From an uncultured Gammaproteobacteria bacterium (GTDB taxonomy: Bacteria; Myxococcota_A; UBA9160; SMWR01), in contig CAXMSF010000090.1 in NCBI GenBank assembly GCA_964196055.1, positions 1 to 54,285 on the forward strand: 54,285 nucleotides of DNA. The letters run 5' to 3'. The notes below the pieces were generated by a model. It saw only the letters and a program-made list of their open reading frames with translations. It was not told the DNA's origin and searched no databases. This document shows, piece by piece, positions 1-54,285 of the stretch; position 1 is the first letter of the stretch, and the number at the start of each line of letters is the position of its first letter. The translations under genes and the position numbers were made by a program.

Positions 1-25
1 GAACGCGTTTCAGCGCACTCAACAC

Positions 26-99
26 CCCGCGGCCGGAGTCGGGGAGGGGTCGAAGCGACTGTGTTCGAGCGGAGATCCCTCCCCGACTCCGGCCGCGGG
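26..99. repeat. Perfect 23-bp inverted repeat (hairpin), part of a hairpin-rich intergenic element
   Basis: cccgcggccggagtcggggaggg (26-48) is the exact reverse complement of ccctccccgactccggccgcggg (77-99). Confidence 0.85.
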
Positions 100-187
100 C
101 GCGCGAGCACCGATCGCGCAAGAGAGGCCCTCTCTGGCGAGTGTGCCGACACGGCCGAGCGAATCGGAAGGCAGACGCGCTCCTAGC

Positions 188-258
188 GCGTTCTGGCCGC
201 AGCGCGGTCAGAACTTCTGCGTCGTCGCGCAAAACGCGCATAGCGCGTTTCGCGCTCC
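188..258 (+). repeat. Dispersed ~71-bp repeat, copy A
   Basis: Aligns without gaps to the reverse complement of 1340-1410 (55/71 identical by hand count); contains hairpin aaacgcgc-ata-gcgcgttt. Confidence 0.75.
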
Positions 259-881
259 TAGATCTCCTCGCCGGTTTCGGTGTATGCGGCTAGCACCTTG
301 TCGGCGTAGTCGTGGGGGATGGGTCGGCCGTTGCGTATCCGGCGCGATACATTGCCGGGTCCGGCGTTGTATGCCGCCAGAGCGGTTCGCACGTTCGCGT
401 AGCGCTCGATCAGCTCTTCGAGATAACGGACACCGAGACGCACGTTGATCACCGGGTCGAACAAGCTCTCGCGTCCACGCCACGGAACATCGATTCGACC
501 TGCGAGGAATTCACCGGTCGCGGGCATGATCTGCATCAGGCCCATTGCGCCCGCATCCGAAACCGCGTCCCGCCGGCCGCTGCTTTCGACCTCGATCACC
601 GCGAGCACGAAGGTCGGCGATAAGCCGGCCCGATGTGCCTCGCTCACGATTACGCGCGCGAGGTGCGCCGCCTCTGCGGGCAAGAGCCGAGGGTCGCGAT
701 CGGAGAAGACACGCGCGATCCCATCGATCTCGCTGCGGAGTGTCTCGGGCGTCGCCGCGAAATCTACTGCCTCGCTCCGCGTAGAAATGGTCTCGACATC
801 AGTCGCGGGTGTGATGGCGCAGGAAACCGTGGACAGAATCAACGTGATCAAACATGCTGAGATTCGATCGGTCGGTCGCAT
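258..881 (-). CDS. Lytic transglycosylase, SLT domain (possible lipoprotein)
   Basis: Motifs VIEVESSG (catalytic Glu), GAMGLMQIMP and AAYNAG; N-terminal hydrophobic stretch ending TVSC. Confidence 0.92.
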   Translation of the reverse strand: MRPTDRISACLITLILSTVSCAITPATDVETISTRSEAVDFAATPETLRSEIDGIARVFSDRDPRLLPAEAAHLARVIVSEAHRAGLSPTFVLAVIEVESSGRRDAVSDAGAMGLMQIMPATGEFLAGRIDVPWRGRESLFDPVINVRLGVRYLEELIERYANVRTALAAYNAGPGNVSRRIRNGRPIPHDYADKVLAAYTETGEEI

Positions 882-886
882 CTATG

Positions 887-986
887 AACCCCTTTCGGCA
901 GCCGTTCGACCCCCTCGGTGCAACCAAGGCCGGGCACTGGCTTTGCGTCCCCGGTTTCCACCGGGTTTGCTCTTGTCGTAGGGCGT
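887..986 (-). ncRNA. GEMM-I (c-di-GMP-I class) riboswitch aptamer, A20 variant (candidate c-AMP-GMP sensor)
   Basis: Minus strand reads CGACAAGAGCAAACCCGGU-GGAA-ACCGGGGACGCAAAGCC...GGCUGCCGAAAG. It has the GCAAAC/GACGCAAAGC core, a P2 with GNRA loop, a P3 stem (CCUUGGU/ACCGAGG) and the 3' GCCGA, and lies directly 5' of the SLT start codon. Confidence 0.88.
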
Positions 987-1339
987 GCGGAACCTCGCGA
1001 TCCACACCACCATCGCTCTAAGTGTGGCATATTCCCCTCGCTTTGTCGCCCCACCGCTCAGCACCACTCGCTCCGGCCGGGAGACAACATCTCGAATGTG
1101 CAACGGACACCCGTAAGCATCCAGAATTCAGCCTGCATCGTCGCTGAAAGAGTCGGGGCGGTATCGCTGCTTTCCGGAGTTCCACCTCGAGCGCCACCGC
1201 GACGCCAAAGAACCGGAGCCCGAGAAAGTAGGTCGCAACGACCGTTGCAGCTCCGAGCAAGAGCAGAATCCAGACATCGATTCGCTCGAACAGGAGCGGA
1301 TCGACGCGTCCGAGTAGCGGCCAGAACAGCAAGGCGCTG

Positions 1340-1410
1340 GGAGTACGAAACGCGCTTTGCGCGAATTGTGCGACGCCGCGGAAGCTTTGGCCGCGGAACG
1401 ACCAAAACGC
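1340..1410 (-). repeat. Dispersed ~71-bp repeat, copy B (inverted relative to A)
   Basis: Reverse complement gcgttttggtcgttccgcggccaaagcttccgcggcgtcgcacaattcgcgcaaagcgcgtttcgtactcc matches 188-258. Confidence 0.75.
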
Positions 1411-1671
1411 AGATGCTCCAGCCGAAGAACGGCGTCCAGATTGCCTACCCACCATCCGAGTAGTCGATGAATTGGGCAAAGGCGAGTGACTTCGGAAAGT
1501 GTACGAGGGGTTAGAGGATCAGACGCATGTGATAGTAAGCGTCATTGCCCAAGAAGAGCGTGCGTCCTGCGACCAGGATTTCTTGTGCGAGTAGCCGACC
1601 AGGCCCCCGGCCCCAACTCCTACGAATGACCCTGGAAGCAGGCCGCGGGGAGTGGCACAATCATCTCCGAC

Positions 1672-1980
1672 ATGAGGCCAGAGAACCGACAACAGCCGGG
1701 TCCGACCCCTCGCCGTTTCGCCTTCGGTGTGGCCGCAGTGTGCGCGATCGCGTGGCTGCCGGGCATATCGCAGGCAGCAGGTCAGCTCGCAGAATCCGGC
1801 GGCCGCCTGGCCTATGTCGACCCGGGCTCGGGGAGCTTCATCCTCCAGGCGTTGATCGCAACCCTCGCCGGAGCGGCCGTAGCGATCAATGCGTACTGGG
1901 CGAAGATCAAGCGCGTCCTTGGCCGCGGAACTCCCGAAGAAGACGATGAAGTGAAGGGCAATACGCACAGCGATGACTGA
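1672..1980 (+). CDS. Small membrane protein with YVDPGSGS motif
   Basis: Signal-like N-terminus, AYVDPGSGSFILQ, a TM helix, basic WAKIKR and an acidic tail; overlaps the next gene's start. Confidence 0.7.
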   Translation: MRPENRQQPGPTPRRFAFGVAAVCAIAWLPGISQAAGQLAESGGRLAYVDPGSGSFILQALIATLAGAAVAINAYWAKIKRVLGRGTPEEDDEVKGNTHSDD

Positions 1981-3373
1981 CGCGGCACTCGGCGCGTCCT
2001 TTCGCGATCCCAGCGGTTTCGTATTCGAGCACGACGGAGCCGTCTACCGCCAGGTCAACCGGATCTACGCGGAAGACTACGACCACCTGATGGACTCGGG
2101 CCTCTACGCCGCACTCGTTGAAGCCGGGATGCTGGTCGCCCACGAGGAAGTCGCGTCGCCACTCTCCCGCGCGAGCGATGACGGCGCTCACTACAAGACC
2201 CTCGAGCCCGAACAGATCGGCTTCGTCTCCTATCCCTTCGAATGGTGCTTCTCGCAGCTGAAGGACGCCGCCCTGACGACACTCCGAATCGCGCAGACTG
2301 CGCTTCGTTACGGCATGGTTCTCAAGGACGCGAGTGCGTACAACGTCCAATTCCTCCGCGGTCAGCCTGTATTCATCGATACATTGTCGTTCGAGCGATA
2401 CAAAGAGGGCACGCCGTGGGTCGCGTATCGACAGTTCTGTCAACATTTTCTCGCGCCACTCGCACTCGCGGCCCATCGCGACGTGCGGCTGCTCCAGCTC
2501 TTCCGCGTCCATATCGATGGCGTCCCACTCGATCTCGCGCGCAGCCTGCTTCCCACTCGTGCCTGGTTGAACCCACATCTACTGCTCCACATCCGAGTCC
2601 ACGCGAACTACCAGCGCCGCTACGAAGGCGATACCGACAGCGCCTCGAAGGTGCGCCCGATGAGCAAACAAGCGTTACAGAACCTCATCACGGCGCTCGT
2701 CTCTGCGACGAAGAAGCTGCACTGGAAGGCAGAGGGCACGGAGTGGGCCGAGTATTACCATGGTGACAGTTACAACCAACGCGCCACGGATCACAAACGC
2801 CGAGTGGTCGGCGAGTTCATCGACGCGATCGCCCCCTCGGAACTCTGGGATCTGGGTGCGAATACCGGAGAATACAGCCGGATCGCCTCGGAACGCGGCA
2901 TCGAGACCAAGGCCTTCGATGTCGACCCGGCGTGCGTCGACCGCGGCTACGCCGCCGTCAGAAAGAGCGGCGAGACCCGGCTACTCCCGCTGCTCCTCGA
3001 CCTCACCAACCCGAGTCCGTCGATCGGCTGGGCGCTGGGTGAGCGGAATTCGATCGTCGAACGAAGCACCGCGGATGCCGTGATGGCTCTCGCCTTGATC
3101 CACCACATCGCGATCTCTAATAACGTCCCGCTGCGCCGGATCGCCGAATTCTTTGCGCGCCTCGCCGAGCACCTGATCATCGAATTCGTTCCGAAATCCG
3201 ATGCGAAGGTCGCGATCCTGCTCAGCACACGCGAGGACATCTTCCCGGATTACACGGAAAGTGGCTTCGAGACCGCTTTCGGAGGGGTCTACACGATCGA
3301 GTCGCGGATCGCCGTAGAGGGATCCGAGCGGACGCTCTATCGCATGCGACGCCGCGCTATTTCGACTGCTTGA
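1973..3373 (+). CDS. NoeA-like class I SAM-dependent methyltransferase with N-terminal kinase-like region
   Basis: N-terminal SFRDPSGFVF and SYPFEW; C-terminal SAM motif WDLGANTGEYS and ALALIHH. Confidence 0.85.
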   Translation: MTDAALGASFRDPSGFVFEHDGAVYRQVNRIYAEDYDHLMDSGLYAALVEAGMLVAHEEVASPLSRASDDGAHYKTLEPEQIGFVSYPFEWCFSQLKDAALTTLRIAQTALRYGMVLKDASAYNVQFLRGQPVFIDTLSFERYKEGTPWVAYRQFCQHFLAPLALAAHRDVRLLQLFRVHIDGVPLDLARSLLPTRAWLNPHLLLHIRVHANYQRRYEGDTDSASKVRPMSKQALQNLITALVSATKKLHWKAEGTEWAEYYHGDSYNQRATDHKRRVVGEFIDAIAPSELWDLGANTGEYSRIASERGIETKAFDVDPACVDRGYAAVRKSGETRLLPLLLDLTNPSPSIGWALGERNSIVERSTADAVMALALIHHIAISNNVPLRRIAEFFARLAEHLIIEFVPKSDAKVAILLSTREDIFPDYTESGFETAFGGVYTIESRIAVEGSERTLYRMRRRAISTA

Positions 3374-4136
3374 AGAGCGGCAGATTCGCTTCAGTCGCCA
3401 CGTAGATCACGTTGGGATTTTCGCTCAACGTCTTGATCCACAGATACTGCAGGTAGGAATCCGAAAGCGTCGAACGCACGATCTCCTGGGCCTGCGCCGC
3501 GCCCTTCGCGCGCGCAACCTCGATTTCGGCGTCCTTTTTGGCCTGCTGCAACATGAACTGCTTCTGCTGTACCTGTTGCTCCGCCGTCAACTTGGCTTCG
3601 ATGCTTTCGCGGAATCGCTGCGGGAGCTTCACGTCGCGGAGCAACACGTCTTCGACTCGGATGCCGCGGCTCTCGAGGTTCTCCTTGAGGAAGCCCTTGA
3701 TCTTCGATGCGATCTCCTTGCGCCCGGATTCCGAATAGATGTTCTTTACGGGGTAGCCGCTCACCACGTCGCGCACGGCATTCCGGAAATACGGGATGAC
3801 GAGAACATCGATGTAGTTCCAGCCAACCGTCTTGCGAATCGCAGGCGCCTGCCCGGGATCCACCCGGAACAACAATGAGGTGTCGAGCCCGACGATCAAC
3901 CCCTCGGACGACGGAACCTGAGCACTCTCCTTGAGCTCCTGCAATTTGGTGTTCCAGGTTTCGACCGTCCGGATCACCGGGAACTGCAGAACGAGGCCCT
4001 GCCCCACTGGTTCATCCTTGATCGAGCCAAAGCTCTTCGACACGCCCACCTGCCCGTCCTCGATCACCACGCACCCTGAGACGAGCACCAATGCCGCCAT
4101 TAGCGTCATTGCGACCAACGGTGTCACCCGATTCAT
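3357..4136 (-). CDS. SPFH/prohibitin (band 7) family protein
   Basis: SSEGLIVGLDTS, VEDVLLRDVKLP, IEAKLTAEQ and EVARAKGAAQAQ; ATG at 4136 follows SD GAAGGGGG. Confidence 0.92.
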   Translation of the reverse strand: MNRVTPLVAMTLMAALVLVSGCVVIEDGQVGVSKSFGSIKDEPVGQGLVLQFPVIRTVETWNTKLQELKESAQVPSSEGLIVGLDTSLLFRVDPGQAPAIRKTVGWNYIDVLVIPYFRNAVRDVVSGYPVKNIYSESGRKEIASKIKGFLKENLESRGIRVEDVLLRDVKLPQRFRESIEAKLTAEQQVQQKQFMLQQAKKDAEIEVARAKGAAQAQEIVRSTLSDSYLQYLWIKTLSENPNVIYVATEANLPLFKQSK

Positions 4137-4240
4137 GAATCCCCCTTCGATTGCGGGTGCGGCCGCACCCACCAGAAGCCGGATCTTACCGAATTCGCCG
4201 AGCCGCGGGCGGATGCTCTACAGAAACCCGCTGGGCGCCG

Positions 4241-5893
4241 TCAGCCGCGACGGCGATAGACTGCAACCCAGGGCGCCGATTCAGCGCGTTCACCGGCAGC
4301 CGTCATCAAATCGCGAGCCTCGGCGCCGTGGACGAACTCGTACGAACCGCCCTCCGGCGTCGGAAGTGCGAGAAATTCGAGCCCGTATTCGCGGCCGAGA
4401 AGCTCTCGCGATGCGTCGAAGACATGCAGCTCCGTGTTCGCGCTCTTCAACAGCGATGACTGCAGGTTCACCCAGACCACGTAGCGCGGGCGCGCAGCCA
4501 CGACCTCCGCCATCACCTCGCGTTGCCGTTCGAGGGCGTCCGGATAGGCCCCCGTGAGCGGATAGAAGAAGATGTAACGGGTTGCGCTCTCACGCTCCGC
4601 GTAGAAGAGGATCTGCGGCTCGGATCCTACGATGTAGACGCGGTCGTCGGGATCGCTGGTCCGACGAATGTAACGTCCGATCTCAACGGATTCAGGAAAT
4701 GGGTTCATGCCGTAGATTGCACGCGAGACCTCGTCTGGATCGCCCGCCCAAAGGATCGTGCGATTCGCGAAGATCGGCGGCATGATCGCAACCGCGATCA
4801 ACGCGGCGATCCCGGCGCCGGTCACCACGCCACCACGTGCCAGCAGTCGTTCCGCCATCGCTCCGAGAATGCAACCCGCGAGAACGACTAGCGCCGGCAG
4901 GGCTTGAAAGAAGTAGTGGGGACGAAAGAAGAACCCCACGCTGACCCCCATCGCGGAAGCGATCCACCAGCCGAGCCAGAAGCCGCGGCTCGAGTCATGC
5001 TTTCGCCGCAGCACGAACAGCGCCAACAAAGCCAGCGCCCAGCACATCGCGAGACTCGGCGCCTGCTCGGACAGGCGGTGCACGATCATCTCGAAACCTT
5101 GCGCCGGGCCGACACTCTGCGAGTAGCGGAGATTGTGCCAAAAGACGGCATCGACGAACGGGCGCCAAGCCCCGGCCGCGGCAAAGCCCAACAGCACGGG
5201 TGCGCTCGCGAGCAAAGCGCCAACGACGAGGCCTGCCCAGGCTCGTGCCAGCGTTGCAAGATCACGAGACGACGGCCGACCGAAATGCCACGTCGCCACG
5301 GTCGCCACGAAGAGCGCGTTCGTCACCGCCACCTGCTTGAACCAACAGGCGGCGGCAGCCAACGCGCCACAGCCGATCCACCACCGAAGCTGCATCGGCG
5401 AATCCAACGCACGAAGCAGGCAGTAAACCGATGTCACCATCGGCAACAACATGAAGAGTTCGGTATTTGCCGCGTTACCAGTCAGTTTCGGATTGGCACT
5501 CAGGACCGAAAACAACAGCACCGCAAACGCCGCTGCAAGCGGGCCTTCCCGCCGACGAACGCAGCCGAACAGCGCCAACGCGGTCGCCGCGGTCCAAGCA
5601 TGCAAGAAGAGATGAATGCCCTCGATCGAGGGACCGAACAGCGAAAAGGCAGCAGCGTATGCGAAGAATGTCGCCGGCGGCTTCTGATCGAACGCGTCGC
5701 GGTACGGAACCTCGCCCTCGAGCAGACGCTGTGCGATGTACGCGTATTCGCCTTCATCGCGCTCCAGCGGCACCGAAACCAACGGCACACGTACGAGCAC
5801 GAACACCGAGAGCGCTGTGAACAACACCACGGCGCACACCCATCGCAGACTCCGCTGTACGGAGGGCGAGACGGCATCCGCTTCGGTCGTCAC
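4241..5893 (-). CDS. GT-C fold glycosyltransferase (GT39/ArnT/PMT-like membrane protein)
   Basis: LERDEGEYAY, PYRDAFDQKPP, NTELF, WFKQ and RPHYF with many TM helices; GTG start at 5893 preferred because the longer ORF runs into a palindromic element. Confidence 0.85.
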   Translation of the reverse strand: MTTEADAVSPSVQRSLRWVCAVVLFTALSVFVLVRVPLVSVPLERDEGEYAYIAQRLLEGEVPYRDAFDQKPPATFFAYAAAFSLFGPSIEGIHLFLHAWTAATALALFGCVRRREGPLAAAFAVLLFSVLSANPKLTGNAANTELFMLLPMVTSVYCLLRALDSPMQLRWWIGCGALAAAACWFKQVAVTNALFVATVATWHFGRPSSRDLATLARAWAGLVVGALLASAPVLLGFAAAGAWRPFVDAVFWHNLRYSQSVGPAQGFEMIVHRLSEQAPSLAMCWALALLALFVLRRKHDSSRGFWLGWWIASAMGVSVGFFFRPHYFFQALPALVVLAGCILGAMAERLLARGGVVTGAGIAALIAVAIMPPIFANRTILWAGDPDEVSRAIYGMNPFPESVEIGRYIRRTSDPDDRVYIVGSEPQILFYAERESATRYIFFYPLTGAYPDALERQREVMAEVVAARPRYVVWVNLQSSLLKSANTELHVFDASRELLGREYGLEFLALPTPEGGSYEFVHGAEARDLMTAAGERAESAPWVAVYRRRG

Positions 5894-5912
5894 TGCCCGC
5901 GGATCTCCATGG

Positions 5913-6111
5913 GGAGAAATGCTAGCCCGGATTCTTCGTGAAGCTCGTCGTGAGGGCGACAAGAGCGCTGCCGTTTCGGGGCCTCGGGCTGGAGCCGACC
6001 TGAAGCGTACCTTCAGTACGCTGCGGATCGGCGGAGGGAGATGGTCTCGAGAACGCATTGGCCCTGCCGTCCTCAGCAGAGCGTTCATGAATGATCGGGG
6101 CTAGCTTCTCC
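5913..6111. mobile_element. MITE-like (or structured RNA) ~190-bp imperfect palindrome bounded by CTAG
   Basis: CTAG at 5922 and 6101; arms gctagcccggattcttcgtgaagctc / gagcgttcatgaatgatcggggctagc; central hairpin agcgtac-cttca-gtacgct. Confidence 0.55.
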
Positions 6112-6119
6112 GATTCAAA

Positions 6120-7544
6120 ATGGTCAGTCCCAAGCTCCCGGTGATAGCGCGCGCCCCGATTCCGGTCATCCTGCTGTTCCTGGCGCTCGCCGGATGCACT
6201 CCCCCAACATCGATCCCGCCCCCGCAGCTCCTGCTCCTGATCAGCGTCGACACCCTGCGCACGGATCGACTCGGGATCTACGGAAGCGAACTCGGCATCA
6301 GCCCGAATCTCGACGCGTTCGCGGAACACAGCCAGGTATTCGAAGCCGCGTACGCGCCGACATCGTTCACGCTGCCATCGATCGGCACGCTGCTGACGGG
6401 CCGTTATCCAGAAGAGATCGGGATCCTCGGAAACCGGTCGGCGCTAGCTCCCTCGGTTCCAACACTCGCGACCGCGCTCGGAGAGTCGGGCTGGCGCAGC
6501 GCCGCGGTGGTGGGCAATCTCGTGTTACGCCGGAACGCCGGGCTCGCCGAGGGTTTCGATGTCTACGACGACGACCTCCACGACCTCGAATCGACGCGCG
6601 GATGGCCCGAGCGGGTCGCCCGCGACACCACCGACTCCGCACTCGCGCTGCTCGCTGGATTTCCACGTGACCGCGACGATCGATTCTTCCTGTGGGTGCA
6701 CTACCAGGATCCCCACGGTCCCTATACGCCGCCAGAGGGATTTCGCGAGCAATTCCTCGAAGACGAGCGGGCAACCGACGACGGCAGGCGCAACCTGCCG
6801 AAAGTCACCGGGCAGCGTGGCCGAGGCCACATCCCCGACTACCAGGTCGTCGATGAGCAGCGCGAGGTCGCTTTCTATCGAGCCGGCTACGATGGTGAGA
6901 TCCGCTACCTCGATGCCGAGATCGGTCGCCTCCTCGCCGTGCTCGACGAACGCGAACTCACACCACGCACCGTCGTCGTGTTCACGGCCGATCACGGTGA
7001 GAGCCTCGGCGAACGTGACTACTGGTTCGCACACGGCGATCGCCTCGATGAGGCGTTGGTTCGGGTTCCGTTGCTGCTGCGCGTGCCGGGACTCACACCG
7101 GCGCGGCGCTACGACATTGCGGGCCTGGTGGACGTCAAGCCGACCTTGCTCCGCCTGGCTGCCGAACGGCCTGTCGACCCGGATGCGCCCGGGCGCGACC
7201 TGCTCTCGAGCGACGCGCGTGCGACCGACAGCGTGCCGTACCTCGCCACGCTCGGCGCCGGCGGCCCGACCCGATTCGGCATCGTCGCCGATGGTCACAA
7301 GTTCGTCATGACCCACTCGGACCAGGGTTGGAAACCGGAGCTCTACCGACTCGGCTACGAGGGGCGCAACCTCGCGGACAGCGATCCCAAGCGGGCCCAG
7401 AAACTGCGCGAGCGTCTCGTTACGCTACGCCGAGGCCTGCGGCCCTCTACGCCGATCCGCCGGCAGAGACTCAGCGAGCAGGATCAGCAGAACCTCCGCG
7501 CGCTCGGCTACATTCAGGCGCCCGAAACGACGCATATCGACTGA
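6120..7544 (+). CDS. Sulfatase-like (alkaline phosphatase superfamily) lipoprotein, Thr at the nucleophile position
   Basis: Lipobox LAGC; ISVDTLRTDRLG, TLPSIGTLLTG, WVHYQDPHGPY, FTADHGE and C-terminal LRALGY. Confidence 0.88.
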   Translation: MVSPKLPVIARAPIPVILLFLALAGCTPPTSIPPPQLLLLISVDTLRTDRLGIYGSELGISPNLDAFAEHSQVFEAAYAPTSFTLPSIGTLLTGRYPEEIGILGNRSALAPSVPTLATALGESGWRSAAVVGNLVLRRNAGLAEGFDVYDDDLHDLESTRGWPERVARDTTDSALALLAGFPRDRDDRFFLWVHYQDPHGPYTPPEGFREQFLEDERATDDGRRNLPKVTGQRGRGHIPDYQVVDEQREVAFYRAGYDGEIRYLDAEIGRLLAVLDERELTPRTVVVFTADHGESLGERDYWFAHGDRLDEALVRVPLLLRVPGLTPARRYDIAGLVDVKPTLLRLAAERPVDPDAPGRDLLSSDARATDSVPYLATLGAGGPTRFGIVADGHKFVMTHSDQGWKPELYRLGYEGRNLADSDPKRAQKLRERLVTLRRGLRPSTPIRRQRLSEQDQQNLRALGYIQAPETTHID

Positions 7545-7552
7545 GAGCCTGC

Positions 7553-8971
7553 TTGCCGATTCCCGCGCCCCGAATTTCCCGCAGCCGATCTTGGGCCATC
7601 CAGCTGCTGCTCGTGTGCCTCCTGGCAGCAATGCCCTTCGGCTGCGACCGGGGACCCGAGGGGCCCCGATTACTGCTGCTCGTCAGCGTCGACACGCTGC
7701 GCGCCGACCGACTCGGCGTGTATGGGAGCGACTTGGGGCTGACCCCCAACCTCGACGCCCTCGCGGCAGAGAGCGTCGTGTTCATGGCCGCCTACGCGGC
7801 GGCTCCGTTCACGCTGCCTTCGGTGAGCGCGCTCATGACCGGCCGCCACCCCGAAGCGCTCGGGATCTTCAGCAATGAATCCCTGGTGCCCGCATCGGTG
7901 CCAACCCTCGCCAGCGAACTCAAGCGAAGCGGCTGGAAGACCCGCGCGGTCGTGAGCAACTTCATCTTGCGCAAAGCATCGGGTATTGCTTCCGGATTCG
8001 AGACCTTCGATGATCTGTTCCCTCAAGTCGAAATCGTCCGGATGTGGCCCGAGCGTGTCGCACCCGACACCACCGATGCCGCACTCGAGCTCCTCGACGA
8101 ATGCGCCCCCGACGAGGATTCCCGCTGCTTCCTCTGGGTCCACTATCAGGACCCGCACGGTCCCTACACACCACCGGAGGCGCTGCGAGCTGCCGAGCTC
8201 GCGCGCGAGGAAGAAGAGCCCGATTCGGAGCGTCTGCTCCCGGTCAGCAATGACTACACCGGGATCGGCGCAATCCCAAAATACCAGGTCATCGACGATC
8301 GGCGCGACTTGGGCTTCTACCGGGCCGGATACCACGCCGAGATCCGCTATCTCGACGCCGAAATCGGTCGACTGTTGGAAGCGGTCGAGGAGCGCGGACT
8401 CGAAGACAGGACGTTGATCGCGTTTACCGCAGATCACGGCGAGGGCCTCGGCGAAAACGACTACTGGTTCGCCCACGGTGAATACCTGAACGACAGTCAG
8501 CTCCATGTGCCGCTGATGATCCGTGTTGCCGGGCGTGCTCCCGAGCGACGCAACGATGTCGCGTCGCTGACCGACGTCTTTCACACCTTGCTCGCTGCCT
8601 CGAGCAACGCCCCGCTCGACCCCGATCCCACTGGCCGAAACCTGTTGGCAGCAAACGCCGAACAAGCGCAGAGCCTACCCTATTTTGCGTCGCTCGGCGG
8701 ATCACGGGTGCAGCGACACGGTCTGATCGACGGCGAGTATCGGCTCGTGATTTCTCGACGAAATGGGATCGGGGATGCACGCCTGACCCACCGCAGCAAC
8801 GACGTCGACCTCACCGCCGCAGCACCTCAGATCGCGAAGTCCATGCGCAACCGCCTCAATCGCATTCGCGCGCGTTTGACTCGAGGCCTCGAAGAAAGCA
8901 GGCAGGTCCTGAGCGACGAGGAGCGAAAGAGCCTCGAAGCGCTCGGCTACGTCGACGAAACGGAACGCTGA
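7553..8971 (+). CDS. Second sulfatase-like lipoprotein, tandem paralog (start approximate)
   Basis: FGC lipobox-like; VSVDTLRADRLG, TLPSVSALMTG, WVHYQDPHGPY, FTADHGE and LEALGY. Confidence 0.86.
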   Translation: MPIPAPRISRSRSWAIQLLLVCLLAAMPFGCDRGPEGPRLLLLVSVDTLRADRLGVYGSDLGLTPNLDALAAESVVFMAAYAAAPFTLPSVSALMTGRHPEALGIFSNESLVPASVPTLASELKRSGWKTRAVVSNFILRKASGIASGFETFDDLFPQVEIVRMWPERVAPDTTDAALELLDECAPDEDSRCFLWVHYQDPHGPYTPPEALRAAELAREEEEPDSERLLPVSNDYTGIGAIPKYQVIDDRRDLGFYRAGYHAEIRYLDAEIGRLLEAVEERGLEDRTLIAFTADHGEGLGENDYWFAHGEYLNDSQLHVPLMIRVAGRAPERRNDVASLTDVFHTLLAASSNAPLDPDPTGRNLLAANAEQAQSLPYFASLGGSRVQRHGLIDGEYRLVISRRNGIGDARLTHRSNDVDLTAAAPQIAKSMRNRLNRIRARLTRGLEESRQVLSDEERKSLEALGYVDETER

Positions 8972-11189
8972 TGACCTCGGGCCTCGCTCCCGACGGATTG
9001 TCGCAACAGCCGGCGACGATCCACCACATCGTCGTGGCTGCGCTGCTGTGCGCACTCACCTTCACGATCTACTTCCAGGTCCGCGATCACGACTTCATCG
9101 AATACGACGACCCGATCTACATCACCGAAAACTCCAATCTCGCGGCCGGTTTCAACAAGCAAACCGTCGTCCGCGCGTTTTCCGAAGCCTACGAAACCAA
9201 CTGGATCCCGCTGACTTGGATTTCCTACCACCTCGATCACGCACTCTTCGGCCTGAACCCCGCGGGCTACCACCTCGTCAACGCAGCTCTCCATACGATC
9301 TCGGCCCTTCTGCTCTATTTCGCACTCTTTGCAATGACAGGTGCACTCGGTCCGAGTGCGTTCGTCGCGGCCGTCTTTGCGGTGCACCCCCTTCATGTGG
9401 AGAGCGTTGCCTGGGCCGCCGAGCGCAAGGACACCCTGAGCGGGGTGTTCTGGATGCTCACGCTGCTCGCGTACACACGCTATGCCGGCAGATCTACCCT
9501 CAGCACCCTGCTAGTGGTCATTCTCACCTACGCGCTCGGCTTGCTCGCGAAACCAATGCTCGTTTCGCTGCCCCTGGTGTTGCTGCTCCTCGACTATTGG
9601 CCACTCCGGCGACTCCGCAGCGACGGTTCAGGAGGGATCGAGTGGGGGCGCCTCCGAGGCTGCATTGCGGAGAAGTTGCCGCTATTCGCGATGGCCGCGG
9701 TGGTGGCCTGGATCACGATCGTCGTCCAGGACGAAGCCGGAGCAATGGCAACCGACGCGCAGGTTCCGCTTTCGCTGCGACTCAGCAATGCACTCGTGAC
9801 CTGCTGGATCTACATCGTCGATAGCATCTGGCCCAGCGGACTGGCGATCTTCTATCCCCATCCGATGGAGGGGACGCCGGTTTGGCTCGCCGGAGCCGCA
9901 GCCACGGGCCTGGTCGCGGTGACTGGGCTCTGCATTTCGACCGCACGAGCTCATCCCTATCTGTTGGTCGGATGGTTGTGGTACCTGGTCACCCTGGTTC
10001 CTGTAATCGGCCTGATCCAAGTCGGCATGCAGGCGCGAGCAGACCGCTACCTCTACCTCCCTCAGATCGGCCTTACGCTCGCCCTTGCCTGGGGCGCACG
10101 CAATGCGTTTGCGACCACGCGAATTGGCCGCTTCGCGCTCGTCGCTGTCGCGAGTGTCGCGATCCTCGTACTGTCCGGCGTCGCATGGCGACAGACGTCG
10201 TTCTGGCTGAATACCGAGACGTTGTACGCGCACGCCCTCGAGGTCACTCATGACAATTTCCTGGCACACCACGGGATTGCATTCCAATTCCTCGATTCCG
10301 GCGATCCAGCTACCGCCGAAGTCCACTTCGAACGCGCGGTCGATATCAAGCCTCTCTGGCCGAGCGCCCACATGGGTCTCGGCGATGCCCGCATCGCGCA
10401 GGGTCGGGTCGAAGAGGCGCTCACCGACTATCGGCGTGCGATCGACCTCGCACCACGGAACCCGGAAAGCCACCTCCACTTCGCTCGCGCGCTGGCGGAC
10501 CATGGCAAGGTATTTCGTGCGACGAATCACTACAGCGCGCGATCGATCTGTACGAAGCCCCCAACGCCTACGCGCACGCGAGCCTCGCTGCCCTCTACGC
10601 GCGCTCGAACCAATTGATCCCAGCCGAAGAGCAGTACCGGATCGCCATCGCGCTGGAGCCGGACTTCGCCGAGGCCCACGCGAACCTCGCCTTCTTGTTG
10701 ATCCGCCTCGAGCGCTTCGGTGCGGCGCGTGATTCGCTCGTTCGCGCACAACAACTCGGGCAGGATTCCGCCGAGTTGCATTTTGCGATCGGCGTCGTCG
10801 CTCTCGAGCACAACGAAGCCGCAGAAGCGGTCAGGCACTACCGCAGCGCGATCGAAAAGCGACCGGAGTGGACGGCCCCGGCGAACAACCTCGCCTGGCT
10901 GCTCGCCACCCACCCCGACCCGGACATTCGCGAGCCGCTAAACGCGATCGAAATCGCCGAAGGCCTTCGGCGCGACGGCAAGCGCCTCGAGCCCGACCAG
11001 CTCGACACCCTCGCAGCCGCCTACGCGGCCGCTGGACGATTCCCGGAAGCCGGACTCACCGCCTCCGCTGCGGCTCAGCTCGCCCGCAACACGGATCGCC
11101 CGGAACTCGCTCAGGAGATCGAGGCCCGTCTCCTTCTGTACCGCGCGCAACGCCCGTTCATCGAGACGCGCCATCGCCCGGGGCTCTGA
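8971..11189 (+). pseudogene. TMTC-like GT-C O-mannosyltransferase + TPR protein, split by a 1-nt frameshift near 10534 (pseudogene or sequencing error)
   Basis: YDDPIY, HPLHVESVAWAAERKD, KPMLV and ADRYLYLP, followed by TPRs; the TPR continues in another frame (RAIDLYEAPNAYAHASLAALY...) that joins ORF 10614-11189 (NNLAWLLAT, LDTLAAAYA). Confidence 0.8.
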
Positions 11190-12633
11190 CACCCACCGAC
11201 CCGAGAAGCAGGGAACCCAGGCACGCGATTGCGAGATTGCACGCCAGACCGATGATGCCCAGGTGCAGTCCCTCGATCCGCTTCACGCCGGCGATCGCGC
11301 CTGCAATCACGACCGCACTGCCCACGGCAAGCCCGATCCAGGCCGGCGTGGCGCGAAAGCCCCGCCACCTGATCGCCAACAAGAATGCGGGAACGCACTG
11401 AATCAACAACTCCATCTTGAGCTCGATCAAACCCCAAAGAGTGACGTCCCGAGCCGCCATGGCGACGACAGCCATCCCGATCATCACCGCCCCCGCCGCG
11501 CGCTTCGCGAATGCGGTCGTCGAAGCTGCGTCGCGCGGCCGTCCGAACAAGTCTTCGGCCAGCGAAGAGCCGAGCGACAGCAGGCACGAATCCGCAGTCG
11601 ACATGATCGCAGCCAACGCACCAAGAAATACCAGGACTGCCGCTCCTGCGTAGACCGGACCGATACTCGCCCACTGCCCGAGCAGCAGGGGCATCACCCG
11701 GTCGGCTGCAACCTCGCCGAGATCCGCAAAACGTGGAATCGCAGCGAGTCCGATGAGTGTGACCACCAGCGTGGTCGTGAGCGGCATGAAGCTCATCCAC
11801 GCAAACGACCGCTTCAGCGCACGGCCGTCACGTGCGGCGTAGATTCGTTGGATCGCCTGGGGATAGACGGTGCTCGCGAGACCCAGCAGGAGAATCGAAC
11901 TCAGCCAATTCGTCCGCTCGACCGTATCCGGGACGCGTCCGATTTCCGGACGTGCTGCGAGGATCTGCTGCGACAGCGCGTCCAACCCGCGAGCCTCGTC
12001 GAGCAGCCACGCTGCCAGCGCGGCCAAGCCGACCATCATCAGGATACCCTGCGCAGCATCGGTCCAGGCAACGGCACGCATTCCGCCGAGGGTTTCGTAG
12101 AAGAGGATCATCGCGGCGAGCAGCGCAATCCCCATCTGATAGGAAACGACTCCGCCAGTGACTTCTGCGGATAGCTCTCCCATCGCCTTCAACTGTGCGA
12201 ACAGGAAGTTGGCGAGCGCGATCGCCATCAGCATCGAAACGCCGAAGAGGAGCACGCGCCCGCCCGGTTCTCCGCGAAATCGGTATCGCACCCAATCGCC
12301 CGGCGTCACGAATCGATGCCGCACCGCGATCGGACGCAAGCGAGGTACCAGCGCGTGGAAGGTCACGATGATCGACAACATGAAGCCCGTCGCCATGATC
12401 CACGAGAAGCCCCGGCGATACGCCTCCCCTGGATAACCGAGCAGAGAATTCCCGCTATACGCGGTGGCGTACAGCGTTAGAAACAACACGAATACGCCGA
12501 GTTCGCGGCCCGCGAGAAAATGGTCCGCAGGACTGTCGCTGGCGCGGGCGCGACGCGCGACAAAGGCAAGCGCGACGAGTCCGAACAAATAGAATGCGAG
12601 CCCCAACATCCCGAGCCGGCCGAACTCCGTCAC
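11158..12633 (-). CDS. Sodium:solute symporter (SSF) family protein
   Basis: HFLAGR, GGMRAVAWTD, AIQRIYAA and AAIMSTADS; many TM helices. Confidence 0.93.
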   Translation of the reverse strand: MTEFGRLGMLGLAFYLFGLVALAFVARRARASDSPADHFLAGRELGVFVLFLTLYATAYSGNSLLGYPGEAYRRGFSWIMATGFMLSIIVTFHALVPRLRPIAVRHRFVTPGDWVRYRFRGEPGGRVLLFGVSMLMAIALANFLFAQLKAMGELSAEVTGGVVSYQMGIALLAAMILFYETLGGMRAVAWTDAAQGILMMVGLAALAAWLLDEARGLDALSQQILAARPEIGRVPDTVERTNWLSSILLLGLASTVYPQAIQRIYAARDGRALKRSFAWMSFMPLTTTLVVTLIGLAAIPRFADLGEVAADRVMPLLLGQWASIGPVYAGAAVLVFLGALAAIMSTADSCLLSLGSSLAEDLFGRPRDAASTTAFAKRAAGAVMIGMAVVAMAARDVTLWGLIELKMELLIQCVPAFLLAIRWRGFRATPAWIGLAVGSAVVIAGAIAGVKRIEGLHLGIIGLACNLAIACLGSLLLGSVGVRAPGDGASR

Positions 12634-12869
12634 TGCGAAGCCTCGGGGGGATCATCATCGGGAATCTCGGTGAGCAGCCACGCAAGCGCGTTCAACAGTG
12701 CGGCTCCTGCGTAGCAGAGCAATGCCACCGTGACCCAATCGGGAAGCCCCAACCACAACTCAGCTGGATCGCCCCCACGCCGATACCAGGGAATCGACAG
12801 CACGAAGAGCACGCCGACGAGGGCAAGCAGGAATCCACGCAACGCTCGAGCCGAGCCGCCTCTCGTCAC
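12630..12869 (-). CDS. Small two-TM symporter accessory protein (DUF3311-like)
   Basis: SIPWY...WLGLPDW with two hydrophobic helices; GTG overlaps the SRAP stop and its stop overlaps the SSF start. Confidence 0.7.
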   Translation of the reverse strand: MTRGGSARALRGFLLALVGVLFVLSIPWYRRGGDPAELWLGLPDWVTVALLCYAGAALLNALAWLLTEIPDDDPPEASQ

Positions 12870-13567
12870 AGCAGCTCGCTCTGACGGGGCTGCGCTGGAG
12901 CCGGCGCCATGCACTCCGGGTCGTCGTTGCGGGTGCTGTTCACCCGCAATCCAACGGTCTGCCGCCCGAGCCAAGCCTCGGGACTCGGCACCAGCAAGGC
13001 CTGGAGGGCATCGAGGTCCTGATTCGCCGGATCCAGCCAGTCGGTGTAGTCGCGTGGATCGAGGATCACGGGCATCCGGTCGTGGACCCCCGCCAGCACC
13101 TCGTTCGCTTCCGTCGTGATGATCGTGCTCGACCGCAATTCCTCTTCCGCGCCCGCGTGCCAGACATCGAACAGGCCCGCGAAGGCAAACGGCCCGCGAT
13201 CGGGTCGTGTGAAGAGATAGGGCTGCTTCGGCGATCCACGTGCCCCTCCCCACTCGTAGAAGCCGTCCGCCGGGACCAGGCAGCGCCGCTTCCTGAAGGC
13301 CGAGCGAAATGCAGGTTTCGAAGCGACGCTTTCGGCACGCGCGTTGATCATCCGATGCCCGATCGTCGGATCCTTGGCCCAATCCGGCACGAGCCCCCAA
13401 CGGGCGCGTTCGATCCGGCGCTTGGCGCGCAACGGATCCACGCAAAGCGTCAGCACGGATTGCCCCGGCGCGATGTTGTAGCGCGCCTCCAGCTCCGGCG
13501 GATCATCGAGATCGAACTGTTCGGCCAGCGATTCCGGCGTCGAACGAAGCGTGTAACGTCCACACAC
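12866..13567 (-). CDS. SOS response-associated peptidase (SRAP/YedK/HMCES-like abasic-site protein)
   Basis: N-terminal MCGRY, RYNIAP, WGLVP, INARAE, GFYEW and HDRMP. Confidence 0.95.
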   Translation of the reverse strand: MCGRYTLRSTPESLAEQFDLDDPPELEARYNIAPGQSVLTLCVDPLRAKRRIERARWGLVPDWAKDPTIGHRMINARAESVASKPAFRSAFRKRRCLVPADGFYEWGGARGSPKQPYLFTRPDRGPFAFAGLFDVWHAGAEEELRSSTIITTEANEVLAGVHDRMPVILDPRDYTDWLDPANQDLDALQALLVPSPEAWLGRQTVGLRVNSTRNDDPECMAPAPAQPRQSELL

Positions 13568-13630
13568 GACTGCGGGGTCCCCCTCGCCGCCTGCTACAGT
13601 ACCGCGTCCAGATCAGCTGTGGAGAATTCG

Positions 13631-14647
13631 TTGACCGATTCCGCATCACCCGCTTCCGAAGGTTCGAACGCCCTGCTCGTGATACGCGGAGCCATTGGTG
13701 GCACGCTGATGGGGCTCGCCAATCTCGTCCCAGGAATCAGCGGTGGCACCATGCTGCTCGCGGCCGGCGTCTATCCTGGATTCATCGCTGCGATCGCCGA
13801 AGCCACGACGTTGCGTTTCAGATTCCGATCTCTGCTTCTACTCGGGACGATCGTCGTCTCCGCGGCGCTTTCGATTCTGCTGCTCGCGGGAACGGTAAAG
13901 GACCTCGTGGTCGATCATCGCTGGATCATGTACAGCCTGTTCATCGGCCTCACCCTGGGAGGAATCCCCCTGGTGTGGCGCATGGCCCGGCCGATGAATC
14001 GCTCGCTGCTCGTATCCGCGCTGGTCTGCTTCGGGCTGATGGTGGTAATGGCATTGTCGGGCGCAGGTGTGAGCGGCGATACCGGGCGAAATTACCCGCT
14101 CATATTCCTTGCAGGTCTCGCGGCCTCGTCGGCAATGATCCTACCGGGTGTCAGCGGCGGGTACCTGCTGTTGCTGCTCGGGCAGTACGAGTCGATTCTC
14201 GGAACCGTCGATCAGCTGAAATCCGGCCTGCTTGGTAACGGGAGTGGTGCCGCACCGGACCTCGCGCTCGTGCTCGACGCGATGCACGTCGTCATTCCCC
14301 TCGGTATCGGCATCGTCGTCGGTGTAGTCGGAGTCAGCAACCTGCTGCAGTGGCTCTTGCAACGCTACGAGAAGGCGACGCTCGGCGCGCTTCTCGGACT
14401 GCTCTTCGGTGCGGTCGTCGGCCTGTGGCCGTACCAGCAGGCACATCCGCCACAGACGGGCGACGTGATCAAGGGCCGGGTCGTCACGCTCGAGAACGCC
14501 GAGAGCTTCGACGCCGATGATTGGCCGGTGCGGTTCTTCGAGCCCAGTGCCGGCCAGGCCGCGAGTTCGCTGGCCCTGGTCGGACTCGGCCTCGCGGGGA
14601 CCCTGCTGATCGGGCGACTCGGAAACTCCAACGGTGGTGACGACTGA
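13631..14647 (+). CDS. DUF368 membrane protein (undecaprenyl-phosphate translocase family)
   Basis: Twin motifs MGLANLVPGISGGT and AMILPGVSGG; TTG start after GGAG. Confidence 0.9.
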   Translation: MTDSASPASEGSNALLVIRGAIGGTLMGLANLVPGISGGTMLLAAGVYPGFIAAIAEATTLRFRFRSLLLLGTIVVSAALSILLLAGTVKDLVVDHRWIMYSLFIGLTLGGIPLVWRMARPMNRSLLVSALVCFGLMVVMALSGAGVSGDTGRNYPLIFLAGLAASSAMILPGVSGGYLLLLLGQYESILGTVDQLKSGLLGNGSGAAPDLALVLDAMHVVIPLGIGIVVGVVGVSNLLQWLLQRYEKATLGALLGLLFGAVVGLWPYQQAHPPQTGDVIKGRVVTLENAESFDADDWPVRFFEPSAGQAASSLALVGLGLAGTLLIGRLGNSNGGDD

Positions 14648-14838
14648 GCTCTTCTCACAAGCGGAAGTCGACTACCCAGTCTTGCCGCCTCCTGAAATTC
14701 ATCGGGAAGACGCAGCTAGCGAACGGTTCTGCCCGCCAATTCACTCGAATCCAGGGATTCGTGTCTTCCCGATCGAGTCGTGCACGATTCTTGCATCACA
14801 TATGGTCGGGGCGCTGAATCTCGCCCGAGGAATCCTGC

Positions 14839-16251
14839 ATGGCTCGTGGTTGCTCCTCAACTCAGTACGATCTTCTCCTGATCGCGATCGTCGTGGTGAG
14901 CACAAGCTCGCTCGGCTGTTTCGCAATCAGCCGCGGAGAATCCGATTTCGATGACAAACCGGTCATAAACACCGGCGTCGGCGCAATGATCATCCGCCCG
15001 AACCAGAACCCGCCGACCTACTACCCACCCGGCACTCAACCACCTCCGACCGCACAGCCACAAGGCGCCCCCCAGCAACCGTCGGGTGCAGCGCCCTCGT
15101 ACGGCAGCGCGCCGACCGTGACCACTGGACCGAACGGAGAACGACGCACCGGCGGAGCAGCGGTTCCGAACCAGGTGCCGATCCAGATGATCGGCGGCGC
15201 AGAACAGGACATTTCGGGTCAGAGGGCCTGGAAGCAAGAACCGGTCTGGCTGAAGTACCTGGCGCTTCCCTTCGCCATTGTGGCCGCGCCCTTCAAAGCC
15301 GCAATCAAGGATCCCGAGCCCGGCCCCGAGCTTCCCAGGTCCCAACCACTCCCACTGGGCTCGGAGGCGCCCCGCGCAGAACCGCCGCCGCCGCCCAGAA
15401 TGGACTACGAGACTGCAATGGTCGACCAGCTCGAACAAGAACTCGACGCACGCAACCGCGCGAATGGCGTGAGCGCGGAGCCTCCTGCCGTGAATCCCAC
15501 CAGGCCCCCGAGCCCCGAAACCGTCGGCTCCACCGGCTCGTCGTCGATTGCGCAAGAGCTGGCGGCCCTCCAACGCGCACCGCAACGTGCGCCGGCCCCG
15601 AGCTACACACCGCCCGCAACTCACAATCCGAAATCCACGACGAGCTCAGCGCCGGTGCAGCCTCGTGCTTCGCAGCCCGCCGAGGCGAATGGCATCGTCG
15701 ACCGCGATGGTGATGGTCGCGTCGACCAGTGGATCTTCCGCGAGCGCGGTGAGATCTCCCGTGTCGAGCTCGACGAAAACGCGGACGGAAGGCCCGACCG
15801 CTTCATCCATTACGATCTCGACACGCACCAGATCGCACGCGTCGAAGAGGACTCGAACGCCGACGGAGCGAGCGACTCCTGGACCGAGTACGTGGACGGC
15901 CGAGTGGCGCGACGCCGCGGAGACGGCGATTACGACGGTTCGATCGACACCTGGACCTTCTACCGCGTAGGCATCATCACCCGCCACGAGCAAGACACTA
16001 CCGGCAACGGCTTTCGCGATCGCGTGGGCTATTACAGCAACGGCAAGATCACCCGCGAAGAGAAGGATCTCGACGGTGACGGGCGAACCGATTCGACGCT
16101 CTACTACGACTCGCTCGAACGCATCAGTCGCCGCGAGGAAGACAAGGACCACGACGGGAGACCCGACGTCATCTCCCATTACGAGGCCGGGAAACTGTCG
16201 CGCAAGGAGCTGATCCAGAACGCCAGCCCGCCCGAGACCGCGAGTCCCTGA
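14839..16251 (+). CDS. Putative lipoprotein with Pro-rich linker and 7 DxDxDG repeats
   Basis: SLGC lipobox-like; repeats DRDGDG, DENADG, DSNADG, DGDYDG, DTTGNG, DLDGDG and DKDHDG at ~24-aa spacing. Confidence 0.8.
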   Translation: MARGCSSTQYDLLLIAIVVVSTSSLGCFAISRGESDFDDKPVINTGVGAMIIRPNQNPPTYYPPGTQPPPTAQPQGAPQQPSGAAPSYGSAPTVTTGPNGERRTGGAAVPNQVPIQMIGGAEQDISGQRAWKQEPVWLKYLALPFAIVAAPFKAAIKDPEPGPELPRSQPLPLGSEAPRAEPPPPPRMDYETAMVDQLEQELDARNRANGVSAEPPAVNPTRPPSPETVGSTGSSSIAQELAALQRAPQRAPAPSYTPPATHNPKSTTSSAPVQPRASQPAEANGIVDRDGDGRVDQWIFRERGEISRVELDENADGRPDRFIHYDLDTHQIARVEEDSNADGASDSWTEYVDGRVARRRGDGDYDGSIDTWTFYRVGIITRHEQDTTGNGFRDRVGYYSNGKITREEKDLDGDGRTDSTLYYDSLERISRREEDKDHDGRPDVISHYEAGKLSRKELIQNASPPETASP

Positions 16252-16254
16252 GCG

Positions 16255-16770
16255 ATGCCGCGCACCCTACTCCAGGGCATCGCCTTTCTGATCGGATTCT
16301 GGATCGCGCTCGCAGTTTCGCCGATGACGGTGAAGCTCGCACGCGCGGACGATGCTGCGGAATCCCAATTCGCCGACCTCGAGGCACGTCTGCTCATCGA
16401 GGTGAATGCGGTTCGAGCGCGCCACCACCTGATTCCGCTGCGGCGATCGCCAGATCTCGATCGGGTGGCCATTCGCCACAGTCTCGACATGGCGCGCCGA
16501 AACTACATGAGCCATCACTCACCCGAGGGCAGCAACCCGGTCGATCGCATCACGCAGTCGGGTTTGTCTGGTTTCACCCTGGCTGCGGAGAATCTCGGCA
16601 AGACCAATCGACGTGACCCCAATCGCGAAATCGTCGACAACTGGCTGGCCTCACCCGACCACCGGCGCAATCTGCTCACACCCCCGTTCAACACGACGGG
16701 CATCGGAATCTCTCGTGCGCCGGACGGATCCTTGATCTACACCCAGGTCTACGTCACCTATCCCAGGTAG
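16255..16770 (+). CDS. CAP/SCP domain secreted protein
   Basis: HSLDMA, YMSH, AENL, WLASPDHRRNLL and GIG; signal peptide. Confidence 0.92.
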   Translation: MPRTLLQGIAFLIGFWIALAVSPMTVKLARADDAAESQFADLEARLLIEVNAVRARHHLIPLRRSPDLDRVAIRHSLDMARRNYMSHHSPEGSNPVDRITQSGLSGFTLAAENLGKTNRRDPNREIVDNWLASPDHRRNLLTPPFNTTGIGISRAPDGSLIYTQVYVTYPR

Positions 16771-16839
16771 ACGAAAGTCTGCGCCTCCGGGCCTTCGACG
16801 GAAGCAAATCACAGTCCCGCCGATTCGCGCGCGCGGCGC

Positions 16840-18444
16840 TCAGTCGTCGGCGATCCCGAGCGCCTCACGTGCATAGCTGCTGGCGCCACGATAGTCGGCC
16901 TTGCCGTTGGGTGCCCGCAGCATGCGGTCGATCGCCAGCACTCGCTTGGGCGCCTTGAACCCGGCAAGTTTCCGGCGCACATGTTCCCGTAACTGCGCCT
17001 CGTCGAGTACTGCGCCCGGTGTGAGTTCGACCACTGCGGTGACCGCCGTGCCCCAACGCTCGTCGGGAACGCCCACCACCAGCGCATCCTCGACGTCTGC
17101 ATGGAGCTTGAGCGCCTCCTCGACCTCTTCCGGGTAGACCTTCTCGCCCGCCGTGTTGATGCAGACGCTGCCGCGTCCGAGCAGTGTCAGCGTCCCGTCG
17201 GCCTCGACGGTGCACCAGTCGCCCGGAATCGAATAGCGGATCCCGTCGATGGTCGGAAATGTGCTCGCGGTCTTCTCGGGGTCCTTGTAGTAACCGAGTG
17301 GGATCGGTCCGGGACGCGCGATGAAGCCGCGTTCCCCGCTGCCGGGAACCACCTCACGGTGATCTTCGGTAAAGACCTTGCAGTCTTCGCCGATCGCGAA
17401 TCGTGCGGTCTTCGTGCCCCCCTCCGCGCTCGTTACGTTCGAACCGAATCCGATCGCTTCGCTCGAGCCGAACATGTCCGCGAGTCGAATTTTCGGTAGG
17501 CGAGCCAGTAGCGCCTGTTTCACGTCGGCGCTCCACATCACCCCAGACGACAGCACGACTTTGAGCGACATCGGGTCCCAGCGGCCCGGATTCTCGTCGA
17601 GCGCCTTCAACATCGGCCGCGCGAAGGCGTCGCCGACGATTACCGCGGAATTCGCCCGATTCTCGCAGACAGCCGTCCAGAGCTCTTCCGCGTCGAAGTT
17701 CGGGCGCGCGAGCGTGATGATGCAGCCGCCCGACGCGAGGGTGTTGATGGCGGTCAACAATCCCGTTCCGTGCATCAGCGGACACGCGACCAGTTGTCGC
17801 ATGATCGGGCCGCCCGCGACGACGTTGCGGACGTGCTCGTCGATCGAAGCCGGCACTGTGCCGCGATTTGCAGGCGCGTTGCGCCCCGCGCCGAGCGCGC
17901 CCCACAGGTCCTCGGCACGCCACATCACGCCCTTTGGCATGCCGGTCGTGCCGCCCGTGTAGATCAAGAGAAGATCATCCGGTGATCGTCGGATCGCGAG
18001 CGGTCGCCCAGCCCCCGATTCCGCGACTTCGTCGTAGGCTTCGGCCCAGTCCGGTGGCGTCCCACCCACCTGCCACCAGCGCCGCACACCCGGCAGGCGG
18101 TGGCGCAGCACTTCGACCCGTTCCGCGAACTCAGCACTGAAGACGATCACCGCCGCATCGGAGTTTTCGAAGATGTACAGCAGCTCGTCGTCGAGATAGC
18201 GGTAGTTGACGTTCACGTGCACCGCGCGGGCCTTGAAGCACGCGACCAACGCCTCCATGTAGGCCAGCCCATTGCGGAGATAGAACGCAACCTTCTCGTC
18301 CGAGCGCAGACCGGACGCGACATTGTTGCTTCGCCGGGCGAGATCTCCCCAGGTCCGGCGTTCTTTGCCGTGCACGAGCGCAGTCGCCTCTGCAGGAAAG
18401 CCCGCGTCGATGCCGTCGAAAACGTCGCCGAAATTCCAACTCAT
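16840..18444 (-). CDS. Acyl-CoA synthetase (AMP-binding, FadD19-like)
   Basis: YTGGTTGMPKG, FGSSE, GYYKDPEKT and GEKVYPEEVE. Confidence 0.93.
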   Translation of the reverse strand: MSWNFGDVFDGIDAGFPAEATALVHGKERRTWGDLARRSNNVASGLRSDEKVAFYLRNGLAYMEALVACFKARAVHVNVNYRYLDDELLYIFENSDAAVIVFSAEFAERVEVLRHRLPGVRRWWQVGGTPPDWAEAYDEVAESGAGRPLAIRRSPDDLLLIYTGGTTGMPKGVMWRAEDLWGALGAGRNAPANRGTVPASIDEHVRNVVAGGPIMRQLVACPLMHGTGLLTAINTLASGGCIITLARPNFDAEELWTAVCENRANSAVIVGDAFARPMLKALDENPGRWDPMSLKVVLSSGVMWSADVKQALLARLPKIRLADMFGSSEAIGFGSNVTSAEGGTKTARFAIGEDCKVFTEDHREVVPGSGERGFIARPGPIPLGYYKDPEKTASTFPTIDGIRYSIPGDWCTVEADGTLTLLGRGSVCINTAGEKVYPEEVEEALKLHADVEDALVVGVPDERWGTAVTAVVELTPGAVLDEAQLREHVRRKLAGFKAPKRVLAIDRMLRAPNGKADYRGASSYAREALGIADD

Positions 18445-18572
18445 GTCAGCTCGCGACTCTACACGACAGACACCCGCTGGTCTCGGCGAATCTTGCTTCG
18501 AACAACAACAGCAATTCGTGCGACTACCATCCCGTTTCCGCGAACGTTGCTGCCGACGCGCGTCAACCCGAT

Positions 18573-20279
18573 TCAGCCCAGCGGCCCCTGATACACCTCG
18601 ACGAAGCGCATCAGTGCGTCCGGTGGCGTTGCGAGATTCGCCTGCTTGTCGGTCCGCACGCAGACGACGCTGGGGCCGTCGTGCTGCTTCGCTCCTTCGA
18701 GCGCGGGTGCGAGTTCTTCGAGCCGCTCAACGTAGCTGCCCCGACAACCGAGGCCTTCGGCAACGATGTCCCAGCGCACCTCGCCGGTCTCGGTTCCGAA
18801 GGTCCGACCGTAACGAAGCAGCTCGTTCGGCTCCTCCATCGACCAGGCTCCCTCGGCGAATACCACCACGCTGACGTTCAGTCCCTCGCGTGCTGCGGTC
18901 TGCATCTCCATGAAGTTGAAGCCCGCGGCCCCGTCGCCCGTAACGCACACGACCGTCCGCTCCGGGTTGGCGAGCTTCGCACCCAGCGCCGAGGGAATGC
19001 CGGTTCCGAGCATTCCGAGCTCGAGGATGTTGAGATACGAGCGAGGCTCGGTGGGAGGGAGATACCAGTGCGCCCAGAGTGAAGTATTTCCACCGTCCGT
19101 GGCATAGATGGTTTCGCGGCCGAAGACCTCTGCGACCTCGCGCATGGCGTGGGCCGGATGGATCCCGTCGCCCGACCAGGCTTCGACCGCGGCCCCCGCT
19201 TCGACCGACCAGGCCTGGTCGGTGGCGCGGCAACGTTCGAGATGTGCGCTCCCGCGAGCGTGGTGATCGCGCTTTTCGAGCTTCTCGAGCAGACCCGCTA
19301 GGGCCTGGCCGGCGTCGGACACGATTCCCAGCTCGATCGGCCGCGTCACAGCGATGTTTCGATCGTCGCAGTCGATCTGGATGATCCGCTGCACTTCCGG
19401 ATCGCCCCAGTACTTGTCGTAGGGCAGATCGAGATTGCCGAGGCGCGAGCCCGCCACCAGGACCACGTCGGCCTCCCGCCGCGCCAGGTCGCCCCCGGCC
19501 GCGAAACCGTAGACGTAGTGAGGGTGATCGTTCGGGACCACCGCTCGCCCCGACATGCTCGCGATGACCGGGCAGCCCAGGCGCTCCACCAGCTTCAACA
19601 AGATTTCGGCAGCACCGGCGCGATCCACGCCCGAGCCGGCCAGCACGAGTGGCCTTTCCGCCGCCGCGAGCAGATCGGCGGCCTGCGCGAGCTGAGCGTC
19701 CGAGGCCTGCGGCCGCCCGGGTCGATAGCGTTCCGGTGCCATGACCTGCGCGAGGCTCTCGTCCCGCTCGTCATAGAGGACGGGGCCCGGCACCTCGAGT
19801 TGCACCGGCCCGGGTCGCCCCGACCACATCTCGCGAAAGGCCAGGCGGGTCACCTCGCCGATGCGATCCCACGAAAAAATCGGCCCGCCCCACTTCACGC
19901 TCGCCGCAAACGCATCGAGCTGGTCCTGCCCCTGGAAGGTCGACGGGGGGCAGGGATAGACCAGGCCGAGCCGGTGCTGGGCCGTGACGGCGATCAACGG
20001 CACTCCCTCGTGCCGCGCGGTGATGATGCCCGGCAACAGGTTGGCGCTACCCGGGCCCGGGTTTCCGAGCACCGCCGCCACACCGCCCGTCGTCTTGTAG
20101 AGACCTTCCGCCATGTGGGCCGCCGCAGCCTCGTGACGGATCGGAACGAAGCGAATCCCGTTCGGCTCGAGCGCCGCAAGCAGCGGGTCGAGTTCGGGAC
20201 ACGGCAGCCCAAACGCGAAGGCGACACCCTCTGCGGCTAGACAACGCGCGAGAAATTCACCACCGCTGATCGTGGCCAT
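18573..20279 (-). CDS. Thiamine diphosphate-dependent enzyme (acetolactate synthase/lyase-like)
   Basis: RHEAAAAHMA, GPG, FQ, GRPGPV and TGDGAAGF. Confidence 0.9.
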   Translation of the reverse strand: MATISGGEFLARCLAAEGVAFAFGLPCPELDPLLAALEPNGIRFVPIRHEAAAAHMAEGLYKTTGGVAAVLGNPGPGSANLLPGIITARHEGVPLIAVTAQHRLGLVYPCPPSTFQGQDQLDAFAASVKWGGPIFSWDRIGEVTRLAFREMWSGRPGPVQLEVPGPVLYDERDESLAQVMAPERYRPGRPQASDAQLAQAADLLAAAERPLVLAGSGVDRAGAAEILLKLVERLGCPVIASMSGRAVVPNDHPHYVYGFAAGGDLARREADVVLVAGSRLGNLDLPYDKYWGDPEVQRIIQIDCDDRNIAVTRPIELGIVSDAGQALAGLLEKLEKRDHHARGSAHLERCRATDQAWSVEAGAAVEAWSGDGIHPAHAMREVAEVFGRETIYATDGGNTSLWAHWYLPPTEPRSYLNILELGMLGTGIPSALGAKLANPERTVVCVTGDGAAGFNFMEMQTAAREGLNVSVVVFAEGAWSMEEPNELLRYGRTFGTETGEVRWDIVAEGLGCRGSYVERLEELAPALEGAKQHDGPSVVCVRTDKQANLATPPDALMRFVEVYQGPLG

Positions 20280-20339
20280 GTCGAATTTCCTTTCGCTCGA
20301 TGAGGTTCACGCACGGAGCCGCCCGCAACGTGCCGCGAG

Positions 20340-21302
20340 TCAGGAGTTCACCTCGTCCCACGGCCCGCGCCACTTCGCCGCGGTCGCGAACACGCCCCAC
20401 GAACCGCAGCGATCGCAATCGACATCATTCCCGTAGCAGCAGAACGGGGTCGTGAAGTGATCCCCTTCGATGTAGAGCGGCAGCATGGTCTGCTGCATCG
20501 GACAGTGGTCGGTAACCACCTTGCAGACCGGCGGACGCAGCAGCTCGAGGCTGCGCGCCGAATTCCAGATGAAGTCCGGATGGCGTCGCTTCAATTCCAC
20601 GACGAGATCGACCGCCTCTTCACGAGCCTCGTTGTTCGGCCAGGCCTGGGGTGAATCTTCTCCCGCACTTGGCACGTAGAAGCTGAACGTCAACCCCTGG
20701 ACCTTCGTCGTCAGCAGCCGCTCGGCGAGCTCTCCGAGATGGTTCTGGTTCTCACGGTGTACGACGCACTGGACCATCACAGTCGGCCGAAAGCCATCCG
20801 GGATCGCGGCTACCGTCGCCATCACGCGGTCGAAGACGCCCTCGCCTCGCACCGGGTCGTTGACGTGGCGCGGCCCATCGAGTGAGATCACGTAGGTGAG
20901 GTTCGGGCCGAAATCCTTGAGCGGTACCGTGCCGTTCGTCGTGATGGTGTTCCTCTGGAACAGCTCGATCCCCTGCTCGAGCACGCGCCAGCGGAGCATC
21001 GGCTCCCCACCCATCCAGAGCATCGAAACGATGCCGTGGCGGTCCCGTAAGCGGCGGAGTTCGCCGAGGATCTGCTCCGGCTTCATTTCGCCTTCCGGGT
21101 CGTTCGGATTCCCGTCACGAAACACGAAACAATGGCGGCAACGCAGATTGCAATGGTTCGTCACGTTCACCATCGCACCGAGGTACTGAGGCGGAGGTTC
21201 CATGACGAGCCTCGCGGTACCGTGGGCACCGGGCTGCCCCTCCACAGGGCCCGATTGATGGGCCGGAGTCGTCGAGGTCAGGAACGTCGGGGCACTCATC
21301 AT
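20340..21302 (-). CDS. Radical SAM protein (start uncertain, 21302 or 21203)
   Basis: CNLRCRHC, GGEP, TNG and SLDG; C-terminal CCYGNDVDCDRC. Confidence 0.88.
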   Translation of the reverse strand: MMSAPTFLTSTTPAHQSGPVEGQPGAHGTARLVMEPPPQYLGAMVNVTNHCNLRCRHCFVFRDGNPNDPEGEMKPEQILGELRRLRDRHGIVSMLWMGGEPMLRWRVLEQGIELFQRNTITTNGTVPLKDFGPNLTYVISLDGPRHVNDPVRGEGVFDRVMATVAAIPDGFRPTVMVQCVVHRENQNHLGELAERLLTTKVQGLTFSFYVPSAGEDSPQAWPNNEAREEAVDLVVELKRRHPDFIWNSARSLELLRPPVCKVVTDHCPMQQTMLPLYIEGDHFTTPFCCYGNDVDCDRCGSWGVFATAAKWRGPWDEVNS

Positions 21303-21448
21303 TGACTTCCGAGCTGCTGGCGGCGCCACGAAATGTAAACCAATCCCGACGAATCGGCCCACAACCCGCCGGGGCAAATCGCCACGACTCCCGGTTGGCT
21401 CCGGCGAGCTGCGCTGCCTGCGGACACGCACTATCGTTCGAGTCGACG

Positions 21449-21604
21449 ATGACCGACCCCGCAGACGACTCCGATCAGCCCGCCCCCGATGTGAATGGCG
21501 CGAACAGCGAGCAGGTGGAGCCCGCGCCCTTTTGGCGGAGCCCCGCCTTCGCGGTCGTCGCCGCACTGATCGCACTGATCGGCATGGTCTGGCGCTGCGC
21601 CTGA
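21449..21604 (+). CDS. Small single-pass membrane protein (hypothetical)
   Basis: 51 aa; acidic N-terminus, PFWRSP, then a hydrophobic helix; fills the intergenic gap. Confidence 0.5.
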   Translation: MTDPADDSDQPAPDVNGANSEQVEPAPFWRSPAFAVVAALIALIGMVWRCA

Positions 21605-21667
21605 TTGCCACCGAGTCGACCGTATTCGCGCCGGCAGGTGCTCGCAGCAGGTGCCTCGCTCGAGCAG

Positions 21668-22510
21668 CTACTTGATCTCTGTCGGCAGCATCGGCGGCGG
21701 CGGCTCGCCTGCAATGATGGCCTGGCAGCGCTTCGCGACCAGAGGCTCCATATCGGGATGAGTTCGGATCCAGAATCGGCCGTTGACGACCGCGTCGTGC
21801 ACCTGCTCCGCAACGTCGGCCGGATCGATACCGCCTGCAATGAAGCCCTCCACCAGCTCTCGCATAACGGACAGTTCTTCACCCACATCGGCGGCTTCGC
21901 CACCGGGACGGTTGCGATCGCTCTCGTGGATGCGGGTCCTGACCCAGCCGGGACACAACACCGACACCCCGATCGACGCGCCGCTCAAAACGAGATCGTT
22001 TCGGAGCGTGTCCGAGAGCGCAACCACAGCGTGTTTCGTGACGGTGTAGGGGGACATGAAGGCGGGACAGGTGAGGCCAGCGATCGAGGCCGTATTCACG
22101 ACATGGCCCGGTTCCCCGGATGCAATCATCTTCGGAACGAAGGCGCGGATGCCGTGAACCACCGCGACCAGGTTCACGCCGATCACCCAGTCCCAATCCT
22201 GCTCCGAGATCTCCCAAACCGGCCCGCCGGAAGCGACGCCCGCGTTGTTGCACAGCACATGGGCGCCGCCGAAGCGCGAGAAGCAACGTTCTGCGAGGGC
22301 CTCGAGTGCGGCGCTGTCACGAACATCGAGCCGCGTCGCCTCGACCTCGCAACCCTGATCCCGCAGTGCACCCGCCACCGCCGCGAGCGGCTCCGCCTCG
22401 ATGTCGGCCAGCGCGAGCTTCATTCCCGCCGTGGCAAAACGCTCTGCCATCGCCCGTCCGATGCCGCTGCCCGCCCCGGTAACCACCGCAACTCGACCCT
22501 TCAGATCCAC
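21668..22510 (-). CDS. SDR family oxidoreductase
   Basis: TGAGSGIG, NNAG, NTAS and YTVTK. Confidence 0.94.
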   Translation of the reverse strand: MDLKGRVAVVTGAGSGIGRAMAERFATAGMKLALADIEAEPLAAVAGALRDQGCEVEATRLDVRDSAALEALAERCFSRFGGAHVLCNNAGVASGGPVWEISEQDWDWVIGVNLVAVVHGIRAFVPKMIASGEPGHVVNTASIAGLTCPAFMSPYTVTKHAVVALSDTLRNDLVLSGASIGVSVLCPGWVRTRIHESDRNRPGGEAADVGEELSVMRELVEGFIAGGIDPADVAEQVHDAVVNGRFWIRTHPDMEPLVAKRCQAIIAGEPPPPMLPTEIK

Positions 22511-22640
22511 CGCGGAAACCTCCTGCCTGCGTTCAGAGCTTGCGAACGTACCACGCCGGTGGCCAAGATCGCCCTCGCCGAATCGCGCGACGCGGGAGCT
22601 GGCCTCCCGAATTCAGGCCGATCCCACCCGGGGTTCGAGG

Positions 22641-23522
22641 CTACGGACGAAGCGTCGCGGTGACCTGGCGATCGTCCCAGTAGATGTCCATCGGCTGGGA
22701 GAGGTCCATGTGCCCCGGGAGTACCACGAAACCCAGCACGCCTTCGCCGGGCCCGAGTTCTCCGAGATGACCGTCGATGACGCCGAGCTGCGTGCCCACC
22801 CCCGTCTCGGGGTGAAACGCCACGTGCCCCTGCACGAAGGTGAGATTGGCGTAGAACGACTCGGGCTTTTCGCACCTCGCACTGAACAGCACGACCGGCC
22901 CCGCAATCGGAGTTCCCGCGCGCTGTGCGGCGTCGCGAAGTCGCGCCTCGAAACTATTCGATTGTGCGATCCGAAGCACCATTGCCTCGGCCCCCTCTCC
23001 ACCTCGCACCAGCATCGCGGGTGCTCGCTGCTGCGAGTACTCGACGATCAAGCCGAGGTCTCGCACTTCGTCGGGAGCGAGGGCGAGGTCCGGCGGGCCC
23101 GGAGGCAGAGCCGGTGGTGGAGCCGAAACCGGGGGCAGCGGTTCAGGCGAGTAGGCGAAGCCGACCTGCGGAGTCGGCGCGGGTTCGGGCGCGCCGGTCT
23201 TGACGCGCGCCTCGCGCATCGCTTCGGGGCGATCGACATCTCGCACCGCACGACCGGTTTCGATGACGTTGTAGGCGTTGTTCGGATCCTTGCTGCGATT
23301 GAAGACTTCCCATCCGTAGGGGCGCGGGAGATTCTGCGGCCGGATCGGCGGCATGTCGGAAGGCTCGACCCGCTTCGAATTCCGACACGGAATCAACTCG
23401 GCGCGCGGCACGATGTACATGCTTCCATCCGGGCAAACGCCCGTGATCGACGCGTTCGCAGCTGACCCGCCGATCGCCAGCGCTAGCAGGGCGACACAAA
23501 ACCTGGTTGAGATCCTCTTCAC
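22641..23522 (-). CDS. Hypothetical secreted protein
   Basis: Signal peptide (AANA), ITGVCPDGS...C and a Pro-rich linker; no family recognised. Confidence 0.7.
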   Translation of the reverse strand: MKRISTRFCVALLALAIGGSAANASITGVCPDGSMYIVPRAELIPCRNSKRVEPSDMPPIRPQNLPRPYGWEVFNRSKDPNNAYNVIETGRAVRDVDRPEAMREARVKTGAPEPAPTPQVGFAYSPEPLPPVSAPPPALPPGPPDLALAPDEVRDLGLIVEYSQQRAPAMLVRGGEGAEAMVLRIAQSNSFEARLRDAAQRAGTPIAGPVVLFSARCEKPESFYANLTFVQGHVAFHPETGVGTQLGVIDGHLGELGPGEGVLGFVVLPGHMDLSQPMDIYWDDRQVTATLRP

Positions 23523-23661
23523 GTCTTCCGTGACCTCGCCTGGAGCGCGCCGAAAGAGGCGCCCCCCAGTCGCAGTCTAGACGGAAACCCGCTTATAAAT
23601 CAACAAGATACGGAATATTCGAACTCTACTGCGGCGGTCGCCGCGGCAGATTTTCCATGTG

Positions 23662-23679
23662 TGTTCAAGTGCTTGAACA
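23662..23679. promoter_or_regulatory. Palindromic operator-like site
   Basis: tgttcaag-tg-cttgaaca, a perfect 8-bp inverted repeat in an AT-rich intergenic region. Confidence 0.4.
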
Positions 23680-23727
23680 AGCAACTGCGGCCCTATTGCC
23701 GACCCATGAGCGCAGCTGTTCTCGTCA

Positions 23728-24450
23728 TCATCGACGCGCAACGGGATTCACCTCCGCGGCGTGGGCGGCGAGCGCGAAGATTTCGTCTTCGTCGAGTGGC
23801 CGCGCCTCGCCCGCAGCCAGCACGCCGAGCTGCAGCGGCCCCATCCGCACGCGCAGCAAGCCGATGACCGGATGACCAAGAAAGGCGAGAGCGCGCCGGA
23901 TCTGCCGCTTCTTGCCTTCGACCAGAATCAACCGAAACACACTCGTGTCGTCTTCCACGTCATAGCCCACCTGCGCGACACTCGCGGGTGCGGTGAGACC
24001 GTCTTCGAGTTTGACACCGGCCGCGAGACGTCGCAGCGTCTCTCTCGAGATCCGGCCCCGCACCACGACCTCGTACTCGCGCTCACTCTCGAACGATGGG
24101 TGCAAGAGCACGTGGGCGAGTTCACCGTCATTCGTGAGTAGTACGAGTCCTTCCGTATCGAGGTCGAGACGTCCGACCGGGAACAAACGAAGCGATTGCT
24201 CCGGCAACAGATCGAGGACGGTACGGCGGCCGTGCGTATCGCGAACGGTGGTCAGCACGCCACGAGGCTTGTGAACCATCCAGTAAGCCCGGGGTTCCGC
24301 GTCCAACGATCGACCGTCTACACTGACGGAGTCGCGCTCCGGGTCGACCGAGTCACCGACAGCGGCGGTCTCGCCGTTCACGCACACGCGGCCCGCACGC
24401 AGCAGCTCCTCCGCACCTCGCCGCGAAGCGATTCCGGCCGCTGCAATCAC
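23728..24450 (-). CDS. rluB: 23S rRNA pseudouridine synthase RluB-like (true start probably upstream)
   Basis: S4 domain AGIASRR, HKPRG, VGRLD and EGKKRQIRR; follows scpAB. Confidence 0.9.
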   Translation of the reverse strand: MIAAAGIASRRGAEELLRAGRVCVNGETAAVGDSVDPERDSVSVDGRSLDAEPRAYWMVHKPRGVLTTVRDTHGRRTVLDLLPEQSLRLFPVGRLDLDTEGLVLLTNDGELAHVLLHPSFESEREYEVVVRGRISRETLRRLAAGVKLEDGLTAPASVAQVGYDVEDDTSVFRLILVEGKKRQIRRALAFLGHPVIGLLRVRMGPLQLGVLAAGEARPLDEDEIFALAAHAAEVNPVARR

Positions 24451-24500
24451 TTTCTGGAGACGAACACGGTGCTCGCGCGCTCCCGGTCTCCCGGCGTCGC

Positions 24501-25187
24501 TCAGTGGGGCTTCCCGACCGGTTCCACTTCGTCGAATACCGCTGCGGCGGCTTCGACGGCCGGCGCGAACGCGGGCGTCACGGAAGCCGCTGATTCCGGC
24601 GAATCCGTGTCGGGATTCGCTTCGGTGGCCCCGCCCTCCTCCGCGAATTCAACCCGCGGGGTGAGTTCTTCGAGCTGACGTAGCGACGGCAGATCTTCGA
24701 GGGATTCCAGGCTGAAGACCTCTAGAAAACGCCGTGTGGTGCCGTAGAGCATCGGCCGCCCGGGAACCTCTTTGTGCCCCGCGAGTTTGACCAGCTTGCG
24801 TTCGAGCAGACTGCGCAAAACGGCGCCGGCGTCGACACCGCGCACATCCTCTACGTCGCCGCGTGTGACGGGTTGCTTGTAGGCAACGATGGCGAGCGTC
24901 TCGAGCGCGGCCTTGGAAAGCCGGAGCGGCCGCTGAGGTTGGATCTGCTGCAGCTGATTCGCAAACTCCGGCAGCGTGCGCACCTGGTAGCCGCCCGCGA
25001 CCTCGACGATTTCGAACGCTCGGCCCTGCGCGATGTACTCGGTGTTCAGTTCATCCACGAGTTTCTTGATCTTGGCAGGCTTCGCGTACGGAACCACTGC
25101 CGCAACGCGCTGTGCGGAGAGCGGTTCCGGCGTCCCAAGAATCACCGCTTCGACGATGCGCCGCTTTTCTGAATCATCCATGCCCAT
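24501..25187 (-). CDS. scpB: SMC-Scp complex subunit ScpB
   Basis: VAGGYQ, LSKAALETLAIVAYKQPVTR and GRPMLYGTT. Confidence 0.95.
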   Translation of the reverse strand: MGMDDSEKRRIVEAVILGTPEPLSAQRVAAVVPYAKPAKIKKLVDELNTEYIAQGRAFEIVEVAGGYQVRTLPEFANQLQQIQPQRPLRLSKAALETLAIVAYKQPVTRGDVEDVRGVDAGAVLRSLLERKLVKLAGHKEVPGRPMLYGTTRRFLEVFSLESLEDLPSLRQLEELTPRVEFAEEGGATEANPDTDSPESAASVTPAFAPAVEAAAAVFDEVEPVGKPH

Positions 25188-25190
25188 TCC

Positions 25191-26039
25191 TCACATCACA
25201 TCCGAGATCAATTCGCGCCAGTCGCTCTCCCCGGGCTGCTGGGTGCGCCGCAGATGGATCGGGCCTTTCGGAACCGAATTTTCATTCAGGCTCTGAAAGA
25301 TACGCAACGCGGCAAGGCGCGTGAGCTCGAGGATCGCGAGAAAGGTCGTCACCAGCATCGCGCGGGTTGGGGGAGCGTTGTCGGCCCGCTCGAAGACCTG
25401 CTCGAACTCGAGCGCGTCCACGTGATCGAGGGTCTCCATCACCGCGATCATACGCTCGTGAACCGTGATGTGTTCGGCTTCGACTTCATGGATCTTCGGC
25501 GTCGATTTGGCGGCCTCGAATGCGGTCTTGAAGGCCTTCACGAGTTCGAACAAGCCGACTTCGATCTCGCGCTCCCCATCCGGGATGTCACCCACATGGG
25601 GTGTGTGGGCATCATAGACGTCGCGCCCGAGCAACTGGCGATCGCCGAGCTTCTCCGACGCTTCCTTGAAACGCTGGTACTCGAGCAGCCGAGCGACCAA
25701 TTCGGCGCGCGGGTCGATCTCTTCGCCATCGTCCCCGCTCGTCTCCGGCGGCAACAACATTCGCGACTTGATCCACGCGAGAGTCGCAGCCATCACGAGA
25801 TAGTCGCCGACGACATCGAGGTTCAATTCGCGCATCACTTCGAGATACGAGAGATACTGCGCGCTGATCGCCGCCACCGGAATATCGGTGATCTCGACCT
25901 CGTTCTGCCGGATCAGGTGCAGCAGTAGATCGAGCGGGCCTTCGAATACCGACAGCTTGACCGCGTACGGCGCACCGAAGGCCATCGTCGCCGAGTCGAG
26001 CGGTAGGCCCGGATCGCCCGGAGGCATCGCAACTGTCAT
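25191..26039 (-). CDS. scpA: Segregation and condensation protein ScpA
   Basis: FEGPLDLLLHLI, IKSRMLLP and FLAILEL; ATG at 26039 follows GGGGAG. Confidence 0.95.
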   Translation of the reverse strand: MTVAMPPGDPGLPLDSATMAFGAPYAVKLSVFEGPLDLLLHLIRQNEVEITDIPVAAISAQYLSYLEVMRELNLDVVGDYLVMAATLAWIKSRMLLPPETSGDDGEEIDPRAELVARLLEYQRFKEASEKLGDRQLLGRDVYDAHTPHVGDIPDGEREIEVGLFELVKAFKTAFEAAKSTPKIHEVEAEHITVHERMIAVMETLDHVDALEFEQVFERADNAPPTRAMLVTTFLAILELTRLAALRIFQSLNENSVPKGPIHLRRTQQPGESDWRELISDVM

Positions 26040-26095
26040 CGCAGCTCCCCGCGAAGAGGATGGTATCGACATCTTACAGGGAGGGAGGTGGAGCC

Positions 26096-26123
26096 ATTAT
26101 AGGGCTCCCGGGTCTACTGGCAA
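26096..26123 (-). promoter_or_regulatory. Sigma70-type promoter for scpA-scpB-rluB
   Basis: TTGCCA-N16-TATAAT on the minus strand. Confidence 0.6.
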
Positions 26124-26130
26124 GCCGGGC

Positions 26131-27486
26131 TCAGCGACCGCCCTCGGGCGGTTTTCGGCCGCTTTTCGGTGCCTTGGCCCGACTGGAGCCCCGGCGTCGA
26201 TAGAACTCACGGGCCAGCGCGAGCGCCTCGTTTCGGTCCTTCACCCGACCGTCGAGGAACGCGGTCCGAATCCGAGCGAGTGCGCGGCCGATCGCCGGTC
26301 CCTCCAACCCGGCGGCGAGCAGATCGTCGCCGTTTACGGGGAGGCGCCGCGACCGGTCCTCACTGGCGTAGCGAACGATGCGCCGGCGCAACGCAGGAAC
26401 AACCGTCGCGTACAGGGACTGCAGATCCTCTTCGTCGAGCTGTCGCAACACGGCGTCCACCGCGCCCCTGCCGCGGGCGCGTTCGACCGCACGAATCCAG
26501 CTGTCGCGCGACCTCGCGAATGCTCCGATTCGCTTCGCAGTCTCGCCCCGCACCGACAATCGACGCAGGGTCCGCCGACGCAGGCTCGGCGTCACGGGGG
26601 CTAGCCACAACGCCAATCCGACCACCCAGGGACGCCAGCGAGCGCCACGCCACGGTGGGTCCGAAATCGCGCGACCGAGTCGGCGCAGCGGCACCACCGC
26701 CTCACGTTCGAGTGTGAGGCCCGGCTCGAGAGCCGCGAGTACATGCCACTCCGACAACAGTCGCAGCGCGCGAGAGGGATCGAGACCCAGTGCCGAATCG
26801 TCGAACAATTTGACGAATTCGCGCCGAAGACGATCGCCGCTGACGCGGCCGAATGCGCCGTCGCGCAGCGCGTCACGCAACCTCGAGCGGGAATCGCGGG
26901 ACAACGCAAATCCGAGTCGCGGAGCAAGTCGAGCGGCCCGTAACGCACGCGTCGGGTCGTCCTGGAAGCTGCGTGGGTGCAGCACTCGCAATCGATTCTG
27001 GGCCAGATCGGCCAAACCGTCGGCGAAATCAACGATCCCCGGATGTTCTGCCCGCGCCGAAAGCGAGAGCGGCAGTGCGAGCGCGTTGACGCTGAAGTCA
27101 CGACGCAGGAGGTCTTCTTCGAGCGTTCCCTCTTCCACCACCGGCAAGGCACCGACGTGTGGGTAGGTTTCGCGACGCGCCGTGGCGATATCGACCGCCG
27201 ATTCACCCTGCTTGATCACCACGGTTCCAAAGCGATCGTGGGCAACGACCTCGGCGCCTGGAAGCGCCGCCGCCCGAACGAGCTCCACGGCGCCGCGCTT
27301 CCTGTGAGGCAAAGCAAGCAGGTCGACGTCGCGAATCGGCCGATCGAGCAGGAAATCTCGCACCGGCCCGCCAACCATGAAGAGGGCGTGCCCGAACTTG
27401 TCCGCCTGCATCAACACCGCGCGCGCAATGGCAGCCGAGTCACCCTCCAGCCGGCTCAAGATTTCGTCCGGTTCGGGAGTCTTCAA
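26131..27486 (-). CDS. cca: tRNA nucleotidyltransferase (CCA/A-adding, class II)
   Basis: GGPVRD, DVD, DIATARRE, EDLLRRDFSVNA and DDPTR. Confidence 0.88.
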   Translation of the reverse strand: MKTPEPDEILSRLEGDSAAIARAVLMQADKFGHALFMVGGPVRDFLLDRPIRDVDLLALPHRKRGAVELVRAAALPGAEVVAHDRFGTVVIKQGESAVDIATARRETYPHVGALPVVEEGTLEEDLLRRDFSVNALALPLSLSARAEHPGIVDFADGLADLAQNRLRVLHPRSFQDDPTRALRAARLAPRLGFALSRDSRSRLRDALRDGAFGRVSGDRLRREFVKLFDDSALGLDPSRALRLLSEWHVLAALEPGLTLEREAVVPLRRLGRAISDPPWRGARWRPWVVGLALWLAPVTPSLRRRTLRRLSVRGETAKRIGAFARSRDSWIRAVERARGRGAVDAVLRQLDEEDLQSLYATVVPALRRRIVRYASEDRSRRLPVNGDDLLAAGLEGPAIGRALARIRTAFLDGRVKDRNEALALAREFYRRRGSSRAKAPKSGRKPPEGGR

Positions 27487-28430
27487 CGGGAACCCCGACG
27501 GCCCCTTCCGCCTCGCGGATGCTTCGATTCGATCGTCGAACGCAGTCGCTGTTGACTGACATGCGTGTAGATCTGCGTTGTCGACAGATCCGCGTGCCCC
27601 AGCATCGATTGCAGCGCGCGCAAATCCGCGCCGCCCTCGAGCAGATCGGTCGCGAAGGCGTGGCGCAGCACGTGCGGCGACACCTTCTCCGAGGGGATCC
27701 CCGCTGCGCGCGCGATTCCACGTAGGCGAATGAAGAAGTTCTGCCGACTCATCGCCGCACCTCGGCGCGACAGGAAGACCGCGTCGCTATCGCTTCGAGC
27801 CGCCTTTGCGAGAACGGGCCGGCCAAGAGCAAGATAATCGTCGAGCGCCGCCTGTGCGGGCTCGCCGATCGGCACGATGCGCTCTTTGCTTCCCTTCCCG
27901 AAGACCCGCAGCACGCCCGACCTACCGTCGTAGCCGCCGAGCGAGAGCGAGACCAGTTCACTCACCCTCAGCCCAGCACCGTAGAGCACCTCGAGCATGG
28001 CGCAATCGCGGAGCCCCAGCGGAGTCGAACGGTCGACGGAATCGATCAACGCGAGGGTCTCGTCCGGGCGCAGCACCCTCGGAAGCGGACGATCGAAACG
28101 CGGGTGCACTACGGCATTGGAAGGATCCGCATCGAGCGCACCCAACGCTCCGAGGTGACGCAGCCAGCGGCGCGTTGCGACCATCGTGCGTGCCCGGCTG
28201 CGCGCGCCGAGGCCGTCCGACTCGAGCATCACGGCAAAGCCCGCCATATGCTCGGGTCGGATATCCTCCACACGACGCACACCGACACCACCCAGAAATC
28301 GCGTAAATCGTGCCAAGTCGCGCCCATAAGCCTCGATGGTCCTCGGCGACAGGCCGCGTTCGACCGATGCATGGTCGAGGAACACGGCAACCGCTCCGGC
28401 CATCGGGGACGAATCAGCGCCCGACACCAT
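27483..28430 (-). CDS. xerD: Tyrosine recombinase XerD
   Basis: RDCAMLEVLYGAGLRVSEL, GKGSKER, SPHVLRHAFAT and LGHADLSTTQIYTH. Confidence 0.92.
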   Translation of the reverse strand: MVSGADSSPMAGAVAVFLDHASVERGLSPRTIEAYGRDLARFTRFLGGVGVRRVEDIRPEHMAGFAVMLESDGLGARSRARTMVATRRWLRHLGALGALDADPSNAVVHPRFDRPLPRVLRPDETLALIDSVDRSTPLGLRDCAMLEVLYGAGLRVSELVSLSLGGYDGRSGVLRVFGKGSKERIVPIGEPAQAALDDYLALGRPVLAKAARSDSDAVFLSRRGAAMSRQNFFIRLRGIARAAGIPSEKVSPHVLRHAFATDLLEGGADLRALQSMLGHADLSTTQIYTHVSQQRLRSTIESKHPRGGRGRRGSR

Positions 28431-31140
28431 CGACCCCGCCGTCTTCCGCCGCGGCCTCGAGTGCGACACGCAGCGATTCGATCTCGCCTGCATCCAAGAT
28501 CTTCTTACCGTCCGCAGACTTGAGATAGAAGGTGTCCTGCACCTGGTCGAGCACTGTGCCGGCCTTCGAGATGAAGATCTGATGCCCCTCGCGCGCAACG
28601 GCATCCGTGAGTGCGTGCAGCAATCCGATACGGTCGTTCGCCCGGATGTCCGCGATCGTGTAGAAATCCGATTCGTCGTTCGTGATGCGCACCTTCGCGG
28701 ATGTGGACTGCACCGGCGTAGCCGCGCCACCGATCCGACGCCCGCGCCGTTGCGTCAATTCTGCGACATCGACCTGGCCTCTCAGCACGGCCTCGAGCGA
28801 TTGCTCGAATTCACGCCAGGCCAGCCGCCGCTCGGCATCGCCACCATTCGGCGTGGTGACGCGATAGACCTCGAGGGCGAGACCCGAGCGTGCTGTATAG
28901 ACGTAGGCGCCCAGAATATTCAGGTTATGGGCGGTCAATACGCCCGCGACCTGGGCGTAGAGGCCATGCACGTCCTCCGTACACAGGATCAACTCCGAAA
29001 AATTCCCCCGCATTTCGCGTACCGCAGTCGCCATGACTGCGTCCGGTTCGAAGCTCATGACGACTTCCGCGTGCCGCGCGATTTGTCGGGGCGCATGCGC
29101 GATGAAGTAGCGGCGCGGCATCATGTCGAAGTACTCCTGTACGCGAGCCTCCTCCACGCCCATGCCACTGAGTTCCGCCGCGGCGGCGGTGCGCCGAGTT
29201 TCCACCCGACTCTCGATCAACTCGACCGCCGTGCTCTCCTTCTGAGAACCCGTTTCGAGAAACTCCGATGTCCGCTCGAAGAGTTCCCGTAGCAGCTGTC
29301 CTTTCCAATCGGTCCACGCGCTGGCCGACGAGGCGCGGATGTCCGCGAACGTCAGCAAATAGAGATCACGCAGGTTCCGGCGGTCACCGACGGTCTGCGC
29401 AAATTCGAAGATCAACCGCGGGTCCGTCAGGTCTCGGCTCTGGGCAAGATGAGACATCAGCAGGTGCTGCTCGACCAGGAACACGACCCGCTCGACTCGC
29501 TCGGCTGACAGTCCCAATCGCTCCACACAGGCGCGGGCGCGCAGGGCTCCCTTCACGGAATGGTCGCCACCGAGTCCCTTGCCGATGTCGTGAAGCATGC
29601 ATGCGAGAAACAGCACCGGCCGATCGTCGGTATTCCTGATCATGTCGGTCAACTCCGGCACCTCCGTCTGATGCTGCCCCTTGCCCAGTCGGCGCAGTTG
29701 CTCGACCAGGAAGATGGTATGAACGTCGACCGTATACGTGTGATACATCACGTGCTGCCAGCGACAGACGATGTGCTCCCACTCAGGCAGAAAAGCCGCG
29801 AGCACCCCCTCTTCGTTCATCACCATGAGCGTACGCATCACGCGGTTCTCTGCGTCCAGAATCCCGAGGAACGTTTCCTGCGCCACGGGATCTTCGCGGA
29901 AGGAATCGTCGATCGCATGAAGGTTCTCGCGGATCAGGCGCCTGGCTTTTCTCGTCAACGGGACGTCATGCGACTGCGCGACCGAGAACGCCTTCAGCAG
30001 GCCGATCGGATCGTCGCGCAGCATCCGCCCGTGCGGGATCTCGAGTTGCCCATCTGCGATCCGAAAGCCGTGCTCGACCTCTTTCACGTGCCGTCTACGC
30101 GGCATCTTCCGCACACGCGCGCGGCACTGCTCGATTACCAGCTGCGAGTACGTCCTGATCGCTCGTGCGCGGCGGTAGTAATCGCGCATCAAGCACTCGA
30201 CCGGAAGCTCGCCGGATTCGGAGTTCGCGTATCCGAGGGAAACCGCCATCTTTTCCTGGATATCGAAGCTCAACTGATCGTTCTTACGGCCGGCCATGAG
30301 ATGCAGTTCGTTACGGATTCGCCACATGAAATCCAGCGCCGCATGCAGATCAGACAGCTCGTCTTCGGTCAACAATCCCAGGTGCAAGAACTCTTCGATG
30401 CGCCGTGCACTCGGCTGGATGCTTTGCATGACCCAGTAGGCCGTGTGGTAGTCGCGTAGCGCACCCGCGCCCTCCTTCACGTTCGGTTGCAGCAGGTAGA
30501 GCGACTCACCGTAATCCACGTGCCGGACATCGGTGCCCATGATCTGCTGCTCGATGAAGGCCTCGGGGCTACCGAGGTGAGCCAGCCGTTGATCGCCGAA
30601 TTCGTGGTAGAGAATCCCGCTCCCTGCAAGAAGACGCGGATTCAGGATCGCGGTCTTGACCGTCACGTCCTCTCGCGCGAGTCGAATTGTCTCGCCGATG
30701 GTCCGGGTCGCGCAACCAACCTGAAGCTGTGCGTCCCACATCCAGTACTGCAGTCGCTCCGTCACGGTTTGCACGAACGGGGTCATGGGTTCACGGTGAA
30801 GGAACAGCAGGTCGACGTCGGAGTAGAGGCTCATCTCGCGGCGTGCGTATCCACCGACTGCGACGATGGACAGCTCGGACTGCGCCTCGCCGCCGCCCGC
30901 GAAGAAACTTTCCTCGGCGAACCAGAACAACCGGCGAACCAACCGATCGACCAGATTCGAGTGCAGCTCGTTCACCTCGCGTCCCGAGCCTCCGGCATGG
31001 TGCAACTCCGCGAGATAGGTGCGGCTCGCCTCGAGAAAAGCGCGCACCATCTCGACGACCTTCTGGTCATCGACACGCGCTGCCGTGCTGCCGTCGGCGA
31101 GTTCGGCAAAGTAGTCTGCAACAGCGGGAACGCCGCTCAC
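28414..31140 (-). CDS. glnD: [Protein-PII] uridylyltransferase
   Basis: GGYARREM..SDVDL, PNVKEGAGALRD, HTYTVDVH, LHDIGKG and two ACT domains. Confidence 0.96.
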   Translation of the reverse strand: MSGVPAVADYFAELADGSTAARVDDQKVVEMVRAFLEASRTYLAELHHAGGSGREVNELHSNLVDRLVRRLFWFAEESFFAGGGEAQSELSIVAVGGYARREMSLYSDVDLLFLHREPMTPFVQTVTERLQYWMWDAQLQVGCATRTIGETIRLAREDVTVKTAILNPRLLAGSGILYHEFGDQRLAHLGSPEAFIEQQIMGTDVRHVDYGESLYLLQPNVKEGAGALRDYHTAYWVMQSIQPSARRIEEFLHLGLLTEDELSDLHAALDFMWRIRNELHLMAGRKNDQLSFDIQEKMAVSLGYANSESGELPVECLMRDYYRRARAIRTYSQLVIEQCRARVRKMPRRRHVKEVEHGFRIADGQLEIPHGRMLRDDPIGLLKAFSVAQSHDVPLTRKARRLIRENLHAIDDSFREDPVAQETFLGILDAENRVMRTLMVMNEEGVLAAFLPEWEHIVCRWQHVMYHTYTVDVHTIFLVEQLRRLGKGQHQTEVPELTDMIRNTDDRPVLFLACMLHDIGKGLGGDHSVKGALRARACVERLGLSAERVERVVFLVEQHLLMSHLAQSRDLTDPRLIFEFAQTVGDRRNLRDLYLLTFADIRASSASAWTDWKGQLLRELFERTSEFLETGSQKESTAVELIESRVETRRTAAAAELSGMGVEEARVQEYFDMMPRRYFIAHAPRQIARHAEVVMSFEPDAVMATAVREMRGNFSELILCTEDVHGLYAQVAGVLTAHNLNILGAYVYTARSGLALEVYRVTTPNGGDAERRLAWREFEQSLEAVLRGQVDVAELTQRRGRRIGGAATPVQSTSAKVRITNDESDFYTIADIRANDRIGLLHALTDAVAREGHQIFISKAGTVLDQVQDTFYLKSADGKKILDAGEIESLRVALEAAAEDGGVDGVGR

Positions 31141-32293
31141 GACGGACCTCGCCGCGCCACACGCTCACCGCTGTCGCGGTAGCGAGCGACACCTTTCGCA
31201 ATCCGATCTGCAAGCGCTTCCAGGTAGGCATCACTGCGCAACCGCTTGGCTTCCGTCTTGTTCGTGATGAAACCCGCCTCCACCAGGATCGCGGGAGTAT
31301 CCGAAAGAAAGAGCACGTAGAAAGGGCCCTTCTTCACGCCGAGATCCTTGACGCGATAACGGTAGGGAAGCCCACCGACGAGTTCGGCCTGCACCAGGTC
31401 TGCAAGGTGGCGGGAATAGCCCGAGAGTTCGGAGACGCGCAGCTTCGCGAGCGTCTTCTGGAGATCGTTCACCTGGTCGCGCGAGACGCCGTTCTCGCGA
31501 GCCGCCACCGTCAGACTGTGTCGCTCGTGATTCTTGTCGAGGTAATAGGTCTCGATACCGTTCACGGAGCGACGTGGCGCGGAGTTCGCGTGGATCGAAA
31601 CGAATAGGTCTGCACGCGCGGCCTCGGCAATTGCCGTGCGCTCTTCGAGCTCCATCGTCCGATCGGACTTTCGGGTGAACAGCACTTCGAAGCCGAGAAG
31701 CTCGAGCTTCGACCCGAGGGACTTCGCCAGCTTGAGGGTCACATCCTTCTCGCGCACGCTGTAGAGACCCAGTGCCCCGGGATCGCGCCCCCCGTGACCC
31801 GGGTCGATCACGACGGTCTTCGTCGATCGTCGGTCGGCCGGCAACCGACGAGTCGGCGCGTCGCGCCCCGCCGACGAGCGCCGACCGTAGACATCGATCA
31901 CCACGCGGTGCGGATTCGGGAGTGTGAACATCCGGTGGCGCTCGTAGTTCTGGAGATCCAACACCACCCGGGTGGTTGTGAGCGTGTTCTGGCCGATCCG
32001 CACTCGTTGCAGCAAACCATCGCCGAGCTTGATTCCCTCGTTGTATTTTTTCCCGACCCAGAGCCCGCCGAGGTCGACGTACAGCCGCTCAGGCCGATTC
32101 GCGCGCTGGTTGGGGCCGAGTCGGTGAAGTTCCGACTTCAGCTTCACGGGTCGTGTCGTCTCGACGACGATGCGCGTGTAATCCGGGTACGACCAGTGGC
32201 GCACCTCGACCACATCTCCGAGGCCGCGGGGGCGTTCGACTCCGAGCAAGATCAGCACGATCAACAGCCCGCCGAGCAGGCCGGCCGCGCGTC

Positions 32294-32297
<4 letters not shown>
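31137..32297 (-). CDS. N-acetylmuramoyl-L-alanine amidase (AMIN + Amidase_3)
   Basis: IDPGHGGRDPGA, EKDVTL, SIHANS and ILVEAGF; GTG overlaps the mutS stop. Confidence 0.93.
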
Positions 32298-34980
<2,683 letters not shown>

Positions 34981-34984
<4 letters not shown>

Positions 34985-36012
34985 CCGAGGTCCTTGGCGG
35001 ACGCGAGCAGGCCGCGTTGATCGAGGGCGTCGAGCACTTCACCAAGCAGGCGCGCGGCCTCGGCTTCGCGCCCCTCGGCCAACAGAATGCGACCAAGTGC
35101 CGCGGTCGCCTCGAGATCGCCCGAGTCGCTCTCGATGATCCGTCTCAGCTCGGAGATGCCGTCGTCGATCTCCCCGCGTGCCGCAAGCGCGCGTGCCAGT
35201 GCAAGGCGTGCAGCCGAATCGTCGGGCCGCCCATCGAGGAAGGTCCTCAGCAGCTTCTCGAATTCCCGCCCGTTGCCAAGCGCGGCGTACGCGGTTTCCA
35301 ACTTTGGGTACACCTGCTCCCCGCTCGCGGGGTCGACCTCCGGCACGCGCGCCCACGCCGCGAGCGCAGCCTTGGTTCGGCCACGCTCCGCCTCGAGGTC
35401 TCCCAACTCGATCCACGCACGAACGAGGCCACGGTTCTTGCGGGTCGCACGCTTGACCGCCTTGCGGGCGTCGTCATTGCGCCCCTCGCGGTGCGCGGCA
35501 ACCGCCATGTCGACATAGAGTTCGGCCTCGCGATGGCCGCTCTTGTCACCTTCCAAACGCGAGAGGCGGCGTGCCACCTCGAGTGCACGCCCGAATTCGC
35601 GAACATCTGCGAGCAGGCGGAACAGTGCCCGCATTGCGACCAGATGCTTGGGATCGCGGCTCAAGACCTCTTCGTAGCTGGCGATCGCACGGCGCAGAAA
35701 TCCGCCCTGGCGAAAGTCCGCGCCGAGGTCGACCAGGACCTCGACCCGTTGAGCGACTTTCAGATCAGAACGCAACAACAGGTTCTGGTGGATTCGGATC
35801 GCACGACCGATCTCGCCGCGCATCCTGAACAGTCGCCCGAGAGCAAGAAACGACTCGATGCCGCTCGAATCGATCCGAACGGCCTCCGCCAGCAAAGCCT
35901 CGGCGCGATCGAGATCGCGATCGAGCGTCGCCAGAAGCGCCGAACGCAGGATCGCGTCGACGTCTTTCATCGCGTGCGTTACCCCCTTGAACGCTCGCGC
36001 AAAGCGTCGCAT
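34981..36012 (-). CDS. lapB: LPS assembly protein B-like TPR protein
   Basis: LFRMRGEIGRAIRIHQNL signature and TPRs; follows lapA; start 36012 or 35970. Confidence 0.8.
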
Positions 36013-36016
36013 ACGA

Positions 36017-36394
36017 CTACGCGCCTCGCCCGAGGGCGCGTTTGGGCGCGGGCGACACGCCATCAGCGACCGCAGGTTTCGAACGAGCCGACTCGTCGTC
36101 GGCGAGCGGCAGGTTCCGAAGCTGGTGGATCTCGGCTTCGAGATCGCGAATCATCTTGCGATAACGACGTGCCACCAGGCCCTGTCGAGTCGCCCGGAGC
36201 ATGGCGACGGATCCGGTCAACACCACCCCCAAGCCGAACACCGCGAGCAGCGCCGCCCAGAGCGTGACCTCGAAACCCGGTATGAAGGGGAGCTGAATCG
36301 TCACGGTACTGGAATGCTCGGCCGCGAAGTTCCAGCCCAACAGCAGGACCGCGACAAAGAGCGCGACACCCAATAGTCTGCGCACGACCTGCAT
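36017..36394 (-). CDS. lapA: LPS assembly protein A family
   Basis: Two TM helices plus coiled coil (LEAEIHQLRNLP); lies between ihfB and lapB. Confidence 0.82.
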   Translation of the reverse strand: MQVVRRLLGVALFVAVLLLGWNFAAEHSSTVTIQLPFIPGFEVTLWAALLAVFGLGVVLTGSVAMLRATRQGLVARRYRKMIRDLEAEIHQLRNLPLADDESARSKPAVADGVSPAPKRALGRGA

Positions 36395-36423
36395 GGTTTC
36401 CTCCGACCAGTACCCGGCAGGGG

Positions 36424-36750
36424 TCAGCTGGAGACATCACCGAAGTTCGAGCCTTCGACCGCCTCGAGCGGAACCCTATCCACCATTTCCTTCAGCTCTT
36501 TACCGACTTTGAAGAACGGTGTCCGCTTCGCCGAAATGTGCACGGGCTCCCCGGTCTTCGGGTTCCGGCCCTCGCGCGCCTCACGAATCTTCACTTGGAA
36601 GCTCCCGAAGCCTCGAATCTCGATTCGGTGCCCCCCTCGCAGCGCTTCGGCCATCGATTCGAAGATCGTATTGACGACGATCTCCGTATCCTTCTTCGAA
36701 ATGTGCGGCGTACGGTCCGCGACGGCTTCGATCAACCCGCTCTTCGTCAT
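36424..36750 (-). CDS. ihfB: Integration host factor beta subunit
   Basis: MTKSGLI, RIEIRGFGSF, GRNPKTGE and PFFKVGKELKE. Confidence 0.95.
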   Translation of the reverse strand: MTKSGLIEAVADRTPHISKKDTEIVVNTIFESMAEALRGGHRIEIRGFGSFQVKIREAREGRNPKTGEPVHISAKRTPFFKVGKELKEMVDRVPLEAVEGSNFGDVSS

Positions 36751-36863
36751 CGTTCTCCCCCCAACAGCGCCCCCGAATTCACAGAACTCGGCAGCTGGTC
36801 TTCAGTCTAGCGGGCCGCCTTTCCAGTGCGGCCCCGATTCGATTTCCGGTCGTCCGGCCAGTC

Positions 36864-36888
36864 GGGCCCGGGGCATTGCCCCGGGCCC
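36864..36888. other. GC-rich stem-loop between rpsA and ihfB
   Basis: gggcccggggc-att-gccccgggccc, a perfect 11-bp stem with no U-tract. Confidence 0.55.
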
Positions 36889-36902
36889 CACCACAAGCCG
36901 CA

Positions 36903-38621
36903 CTACTCGTTTTCAGCCTCGCCTTCCGCCTTCTCGGCGAGCTTCGAAGCCAGCAGGTCACCCAGCGTGGTCGTCTGCGTCGCAGACTGCTGGCTGGCCA
37001 GCTTCTGGAGCGTCTGTCGCTGTTCGCGATCGGTCAGAGCGCGGATCGACAGAGAGATCTTCTGCTCGACCGGGTCGACCTTCGTGATCAGCGCGGTGAC
37101 CGCATCGCCGACGTTGGCCACGTCCTCGGGTTTCTCCACCCGTTCCGTGGACAGCTCCGAGCTGTAGATCAGCCCTTCGATGCCCTCCTCGAGCTTCACG
37201 AATGCACCGAACTCGGCGACCTTCGTAATCTCGCCGGAGACCTCCTCGCCCACGGGATACTTCTTCAGAATCTCTTCCCACGGGTTGGCTTCGAGCTGCT
37301 TGATCCCCAGTGAGAACTTCTCGTTCTCCTTGTCGATCTTCAGCACGACCGCCTCGACATTGTCACCCTTCTTGTACTTTTCGCTCGGATGCTTGATCTG
37401 CTCCGTCCACGAGATATCGGAGACGTGCACCAGTCCAGCGATGCCCTCCTCCAGACCGACGAAGATCCCGAAGTTGGTGATGTTGCGAATCGTGCCCGCC
37501 ACCTGAGTGTTGATCGGGTACTTCTGCTCGATGACGCTCCACGGGTTCGGCTCGATCTGCTTCATGCCGAGCGAAATCTTTCGCTCTCGCTCACTGACGT
37601 CGAGCACGACCGCCTCGACCGTATCTCCCACCGAAACCACCTTCGAAGGATGCTTGATCCGCTTCGTCCAGGAGATCTCCGAGACGTGAATCAGGCCTTC
37701 GATGCCCGGCTCGAGTTCAACGAACGCTCCGTACTCGGCGAGTGACACGACCTTGCCCTCGATGCGCTTGCCGATCGGATACCGCATCGATGCATCGATC
37801 CAGGGATCCGGCTGAATCTGCTTCAGGCCGAGCGAAACTCGCTCGGTCTCGGCGTCGAACTTCAGCACCTTGATCTTGATTTCGTCACCCACATGGAAGA
37901 GTTCACTCGGGTGATTCACTCGCCCCCACGACATGTCGGTCACGTGCAGCAGACCGTCGATCCCGCCGAGGTCGATGAACGCGCCGTAGTCCGTGAGGTT
38001 CTTGATCACACCATCGACGATCATCCCCGCCGCGAGCGTCTCGAGCGTGGACTCTCGCATTCGCTTGCGCTCGGTCTCGAGCAGCGCACGGCGCGACAGA
38101 ACGATGTTGCCGCGGCGCTTGTTGAATTTGATGATCTTGAATTGAAGTTTTTGATTGACGATGTTTTCGAGATTCCGGACGGGCCTCAAATCGACCTGCG
38201 AACCAGGCAGAAATGCCTTGACGCCGATGTCGACCGCGAGGCCGCCCTTGACGCGCGCCACGACGGTGCCCTCGACCGGCTCGTCGGCCTTGTAGGCACG
38301 GCTGATTTCATCCCAGATCTTCAGGCGATCGGCCTTCTCCTTGGAAAGCACGATGCGCCCGTTGGCGTCTTCCGCTTCCTCTAGAAGAACATCGACTTCG
38401 TCGCCGGGACCAACGAGAATCGTGCCGTCATCGTCCATGAATTCCCAGCTGGCGACCAGGCCTTCCGACTTGAACCCGATGTCGATCTGAACGAAGTCGC
38501 TATCGACGGACAAAACCTTGCCGTGAACGACCTCGCCTTCCTTTAGTGATTTGAGGGAATTTTCGTAGAGTTCGGCAAAGCTTTCGCCTGAACCTTCTGT
38601 TGTGGTTTGCGTTTCACTCAT
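36903..38621 (-). CDS. rpsA: 30S ribosomal protein S1
   Basis: Six S1 repeats, AFLPGSQVD and DGLLHVTDMSWGRVNHPSE. Confidence 0.98.
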   Translation of the reverse strand: MSETQTTTEGSGESFAELYENSLKSLKEGEVVHGKVLSVDSDFVQIDIGFKSEGLVASWEFMDDDGTILVGPGDEVDVLLEEAEDANGRIVLSKEKADRLKIWDEISRAYKADEPVEGTVVARVKGGLAVDIGVKAFLPGSQVDLRPVRNLENIVNQKLQFKIIKFNKRRGNIVLSRRALLETERKRMRESTLETLAAGMIVDGVIKNLTDYGAFIDLGGIDGLLHVTDMSWGRVNHPSELFHVGDEIKIKVLKFDAETERVSLGLKQIQPDPWIDASMRYPIGKRIEGKVVSLAEYGAFVELEPGIEGLIHVSEISWTKRIKHPSKVVSVGDTVEAVVLDVSERERKISLGMKQIEPNPWSVIEQKYPINTQVAGTIRNITNFGIFVGLEEGIAGLVHVSDISWTEQIKHPSEKYKKGDNVEAVVLKIDKENEKFSLGIKQLEANPWEEILKKYPVGEEVSGEITKVAEFGAFVKLEEGIEGLIYSSELSTERVEKPEDVANVGDAVTALITKVDPVEQKISLSIRALTDREQRQTLQKLASQQSATQTTTLGDLLASKLAEKAEGEAENE

Positions 38622-38678
38622 GAGTTATTGGTGGTTTCCTGCCCGATCTACACCACTCGGCGCAACCAGGATTGGTGC

Positions 38679-39584
38679 CTATTGTTCTACCGCCGCCGGA
38701 TGACTTTCACCCGGGGCCTCTTGCTCGCTTCGTTCGCTGCTCGAAAAGCGCGACAACGTTTCACGTGCCGCATTGATCTTTCGCTCGAGGGCTTCCGCGT
38801 CGTTCGCTTCGATCGCACGCGCGATTCCGGATAGTACACCTGCTGCGGCCTGGAGCGGCGCTGCCAACGCCTTGCGGTTCTCGGTAAGGATCTCGCCCCA
38901 CATCTCGGGCTCACTGAGCGCGATCCGTGTGAAATCCCGAAATCCGGAACCCGCCAGTTCGCACGCATCGGCTGGTGCGCGCTCGAGGGCTTCCGCAAAC
39001 GCGTAGGCGAGTACGTGCGGGAGGTGACTCACCCAGGCCACCTCGCGATCATGCTCGGCTGCGTCGCGAACGAAGACACGCGCGCCGAGAGCGCTCCAGA
39101 AGTCGCACAGCCTGCCTTGCTCGGGTGAAGTTCCGCTTTCGGTGATGACGCACGGCGCACCGTCGAAGAGGTCTTCGCGGCTCTGTTCGAAACCGCGTTC
39201 ATGGCTGCCTGCCATCGGGTGCGAGCCGATGTATCGAACGCCCGGCGGCAGCAGCCCCGGGAGAGTTTCGTGCAGAACCGCCTTTACACTGCCGACGTCG
39301 GTCACCGTCGCGCCGGAAGCGAGGGCCGGAGCGACAGCACGGATCGTTTCCGCCATCGCGGAGACAGGAGTCGCCAACACCACGAGCTCGGCATCCCGAA
39401 CCGCCTCCTCGCGCGAAGCCACGGCATCGACCGCGCCCTCGGCCAGTGCGCGATCGAGGGCGCTACGCCGCCGCGTGGCTCCGATCACGACCCGAGCGAC
39501 GCCACGCGCGCGTGCAGCACGTGCCACCGAGCCGCCGAGCAGACCGAGCCCGATCACCGCGATGCGCTCGTACACGGGCGTCAC
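38679..39584 (-). CDS. tyrA: Prephenate/arogenate dehydrogenase
   Basis: GLGLLGGS, TDVGSVK, HPMAGS, SHLPH and GFRDFTRIA. Confidence 0.95.
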   Translation of the reverse strand: MTPVYERIAVIGLGLLGGSVARAARARGVARVVIGATRRRSALDRALAEGAVDAVASREEAVRDAELVVLATPVSAMAETIRAVAPALASGATVTDVGSVKAVLHETLPGLLPPGVRYIGSHPMAGSHERGFEQSREDLFDGAPCVITESGTSPEQGRLCDFWSALGARVFVRDAAEHDREVAWVSHLPHVLAYAFAEALERAPADACELAGSGFRDFTRIALSEPEMWGEILTENRKALAAPLQAAAGVLSGIARAIEANDAEALERKINAARETLSRFSSSERSEQEAPGESHPAAVEQ

Positions 39585-40678
39585 GTCCCGCTCTCCCGCA
39601 ACCGCTTCAGGGTCTTTACCAGACGCTCATTCTCTTCGGGCAGTCCCACGCTGATGCGAATGTGATCGGCCATTCCAAACGATGCCAGCGGACGCACGAT
39701 GATGCCCTCGCGCAGCAACGCATCGTGGACACCATCGCCGGCACGAGCCAGAATGAAGTTCGCATCCGTGGGCCAGACCTCGATGCCGAGTGCCTCGAGT
39801 TCCGCGGTCAGGTATGCGACGCCTTCGGCGTTCACGCGGCGCGATGCCTCGGCGTGCTCTTCGTCTTCGAGTGCCGCCAACGCGCCCACCTCCGCGAGCC
39901 GGTTCACGTTGAACGGGTGGCGCGCGCGATCGAGGTAACCCGCGAGTTCGACGTCCGCGATGCCATAGCCCAGCCGCAGGCCCGCAAGGCCGTAGAGCTT
40001 CGAAAATGTCCGCAGCACGATCGTGGCGGGACGCCGGCTGACCCACTCCAAAGAATTGGGAAAATCGGGCCGGCGCACGAACTCGACGTAAGCCTCGTCG
40101 ACCACCAGGACGACGTCCGGTGGCAGGTCCGCGGCGAAGCGATCGAATGCCGCGGCGCCGACGCTGGTCCCGGTGGGATTGTTGGGATTGCACACGAAGA
40201 CGATCTTCGTACGCTCGCCGATCGCAGCGGCCAGCGCCGGGAGGTCATGCACGAGGTCATTCGAGAGCGGTACGGCGACGGGCGTAGCGCCCATGCCTTT
40301 GACGACGATCGGGTACATCGCGAACGACGGCCACGCGAAGACCGCTTCGGAGCCCGGGCCGAGAAACGCCTTCGCCAACAACTCGAGGATCTCGTCTGCG
40401 CCGGCACCAAAGACGAGCTGGTCCGTCTCTACGCCGAGTCGTCCCGCGAGCTTCTCCCGCAGTGCGAAGCTCGCACCGTCCGGGTAGCGATGCAGTCCAT
40501 CGACCGCTGCACGGATCGCCGCCTGCGCCTTGGGTGACGGACCGAGTGGGCTCTCGTTCGAGGCGAGCTTGATCGAGCCCGTGATACCGAGTTCGCGCTC
40601 GAGCTCCTCGATCGGCTTGCCCGGCTGGTACGGACTCAGATCCAGAATATGGCGATTGACGACGTCCTTCAGCGCCAT
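39581..40678 (-). CDS. hisC: Histidinol-phosphate aminotransferase
   Basis: YQPGKP, KLASNE, CNPNNPTG, DEAY and RTFSKLYGLAGLRLG. Confidence 0.96.
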   Translation of the reverse strand: MALKDVVNRHILDLSPYQPGKPIEELERELGITGSIKLASNESPLGPSPKAQAAIRAAVDGLHRYPDGASFALREKLAGRLGVETDQLVFGAGADEILELLAKAFLGPGSEAVFAWPSFAMYPIVVKGMGATPVAVPLSNDLVHDLPALAAAIGERTKIVFVCNPNNPTGTSVGAAAFDRFAADLPPDVVLVVDEAYVEFVRRPDFPNSLEWVSRRPATIVLRTFSKLYGLAGLRLGYGIADVELAGYLDRARHPFNVNRLAEVGALAALEDEEHAEASRRVNAEGVAYLTAELEALGIEVWPTDANFILARAGDGVHDALLREGIIVRPLASFGMADHIRISVGLPEENERLVKTLKRLRESGT

Positions 40679-40679
40679 C

Positions 40680-41846
40680 TCACCGTTCCTCACCCGCGCG
40701 CTTCACGCGCGCACCGGCCGCGCGCGGGAACGAACCGAGTACGCGACAGGTGTGGGCGACGCCAGCGGCATCAGCAAGTGCGGCCGCGACCTGCGGATCA
40801 TCGCGGTGTCCCTCGATGTCGATGAAGAAGTAGTACTCCCAGGGCTTGCCCGAGATCGGCCGCAGTTGGATCGAGGTCAGATTCACGCCACGCTGCGCCA
40901 TCGGTTCGATCAACCGGTGCAGCCCGCCGGACTCGTCCTTGCGGATCGTGAACAACACAGTCGTCAGGTCCTCGCCGGTAGGTTCGGGGAGCTGGCGCCC
41001 GATCAACACGAAGCGTGTGGTGTTCTCGATCCGATCCTCGATCGCAGTCTCGATCGCAATCAGGCCCTGCAACCCGCCCGCGATCGAACTGCCGATCGCA
41101 GCAACCGACTCGTCGGAGACCGCGAGAGCAATGGCGGCCGCGGTGCTGGCTGTCTCGATCCGCTCGACACCCTGCAGGTTCTCGTCGAGCCATTGCCGAC
41201 TCTGGGCCAGAGGTTGCGGGTGCGACGCAACGCGGCGCACGTCGGCGAGCTCGCCGCTGCGGGAAAACAGGTCGAGTGAGATCGGCAGAATGATTTCACC
41301 GCAAATCGACACATCCGAATCCGCGAACGTGTCGAGCGTGGCCGTCACGACACCCGCGGTGGTGTTCTCGACCGGAATCACTCCGAGCTGCGCCTTGCCG
41401 GACTCGACAGCACTGAAGACATTCGGAATCGACGATTCGCTGCGCAGGTTTGCGACCTCACCAAAGCGCTGCTTCGCAGCGAGGTGCGTGAACGTCCCCT
41501 CGGGCCCGAAGTATGCAATCGGAAGCTCATCTTCGAGCGATCGGGTCGCCGAAACGATCTCGCGGAAGACCGGGGCAATCCCTGCTGCGGGAAACGGTCC
41601 TGGATTTTCGTTCACGAGCCGATCGACGATTCGCCGTTCGCGGGTAGCCGAGTAGACCGGGACGCCCGTCTCGTGCTTCAGCGCTCCGACTTCGACCACC
41701 ACTCGCGCTCGATGATTCAACTTCTCGAGAATCTCCGAATCGATGGCATCGATCTGCCGACGGAGTTCCTCGAGCAGCTTCGCGCGGTCGGCGCTCTCAG
41801 ACGCTCGGCGTGGTTGTCCGGAATTGGCCATCGCACCATCCGTCAC
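40680..41846 (-). CDS. pheA: Chorismate mutase / prephenate dehydratase (P-protein)
   Basis: LRRQIDAID, GPEGTF, PVENT, SHPQ, NTTRF and WEYYFFID. Confidence 0.96.
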   Translation of the reverse strand: MTDGAMANSGQPRRASESADRAKLLEELRRQIDAIDSEILEKLNHRARVVVEVGALKHETGVPVYSATRERRIVDRLVNENPGPFPAAGIAPVFREIVSATRSLEDELPIAYFGPEGTFTHLAAKQRFGEVANLRSESSIPNVFSAVESGKAQLGVIPVENTTAGVVTATLDTFADSDVSICGEIILPISLDLFSRSGELADVRRVASHPQPLAQSRQWLDENLQGVERIETASTAAAIALAVSDESVAAIGSSIAGGLQGLIAIETAIEDRIENTTRFVLIGRQLPEPTGEDLTTVLFTIRKDESGGLHRLIEPMAQRGVNLTSIQLRPISGKPWEYYFFIDIEGHRDDPQVAAALADAAGVAHTCRVLGSFPRAAGARVKRAGEER

Positions 41847-42115
41847 GCTACCGCCCGGGACGGAACCCGTTCGAAAAGGGGCGAATCGGCGGCTCGAGAC
41901 TTTCCCGATGCCGTGAAAAACCCGCTAACCCCCTGAAAATGCTTGCGCAATATACTCGAGGGCCCAGGCCGGCGCAAACACTTCAGGAGGCGATTTCGCT
42001 CGATTTGACGGGGGGTTACCGGCAATTGGCCGCGGATGTCGCTCAGCGACCGGGATTTCCCCTTAAGCGCCTGTAATTCCTAGAGAATTTCTTTCACATG
42101 CAGACTGGAGAAAGG

Positions 42116-42143
42116 TCAAGCAAGCCGCAGACGAGGTCGATAC
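42116..42143 (+). promoter_or_regulatory. Possible sigma28-like promoter for the diguanylate cyclase
   Basis: TCAAG-N15-GTCGATAC ending 29 nt before the ATG; imperfect match and spacing. Confidence 0.3.
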
Positions 42144-42171
42144 GACGAAGGCGGAGGGTAGCTGCGCGCAT

Positions 42172-43779
42172 ATGGCAGAATTTCCCAGTCCGGGCCGTCG
42201 GCAACCGATCAACAGCCTGGCTACCAAGATCATCCTGTTCGTCTTCGTCTCGACCTTCGCGACGGCGTTGGTGGTGAGCTGGGTCTCCATCCAGAGCACG
42301 CACGGCTACCTGAGCAGCCGACTCGACCGCCAATTTCCAGCCTCACTCTCGCGCTCGCGTGACGAAATCTCCGCATGGTTCGTGCAGAACCTCGGCGAGC
42401 TTCGCGACCTGGCCGAGCACGCCGATGACCCGAGTCCGAAGCGGCTCGCCCAAGTCCTCGCAAAGTCGGAGCTGATCGACGGAATCGCCCTCTACGGACC
42501 CGATGGGCGGTCCCGTCGCGCGGTCGGCCGCGACGCGTGGAGTCAACTCGAGAATTCCAGGCCGCACTTCGGTTCCACGCGCCAGGGAATCCACACCGCC
42601 ATGACCCCAGCCGGAGAACTCCTGGCCTACATCGTGTTGCCCCATCCGTCGAGCGGAAATCGTCTGATCGCGATGTTGAACGGCGCCACGATCGAGGCTG
42701 CGATCACGCCACCCCGCTCGGAGATGTCGGAATCGACGCTGATCGTTGACGACCGCGGTCGCATCCTCTTCGGCGCTTCCGGTCGCTCCGCGAATTCCCG
42801 CAGCATTCCCGACGACCTGCTCGATGAACCCGATTCGAAGATCCGCGAATACACCAATGCCGCCGGTGTTCACGTCGTCGCGAGCGCACTCCCACTCGGG
42901 CTCGCCAATTGGCACCTCGTCGCGGAGGCCCCCTTCGAGGTCGTCTTTGCGCCGGTCGTTTCGGTCGTAAAGCGGATCTTCGTGATCGACCTCTGCGTCA
43001 TCCTGCTGTTCAGCTTCCTCGCGTACAAGATCACGGCCGCAATCCTCAAACCGATCGAGACGCTATCGAACGGAGCGCGCCAGATCGCCCAGGGACAGCT
43101 CGACCACGAAATCCCCGAGCCCGCAACCCACGACGAGATCGGCCTGCTCACGCACACGTTCAACGACATGATGCGAAAGCTGCGCGGAAACCAGGGCGAG
43201 ATCGAAATCGCGAATGCGAAGCTGCGCGACCAGAATCTCGAGCTCCAACAGGCCAACGAGGTACTCGAACAGCTCTCGATCACCGACGGCCTGACGAAGC
43301 TCCACAACCATCGCTTCTTCCAGGACCACCTCACGCGCGAGATCAAGCGAGTGAACCGAGTGAAGGAGCCCTTGTCCATGATCCTGGTCGACGTCGACGA
43401 CTTCAAGTCGCTGAACGACCGCCTCGGCCACGCGGCGGGCGACGAGCTTCTGCGGCGCATCGCGATGCTGATGAACGATACGATCCGCGAGAGCGACCTG
43501 CTCGCTCGCTACGGCGGCGACGAGTTCGTGGTACTGGCCTCGGATACCGACATTGCGGGCGCGGCGCAGCTGGCGGAGAAGGTGCGCACCGCCATCGCCG
43601 AGTCCTCGTTCATCGTCGACGAATCGCTGCGGCCGACTCGCACCACCCTCTCGATGGGTATCGCGCAGTATGCCGGCACCCGCAAACGCTTCTTCGCTGC
43701 CGCAGACTCGGCTCTGTACCGCGCCAAGGCCCAGGGCAAGAACTGCGTCGCGCTGGACGACGAAGACGAAGTGATCTGA
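42172..43779 (+). CDS. Membrane sensor diguanylate cyclase (TM-Cache-like-TM-HAMP-GGDEF)
   Basis: DEIGLL HAMP, TDGLT, DVDDFKSLNDRLGHAAGD, RESD I-site and RYGGDEF. Confidence 0.95.
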   Translation: MAEFPSPGRRQPINSLATKIILFVFVSTFATALVVSWVSIQSTHGYLSSRLDRQFPASLSRSRDEISAWFVQNLGELRDLAEHADDPSPKRLAQVLAKSELIDGIALYGPDGRSRRAVGRDAWSQLENSRPHFGSTRQGIHTAMTPAGELLAYIVLPHPSSGNRLIAMLNGATIEAAITPPRSEMSESTLIVDDRGRILFGASGRSANSRSIPDDLLDEPDSKIREYTNAAGVHVVASALPLGLANWHLVAEAPFEVVFAPVVSVVKRIFVIDLCVILLFSFLAYKITAAILKPIETLSNGARQIAQGQLDHEIPEPATHDEIGLLTHTFNDMMRKLRGNQGEIEIANAKLRDQNLELQQANEVLEQLSITDGLTKLHNHRFFQDHLTREIKRVNRVKEPLSMILVDVDDFKSLNDRLGHAAGDELLRRIAMLMNDTIRESDLLARYGGDEFVVLASDTDIAGAAQLAEKVRTAIAESSFIVDESLRPTRTTLSMGIAQYAGTRKRFFAAADSALYRAKAQGKNCVALDDEDEVI

Positions 43780-43825
43780 CCCCTACTGGCCCGCCGCTGC
43801 ATTTTCGAGCACCTTGCTGGGCGCC

Positions 43826-44479
43826 ATGACGCGACTCGTAGGCCTGTCGGGTGGAATCGGTTCGGGCAAGAGCACGGTGGCGACCCTGTTCGCCAAGCTC
43901 GGTGCCCGCGTGATCGACGCCGACGCGATCGTCCACGAACTCCAAGCGCCCGGCTCACCGGTTTTGGAGGAACTCGCAGAGGCCTTTGGCGCGGGGATCC
44001 TCGATGAGTCCGGAGCGCTCGACCGCGCCGCACTGGGCGCCCTGGCGTTTCGGGACCCGGACGCCCGCAAACGGCTCGGTTCGATCATGCATCCGAAGGT
44101 GGGCATCGAAATGATGAATCGGCTGAACGAAGCGCGGGACGCGGGCGTCGACCTGATCGTGCTCGACATCCCCCTCCTGTTCGAGGGGGTGAAAGCCGGG
44201 ACCGGCATCTCGAGTCAACTCGGCTTCGATGTGACGATCGTCGTCCACGTCCCCGAAGCGCTCCAGGTCGAACGCCAGATCTCTCGCGACGACTGCACGC
44301 GCGAAGAAGCCTTACGCCGGATTCACGCCCAGCTTCCGATCGACGAAAAGCGCGACATGGCCGACTGCGTGATCGACAATGCCGGTTCTCTCGAAGAGAC
44401 CGAGCAGCAGGTGCGCGATCTCTACCGCCGGCTCACCGCAAAGCCGAGCCCCGCTGACCGCGGGACAACGGAGCCTTGA
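43826..44479 (+). CDS. coaE: Dephospho-CoA kinase
   Basis: GLSGGIGSGKST, IDAD, IMHP, DIPLLFE and IDNAG. Confidence 0.96.
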   Translation: MTRLVGLSGGIGSGKSTVATLFAKLGARVIDADAIVHELQAPGSPVLEELAEAFGAGILDESGALDRAALGALAFRDPDARKRLGSIMHPKVGIEMMNRLNEARDAGVDLIVLDIPLLFEGVKAGTGISSQLGFDVTIVVHVPEALQVERQISRDDCTREEALRRIHAQLPIDEKRDMADCVIDNAGSLEETEQQVRDLYRRLTAKPSPADRGTTEP

Positions 44480-45254
44480 GTTCGGCGACGAAGCGGGCCG
44501 CCTCCTCGACCGCCTCGTCGGGCGATGCCGCGCGGTCGATCCGGTCGACGAGCGCGCTGCCCACCACGACACCGTCCGCGAAACCGCCGACGACACTCGC
44601 GTGCTCCGGGGTCGCGACTCCGAAGCCGACGCAAACCGGCACCTCCGCAAGCGACTGGAGTGACCGCACCGCCGCCTCGACGCCCTCACCGACAGCCGCG
44701 CGCGCGCCTGTCACGCCCGTGAGCGAAACGTAATAGAGGAAGCCGCGCGTCTCGCGCGCGAGCATCCGTGCACGCTCGGGAGTCGTCGTGGGAGCCGCGA
44801 GCAGGATCGGGTCGACTCCGCGTTCCCGCAGCGCGCCGTAGAACTCGCCGCCTTCCTCAGGCGGCAGATCCACCACGATCACCGCGTCCACGCCGACTTC
44901 GCTCGCGGCCTCGGCGAAACCAACCGCTCCCATCGCAAGAAAGTTGTTCGCGTAGCCCATCAGGATCAACGGCACGTCGATGTCGCCGCGAACATTCCGG
45001 ACCATCGCGAGCACTTGTCTGAGCGAGGTCCCCTTCAGGAGCGCGCGTTCGCTCGAACGCTGGATCGTGGGGCCTTCGGCCATCGGGTCCGAGAACGGCA
45101 CACCGATTTCGATCGCGTCCGCACCCGCTTCCTGCAAGGCGTACAACAGCCGCTCGGTCGTCTGGAGATCCGGGTCACCGGCAGTGACGAACGGAATCAG
45201 CGCAGCTTCACCGCGCCCACGCAGAGCCTGGAAACGATCTCCGAGTCGGCCCAT
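44433..45254 (-). CDS. trpA: Tryptophan synthase alpha
   Basis: TAGDP, EIGVPFSDPMAEGPTIQ, GVTG and DGVVVGSA. Confidence 0.97.
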   Translation of the reverse strand: MGRLGDRFQALRGRGEAALIPFVTAGDPDLQTTERLLYALQEAGADAIEIGVPFSDPMAEGPTIQRSSERALLKGTSLRQVLAMVRNVRGDIDVPLILMGYANNFLAMGAVGFAEAASEVGVDAVIVVDLPPEEGGEFYGALRERGVDPILLAAPTTTPERARMLARETRGFLYYVSLTGVTGARAAVGEGVEAAVRSLQSLAEVPVCVGFGVATPEHASVVGGFADGVVVGSALVDRIDRAASPDEAVEEAARFVAELKAPLSRGQRGSALR

Positions 45255-46459
45255 CAGTGCGACGACGCGTTGCGTGCGGCCAGCATGTCCCGTACCTGGG
45301 GAGCATCCTTGTCGCCTCGGCCCGAGAGATTGATCAACACGACCGAGTCGGCGGACAACGTCGGAGCGAGCTTCCGAACATGCGCCACCGCGTGTGCCGA
45401 TTCGAGTGCCGGCACGATGCCCTCCATGCGCGACAAGTAGAGGAAGGCATCGAGGGCCTCATCGTCGGTTGCGGACACATACTCGGCCCGCCCTAGATCG
45501 CGCAAATGGGCGTGTTCTGGCCCAGCGCCCGGATAATCCAGGCCGGCCGAGATCGAATGCGCGGGGAAGATCTGGCCGTCATCGTCGCACAACAACAGGC
45601 TGCGCATGCCGTGCAACACGCCCGGCACGCCCGCGCACAATGCCGCACCGTGTCGGCCCGAATCGAGGCCTTCACCGGCCGCTTCGACACCCACGAGTCG
45701 GACGGCCTCGTCGCCCAGGAAGGGGTGAAACAGCCCGATTGCATTCGAGCCGCCGCCGATACACGCAACCAACACATCCGGCAACCGACCCAGCTCCTGC
45801 TGCATCTGCGCCCTTGCCTCGATTCCGATCACGCGCTGAAAATCGCGCACGATCAGCGGATACGGGTGCGGCCCCATCACCGAGCCGATGCAGTAATAGG
45901 TCGTTTCGACATTGGTGACCCAATCGCGCAACGCCTCGTTGGTCGCGTCCTTGAGCGTCTTCGAGCCGCTCGTGACCGGATGCACCGCCGCACCGAGGAG
46001 TTCCATCCGAAACACGTTGAGTGCCTGCCGCTCGACGTCCTCGGCACCCATGTAGACCACGCAATCGAGGCCCATCAACGCACAGGCCGTCGCTGTGGCG
46101 ACACCGTGCTGGCCCGCACCGGTCTCGGCAATGATTCGTCGTTTGCCCATCGTCCGCGCCAGCAGACACTGTCCGAGCACGTTGTTGATCTTGTGCGCGC
46201 CGGTGTGCGCGAGATCTTCGCGTTTCAGGTACACCGCCGCTCCGCCCAGGTCCTCACTCATCCGCTTCGCGTGCGTGATCGGAGTCGGTCGCCCCGCGTA
46301 CGACGAGAGCAACTCGTCGAGTTCGCGATTGAACTCGGAAGTCGCGCTGATTCGCGGATACTCCGAAACGAGTTCGTCGAGCGCGGCGATCAGCGTCTCG
46401 GAGACGAAACGTCCGCCATAGGGTCCGAAGTGCCCACTCTCATCGGGCTCGCTCTTCAA
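45254..46459 (-). CDS. trpB: Tryptophan synthase beta
   Basis: [31 protein letters not shown] and SAGLDYPG; TTG overlaps the trpF stop. Confidence 0.97.
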
Positions 46460-47085
46460 TCGAAATTCTCCGCCGCACGTACGGCCGCTACGAAGCGCGC
46501 GACCTTCTCCGGGTCCTTTCGCTGCTCTGCGCTCTCGACACCGGTGGCGACATCGACTCCCCAGGGCAACAAGTCGCCGAGACTCGCCAGCGCGTCGGCG
46601 ACGTTGTCGGGATCGAGGCCGCCCGCGAGAATCGCGTCGGTGCCCGTCTCGATCAGCTCGGTCGCTTCGCTCCAATTCCAGGTGTTGCCGCTCCCCCCGC
46701 CCTCGGTCGGGTGATCGAGCAGCAGGATCGTCCCGGGGTATTCCTCGGCAGCCGCGATGTCGGCGCCCTGGATCGCCTTGATGACCGGCAGGTCGACGGC
46801 TTCGACCTCCTCCTCGGACTCGGAGCCGTGAAACTGCACGCGCTCGAAATCGACTCGGCGCAACACGCGCTCGATTTCGTCGGGAGCGGCGTCGCGAAAG
46901 ACCGCGACACGCTCGATCCGGCCGCTGACCCTGTTCGCGATCTCCTCCGCCGTTGCGAGATCGAGGCAACGCGGTGAACCCGGTACAAAAATCAGACCGA
47001 TCAAATCCGCGCCCGCTTCGACCGCCGCCTCCGCGTCGTCGGCGTGGATGATCCCACAGATCTTGACCCGAATTCTGCCGCTCAC
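46456..47085 (-). CDS. trpF: Phosphoribosylanthranilate isomerase
   Basis: VKICGI, QFHGSE, GGSG, LAGGL and GVDVATGVE. Confidence 0.95.
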
Positions 47086-47879
47086 GATTTCCTCCGAAGT
47101 TTCCTCAGTGCCGACCCGACGTCCGGTTCGCGCATCAGCGCCTCACCGACGAGAAAAGCCGATGCGCCGCACCGCTCGAGTCGTTGAATGTCGTCATTCG
47201 TGAAGATGCCACTTTCTGCGACGAGAACGACCCCCTCCGGAATCCCGGCCGCCAATCGTTCCGTCGTCGCAAGATCGACCTCGAAGGTCGCGAGATTCCT
47301 GTTGTTGATCCCCACCAGATCCGCCCCGAGGCGGAGCGCGGTCGCAAGCTCCCCCTCGTGGTGAACCTCGACGAGCACGTCGAGGCCCCGACCCAGCGCA
47401 TAGTGCCGCAGCGCCCGAAGCTCGTCTTCTCCGGAGGCGCCGGAAAACGCCGCAACGATCAACAACACCGCGTCCGCGCCGTGCGCGACGGCCTCGTCGA
47501 TCTGATACGAATCAACGATGAAGTCCTTGCGCAACACCGGTACCGGAGTCGCCGCCCTCACTGCCTCGAGGTGCTCGAGGTGGCCGCCGAAATGGTGTTC
47601 GTCCGTCAGAACCGAGATGGCAGCGGCACCCGCATCGACATACGCGGTGGCGATCGCGACCGGGTCGAAGTCACTGCGGATTTCGCCTCGACTCGGCGAT
47701 CGCCGTTTCACTTCGGCGATCACGCGTGGCGACGGCCCCGAGCGCAGCGCCTCCCGGAAAGCACGCGGTGTATCACTGCGTCTTTCCGCGCGCGCGGCCA
47801 GTTCTTCCGCCGAAACAGCGACCCGCGCGGCGACCACTTCGTCCCGCTTCCGTGCGAGGATTTGATCGAGGATCGTCAC
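47082..47879 (-). CDS. trpC: Indole-3-glycerol phosphate synthase
   Basis: [24 protein letters not shown] and AESGI. Confidence 0.96.
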
Positions 47880-47898
47880 CTTCCGCTTCCTCGGACCA

Positions 47899-48921
47899 TC
47901 ATGCCACAACCGCATTCGTCGCTTCGACGAGATTGTCGAGGCGCTGCCGCGCAGCACCGGAGTCGATGCTCCGCTGCGCAAGATCGATGCCGGCGGCGAA
48001 GTCATCCGCCGCGCCGCCGACCCATAAAGCGGCAGCCGCGTTCACGCAGGTGATGTCACGCGGTGCGCCTGTTTCACCATCGAGCACCCCGCGCAGAATC
48101 GAGGCGTTCTCCGCCGCATCCCCTCCCGCGAGCGCACCCTTCGCCGGCCTCGGAATCCCGTACTCCGACGGGTCGAGGGTCATCGTGCTCACGCCGCCGT
48201 TCGCGAACAACGCCGCCCGGGTCGGGCCGGTGGTGGTGACCTCGTCTAGTCCGTCGCTGCCGTGAACGACCAGCGCGCGTCTGGCGCCGAGTTCACCCAG
48301 CGCACTCGCGATCGTCTCGACGAGCGAGTCGCTGTAGACCCCGACGACCTGGAAGCGCACCCCCATCGGGTTCACGAGCGGCCCCAGGCAGTTCATCATC
48401 GTCCTGAAGCCGAGCGCTTGGCGTATCGGCGCGACATGCTTCATCGCAGGATGAGCCCGACGGGCGAAGAACAGCGCGACTCCGACGTCGGCAAGCACCT
48501 GCGCCGAGGCGGCGACCGGCAAGTCGACGCGGACACCGAGCGCCTCGAGCACGTCGACACTACCGGTTCGACTCGAGGCGGCGCGATTGCCGTGCTTCGC
48601 AACCGATACGCCGGCGCCGGCGACGACGAATGCGGCGGTCGTGGAGATATTGAAGGTGTCCGCACCGTCACCGCCGGTTCCGCAGGTATCGACGGTCCGC
48701 GGGTCGCTGACTTCGGCGGTCACTGCGTGTGCTCGCAGCGAACGAGCCGCCGCGACGATCTCACCGACCGTCTCCCCCTTCGTGTGCAGCGCAACGAGCA
48801 ACGCGGTGATCAGCACGTCCGAGGCCTTGCCCGACATGATCTCGTCGAACGCGCCTTCGAGGAGGCCGGCCGGAATCTCTCGACCCGCCACCGCTGTCTC
48901 CACCGCCTCACGCAGACTCAT
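47899..48921 (-). CDS. trpD: Anthranilate phosphoribosyltransferase
   Basis: DTCGTGGDG, FNIST, KHGNR and DGLDE. Confidence 0.97.
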   Translation of the reverse strand: MSLREAVETAVAGREIPAGLLEGAFDEIMSGKASDVLITALLVALHTKGETVGEIVAAARSLRAHAVTAEVSDPRTVDTCGTGGDGADTFNISTTAAFVVAGAGVSVAKHGNRAASSRTGSVDVLEALGVRVDLPVAASAQVLADVGVALFFARRAHPAMKHVAPIRQALGFRTMMNCLGPLVNPMGVRFQVVGVYSDSLVETIASALGELGARRALVVHGSDGLDEVTTTGPTRAALFANGGVSTMTLDPSEYGIPRPAKGALAGGDAAENASILRGVLDGETGAPRDITCVNAAAALWVGGAADDFAAGIDLAQRSIDSGAARQRLDNLVEATNAVVA

Positions 48922-49508
48922 GCGGCCCTTCTCGACTCACAGAGATCGAGGAAGTTCCGCAGCAGATGCTTGCCGACGCTGGTGAGAATCGACTCGGGGT
49001 GAAACTGAAGTCCCTCGATGGGAAGCGTGCGGTGCCGCAGCCCCATGATTTCGCGATCCGCTGTGCGAGCGGTGATCTCCAGTTCGTCCGGAAAGGACGC
49101 CTCCTCGACTACCAACGAATGGTACCGCGTCGCGTCGAAGGGCTGTGGGGCCCCCGTGAAGATCCCGCGTTCATCGTGCTCGATCGACGAAACCTTGCCG
49201 TGCATGATCGAACGCGCGCGGATGATGCGGCCGCCGAAAGCCGCACCGATCGCCTGGTGACCGAGACAGACCCCGAGCAATGGCAGCCCCCGCGCGGCGC
49301 AAGCCCGGACGCTATCGAGCGAAATGCCGGCTGCGGTCGGCTCGCCGGGCCCCGGAGAGATCACCACTCCGATCGGCTCTCGCGCGAGCAGGTCATCGAT
49401 CGTCGCCTGATCGTTGCGAACCACATCGACCTTCGCTCCGAGTTCGCCCAGATACTGGACGAGATTGAAGGTGAAGGAATCGTAATTATCGATCATCAAC
49501 AGCTGCAT
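48918..49508 (-). CDS. trpG: Anthranilate synthase component II
   Basis: IDNYDSF, SPGPG, GVCLGHQ and QFHPES. Confidence 0.96.
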   Translation of the reverse strand: MQLLMIDNYDSFTFNLVQYLGELGAKVDVVRNDQATIDDLLAREPIGVVISPGPGEPTAAGISLDSVRACAARGLPLLGVCLGHQAIGAAFGGRIIRARSIMHGKVSSIEHDERGIFTGAPQPFDATRYHSLVVEEASFPDELEITARTADREIMGLRHRTLPIEGLQFHPESILTSVGKHLLRNFLDLCESRRAA

Positions 49509-49556
49509 CGTCGCTCGTCCGTCACTCTCCGCCTACGACCCAATCGGTCACACGGC

Positions 49557-51044
49557 TCACTCGATCCCCTCGCGCGAAAGATCGATCGCCTGGATCAGTG
49601 CACCCGCCTTGTTGAGGCATTCCTGGTATTCGGATTCGGGGTCCGAGTCGGCGACGATGCCCGCGCCGGTCCGCAGGAAGATTTCTCCGTCGTTGATCAC
49701 CAGCGTACGGATCGCAATTGCGGTGTCCATGTTCCCCGAGTAGTCGATGTAGCCCACACAGCCGCCATAGGGGCCGCGCCGTTGATTCTCGAGCTCATCG
49801 ATGATCTCCATCGCGCGCACCTTGGGCGCACCCGACAACGTCCCCGCTGGGAAGGTCGCACGCAGCAGGTCGAGCCAATCGAGTCCCGGCCTCAGCACCC
49901 CGGTCACGTTCGAGACGATGTGGATGACATGGGAGTAGCGCTCGATCACCGCGTACTCATTCACCTCGACCGAACCGGTCTCCGCGACCCGACCGACGTC
50001 GTTGCGGCCGAGGTCGACCAGCATCAGATGCTCGGCTCGCTCTTTCGCGTCCGCGAGCAACTCGGCCTCGAGCCGCGCGTCTTCCTCGGGATCCGCGCCG
50101 CGCCGGCGGGTGCCCGCGATCGGCCGCACGTCGATCCGACCATGGTCGAGTCGCACCAGCGCTTCCGGCGATGATCCGAGAATCACGGGCCCCTCACAAC
50201 GAAGGAAGAACAGGTACGGACTCGGGTTCACGAGGCGCAGGTGGCGGTAGATCGTGAATGGATCGACCTGGAGCGGAATCCGGAACTGCTGCGACAGCAC
50301 CACCTGGAAGATGTCGCCGGCCTCGATGTACTGCTTGGCCTGCTTGACGACATCGTGGAAGGCCTCGCGCTCCATGCTGCGCTGCACGTCCATCGGCGCA
50401 CGCACCGGCGGCGCGGGTGGCGACAACATCAGCGAAGTACGCAGCCGTGCCAATGTCGAGTCGATCGCAGCAACGGCTTCGGCATACAGCAGTCCCAGAT
50501 CGGCGCCCTCACGCACTTCGACCTGCCGAACGATCAACGCCGAATGTCGCACGTTGTCGTACACAACGACCGTCTCGGGCAACGAGAACCAGAGGTCCGG
50601 CACCCCGATCTCGTCGGGATTCTCATCCGGTATTTCCTCGACGAAGCGCACCCAGTCGTAGCTGACCACGCCGACCGCGCCGCCGACGAAGCGCGGCAGC
50701 GGCAGATCCGCGGGGACGGCCGGGCTTAGACGCGCGAGCCGCTCGCGCAGGATTTCGAGCGGGTCGCCCTCGACCTCGAATCGCTCGGTCTCTCCGTTTT
50801 CGCTCCACTCCACTGCGCGACCGCGCGCACGGAAGATCGCGCGCGAGCCGGTGCCGATGAAGCTGTAACGCGCCCACTTTTCGCCGCCCTCGACGGATTC
50901 GAGCAGAAACGAAGTTCGACCGTCATCGAGCCGCTGGAACAGCGAGAGGGGGGTGTCGAGGTCGGCCATGACTTCGCGCACGACCGGAATCAGGTTCCCG
51001 CGTGTCGCGAGTGCCTCGAAAACTTCCTGGGAGGGGCGATGCAA
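49557..51044 (-). CDS. trpE: Anthranilate synthase component I (start 51044 or 51128)
   Basis: LLESVEGG, NPSPY, PIAGTR, EHLMLVDLGRND and GTLSGAPK. Confidence 0.96.
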   Translation of the reverse strand: MHRPSQEVFEALATRGNLIPVVREVMADLDTPLSLFQRLDDGRTSFLLESVEGGEKWARYSFIGTGSRAIFRARGRAVEWSENGETERFEVEGDPLEILRERLARLSPAVPADLPLPRFVGGAVGVVSYDWVRFVEEIPDENPDEIGVPDLWFSLPETVVVYDNVRHSALIVRQVEVREGADLGLLYAEAVAAIDSTLARLRTSLMLSPPAPPVRAPMDVQRSMEREAFHDVVKQAKQYIEAGDIFQVVLSQQFRIPLQVDPFTIYRHLRLVNPSPYLFFLRCEGPVILGSSPEALVRLDHGRIDVRPIAGTRRRGADPEEDARLEAELLADAKERAEHLMLVDLGRNDVGRVAETGSVEVNEYAVIERYSHVIHIVSNVTGVLRPGLDWLDLLRATFPAGTLSGAPKVRAMEIIDELENQRRGPYGGCVGYIDYSGNMDTAIAIRTLVINDGEIFLRTGAGIVADSDPESEYQECLNKAGALIQAIDLSREGIE

Positions 51045-51114
51045 CTCGGCCTCAGGCGGGGCGCGTTGAGCGCGTGGAGAAAAACCCTGCGATTCCGTGT
51101 TGTTATCAAACGCC

Positions 51115-53550
51115 TCAGAGAGAGTCAAGCAAGCCGATATTGCCGGTGCCGAAGCTCGTCGGGCCGGTCTTCTTCAGATCGTCGCCGAGACCGAGGAAGG
51201 TGTAGGTCAGATTGAAGCGGACCCCACGCGAGCGACTGTGGCCGAGTTCGAAACCCGCCGCCCAACAGCGACAGTCCGAAACGTATTCGATGCCCCCGAC
51301 GTTCTTCAGCATCAAGCCGTCCTCGAAGGTGTAGGCGCCCCGATAGTGGACCAACCACTGATCCGTGATCGCGAGGCGGGCCAACAGACTGATCTGGTTG
51401 ATCCGCTCGACCCCGCTCTCGAAATTGTCGAAGCGCTCCGACGAGTCTTTGAAATCCTCGAAGAATTTCGGAGTCTTCCTCAGGTACCGGTAGCGGAGGC
51501 GCAATTCGTGGCCTCGAGGATGGCGATAACCGATTTGGGCGGTGGCCTCCGAAACCGCGACTTCCTCGGGATCGAAGCCGAAATTCGCCAACATCGACAT
51601 GCCGTCGATCGGGTACGCGGTACCGCCCAGATAAATGGGTGCGAATTCACCCTCTTCCACGTCGACACCGTTCGAGAGGTAGATGTCTGCGATCAACTGC
51701 GCCCCCTCGCCCTCGATTTGCCTGTAGAAGCGATTGCTCACGCCGTACGTGAATCCGTTGAACTTCCGGACGCGGTCCGCGTCGTCGAGCATCACGTTCA
51801 CGAGTTCGAGCTGCCTGATCCGTTCCTGCGGCACTGCGGTGTTCGGCACGAACAGTGGATTGTCGTCCTGGTTCGAGCCGAGGTCGGAGATATATCCGTA
51901 CGAAAGCTGCGGTTCGATCAGATGGGTCAGCCCACTCGAATAGTGGCGACTCAGCCGCGAACGCAGGTCGAGCTGGGTCGTCAGCAGATGTCGCTGGTTC
52001 GAACCCAGGAAGTGCGACTGGTAGAAGGTCTGGTGCCAACCGACTTCCGGGTAGGCCTCGACGTAGTCGCTGATCCGGAACGGCACCGCGAGTCGTGGGT
52101 AGAGATCGATTCGGTGGCCGTCGTCCGCGAGCGGTTCACCCTCGTCGAAGCGACCGTTCAGCTCGAGACCGCCGTCGTCCCCGTGCGGATCCATTTCGCC
52201 CGGAAAACCGCGCTCGCTCGAACTCGGCAAGGCGTCGATGCCGGTATCGATGAATGCCGCATCCGCGTAGTACTTGGCATCGAGGTCGTCGTATTTGTCG
52301 ACGGCTCGCCGCCGAGGATAGAAGAACGAGTACTCGAGACCGAACGAGGGAACGATTCGATCGAGGACCGGAATCGAATCCGCCACCGCGGCCGGAAGCA
52401 CCACACCCGCGACCGTGGGGAGCCGCTGCAGCAGGAAACGATCGCGGTCCTGGTCGTTCGGGTTCTGCAAGTCGTTCGAAAAGACGAGCGCCGTCAGCGC
52501 CCCGAAGCGACCGTCGTCCGCAAACGACCGACCCACGAACGCGTTCGAGACCAGGAAGCGGTCGTCCTCGCGATGCGGGAGATCGTTGAAGTCGTTCAGA
52601 TACTCGTTGTCGGAGATGGCGGCGAAGTCACTCTTGAACCGCAGATCCCAGGGCAGAAAGAAATCCTTCTCGCCCCGAACGGCCCAACGGTCGCGCCCGA
52701 ACGGATCCTCTTCCGAGTTGGGATCGATGCTCTGGTCCCAGACGAAGTGACCGGAGATGTCTCCCTGCGAACGCTCACCGAAGACGTATTCGACCGCGAG
52801 AGCAGCGGTCGGGCCACGCTTGCTCATCCAGCCCGGTGTCGCGATCACGTTCACGCTCTCGTGCGCGGCCCAGAAGACCGGGAGCCCCAGTTCGGCGCCA
52901 TTGCGTCCGCTGTAACCGAACACTGGAAACAGCAGGCCGCTTTCGCGCTCGGTCTTGAGCGGATAGATCATCCAGGGCAGCCACACGACGGGTACGCCGA
53001 GGATTTCGAAGGTTGTATTGCGCGCGGTCGCGTAGCCGTCGACCTCGAGATCGGCACTTCCGGCCTGGATCGTCCACGGGTCTCGGTCGCGGGGATCGGG
53101 ACATTCGCAGGTCGAAAAGGTCCCGTGCTCGAACGAGTAGGTATCGTCGCTGTGCTTGACGATCTCCGCGCCCTGCATCCGGAACTGGTCTTTCTCCGAA
53201 TCGAAGGCGGCCCCGAAGAGAATGCCGCGTTGAGTGTCGATATTGAACTCGATGAATCGCGCGTGCAGCACGTTACCGGAGTTCGAGAACACGATGTTCC
53301 CGGTCGCTGCGCCGCGGCCGATCTCGTTGTTGAACACCATCCAGTCGGCGGTGAGCTCGGTGTCCTTCGAGGTGATTCGGACGTTTCCGCGCGCGATGTA
53401 GAGGCTGCGCCCCTGCTCGTGTTCGATCGAATCGGCGGTGAGCTCGAAGCTTTGACTCCGCCCCGGGACACCGGCCGCCAAGGACCCGGGGACGCCCGCC
53501 AGCAGCAGCCAGGCGACGACTCCCGCGACCATCCCGATCTTCCGCGACAC
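51115..53550 (-). CDS. lptD: LPS-assembly outer membrane protein LptD
   Basis: Signal peptide, N-terminal jellyroll (ARGNV, LTAD), FSTC..PW, RESGLLFP, beta-barrel and C-terminal CRCW. Confidence 0.88.
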   Translation of the reverse strand: MSRKIGMVAGVVAWLLLAGVPGSLAAGVPGRSQSFELTADSIEHEQGRSLYIARGNVRITSKDTELTADWMVFNNEIGRGAATGNIVFSNSGNVLHARFIEFNIDTQRGILFGAAFDSEKDQFRMQGAEIVKHSDDTYSFEHGTFSTCECPDPRDRDPWTIQAGSADLEVDGYATARNTTFEILGVPVVWLPWMIYPLKTERESGLLFPVFGYSGRNGAELGLPVFWAAHESVNVIATPGWMSKRGPTAALAVEYVFGERSQGDISGHFVWDQSIDPNSEEDPFGRDRWAVRGEKDFFLPWDLRFKSDFAAISDNEYLNDFNDLPHREDDRFLVSNAFVGRSFADDGRFGALTALVFSNDLQNPNDQDRDRFLLQRLPTVAGVVLPAAVADSIPVLDRIVPSFGLEYSFFYPRRRAVDKYDDLDAKYYADAAFIDTGIDALPSSSERGFPGEMDPHGDDGGLELNGRFDEGEPLADDGHRIDLYPRLAVPFRISDYVEAYPEVGWHQTFYQSHFLGSNQRHLLTTQLDLRSRLSRHYSSGLTHLIEPQLSYGYISDLGSNQDDNPLFVPNTAVPQERIRQLELVNVMLDDADRVRKFNGFTYGVSNRFYRQIEGEGAQLIADIYLSNGVDVEEGEFAPIYLGGTAYPIDGMSMLANFGFDPEEVAVSEATAQIGYRHPRGHELRLRYRYLRKTPKFFEDFKDSSERFDNFESGVERINQISLLARLAITDQWLVHYRGAYTFEDGLMLKNVGGIEYVSDCRCWAAGFELGHSRSRGVRFNLTYTFLGLGDDLKKTGPTSFGTGNIGLLDSL

Positions 53551-53693
53551 CCGAGCCTCCGAATGGCCTCGAGCCGATCGCATTGGCCTGCGTCCGACGC
53601 GAACTCCGGGCAATGCGACGCAGGCCCGGCGAGCCGGTTCCACGCTAACAAACGGGCTCGCGACGGGTCAATCCGCTCGCGCGGGGATTCGGG

Positions 53694-54285
53694 CTATTCG
53701 GTCAAATCGACCGCGGCCGACAGGGTGTCGACATCGACTGCGAACAGACAATCGTCCACCATGCGGACGACTTTGCGATCGATCAGGTGGTGCAGTGCTC
53801 GATGGGTTTCGAACATCGAAAGCCCCGCGTCTCTGGCGAGACCACGCAGGCTGGTCGGGATCCGGATCCCGTTTCCCGGGTCGGGCTCCGAACGACGCAC
53901 CAGGCCCCGCACGACGGGTCGCAGCAGGTCGTCGACCCCGAGCGCGGACAGCCGGGTCTCTGCCTCGATCAAACGCGAGACGACCACCCGCAGCAGCCGG
54001 ATCGCGATCGCGGGTTGCTCGAGGCACATGGATTCGAGGGTCTCGCGATCGAGTTCCAGCACCCGCGTAGCGCGCACCGCGACCGCGCGAGTCGTACAAG
54101 GACGGCCGAGCACCACGCCGAGCTCGCCGAAGAAATCGCCCGGACCGACGCGCGCCACCACGCGACTCGCCCCGACGCCTTCGCGAACCAACTCGATCTC
54201 ACCGCTCTGGATGACATAGAGCCGATCTCCGGTATCGCCTTCGTCGAAGACCGTCTCACCCGGTTCGACGGTTCGTTGAAACGAG
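53694..54285 (-). CDS. Crp/Fnr-type cNMP-binding regulator (5' end outside the window)
   Basis: Open to the window edge: VFDEGDTGDRLYVIQSG, GDFFGE and a C-terminal HTH-like segment. Confidence 0.85.
   Translation of the reverse strand, partial: SFQRTVEPGETVFDEGDTGDRLYVIQSGEIELVREGVGASRVVARVGPGDFFGELGVVLGRPCTTRAVAVRATRVLELDRETLESMCLEQPAIAIRLLRVVVSRLIEAETRLSALGVDDLLRPVVRGLVRRSEPDPGNGIRIPTSLRGLARDAGLSMFETHRALHHLIDRKVVRMVDDCLFAVDVDTLSAAVDLTE

Follow-up and report, generated by a model that had tools for sequence, protein, structure and literature searches.

The question raised by this locus is whether a GEMM-I riboswitch aptamer with an adenine at its specificity position, lying directly in front of a gene for a lytic transglycosylase, reads 3',3'-cGAMP and switches that gene off, as a first-pass annotation of the DNA had proposed. 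Only one Rfam match above the gathering score was found across the window (the whole 54,285-nt stretch of DNA that was analysed), namely RF01051 (c-di-GMP-I) on the minus strand (Table 1). The match scores 55.5 bits against a gathering cut-off of 35 bits (E 3.4e-08) and covers model positions 1-87 of 87, so that the aptamer is complete, as had been claimed. Together with the presence of the same leader before orthologous genes in 14 of 61 relatives, this E-value confirms a real GEMM-I aptamer. It is in sense orientation within the 5' leader of the transglycosylase ORF (SLT hereafter) and ends 12 nt before the ATG.

Table 1. Coordinates of the leader, the SLT gene and the candidate cyclase; positions are those of the window except for P0001.
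Feature	Position	Strand	Basis
GEMM-I (c-di-GMP-I, RF01051) aptamer, A20 variant	894..981	-	covariance-model match and P2/P3 pair counts
Specificity nucleotide A (Vc2 G20 equivalent)	971	-	Rfam alignment, model position 11; plus-strand T971
A47 equivalent, first A of GACGCAAAG (a944)	944	-	Rfam alignment; invariant in alignment A1
C92 equivalent c898, within GCCGAA 899-894	898	-	Rfam alignment (gCC of consensus)
P1 5' strand (anti-SD): G984 C983 C982 C981 U980, A979 unpaired, C978 G977	977..984	-	RNAfold and A1 pair counts
P1 3' strand: C897 G896, AAA bulge 895-893, G892-G889, U888; includes the SD	888..897	-	RNAfold and A1 pair counts
Shine-Dalgarno (SD) AGGGG	889..893	-	directly 3' of the aptamer; 7 nt before ATG
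ATG start codon of the SLT gene	879..881	-	U and G pair with A986 and C987 in the minimum-energy fold
Secreted SLT-domain lytic transglycosylase, 207 aa, accessory paralogue	258..881	-	Pfam SLT, motifs, tree
P0001, Ser-type Rec-GGDEF, 465 aa	G000:C92:35620-37017		motif scan and Pfam

Model position 11, at which the consensus has an unpaired G just 5' of the paired GC in GCAAA, is aligned to an A in the window, in agreement with the earlier reading. We take this position to be the equivalent of Vc2 G20 by a count along the Vc2 sequence, and a944 was equated with A47 by the same presumptive count. The role described for position 20 (PMC6140456) was the other basis for the first of these equations. 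The C92 equivalent, said to be kept, is indeed retained here and in all of the copies compared; in Vc2, C92 is the pairing partner of the ligand's G-beta base (PMC6140456, PMC5888326). With both the adenine and the C92 equivalent in place, the window aptamer is GEMM-Ib-like by every sequence-level criterion, and selective cGAMP binding is a prediction only. The first-pass annotation had been right to caution that A20 alone does not guarantee selectivity for cGAMP (PMC6140456).

The downstream ORF had been correctly named as a lytic transglycosylase. It matches Pfam SLT (PF01464) with an E-value of 5.9e-29 (100.4 bits, cut-off 21.3) and contains the motifs EVESSG, with the catalytic Glu-Ser, GLMQ and AYNAG; the N-terminus is hydrophobic and ends in a Cys. 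Among solved structures the ORF is nearest to Slt70-type catalytic domains, and no NCBIfam equivalog reached its cut-off against it. The gene looks monocistronic, since a convergent gene lies downstream of it in several relatives; the window contig itself ends 257 nt downstream of the SLT gene. A promoter scan of window positions 1-2100 found none. The idea of a mobile SLT cassette flanked by long inverted repeats was considered and rejected, as the repeats came down to one 74-nt segment matching at 77% and, for the rest, a palindromic repeat that occurs genome-wide.

How the aptamer might act on this gene is suggested by its outermost helix. It had been proposed that CCCU (980-983) pairs with the SD of the gene, and both the SD and its spacing from the ATG were found as described. 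CCCU can in fact pair with the SD in two registers. The one claimed is possible, but the preferred register, in which the RNAfold minimum-energy fold and the family consensus agree, differs from it by one base and is made up of U980.G892, C981-G891, C982-G890 and C983-G889, with the inner pairs C978-G896 and G977-C897. On its 5' side the family consensus runs GCUCCUCG, five unpaired bases and A20, and at its 3' end C92, CG, AA(A/G) and GGAGU. The pairing as such was upheld, being conserved with compensatory changes. In an alignment of 26 distinct A20 leaders (A1), on which the structure was named and its pairs were counted, outer P1 (anti-SD 5' GCUCC with SD 3' GGAGU) is paired in 96.2% of cells, and three of its five pairs have changed on both sides, one of them being UA in 22 leaders, CG in three and UG in one. 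The P1 of the window is itself compensated, with CCC/GGG as against CUC/GAG in most A1 leaders.

The P2 hairpin with its tetraloop is 95.5% paired, with four pairs changed on both sides, and the lower and middle parts of P3 are 98-100% paired, mostly invariant and partly fixed by the search pattern. Standard pairs fill 97.2% of all A1 cells and seven pairs have changed on both sides. Structures slid by 1-3 columns are 19-46% paired, and none of 500 shuffles matches the observed values on any measure, a statistic that is inflated because the sequences are related; A1 was also gathered in part by a 3' pattern, so that those columns are invariant by construction. The window P1 is short, comprising 4-5 outer and two inner pairs and the additional unpaired A979. 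In G002, a genome of the same genus, one inner P1 pair is broken.

No terminator-like site was found in the 12-nt spacer that follows the aptamer, and with so short a distance to the ATG control must act at translation initiation. The terminator-based ON platform, which is typical of Geobacter GEMM-Ib without defining it, is absent from this leader, where the SD sits in P1 instead. As the ligand stabilises P1 in the GEMM-I class, binding should hide the SD, and an OFF switch would result. According to this proposal, P1 would form from the two leader strands given in Table 1, the 3' one containing the gene's own SD; binding of a cyclic dinucleotide would stabilise the helix and occlude the ribosome binding site, and translation of the 207-aa transglycosylase would fall.

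Thermodynamic folding provides weak support for the switch. For the window leader, the minimum-energy structure is the GEMM-I fold with P1, which here extends into the start codon (its U and G), at an energy no better than that of shuffled sequences (z = 0.10). Among the 26 leaders, the SD is paired with the P1 5' strand in eight minimum-energy folds; in the others its partner is P3 or the early coding region, or it is unpaired. Folds of this kind, many of which pair the SD of orthologous leaders with P3 or with a first-codon CUCC, speak for a different mode of action, in which the ligand does not repress translation and the element is an ON switch or acts on mRNA stability, the SD being masked by other partners in the apo state; the GEMM-Ib switches of Geobacter are also ON switches (PMC6456294). 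These alternative partners, however, are not conserved, the CUCC being confined to the MTAPRR coding variant, whereas the helix with compensatory changes is that between P1 and the SD. Moreover, the Geobacter ON logic needs terminators, for which the 12 nt before the ATG leave no room. An ON or stability mechanism thus appears very unlikely, and occlusion of the SD by P1 is the preferred reading of the platform.

The combination of an A20 aptamer with an SLT gene is a conserved class and not a one-off. An Rfam search of the 61 related genomes returned 42 GEMM-I places in 26 genomes. Position 20 is A at 14 of these and G at 24; it could not be assigned at four, comprising L025 and L283 (motif not found), L012 (a GGCAUA variant, probably G) and L026. 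The A20 copies occur once per genome (G000, G002, G004, G009, G014, G019, G021, G023, G027, G029, G033, G034, G040 and G051) and cover at least three families of the order (f1, f5, f8), with additional A20 copies in family f10. All 14 precede a gene for a protein of about 200 aa, which is SLT by Pfam in 13 cases; at the fourteenth locus (L030) the ORF leaves the contig after 64 residues. A scan of the 28 non-A GEMM-I loci of the same relatives for SLT motifs was negative throughout (0/28). Half of the A20 genomes (7/14) also have a G20 GEMM-I, and G040 has both on the same scaffold. The MAG of the window (89% complete, 419 contigs) has two GEMM-I aptamers, and the Rfam search of it found no further A20 copy of the kind that the first-pass annotation had suggested looking for: the second aptamer, on another contig, is of the G20 type. 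Public relatives carry the labels Myxococcota, Myxococcales or Deltaproteobacteria bacterium, which bears out the expectation of a lineage different from Geobacter. Two relatives labelled Spirochaetales and Proteobacteria nest among the other relatives in the SLT tree.

The same association was seen in public genomes. A pattern scan for the 3' half of the aptamer scaffold gave at least 120 stretches, which were pooled with the loci of the 61 relatives; among the matches listed and these loci there are at least 72 distinct GEMM-I-like leaders, of which 26 have A and 46 have G at position 20. Among the matches listed, an SLT gene follows 18 of the 26 A leaders by motif and one more by Pfam (L024). 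Six others are short or cut off, five of them with SLT-like N-termini by eye and one (L207) without an ORF, and in one the downstream gene encodes a pilin-like protein that carries an N-terminal methylation motif. No SLT was detected behind the 46 G leaders among the matches listed, of which 13 have interpretable ORFs and 33 are short, truncated or ORF-less. In a sample of 401 genomes from across the phylum, the exact A20 pattern was present in 10, all of them in the window's own class, compared with none for a control pattern; three new copies lie before SLT genes and one, from a different order, before a subtilase gene.

The G20 aptamers of the relatives include twins of the A20 copies (e.g., L016, L029, L021, L273 and L276), which have the same P2/P3 sequence, GACGCAAAGCCAG..GGGUCGAACGGYYRCCGAA, and the same platform with the SD in P1. 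They differ in having G at position 20 and in the genes that they precede, which encode pilin-like proteins (N-terminal methylation motif type), subtilase-like proteins and other secreted proteins, and never SLT.

SLT homologues of similar size were found in 49 of the 61 relatives, and many of these genomes have two. The second copy in the genome of the window (C212:6922-7506) is 42% identical to the first and has no GEMM-I match nearby. In a quick maximum-likelihood tree of 50 rows (seven genes entered twice from overlapping loci), for which only a midpoint root was available, 21 copies lacking the riboswitch fall on one side with an SH-aLRT of 89 and the riboswitch-linked copies lie opposite. 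The riboswitch label changes three times on this tree, compared with 16.9 times in shuffles. Two riboswitch-less genes (from G043 and G013) are nested among the riboswitch-linked copies, and inspection of the G043 leader found no recognisable aptamer. The split suggests that the A20 switch controls a distinct, accessory SLT paralogue.

If the ligand is cGAMP, a source for it should be present in the genome, as the first-pass annotation had pointed out, and the search for Hypr GGDEFs did provide a candidate. Motif scanning of the genome in all six frames turned up five intact GGDEF domains, in which the residue after GHxxG is Asp in four and Ser in one (P0001); the Pfam search gave eight GGDEF matches, three of which are degenerate and without the GGDEF motif. 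The best solved relative of P0001 is 6d9m (E 3.6e-40), a T4-lysozyme fusion of the Hypr GGDEF domain of Geobacter metallireducens GacA, and GHLVGSQVL is identical in both. P0001 has the signature Ser in NDNYGHLVGS, at the position of GacA Ser348, and its RYGGDEF is of the GGDEF and not the GGEEF form, as in the Ser/Thr Hypr enzymes, which carry GGDE[F/Y] exclusively (the Goldilocks rule; PMC6456294). At the cross-dimer position (GacA Tyr304), fixed by counting in the 6d9m alignment (NYRY to GS +44 = 304 to 348), it has Ala (NARY) and not Arg; Y, S, A or Q at this position leads mainly to cGAMP and Arg to c-di-GMP (PMC6456294). A full-length orthologue was found in 60 of the 61 relatives, and all of the 30 orthologues checked have the Ser and GGDEF; their cross-dimer residue is Ala in 27 and Val in three. 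P0001 thus bears the signature of a Hypr GGDEF, is regarded as an orthologue of GacA from Geobacter and Myxococcus, and is predicted to be a GacA-type cGAMP synthase.

The neighbours of the P0001 gene encode an AMP-binding enzyme and AspS, and no kinase, an arrangement reminiscent of Myxococcus GacA, which has been reported as an orphan receiver (bioRxiv 10.1101/600031). A search of the window's incomplete genome for SMODS/CD-NTase proteins found none, which leaves P0001 as the only candidate cGAMP source seen. In a motif search for a cGAMP-specific HD-GYP of the PmxA type (RxxQ in place of RxxK), two HD-GYP candidates were recognized. The co-occurrence of cyclase and riboswitch was rejected as evidence, given that the cyclase is found in nearly all of the relatives and the riboswitch in 14 of 61, so that co-occurrence has no discriminating weight.

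The physiological ligand would most likely be 3',3'-cGAMP made by P0001, the single Ser-type Hypr GGDEF of the genome, and the aptamer may bind c-di-GMP as well; sequence alone cannot tell cGAMP-selective from bispecific binding. cGAMP is favoured because the A is invariant in the SLT-linked copies while same-scaffold twins have G, and because a cGAMP-type cyclase is conserved. The switch might instead read c-di-GMP alone in the cell, in which case A20 would raise the c-di-GMP threshold for SLT repression relative to the G20 riboswitches of these genomes. Binding of c-di-GMP to A20 pockets via a protonated adenine is known, some natural A20 aptamers are bispecific, and Vc2 G20A has affinities of 53 nM for c-di-GMP and 120 nM for cGAMP (PMC6140456). 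The four Asp-type GGDEF domains and the G20 GEMM-I also indicate that c-di-GMP signalling is present in this genome, and Hypr co-occurrence, as noted above, says nothing on the matter. Against this reading, A is kept in 14 of 14 SLT-linked copies from several families and the twins keep G; the cGAMP-type cyclase is conserved, and the affinity of an A20 pocket for cGAMP should be no lower than that of Vc2 G20A. We regard the c-di-GMP-only reading as unlikely, though by no means far-fetched.

Hypr GGDEFs can yield all three cyclic dinucleotides in vitro (PMC6456294), which lends some plausibility to a different purine dinucleotide as the ligand, for instance c-di-AMP or a linear product of the pApG type. 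Every copy nevertheless keeps C92, which pairs with a guanine. Should the aptamer be a decaying relic, on the other hand, neither a score so far above the cut-off nor conservation with covariation would be expected. Another ligand or a relic seems scarcely credible. On the sequence evidence, the reading we consider probable is that of a switch which answers to cellular cGAMP by turning SLT translation off, and its purpose may be to tune peptidoglycan cleavage to the cellular cGAMP state. We infer the ligand, the direction of regulation and this purpose alike.

A wider arrangement can be put forward more tentatively, namely a system of two channels in which cGAMP from a core GacA-type cyclase would act through the A20 switch to shut off the accessory, periplasmic SLT enzyme and the G20 twins would read c-di-GMP for pilin-like and other secreted proteins. 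We hold this to be possible, if somewhat doubtful. If true, natural channels would be separated by one nucleotide, Myxococcota would have their first RNA reader of cGAMP and GEMM-Ib its first translational-OFF member, and cGAMP would be tied directly to peptidoglycan cleavage, a tie that could bear on the osmotic-stress phenotype of Myxococcus PmxA. If the aptamer is merely bispecific, it would be an ordinary member of the A20 variant class. In Myxococcus, the writers GacA and GacB and the eraser PmxA, a cGAMP phosphodiesterase, have been described for Hypr-GGDEF/cGAMP signalling. The literature surveyed describes no cGAMP reader in Myxococcota, and cGAMP riboswitches only for Geobacter and its relatives; the gene tables of the 2015 GEMM-Ib founding papers and Hallberg 2016 lie outside that survey and may bear on the point. 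A full-text literature search likewise found no paper joining a GEMM riboswitch with a lytic transglycosylase, and the supplements of the founding papers may list SLT or Myxococcota cases.

The locus is a compact system in which a candidate reader and its output could be tested for a Myxococcota lineage, consisting of an RNA of about 100 nt with the SD inside P1 and one peptidoglycan-cutting enzyme. An A971G change is predicted to flip its specificity. The natural A20/G20 pairs on one scaffold would also be useful for finding selectivity determinants beyond position 20 and for building biosensors.

Among the known systems closest to the leader are the GEMM-Ib riboswitches of Geobacter, such as Gs1761, which precedes pgcA (PDB 4YAZ, according to PMC6140456); the leader has the RF01051 fold, A20 and C92 in common with them. 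Geobacter also resembles the window genome in its GacA-type Rec-GGDEF Hypr cyclase, which has Ser348, GGDEF and a cross-dimer residue other than Arg. The two differ in expression platform, as the Geobacter switches use terminators and turn genes on (PMC6456294) whereas the SD of the window forms the P1 3' strand and the predicted outcome is OFF. They differ also in targets, which in Geobacter are cytochromes, pili, polysaccharide genes and a lipoprotein transpeptidase operon (PMC6456294) and here a single SLT paralogue; the transpeptidase operon, GSU0181-0183, is a partial precedent for a cell-wall-related output (PMC6456294). In number, 13 GEMM-Ib copies are reported from G. sulfurreducens (PMC8835794), in contrast to one A20 copy per genome in the Myxococcota-labelled lineage.

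Outside Geobacter, Vibrio cholerae Vc2 has the same fold and pocket positions (G20/A20, A47, C92) as the window aptamer. The wild type, with G20, discriminates against cGAMP (10 uM), whereas its G20A mutant accepts cGAMP and is bispecific (PMC6140456). Clostridium beijerinckii Cbe 1-2 is, like the window aptamer, a natural A20 GEMM-I from outside Geobacter, and has been reported to be bispecific (PMC6140456, citing Nelson 2015). What is specific to the present case is the combination in Myxococcota of a textbook Ser/GGDEF/Ala Hypr cyclase with an A20 aptamer that is strictly linked to one gene.

The riboswitch and the lytic transglycosylase (SLT) gene that follows it are bracketed by inverted copies of a 74-nt segment, one just 3' of the SLT stop codon and the other upstream of the riboswitch, so that the whole unit is enclosed between them. 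Elsewhere in the window's own genome (G000), only partial copies of this segment were found. A palindrome near the start of the window is present, with 96-100% identity, on at least 15 further G000 contigs, often at their ends, and has the appearance of a high-copy, REP/MITE-like repeat at which the assembly is interrupted.

Around 690 nt (window 982-1671) lie between the riboswitch and a divergent ORF for a small membrane protein, an interval in which neither a convincing gene nor a promoter-like site was detected; the corresponding gap in L017, a locus from a related genome, is about 257 nt. The 466-aa ORF that comes next is conserved beside the SLT locus in L017, and has no match in Pfam or NCBIfam.

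Features of the window, its genome (G000) and a related genome (G043)
Feature	Location	Strand	Remarks
GC-rich palindromic element, 86 nt	window 20-105		arms 26-51 and 74-99, 96% complementary
74-nt segment and inverted copy	window 188-261 and 1337-1410		77% identical
Small membrane-protein ORF	window 1672-1980	plus	divergent from riboswitch
466-aa ORF	window 1973-3373		
Canonical Asp-type GGDEF domain	window 43279-43743		within 570-aa open frame
Second small SLT paralogue	G000:C212:6922-7506		no riboswitch; 42% identical
SLT gene nested among riboswitch-linked copies	L293 = G043:C1:2553816-2554256		one-contig genome
Second GEMM-I of G000, G20 type	G000:C371:3634-3722 (= L001 1501-1589)		72.4 bits

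SLT genes also occur without the riboswitch. The second paralogue in G000 falls in the riboswitch-less group, which is the more widespread one. The G043 gene groups with the riboswitch-linked copies, and no recognisable GEMM-I was found in its leader; it is possible that the riboswitch has been lost or replaced there.

With regard to cyclic-dinucleotide enzymes, the window itself encodes a canonical GGDEF domain, and two G000 proteins recognized by motif as HD-GYP (on contigs C10 and C61) carry PPYR and SSYK where the guanine-reading Rxx(K/R) site is expected, the placement of this motif being uncertain; either might be a cGAMP phosphodiesterase like PmxA.

The second GEMM-I aptamer of G000 is a member of a distinct class (UUCAGACAAAGGCAAA...), which is highly conserved and has a longer leader; it is located approximately 180 nt upstream of a secreted-protein gene. 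A20 aptamers built on the same scaffold as that of the window also precede genes of other kinds. At L262 (G100:C96), which comes from a different order of the class, the gene encodes a subtilase (Peptidase_S8); at L155, from a MAG that bears the label Deltaproteobacteria, it encodes a pilin-like protein whose N-terminus has a methylation motif.
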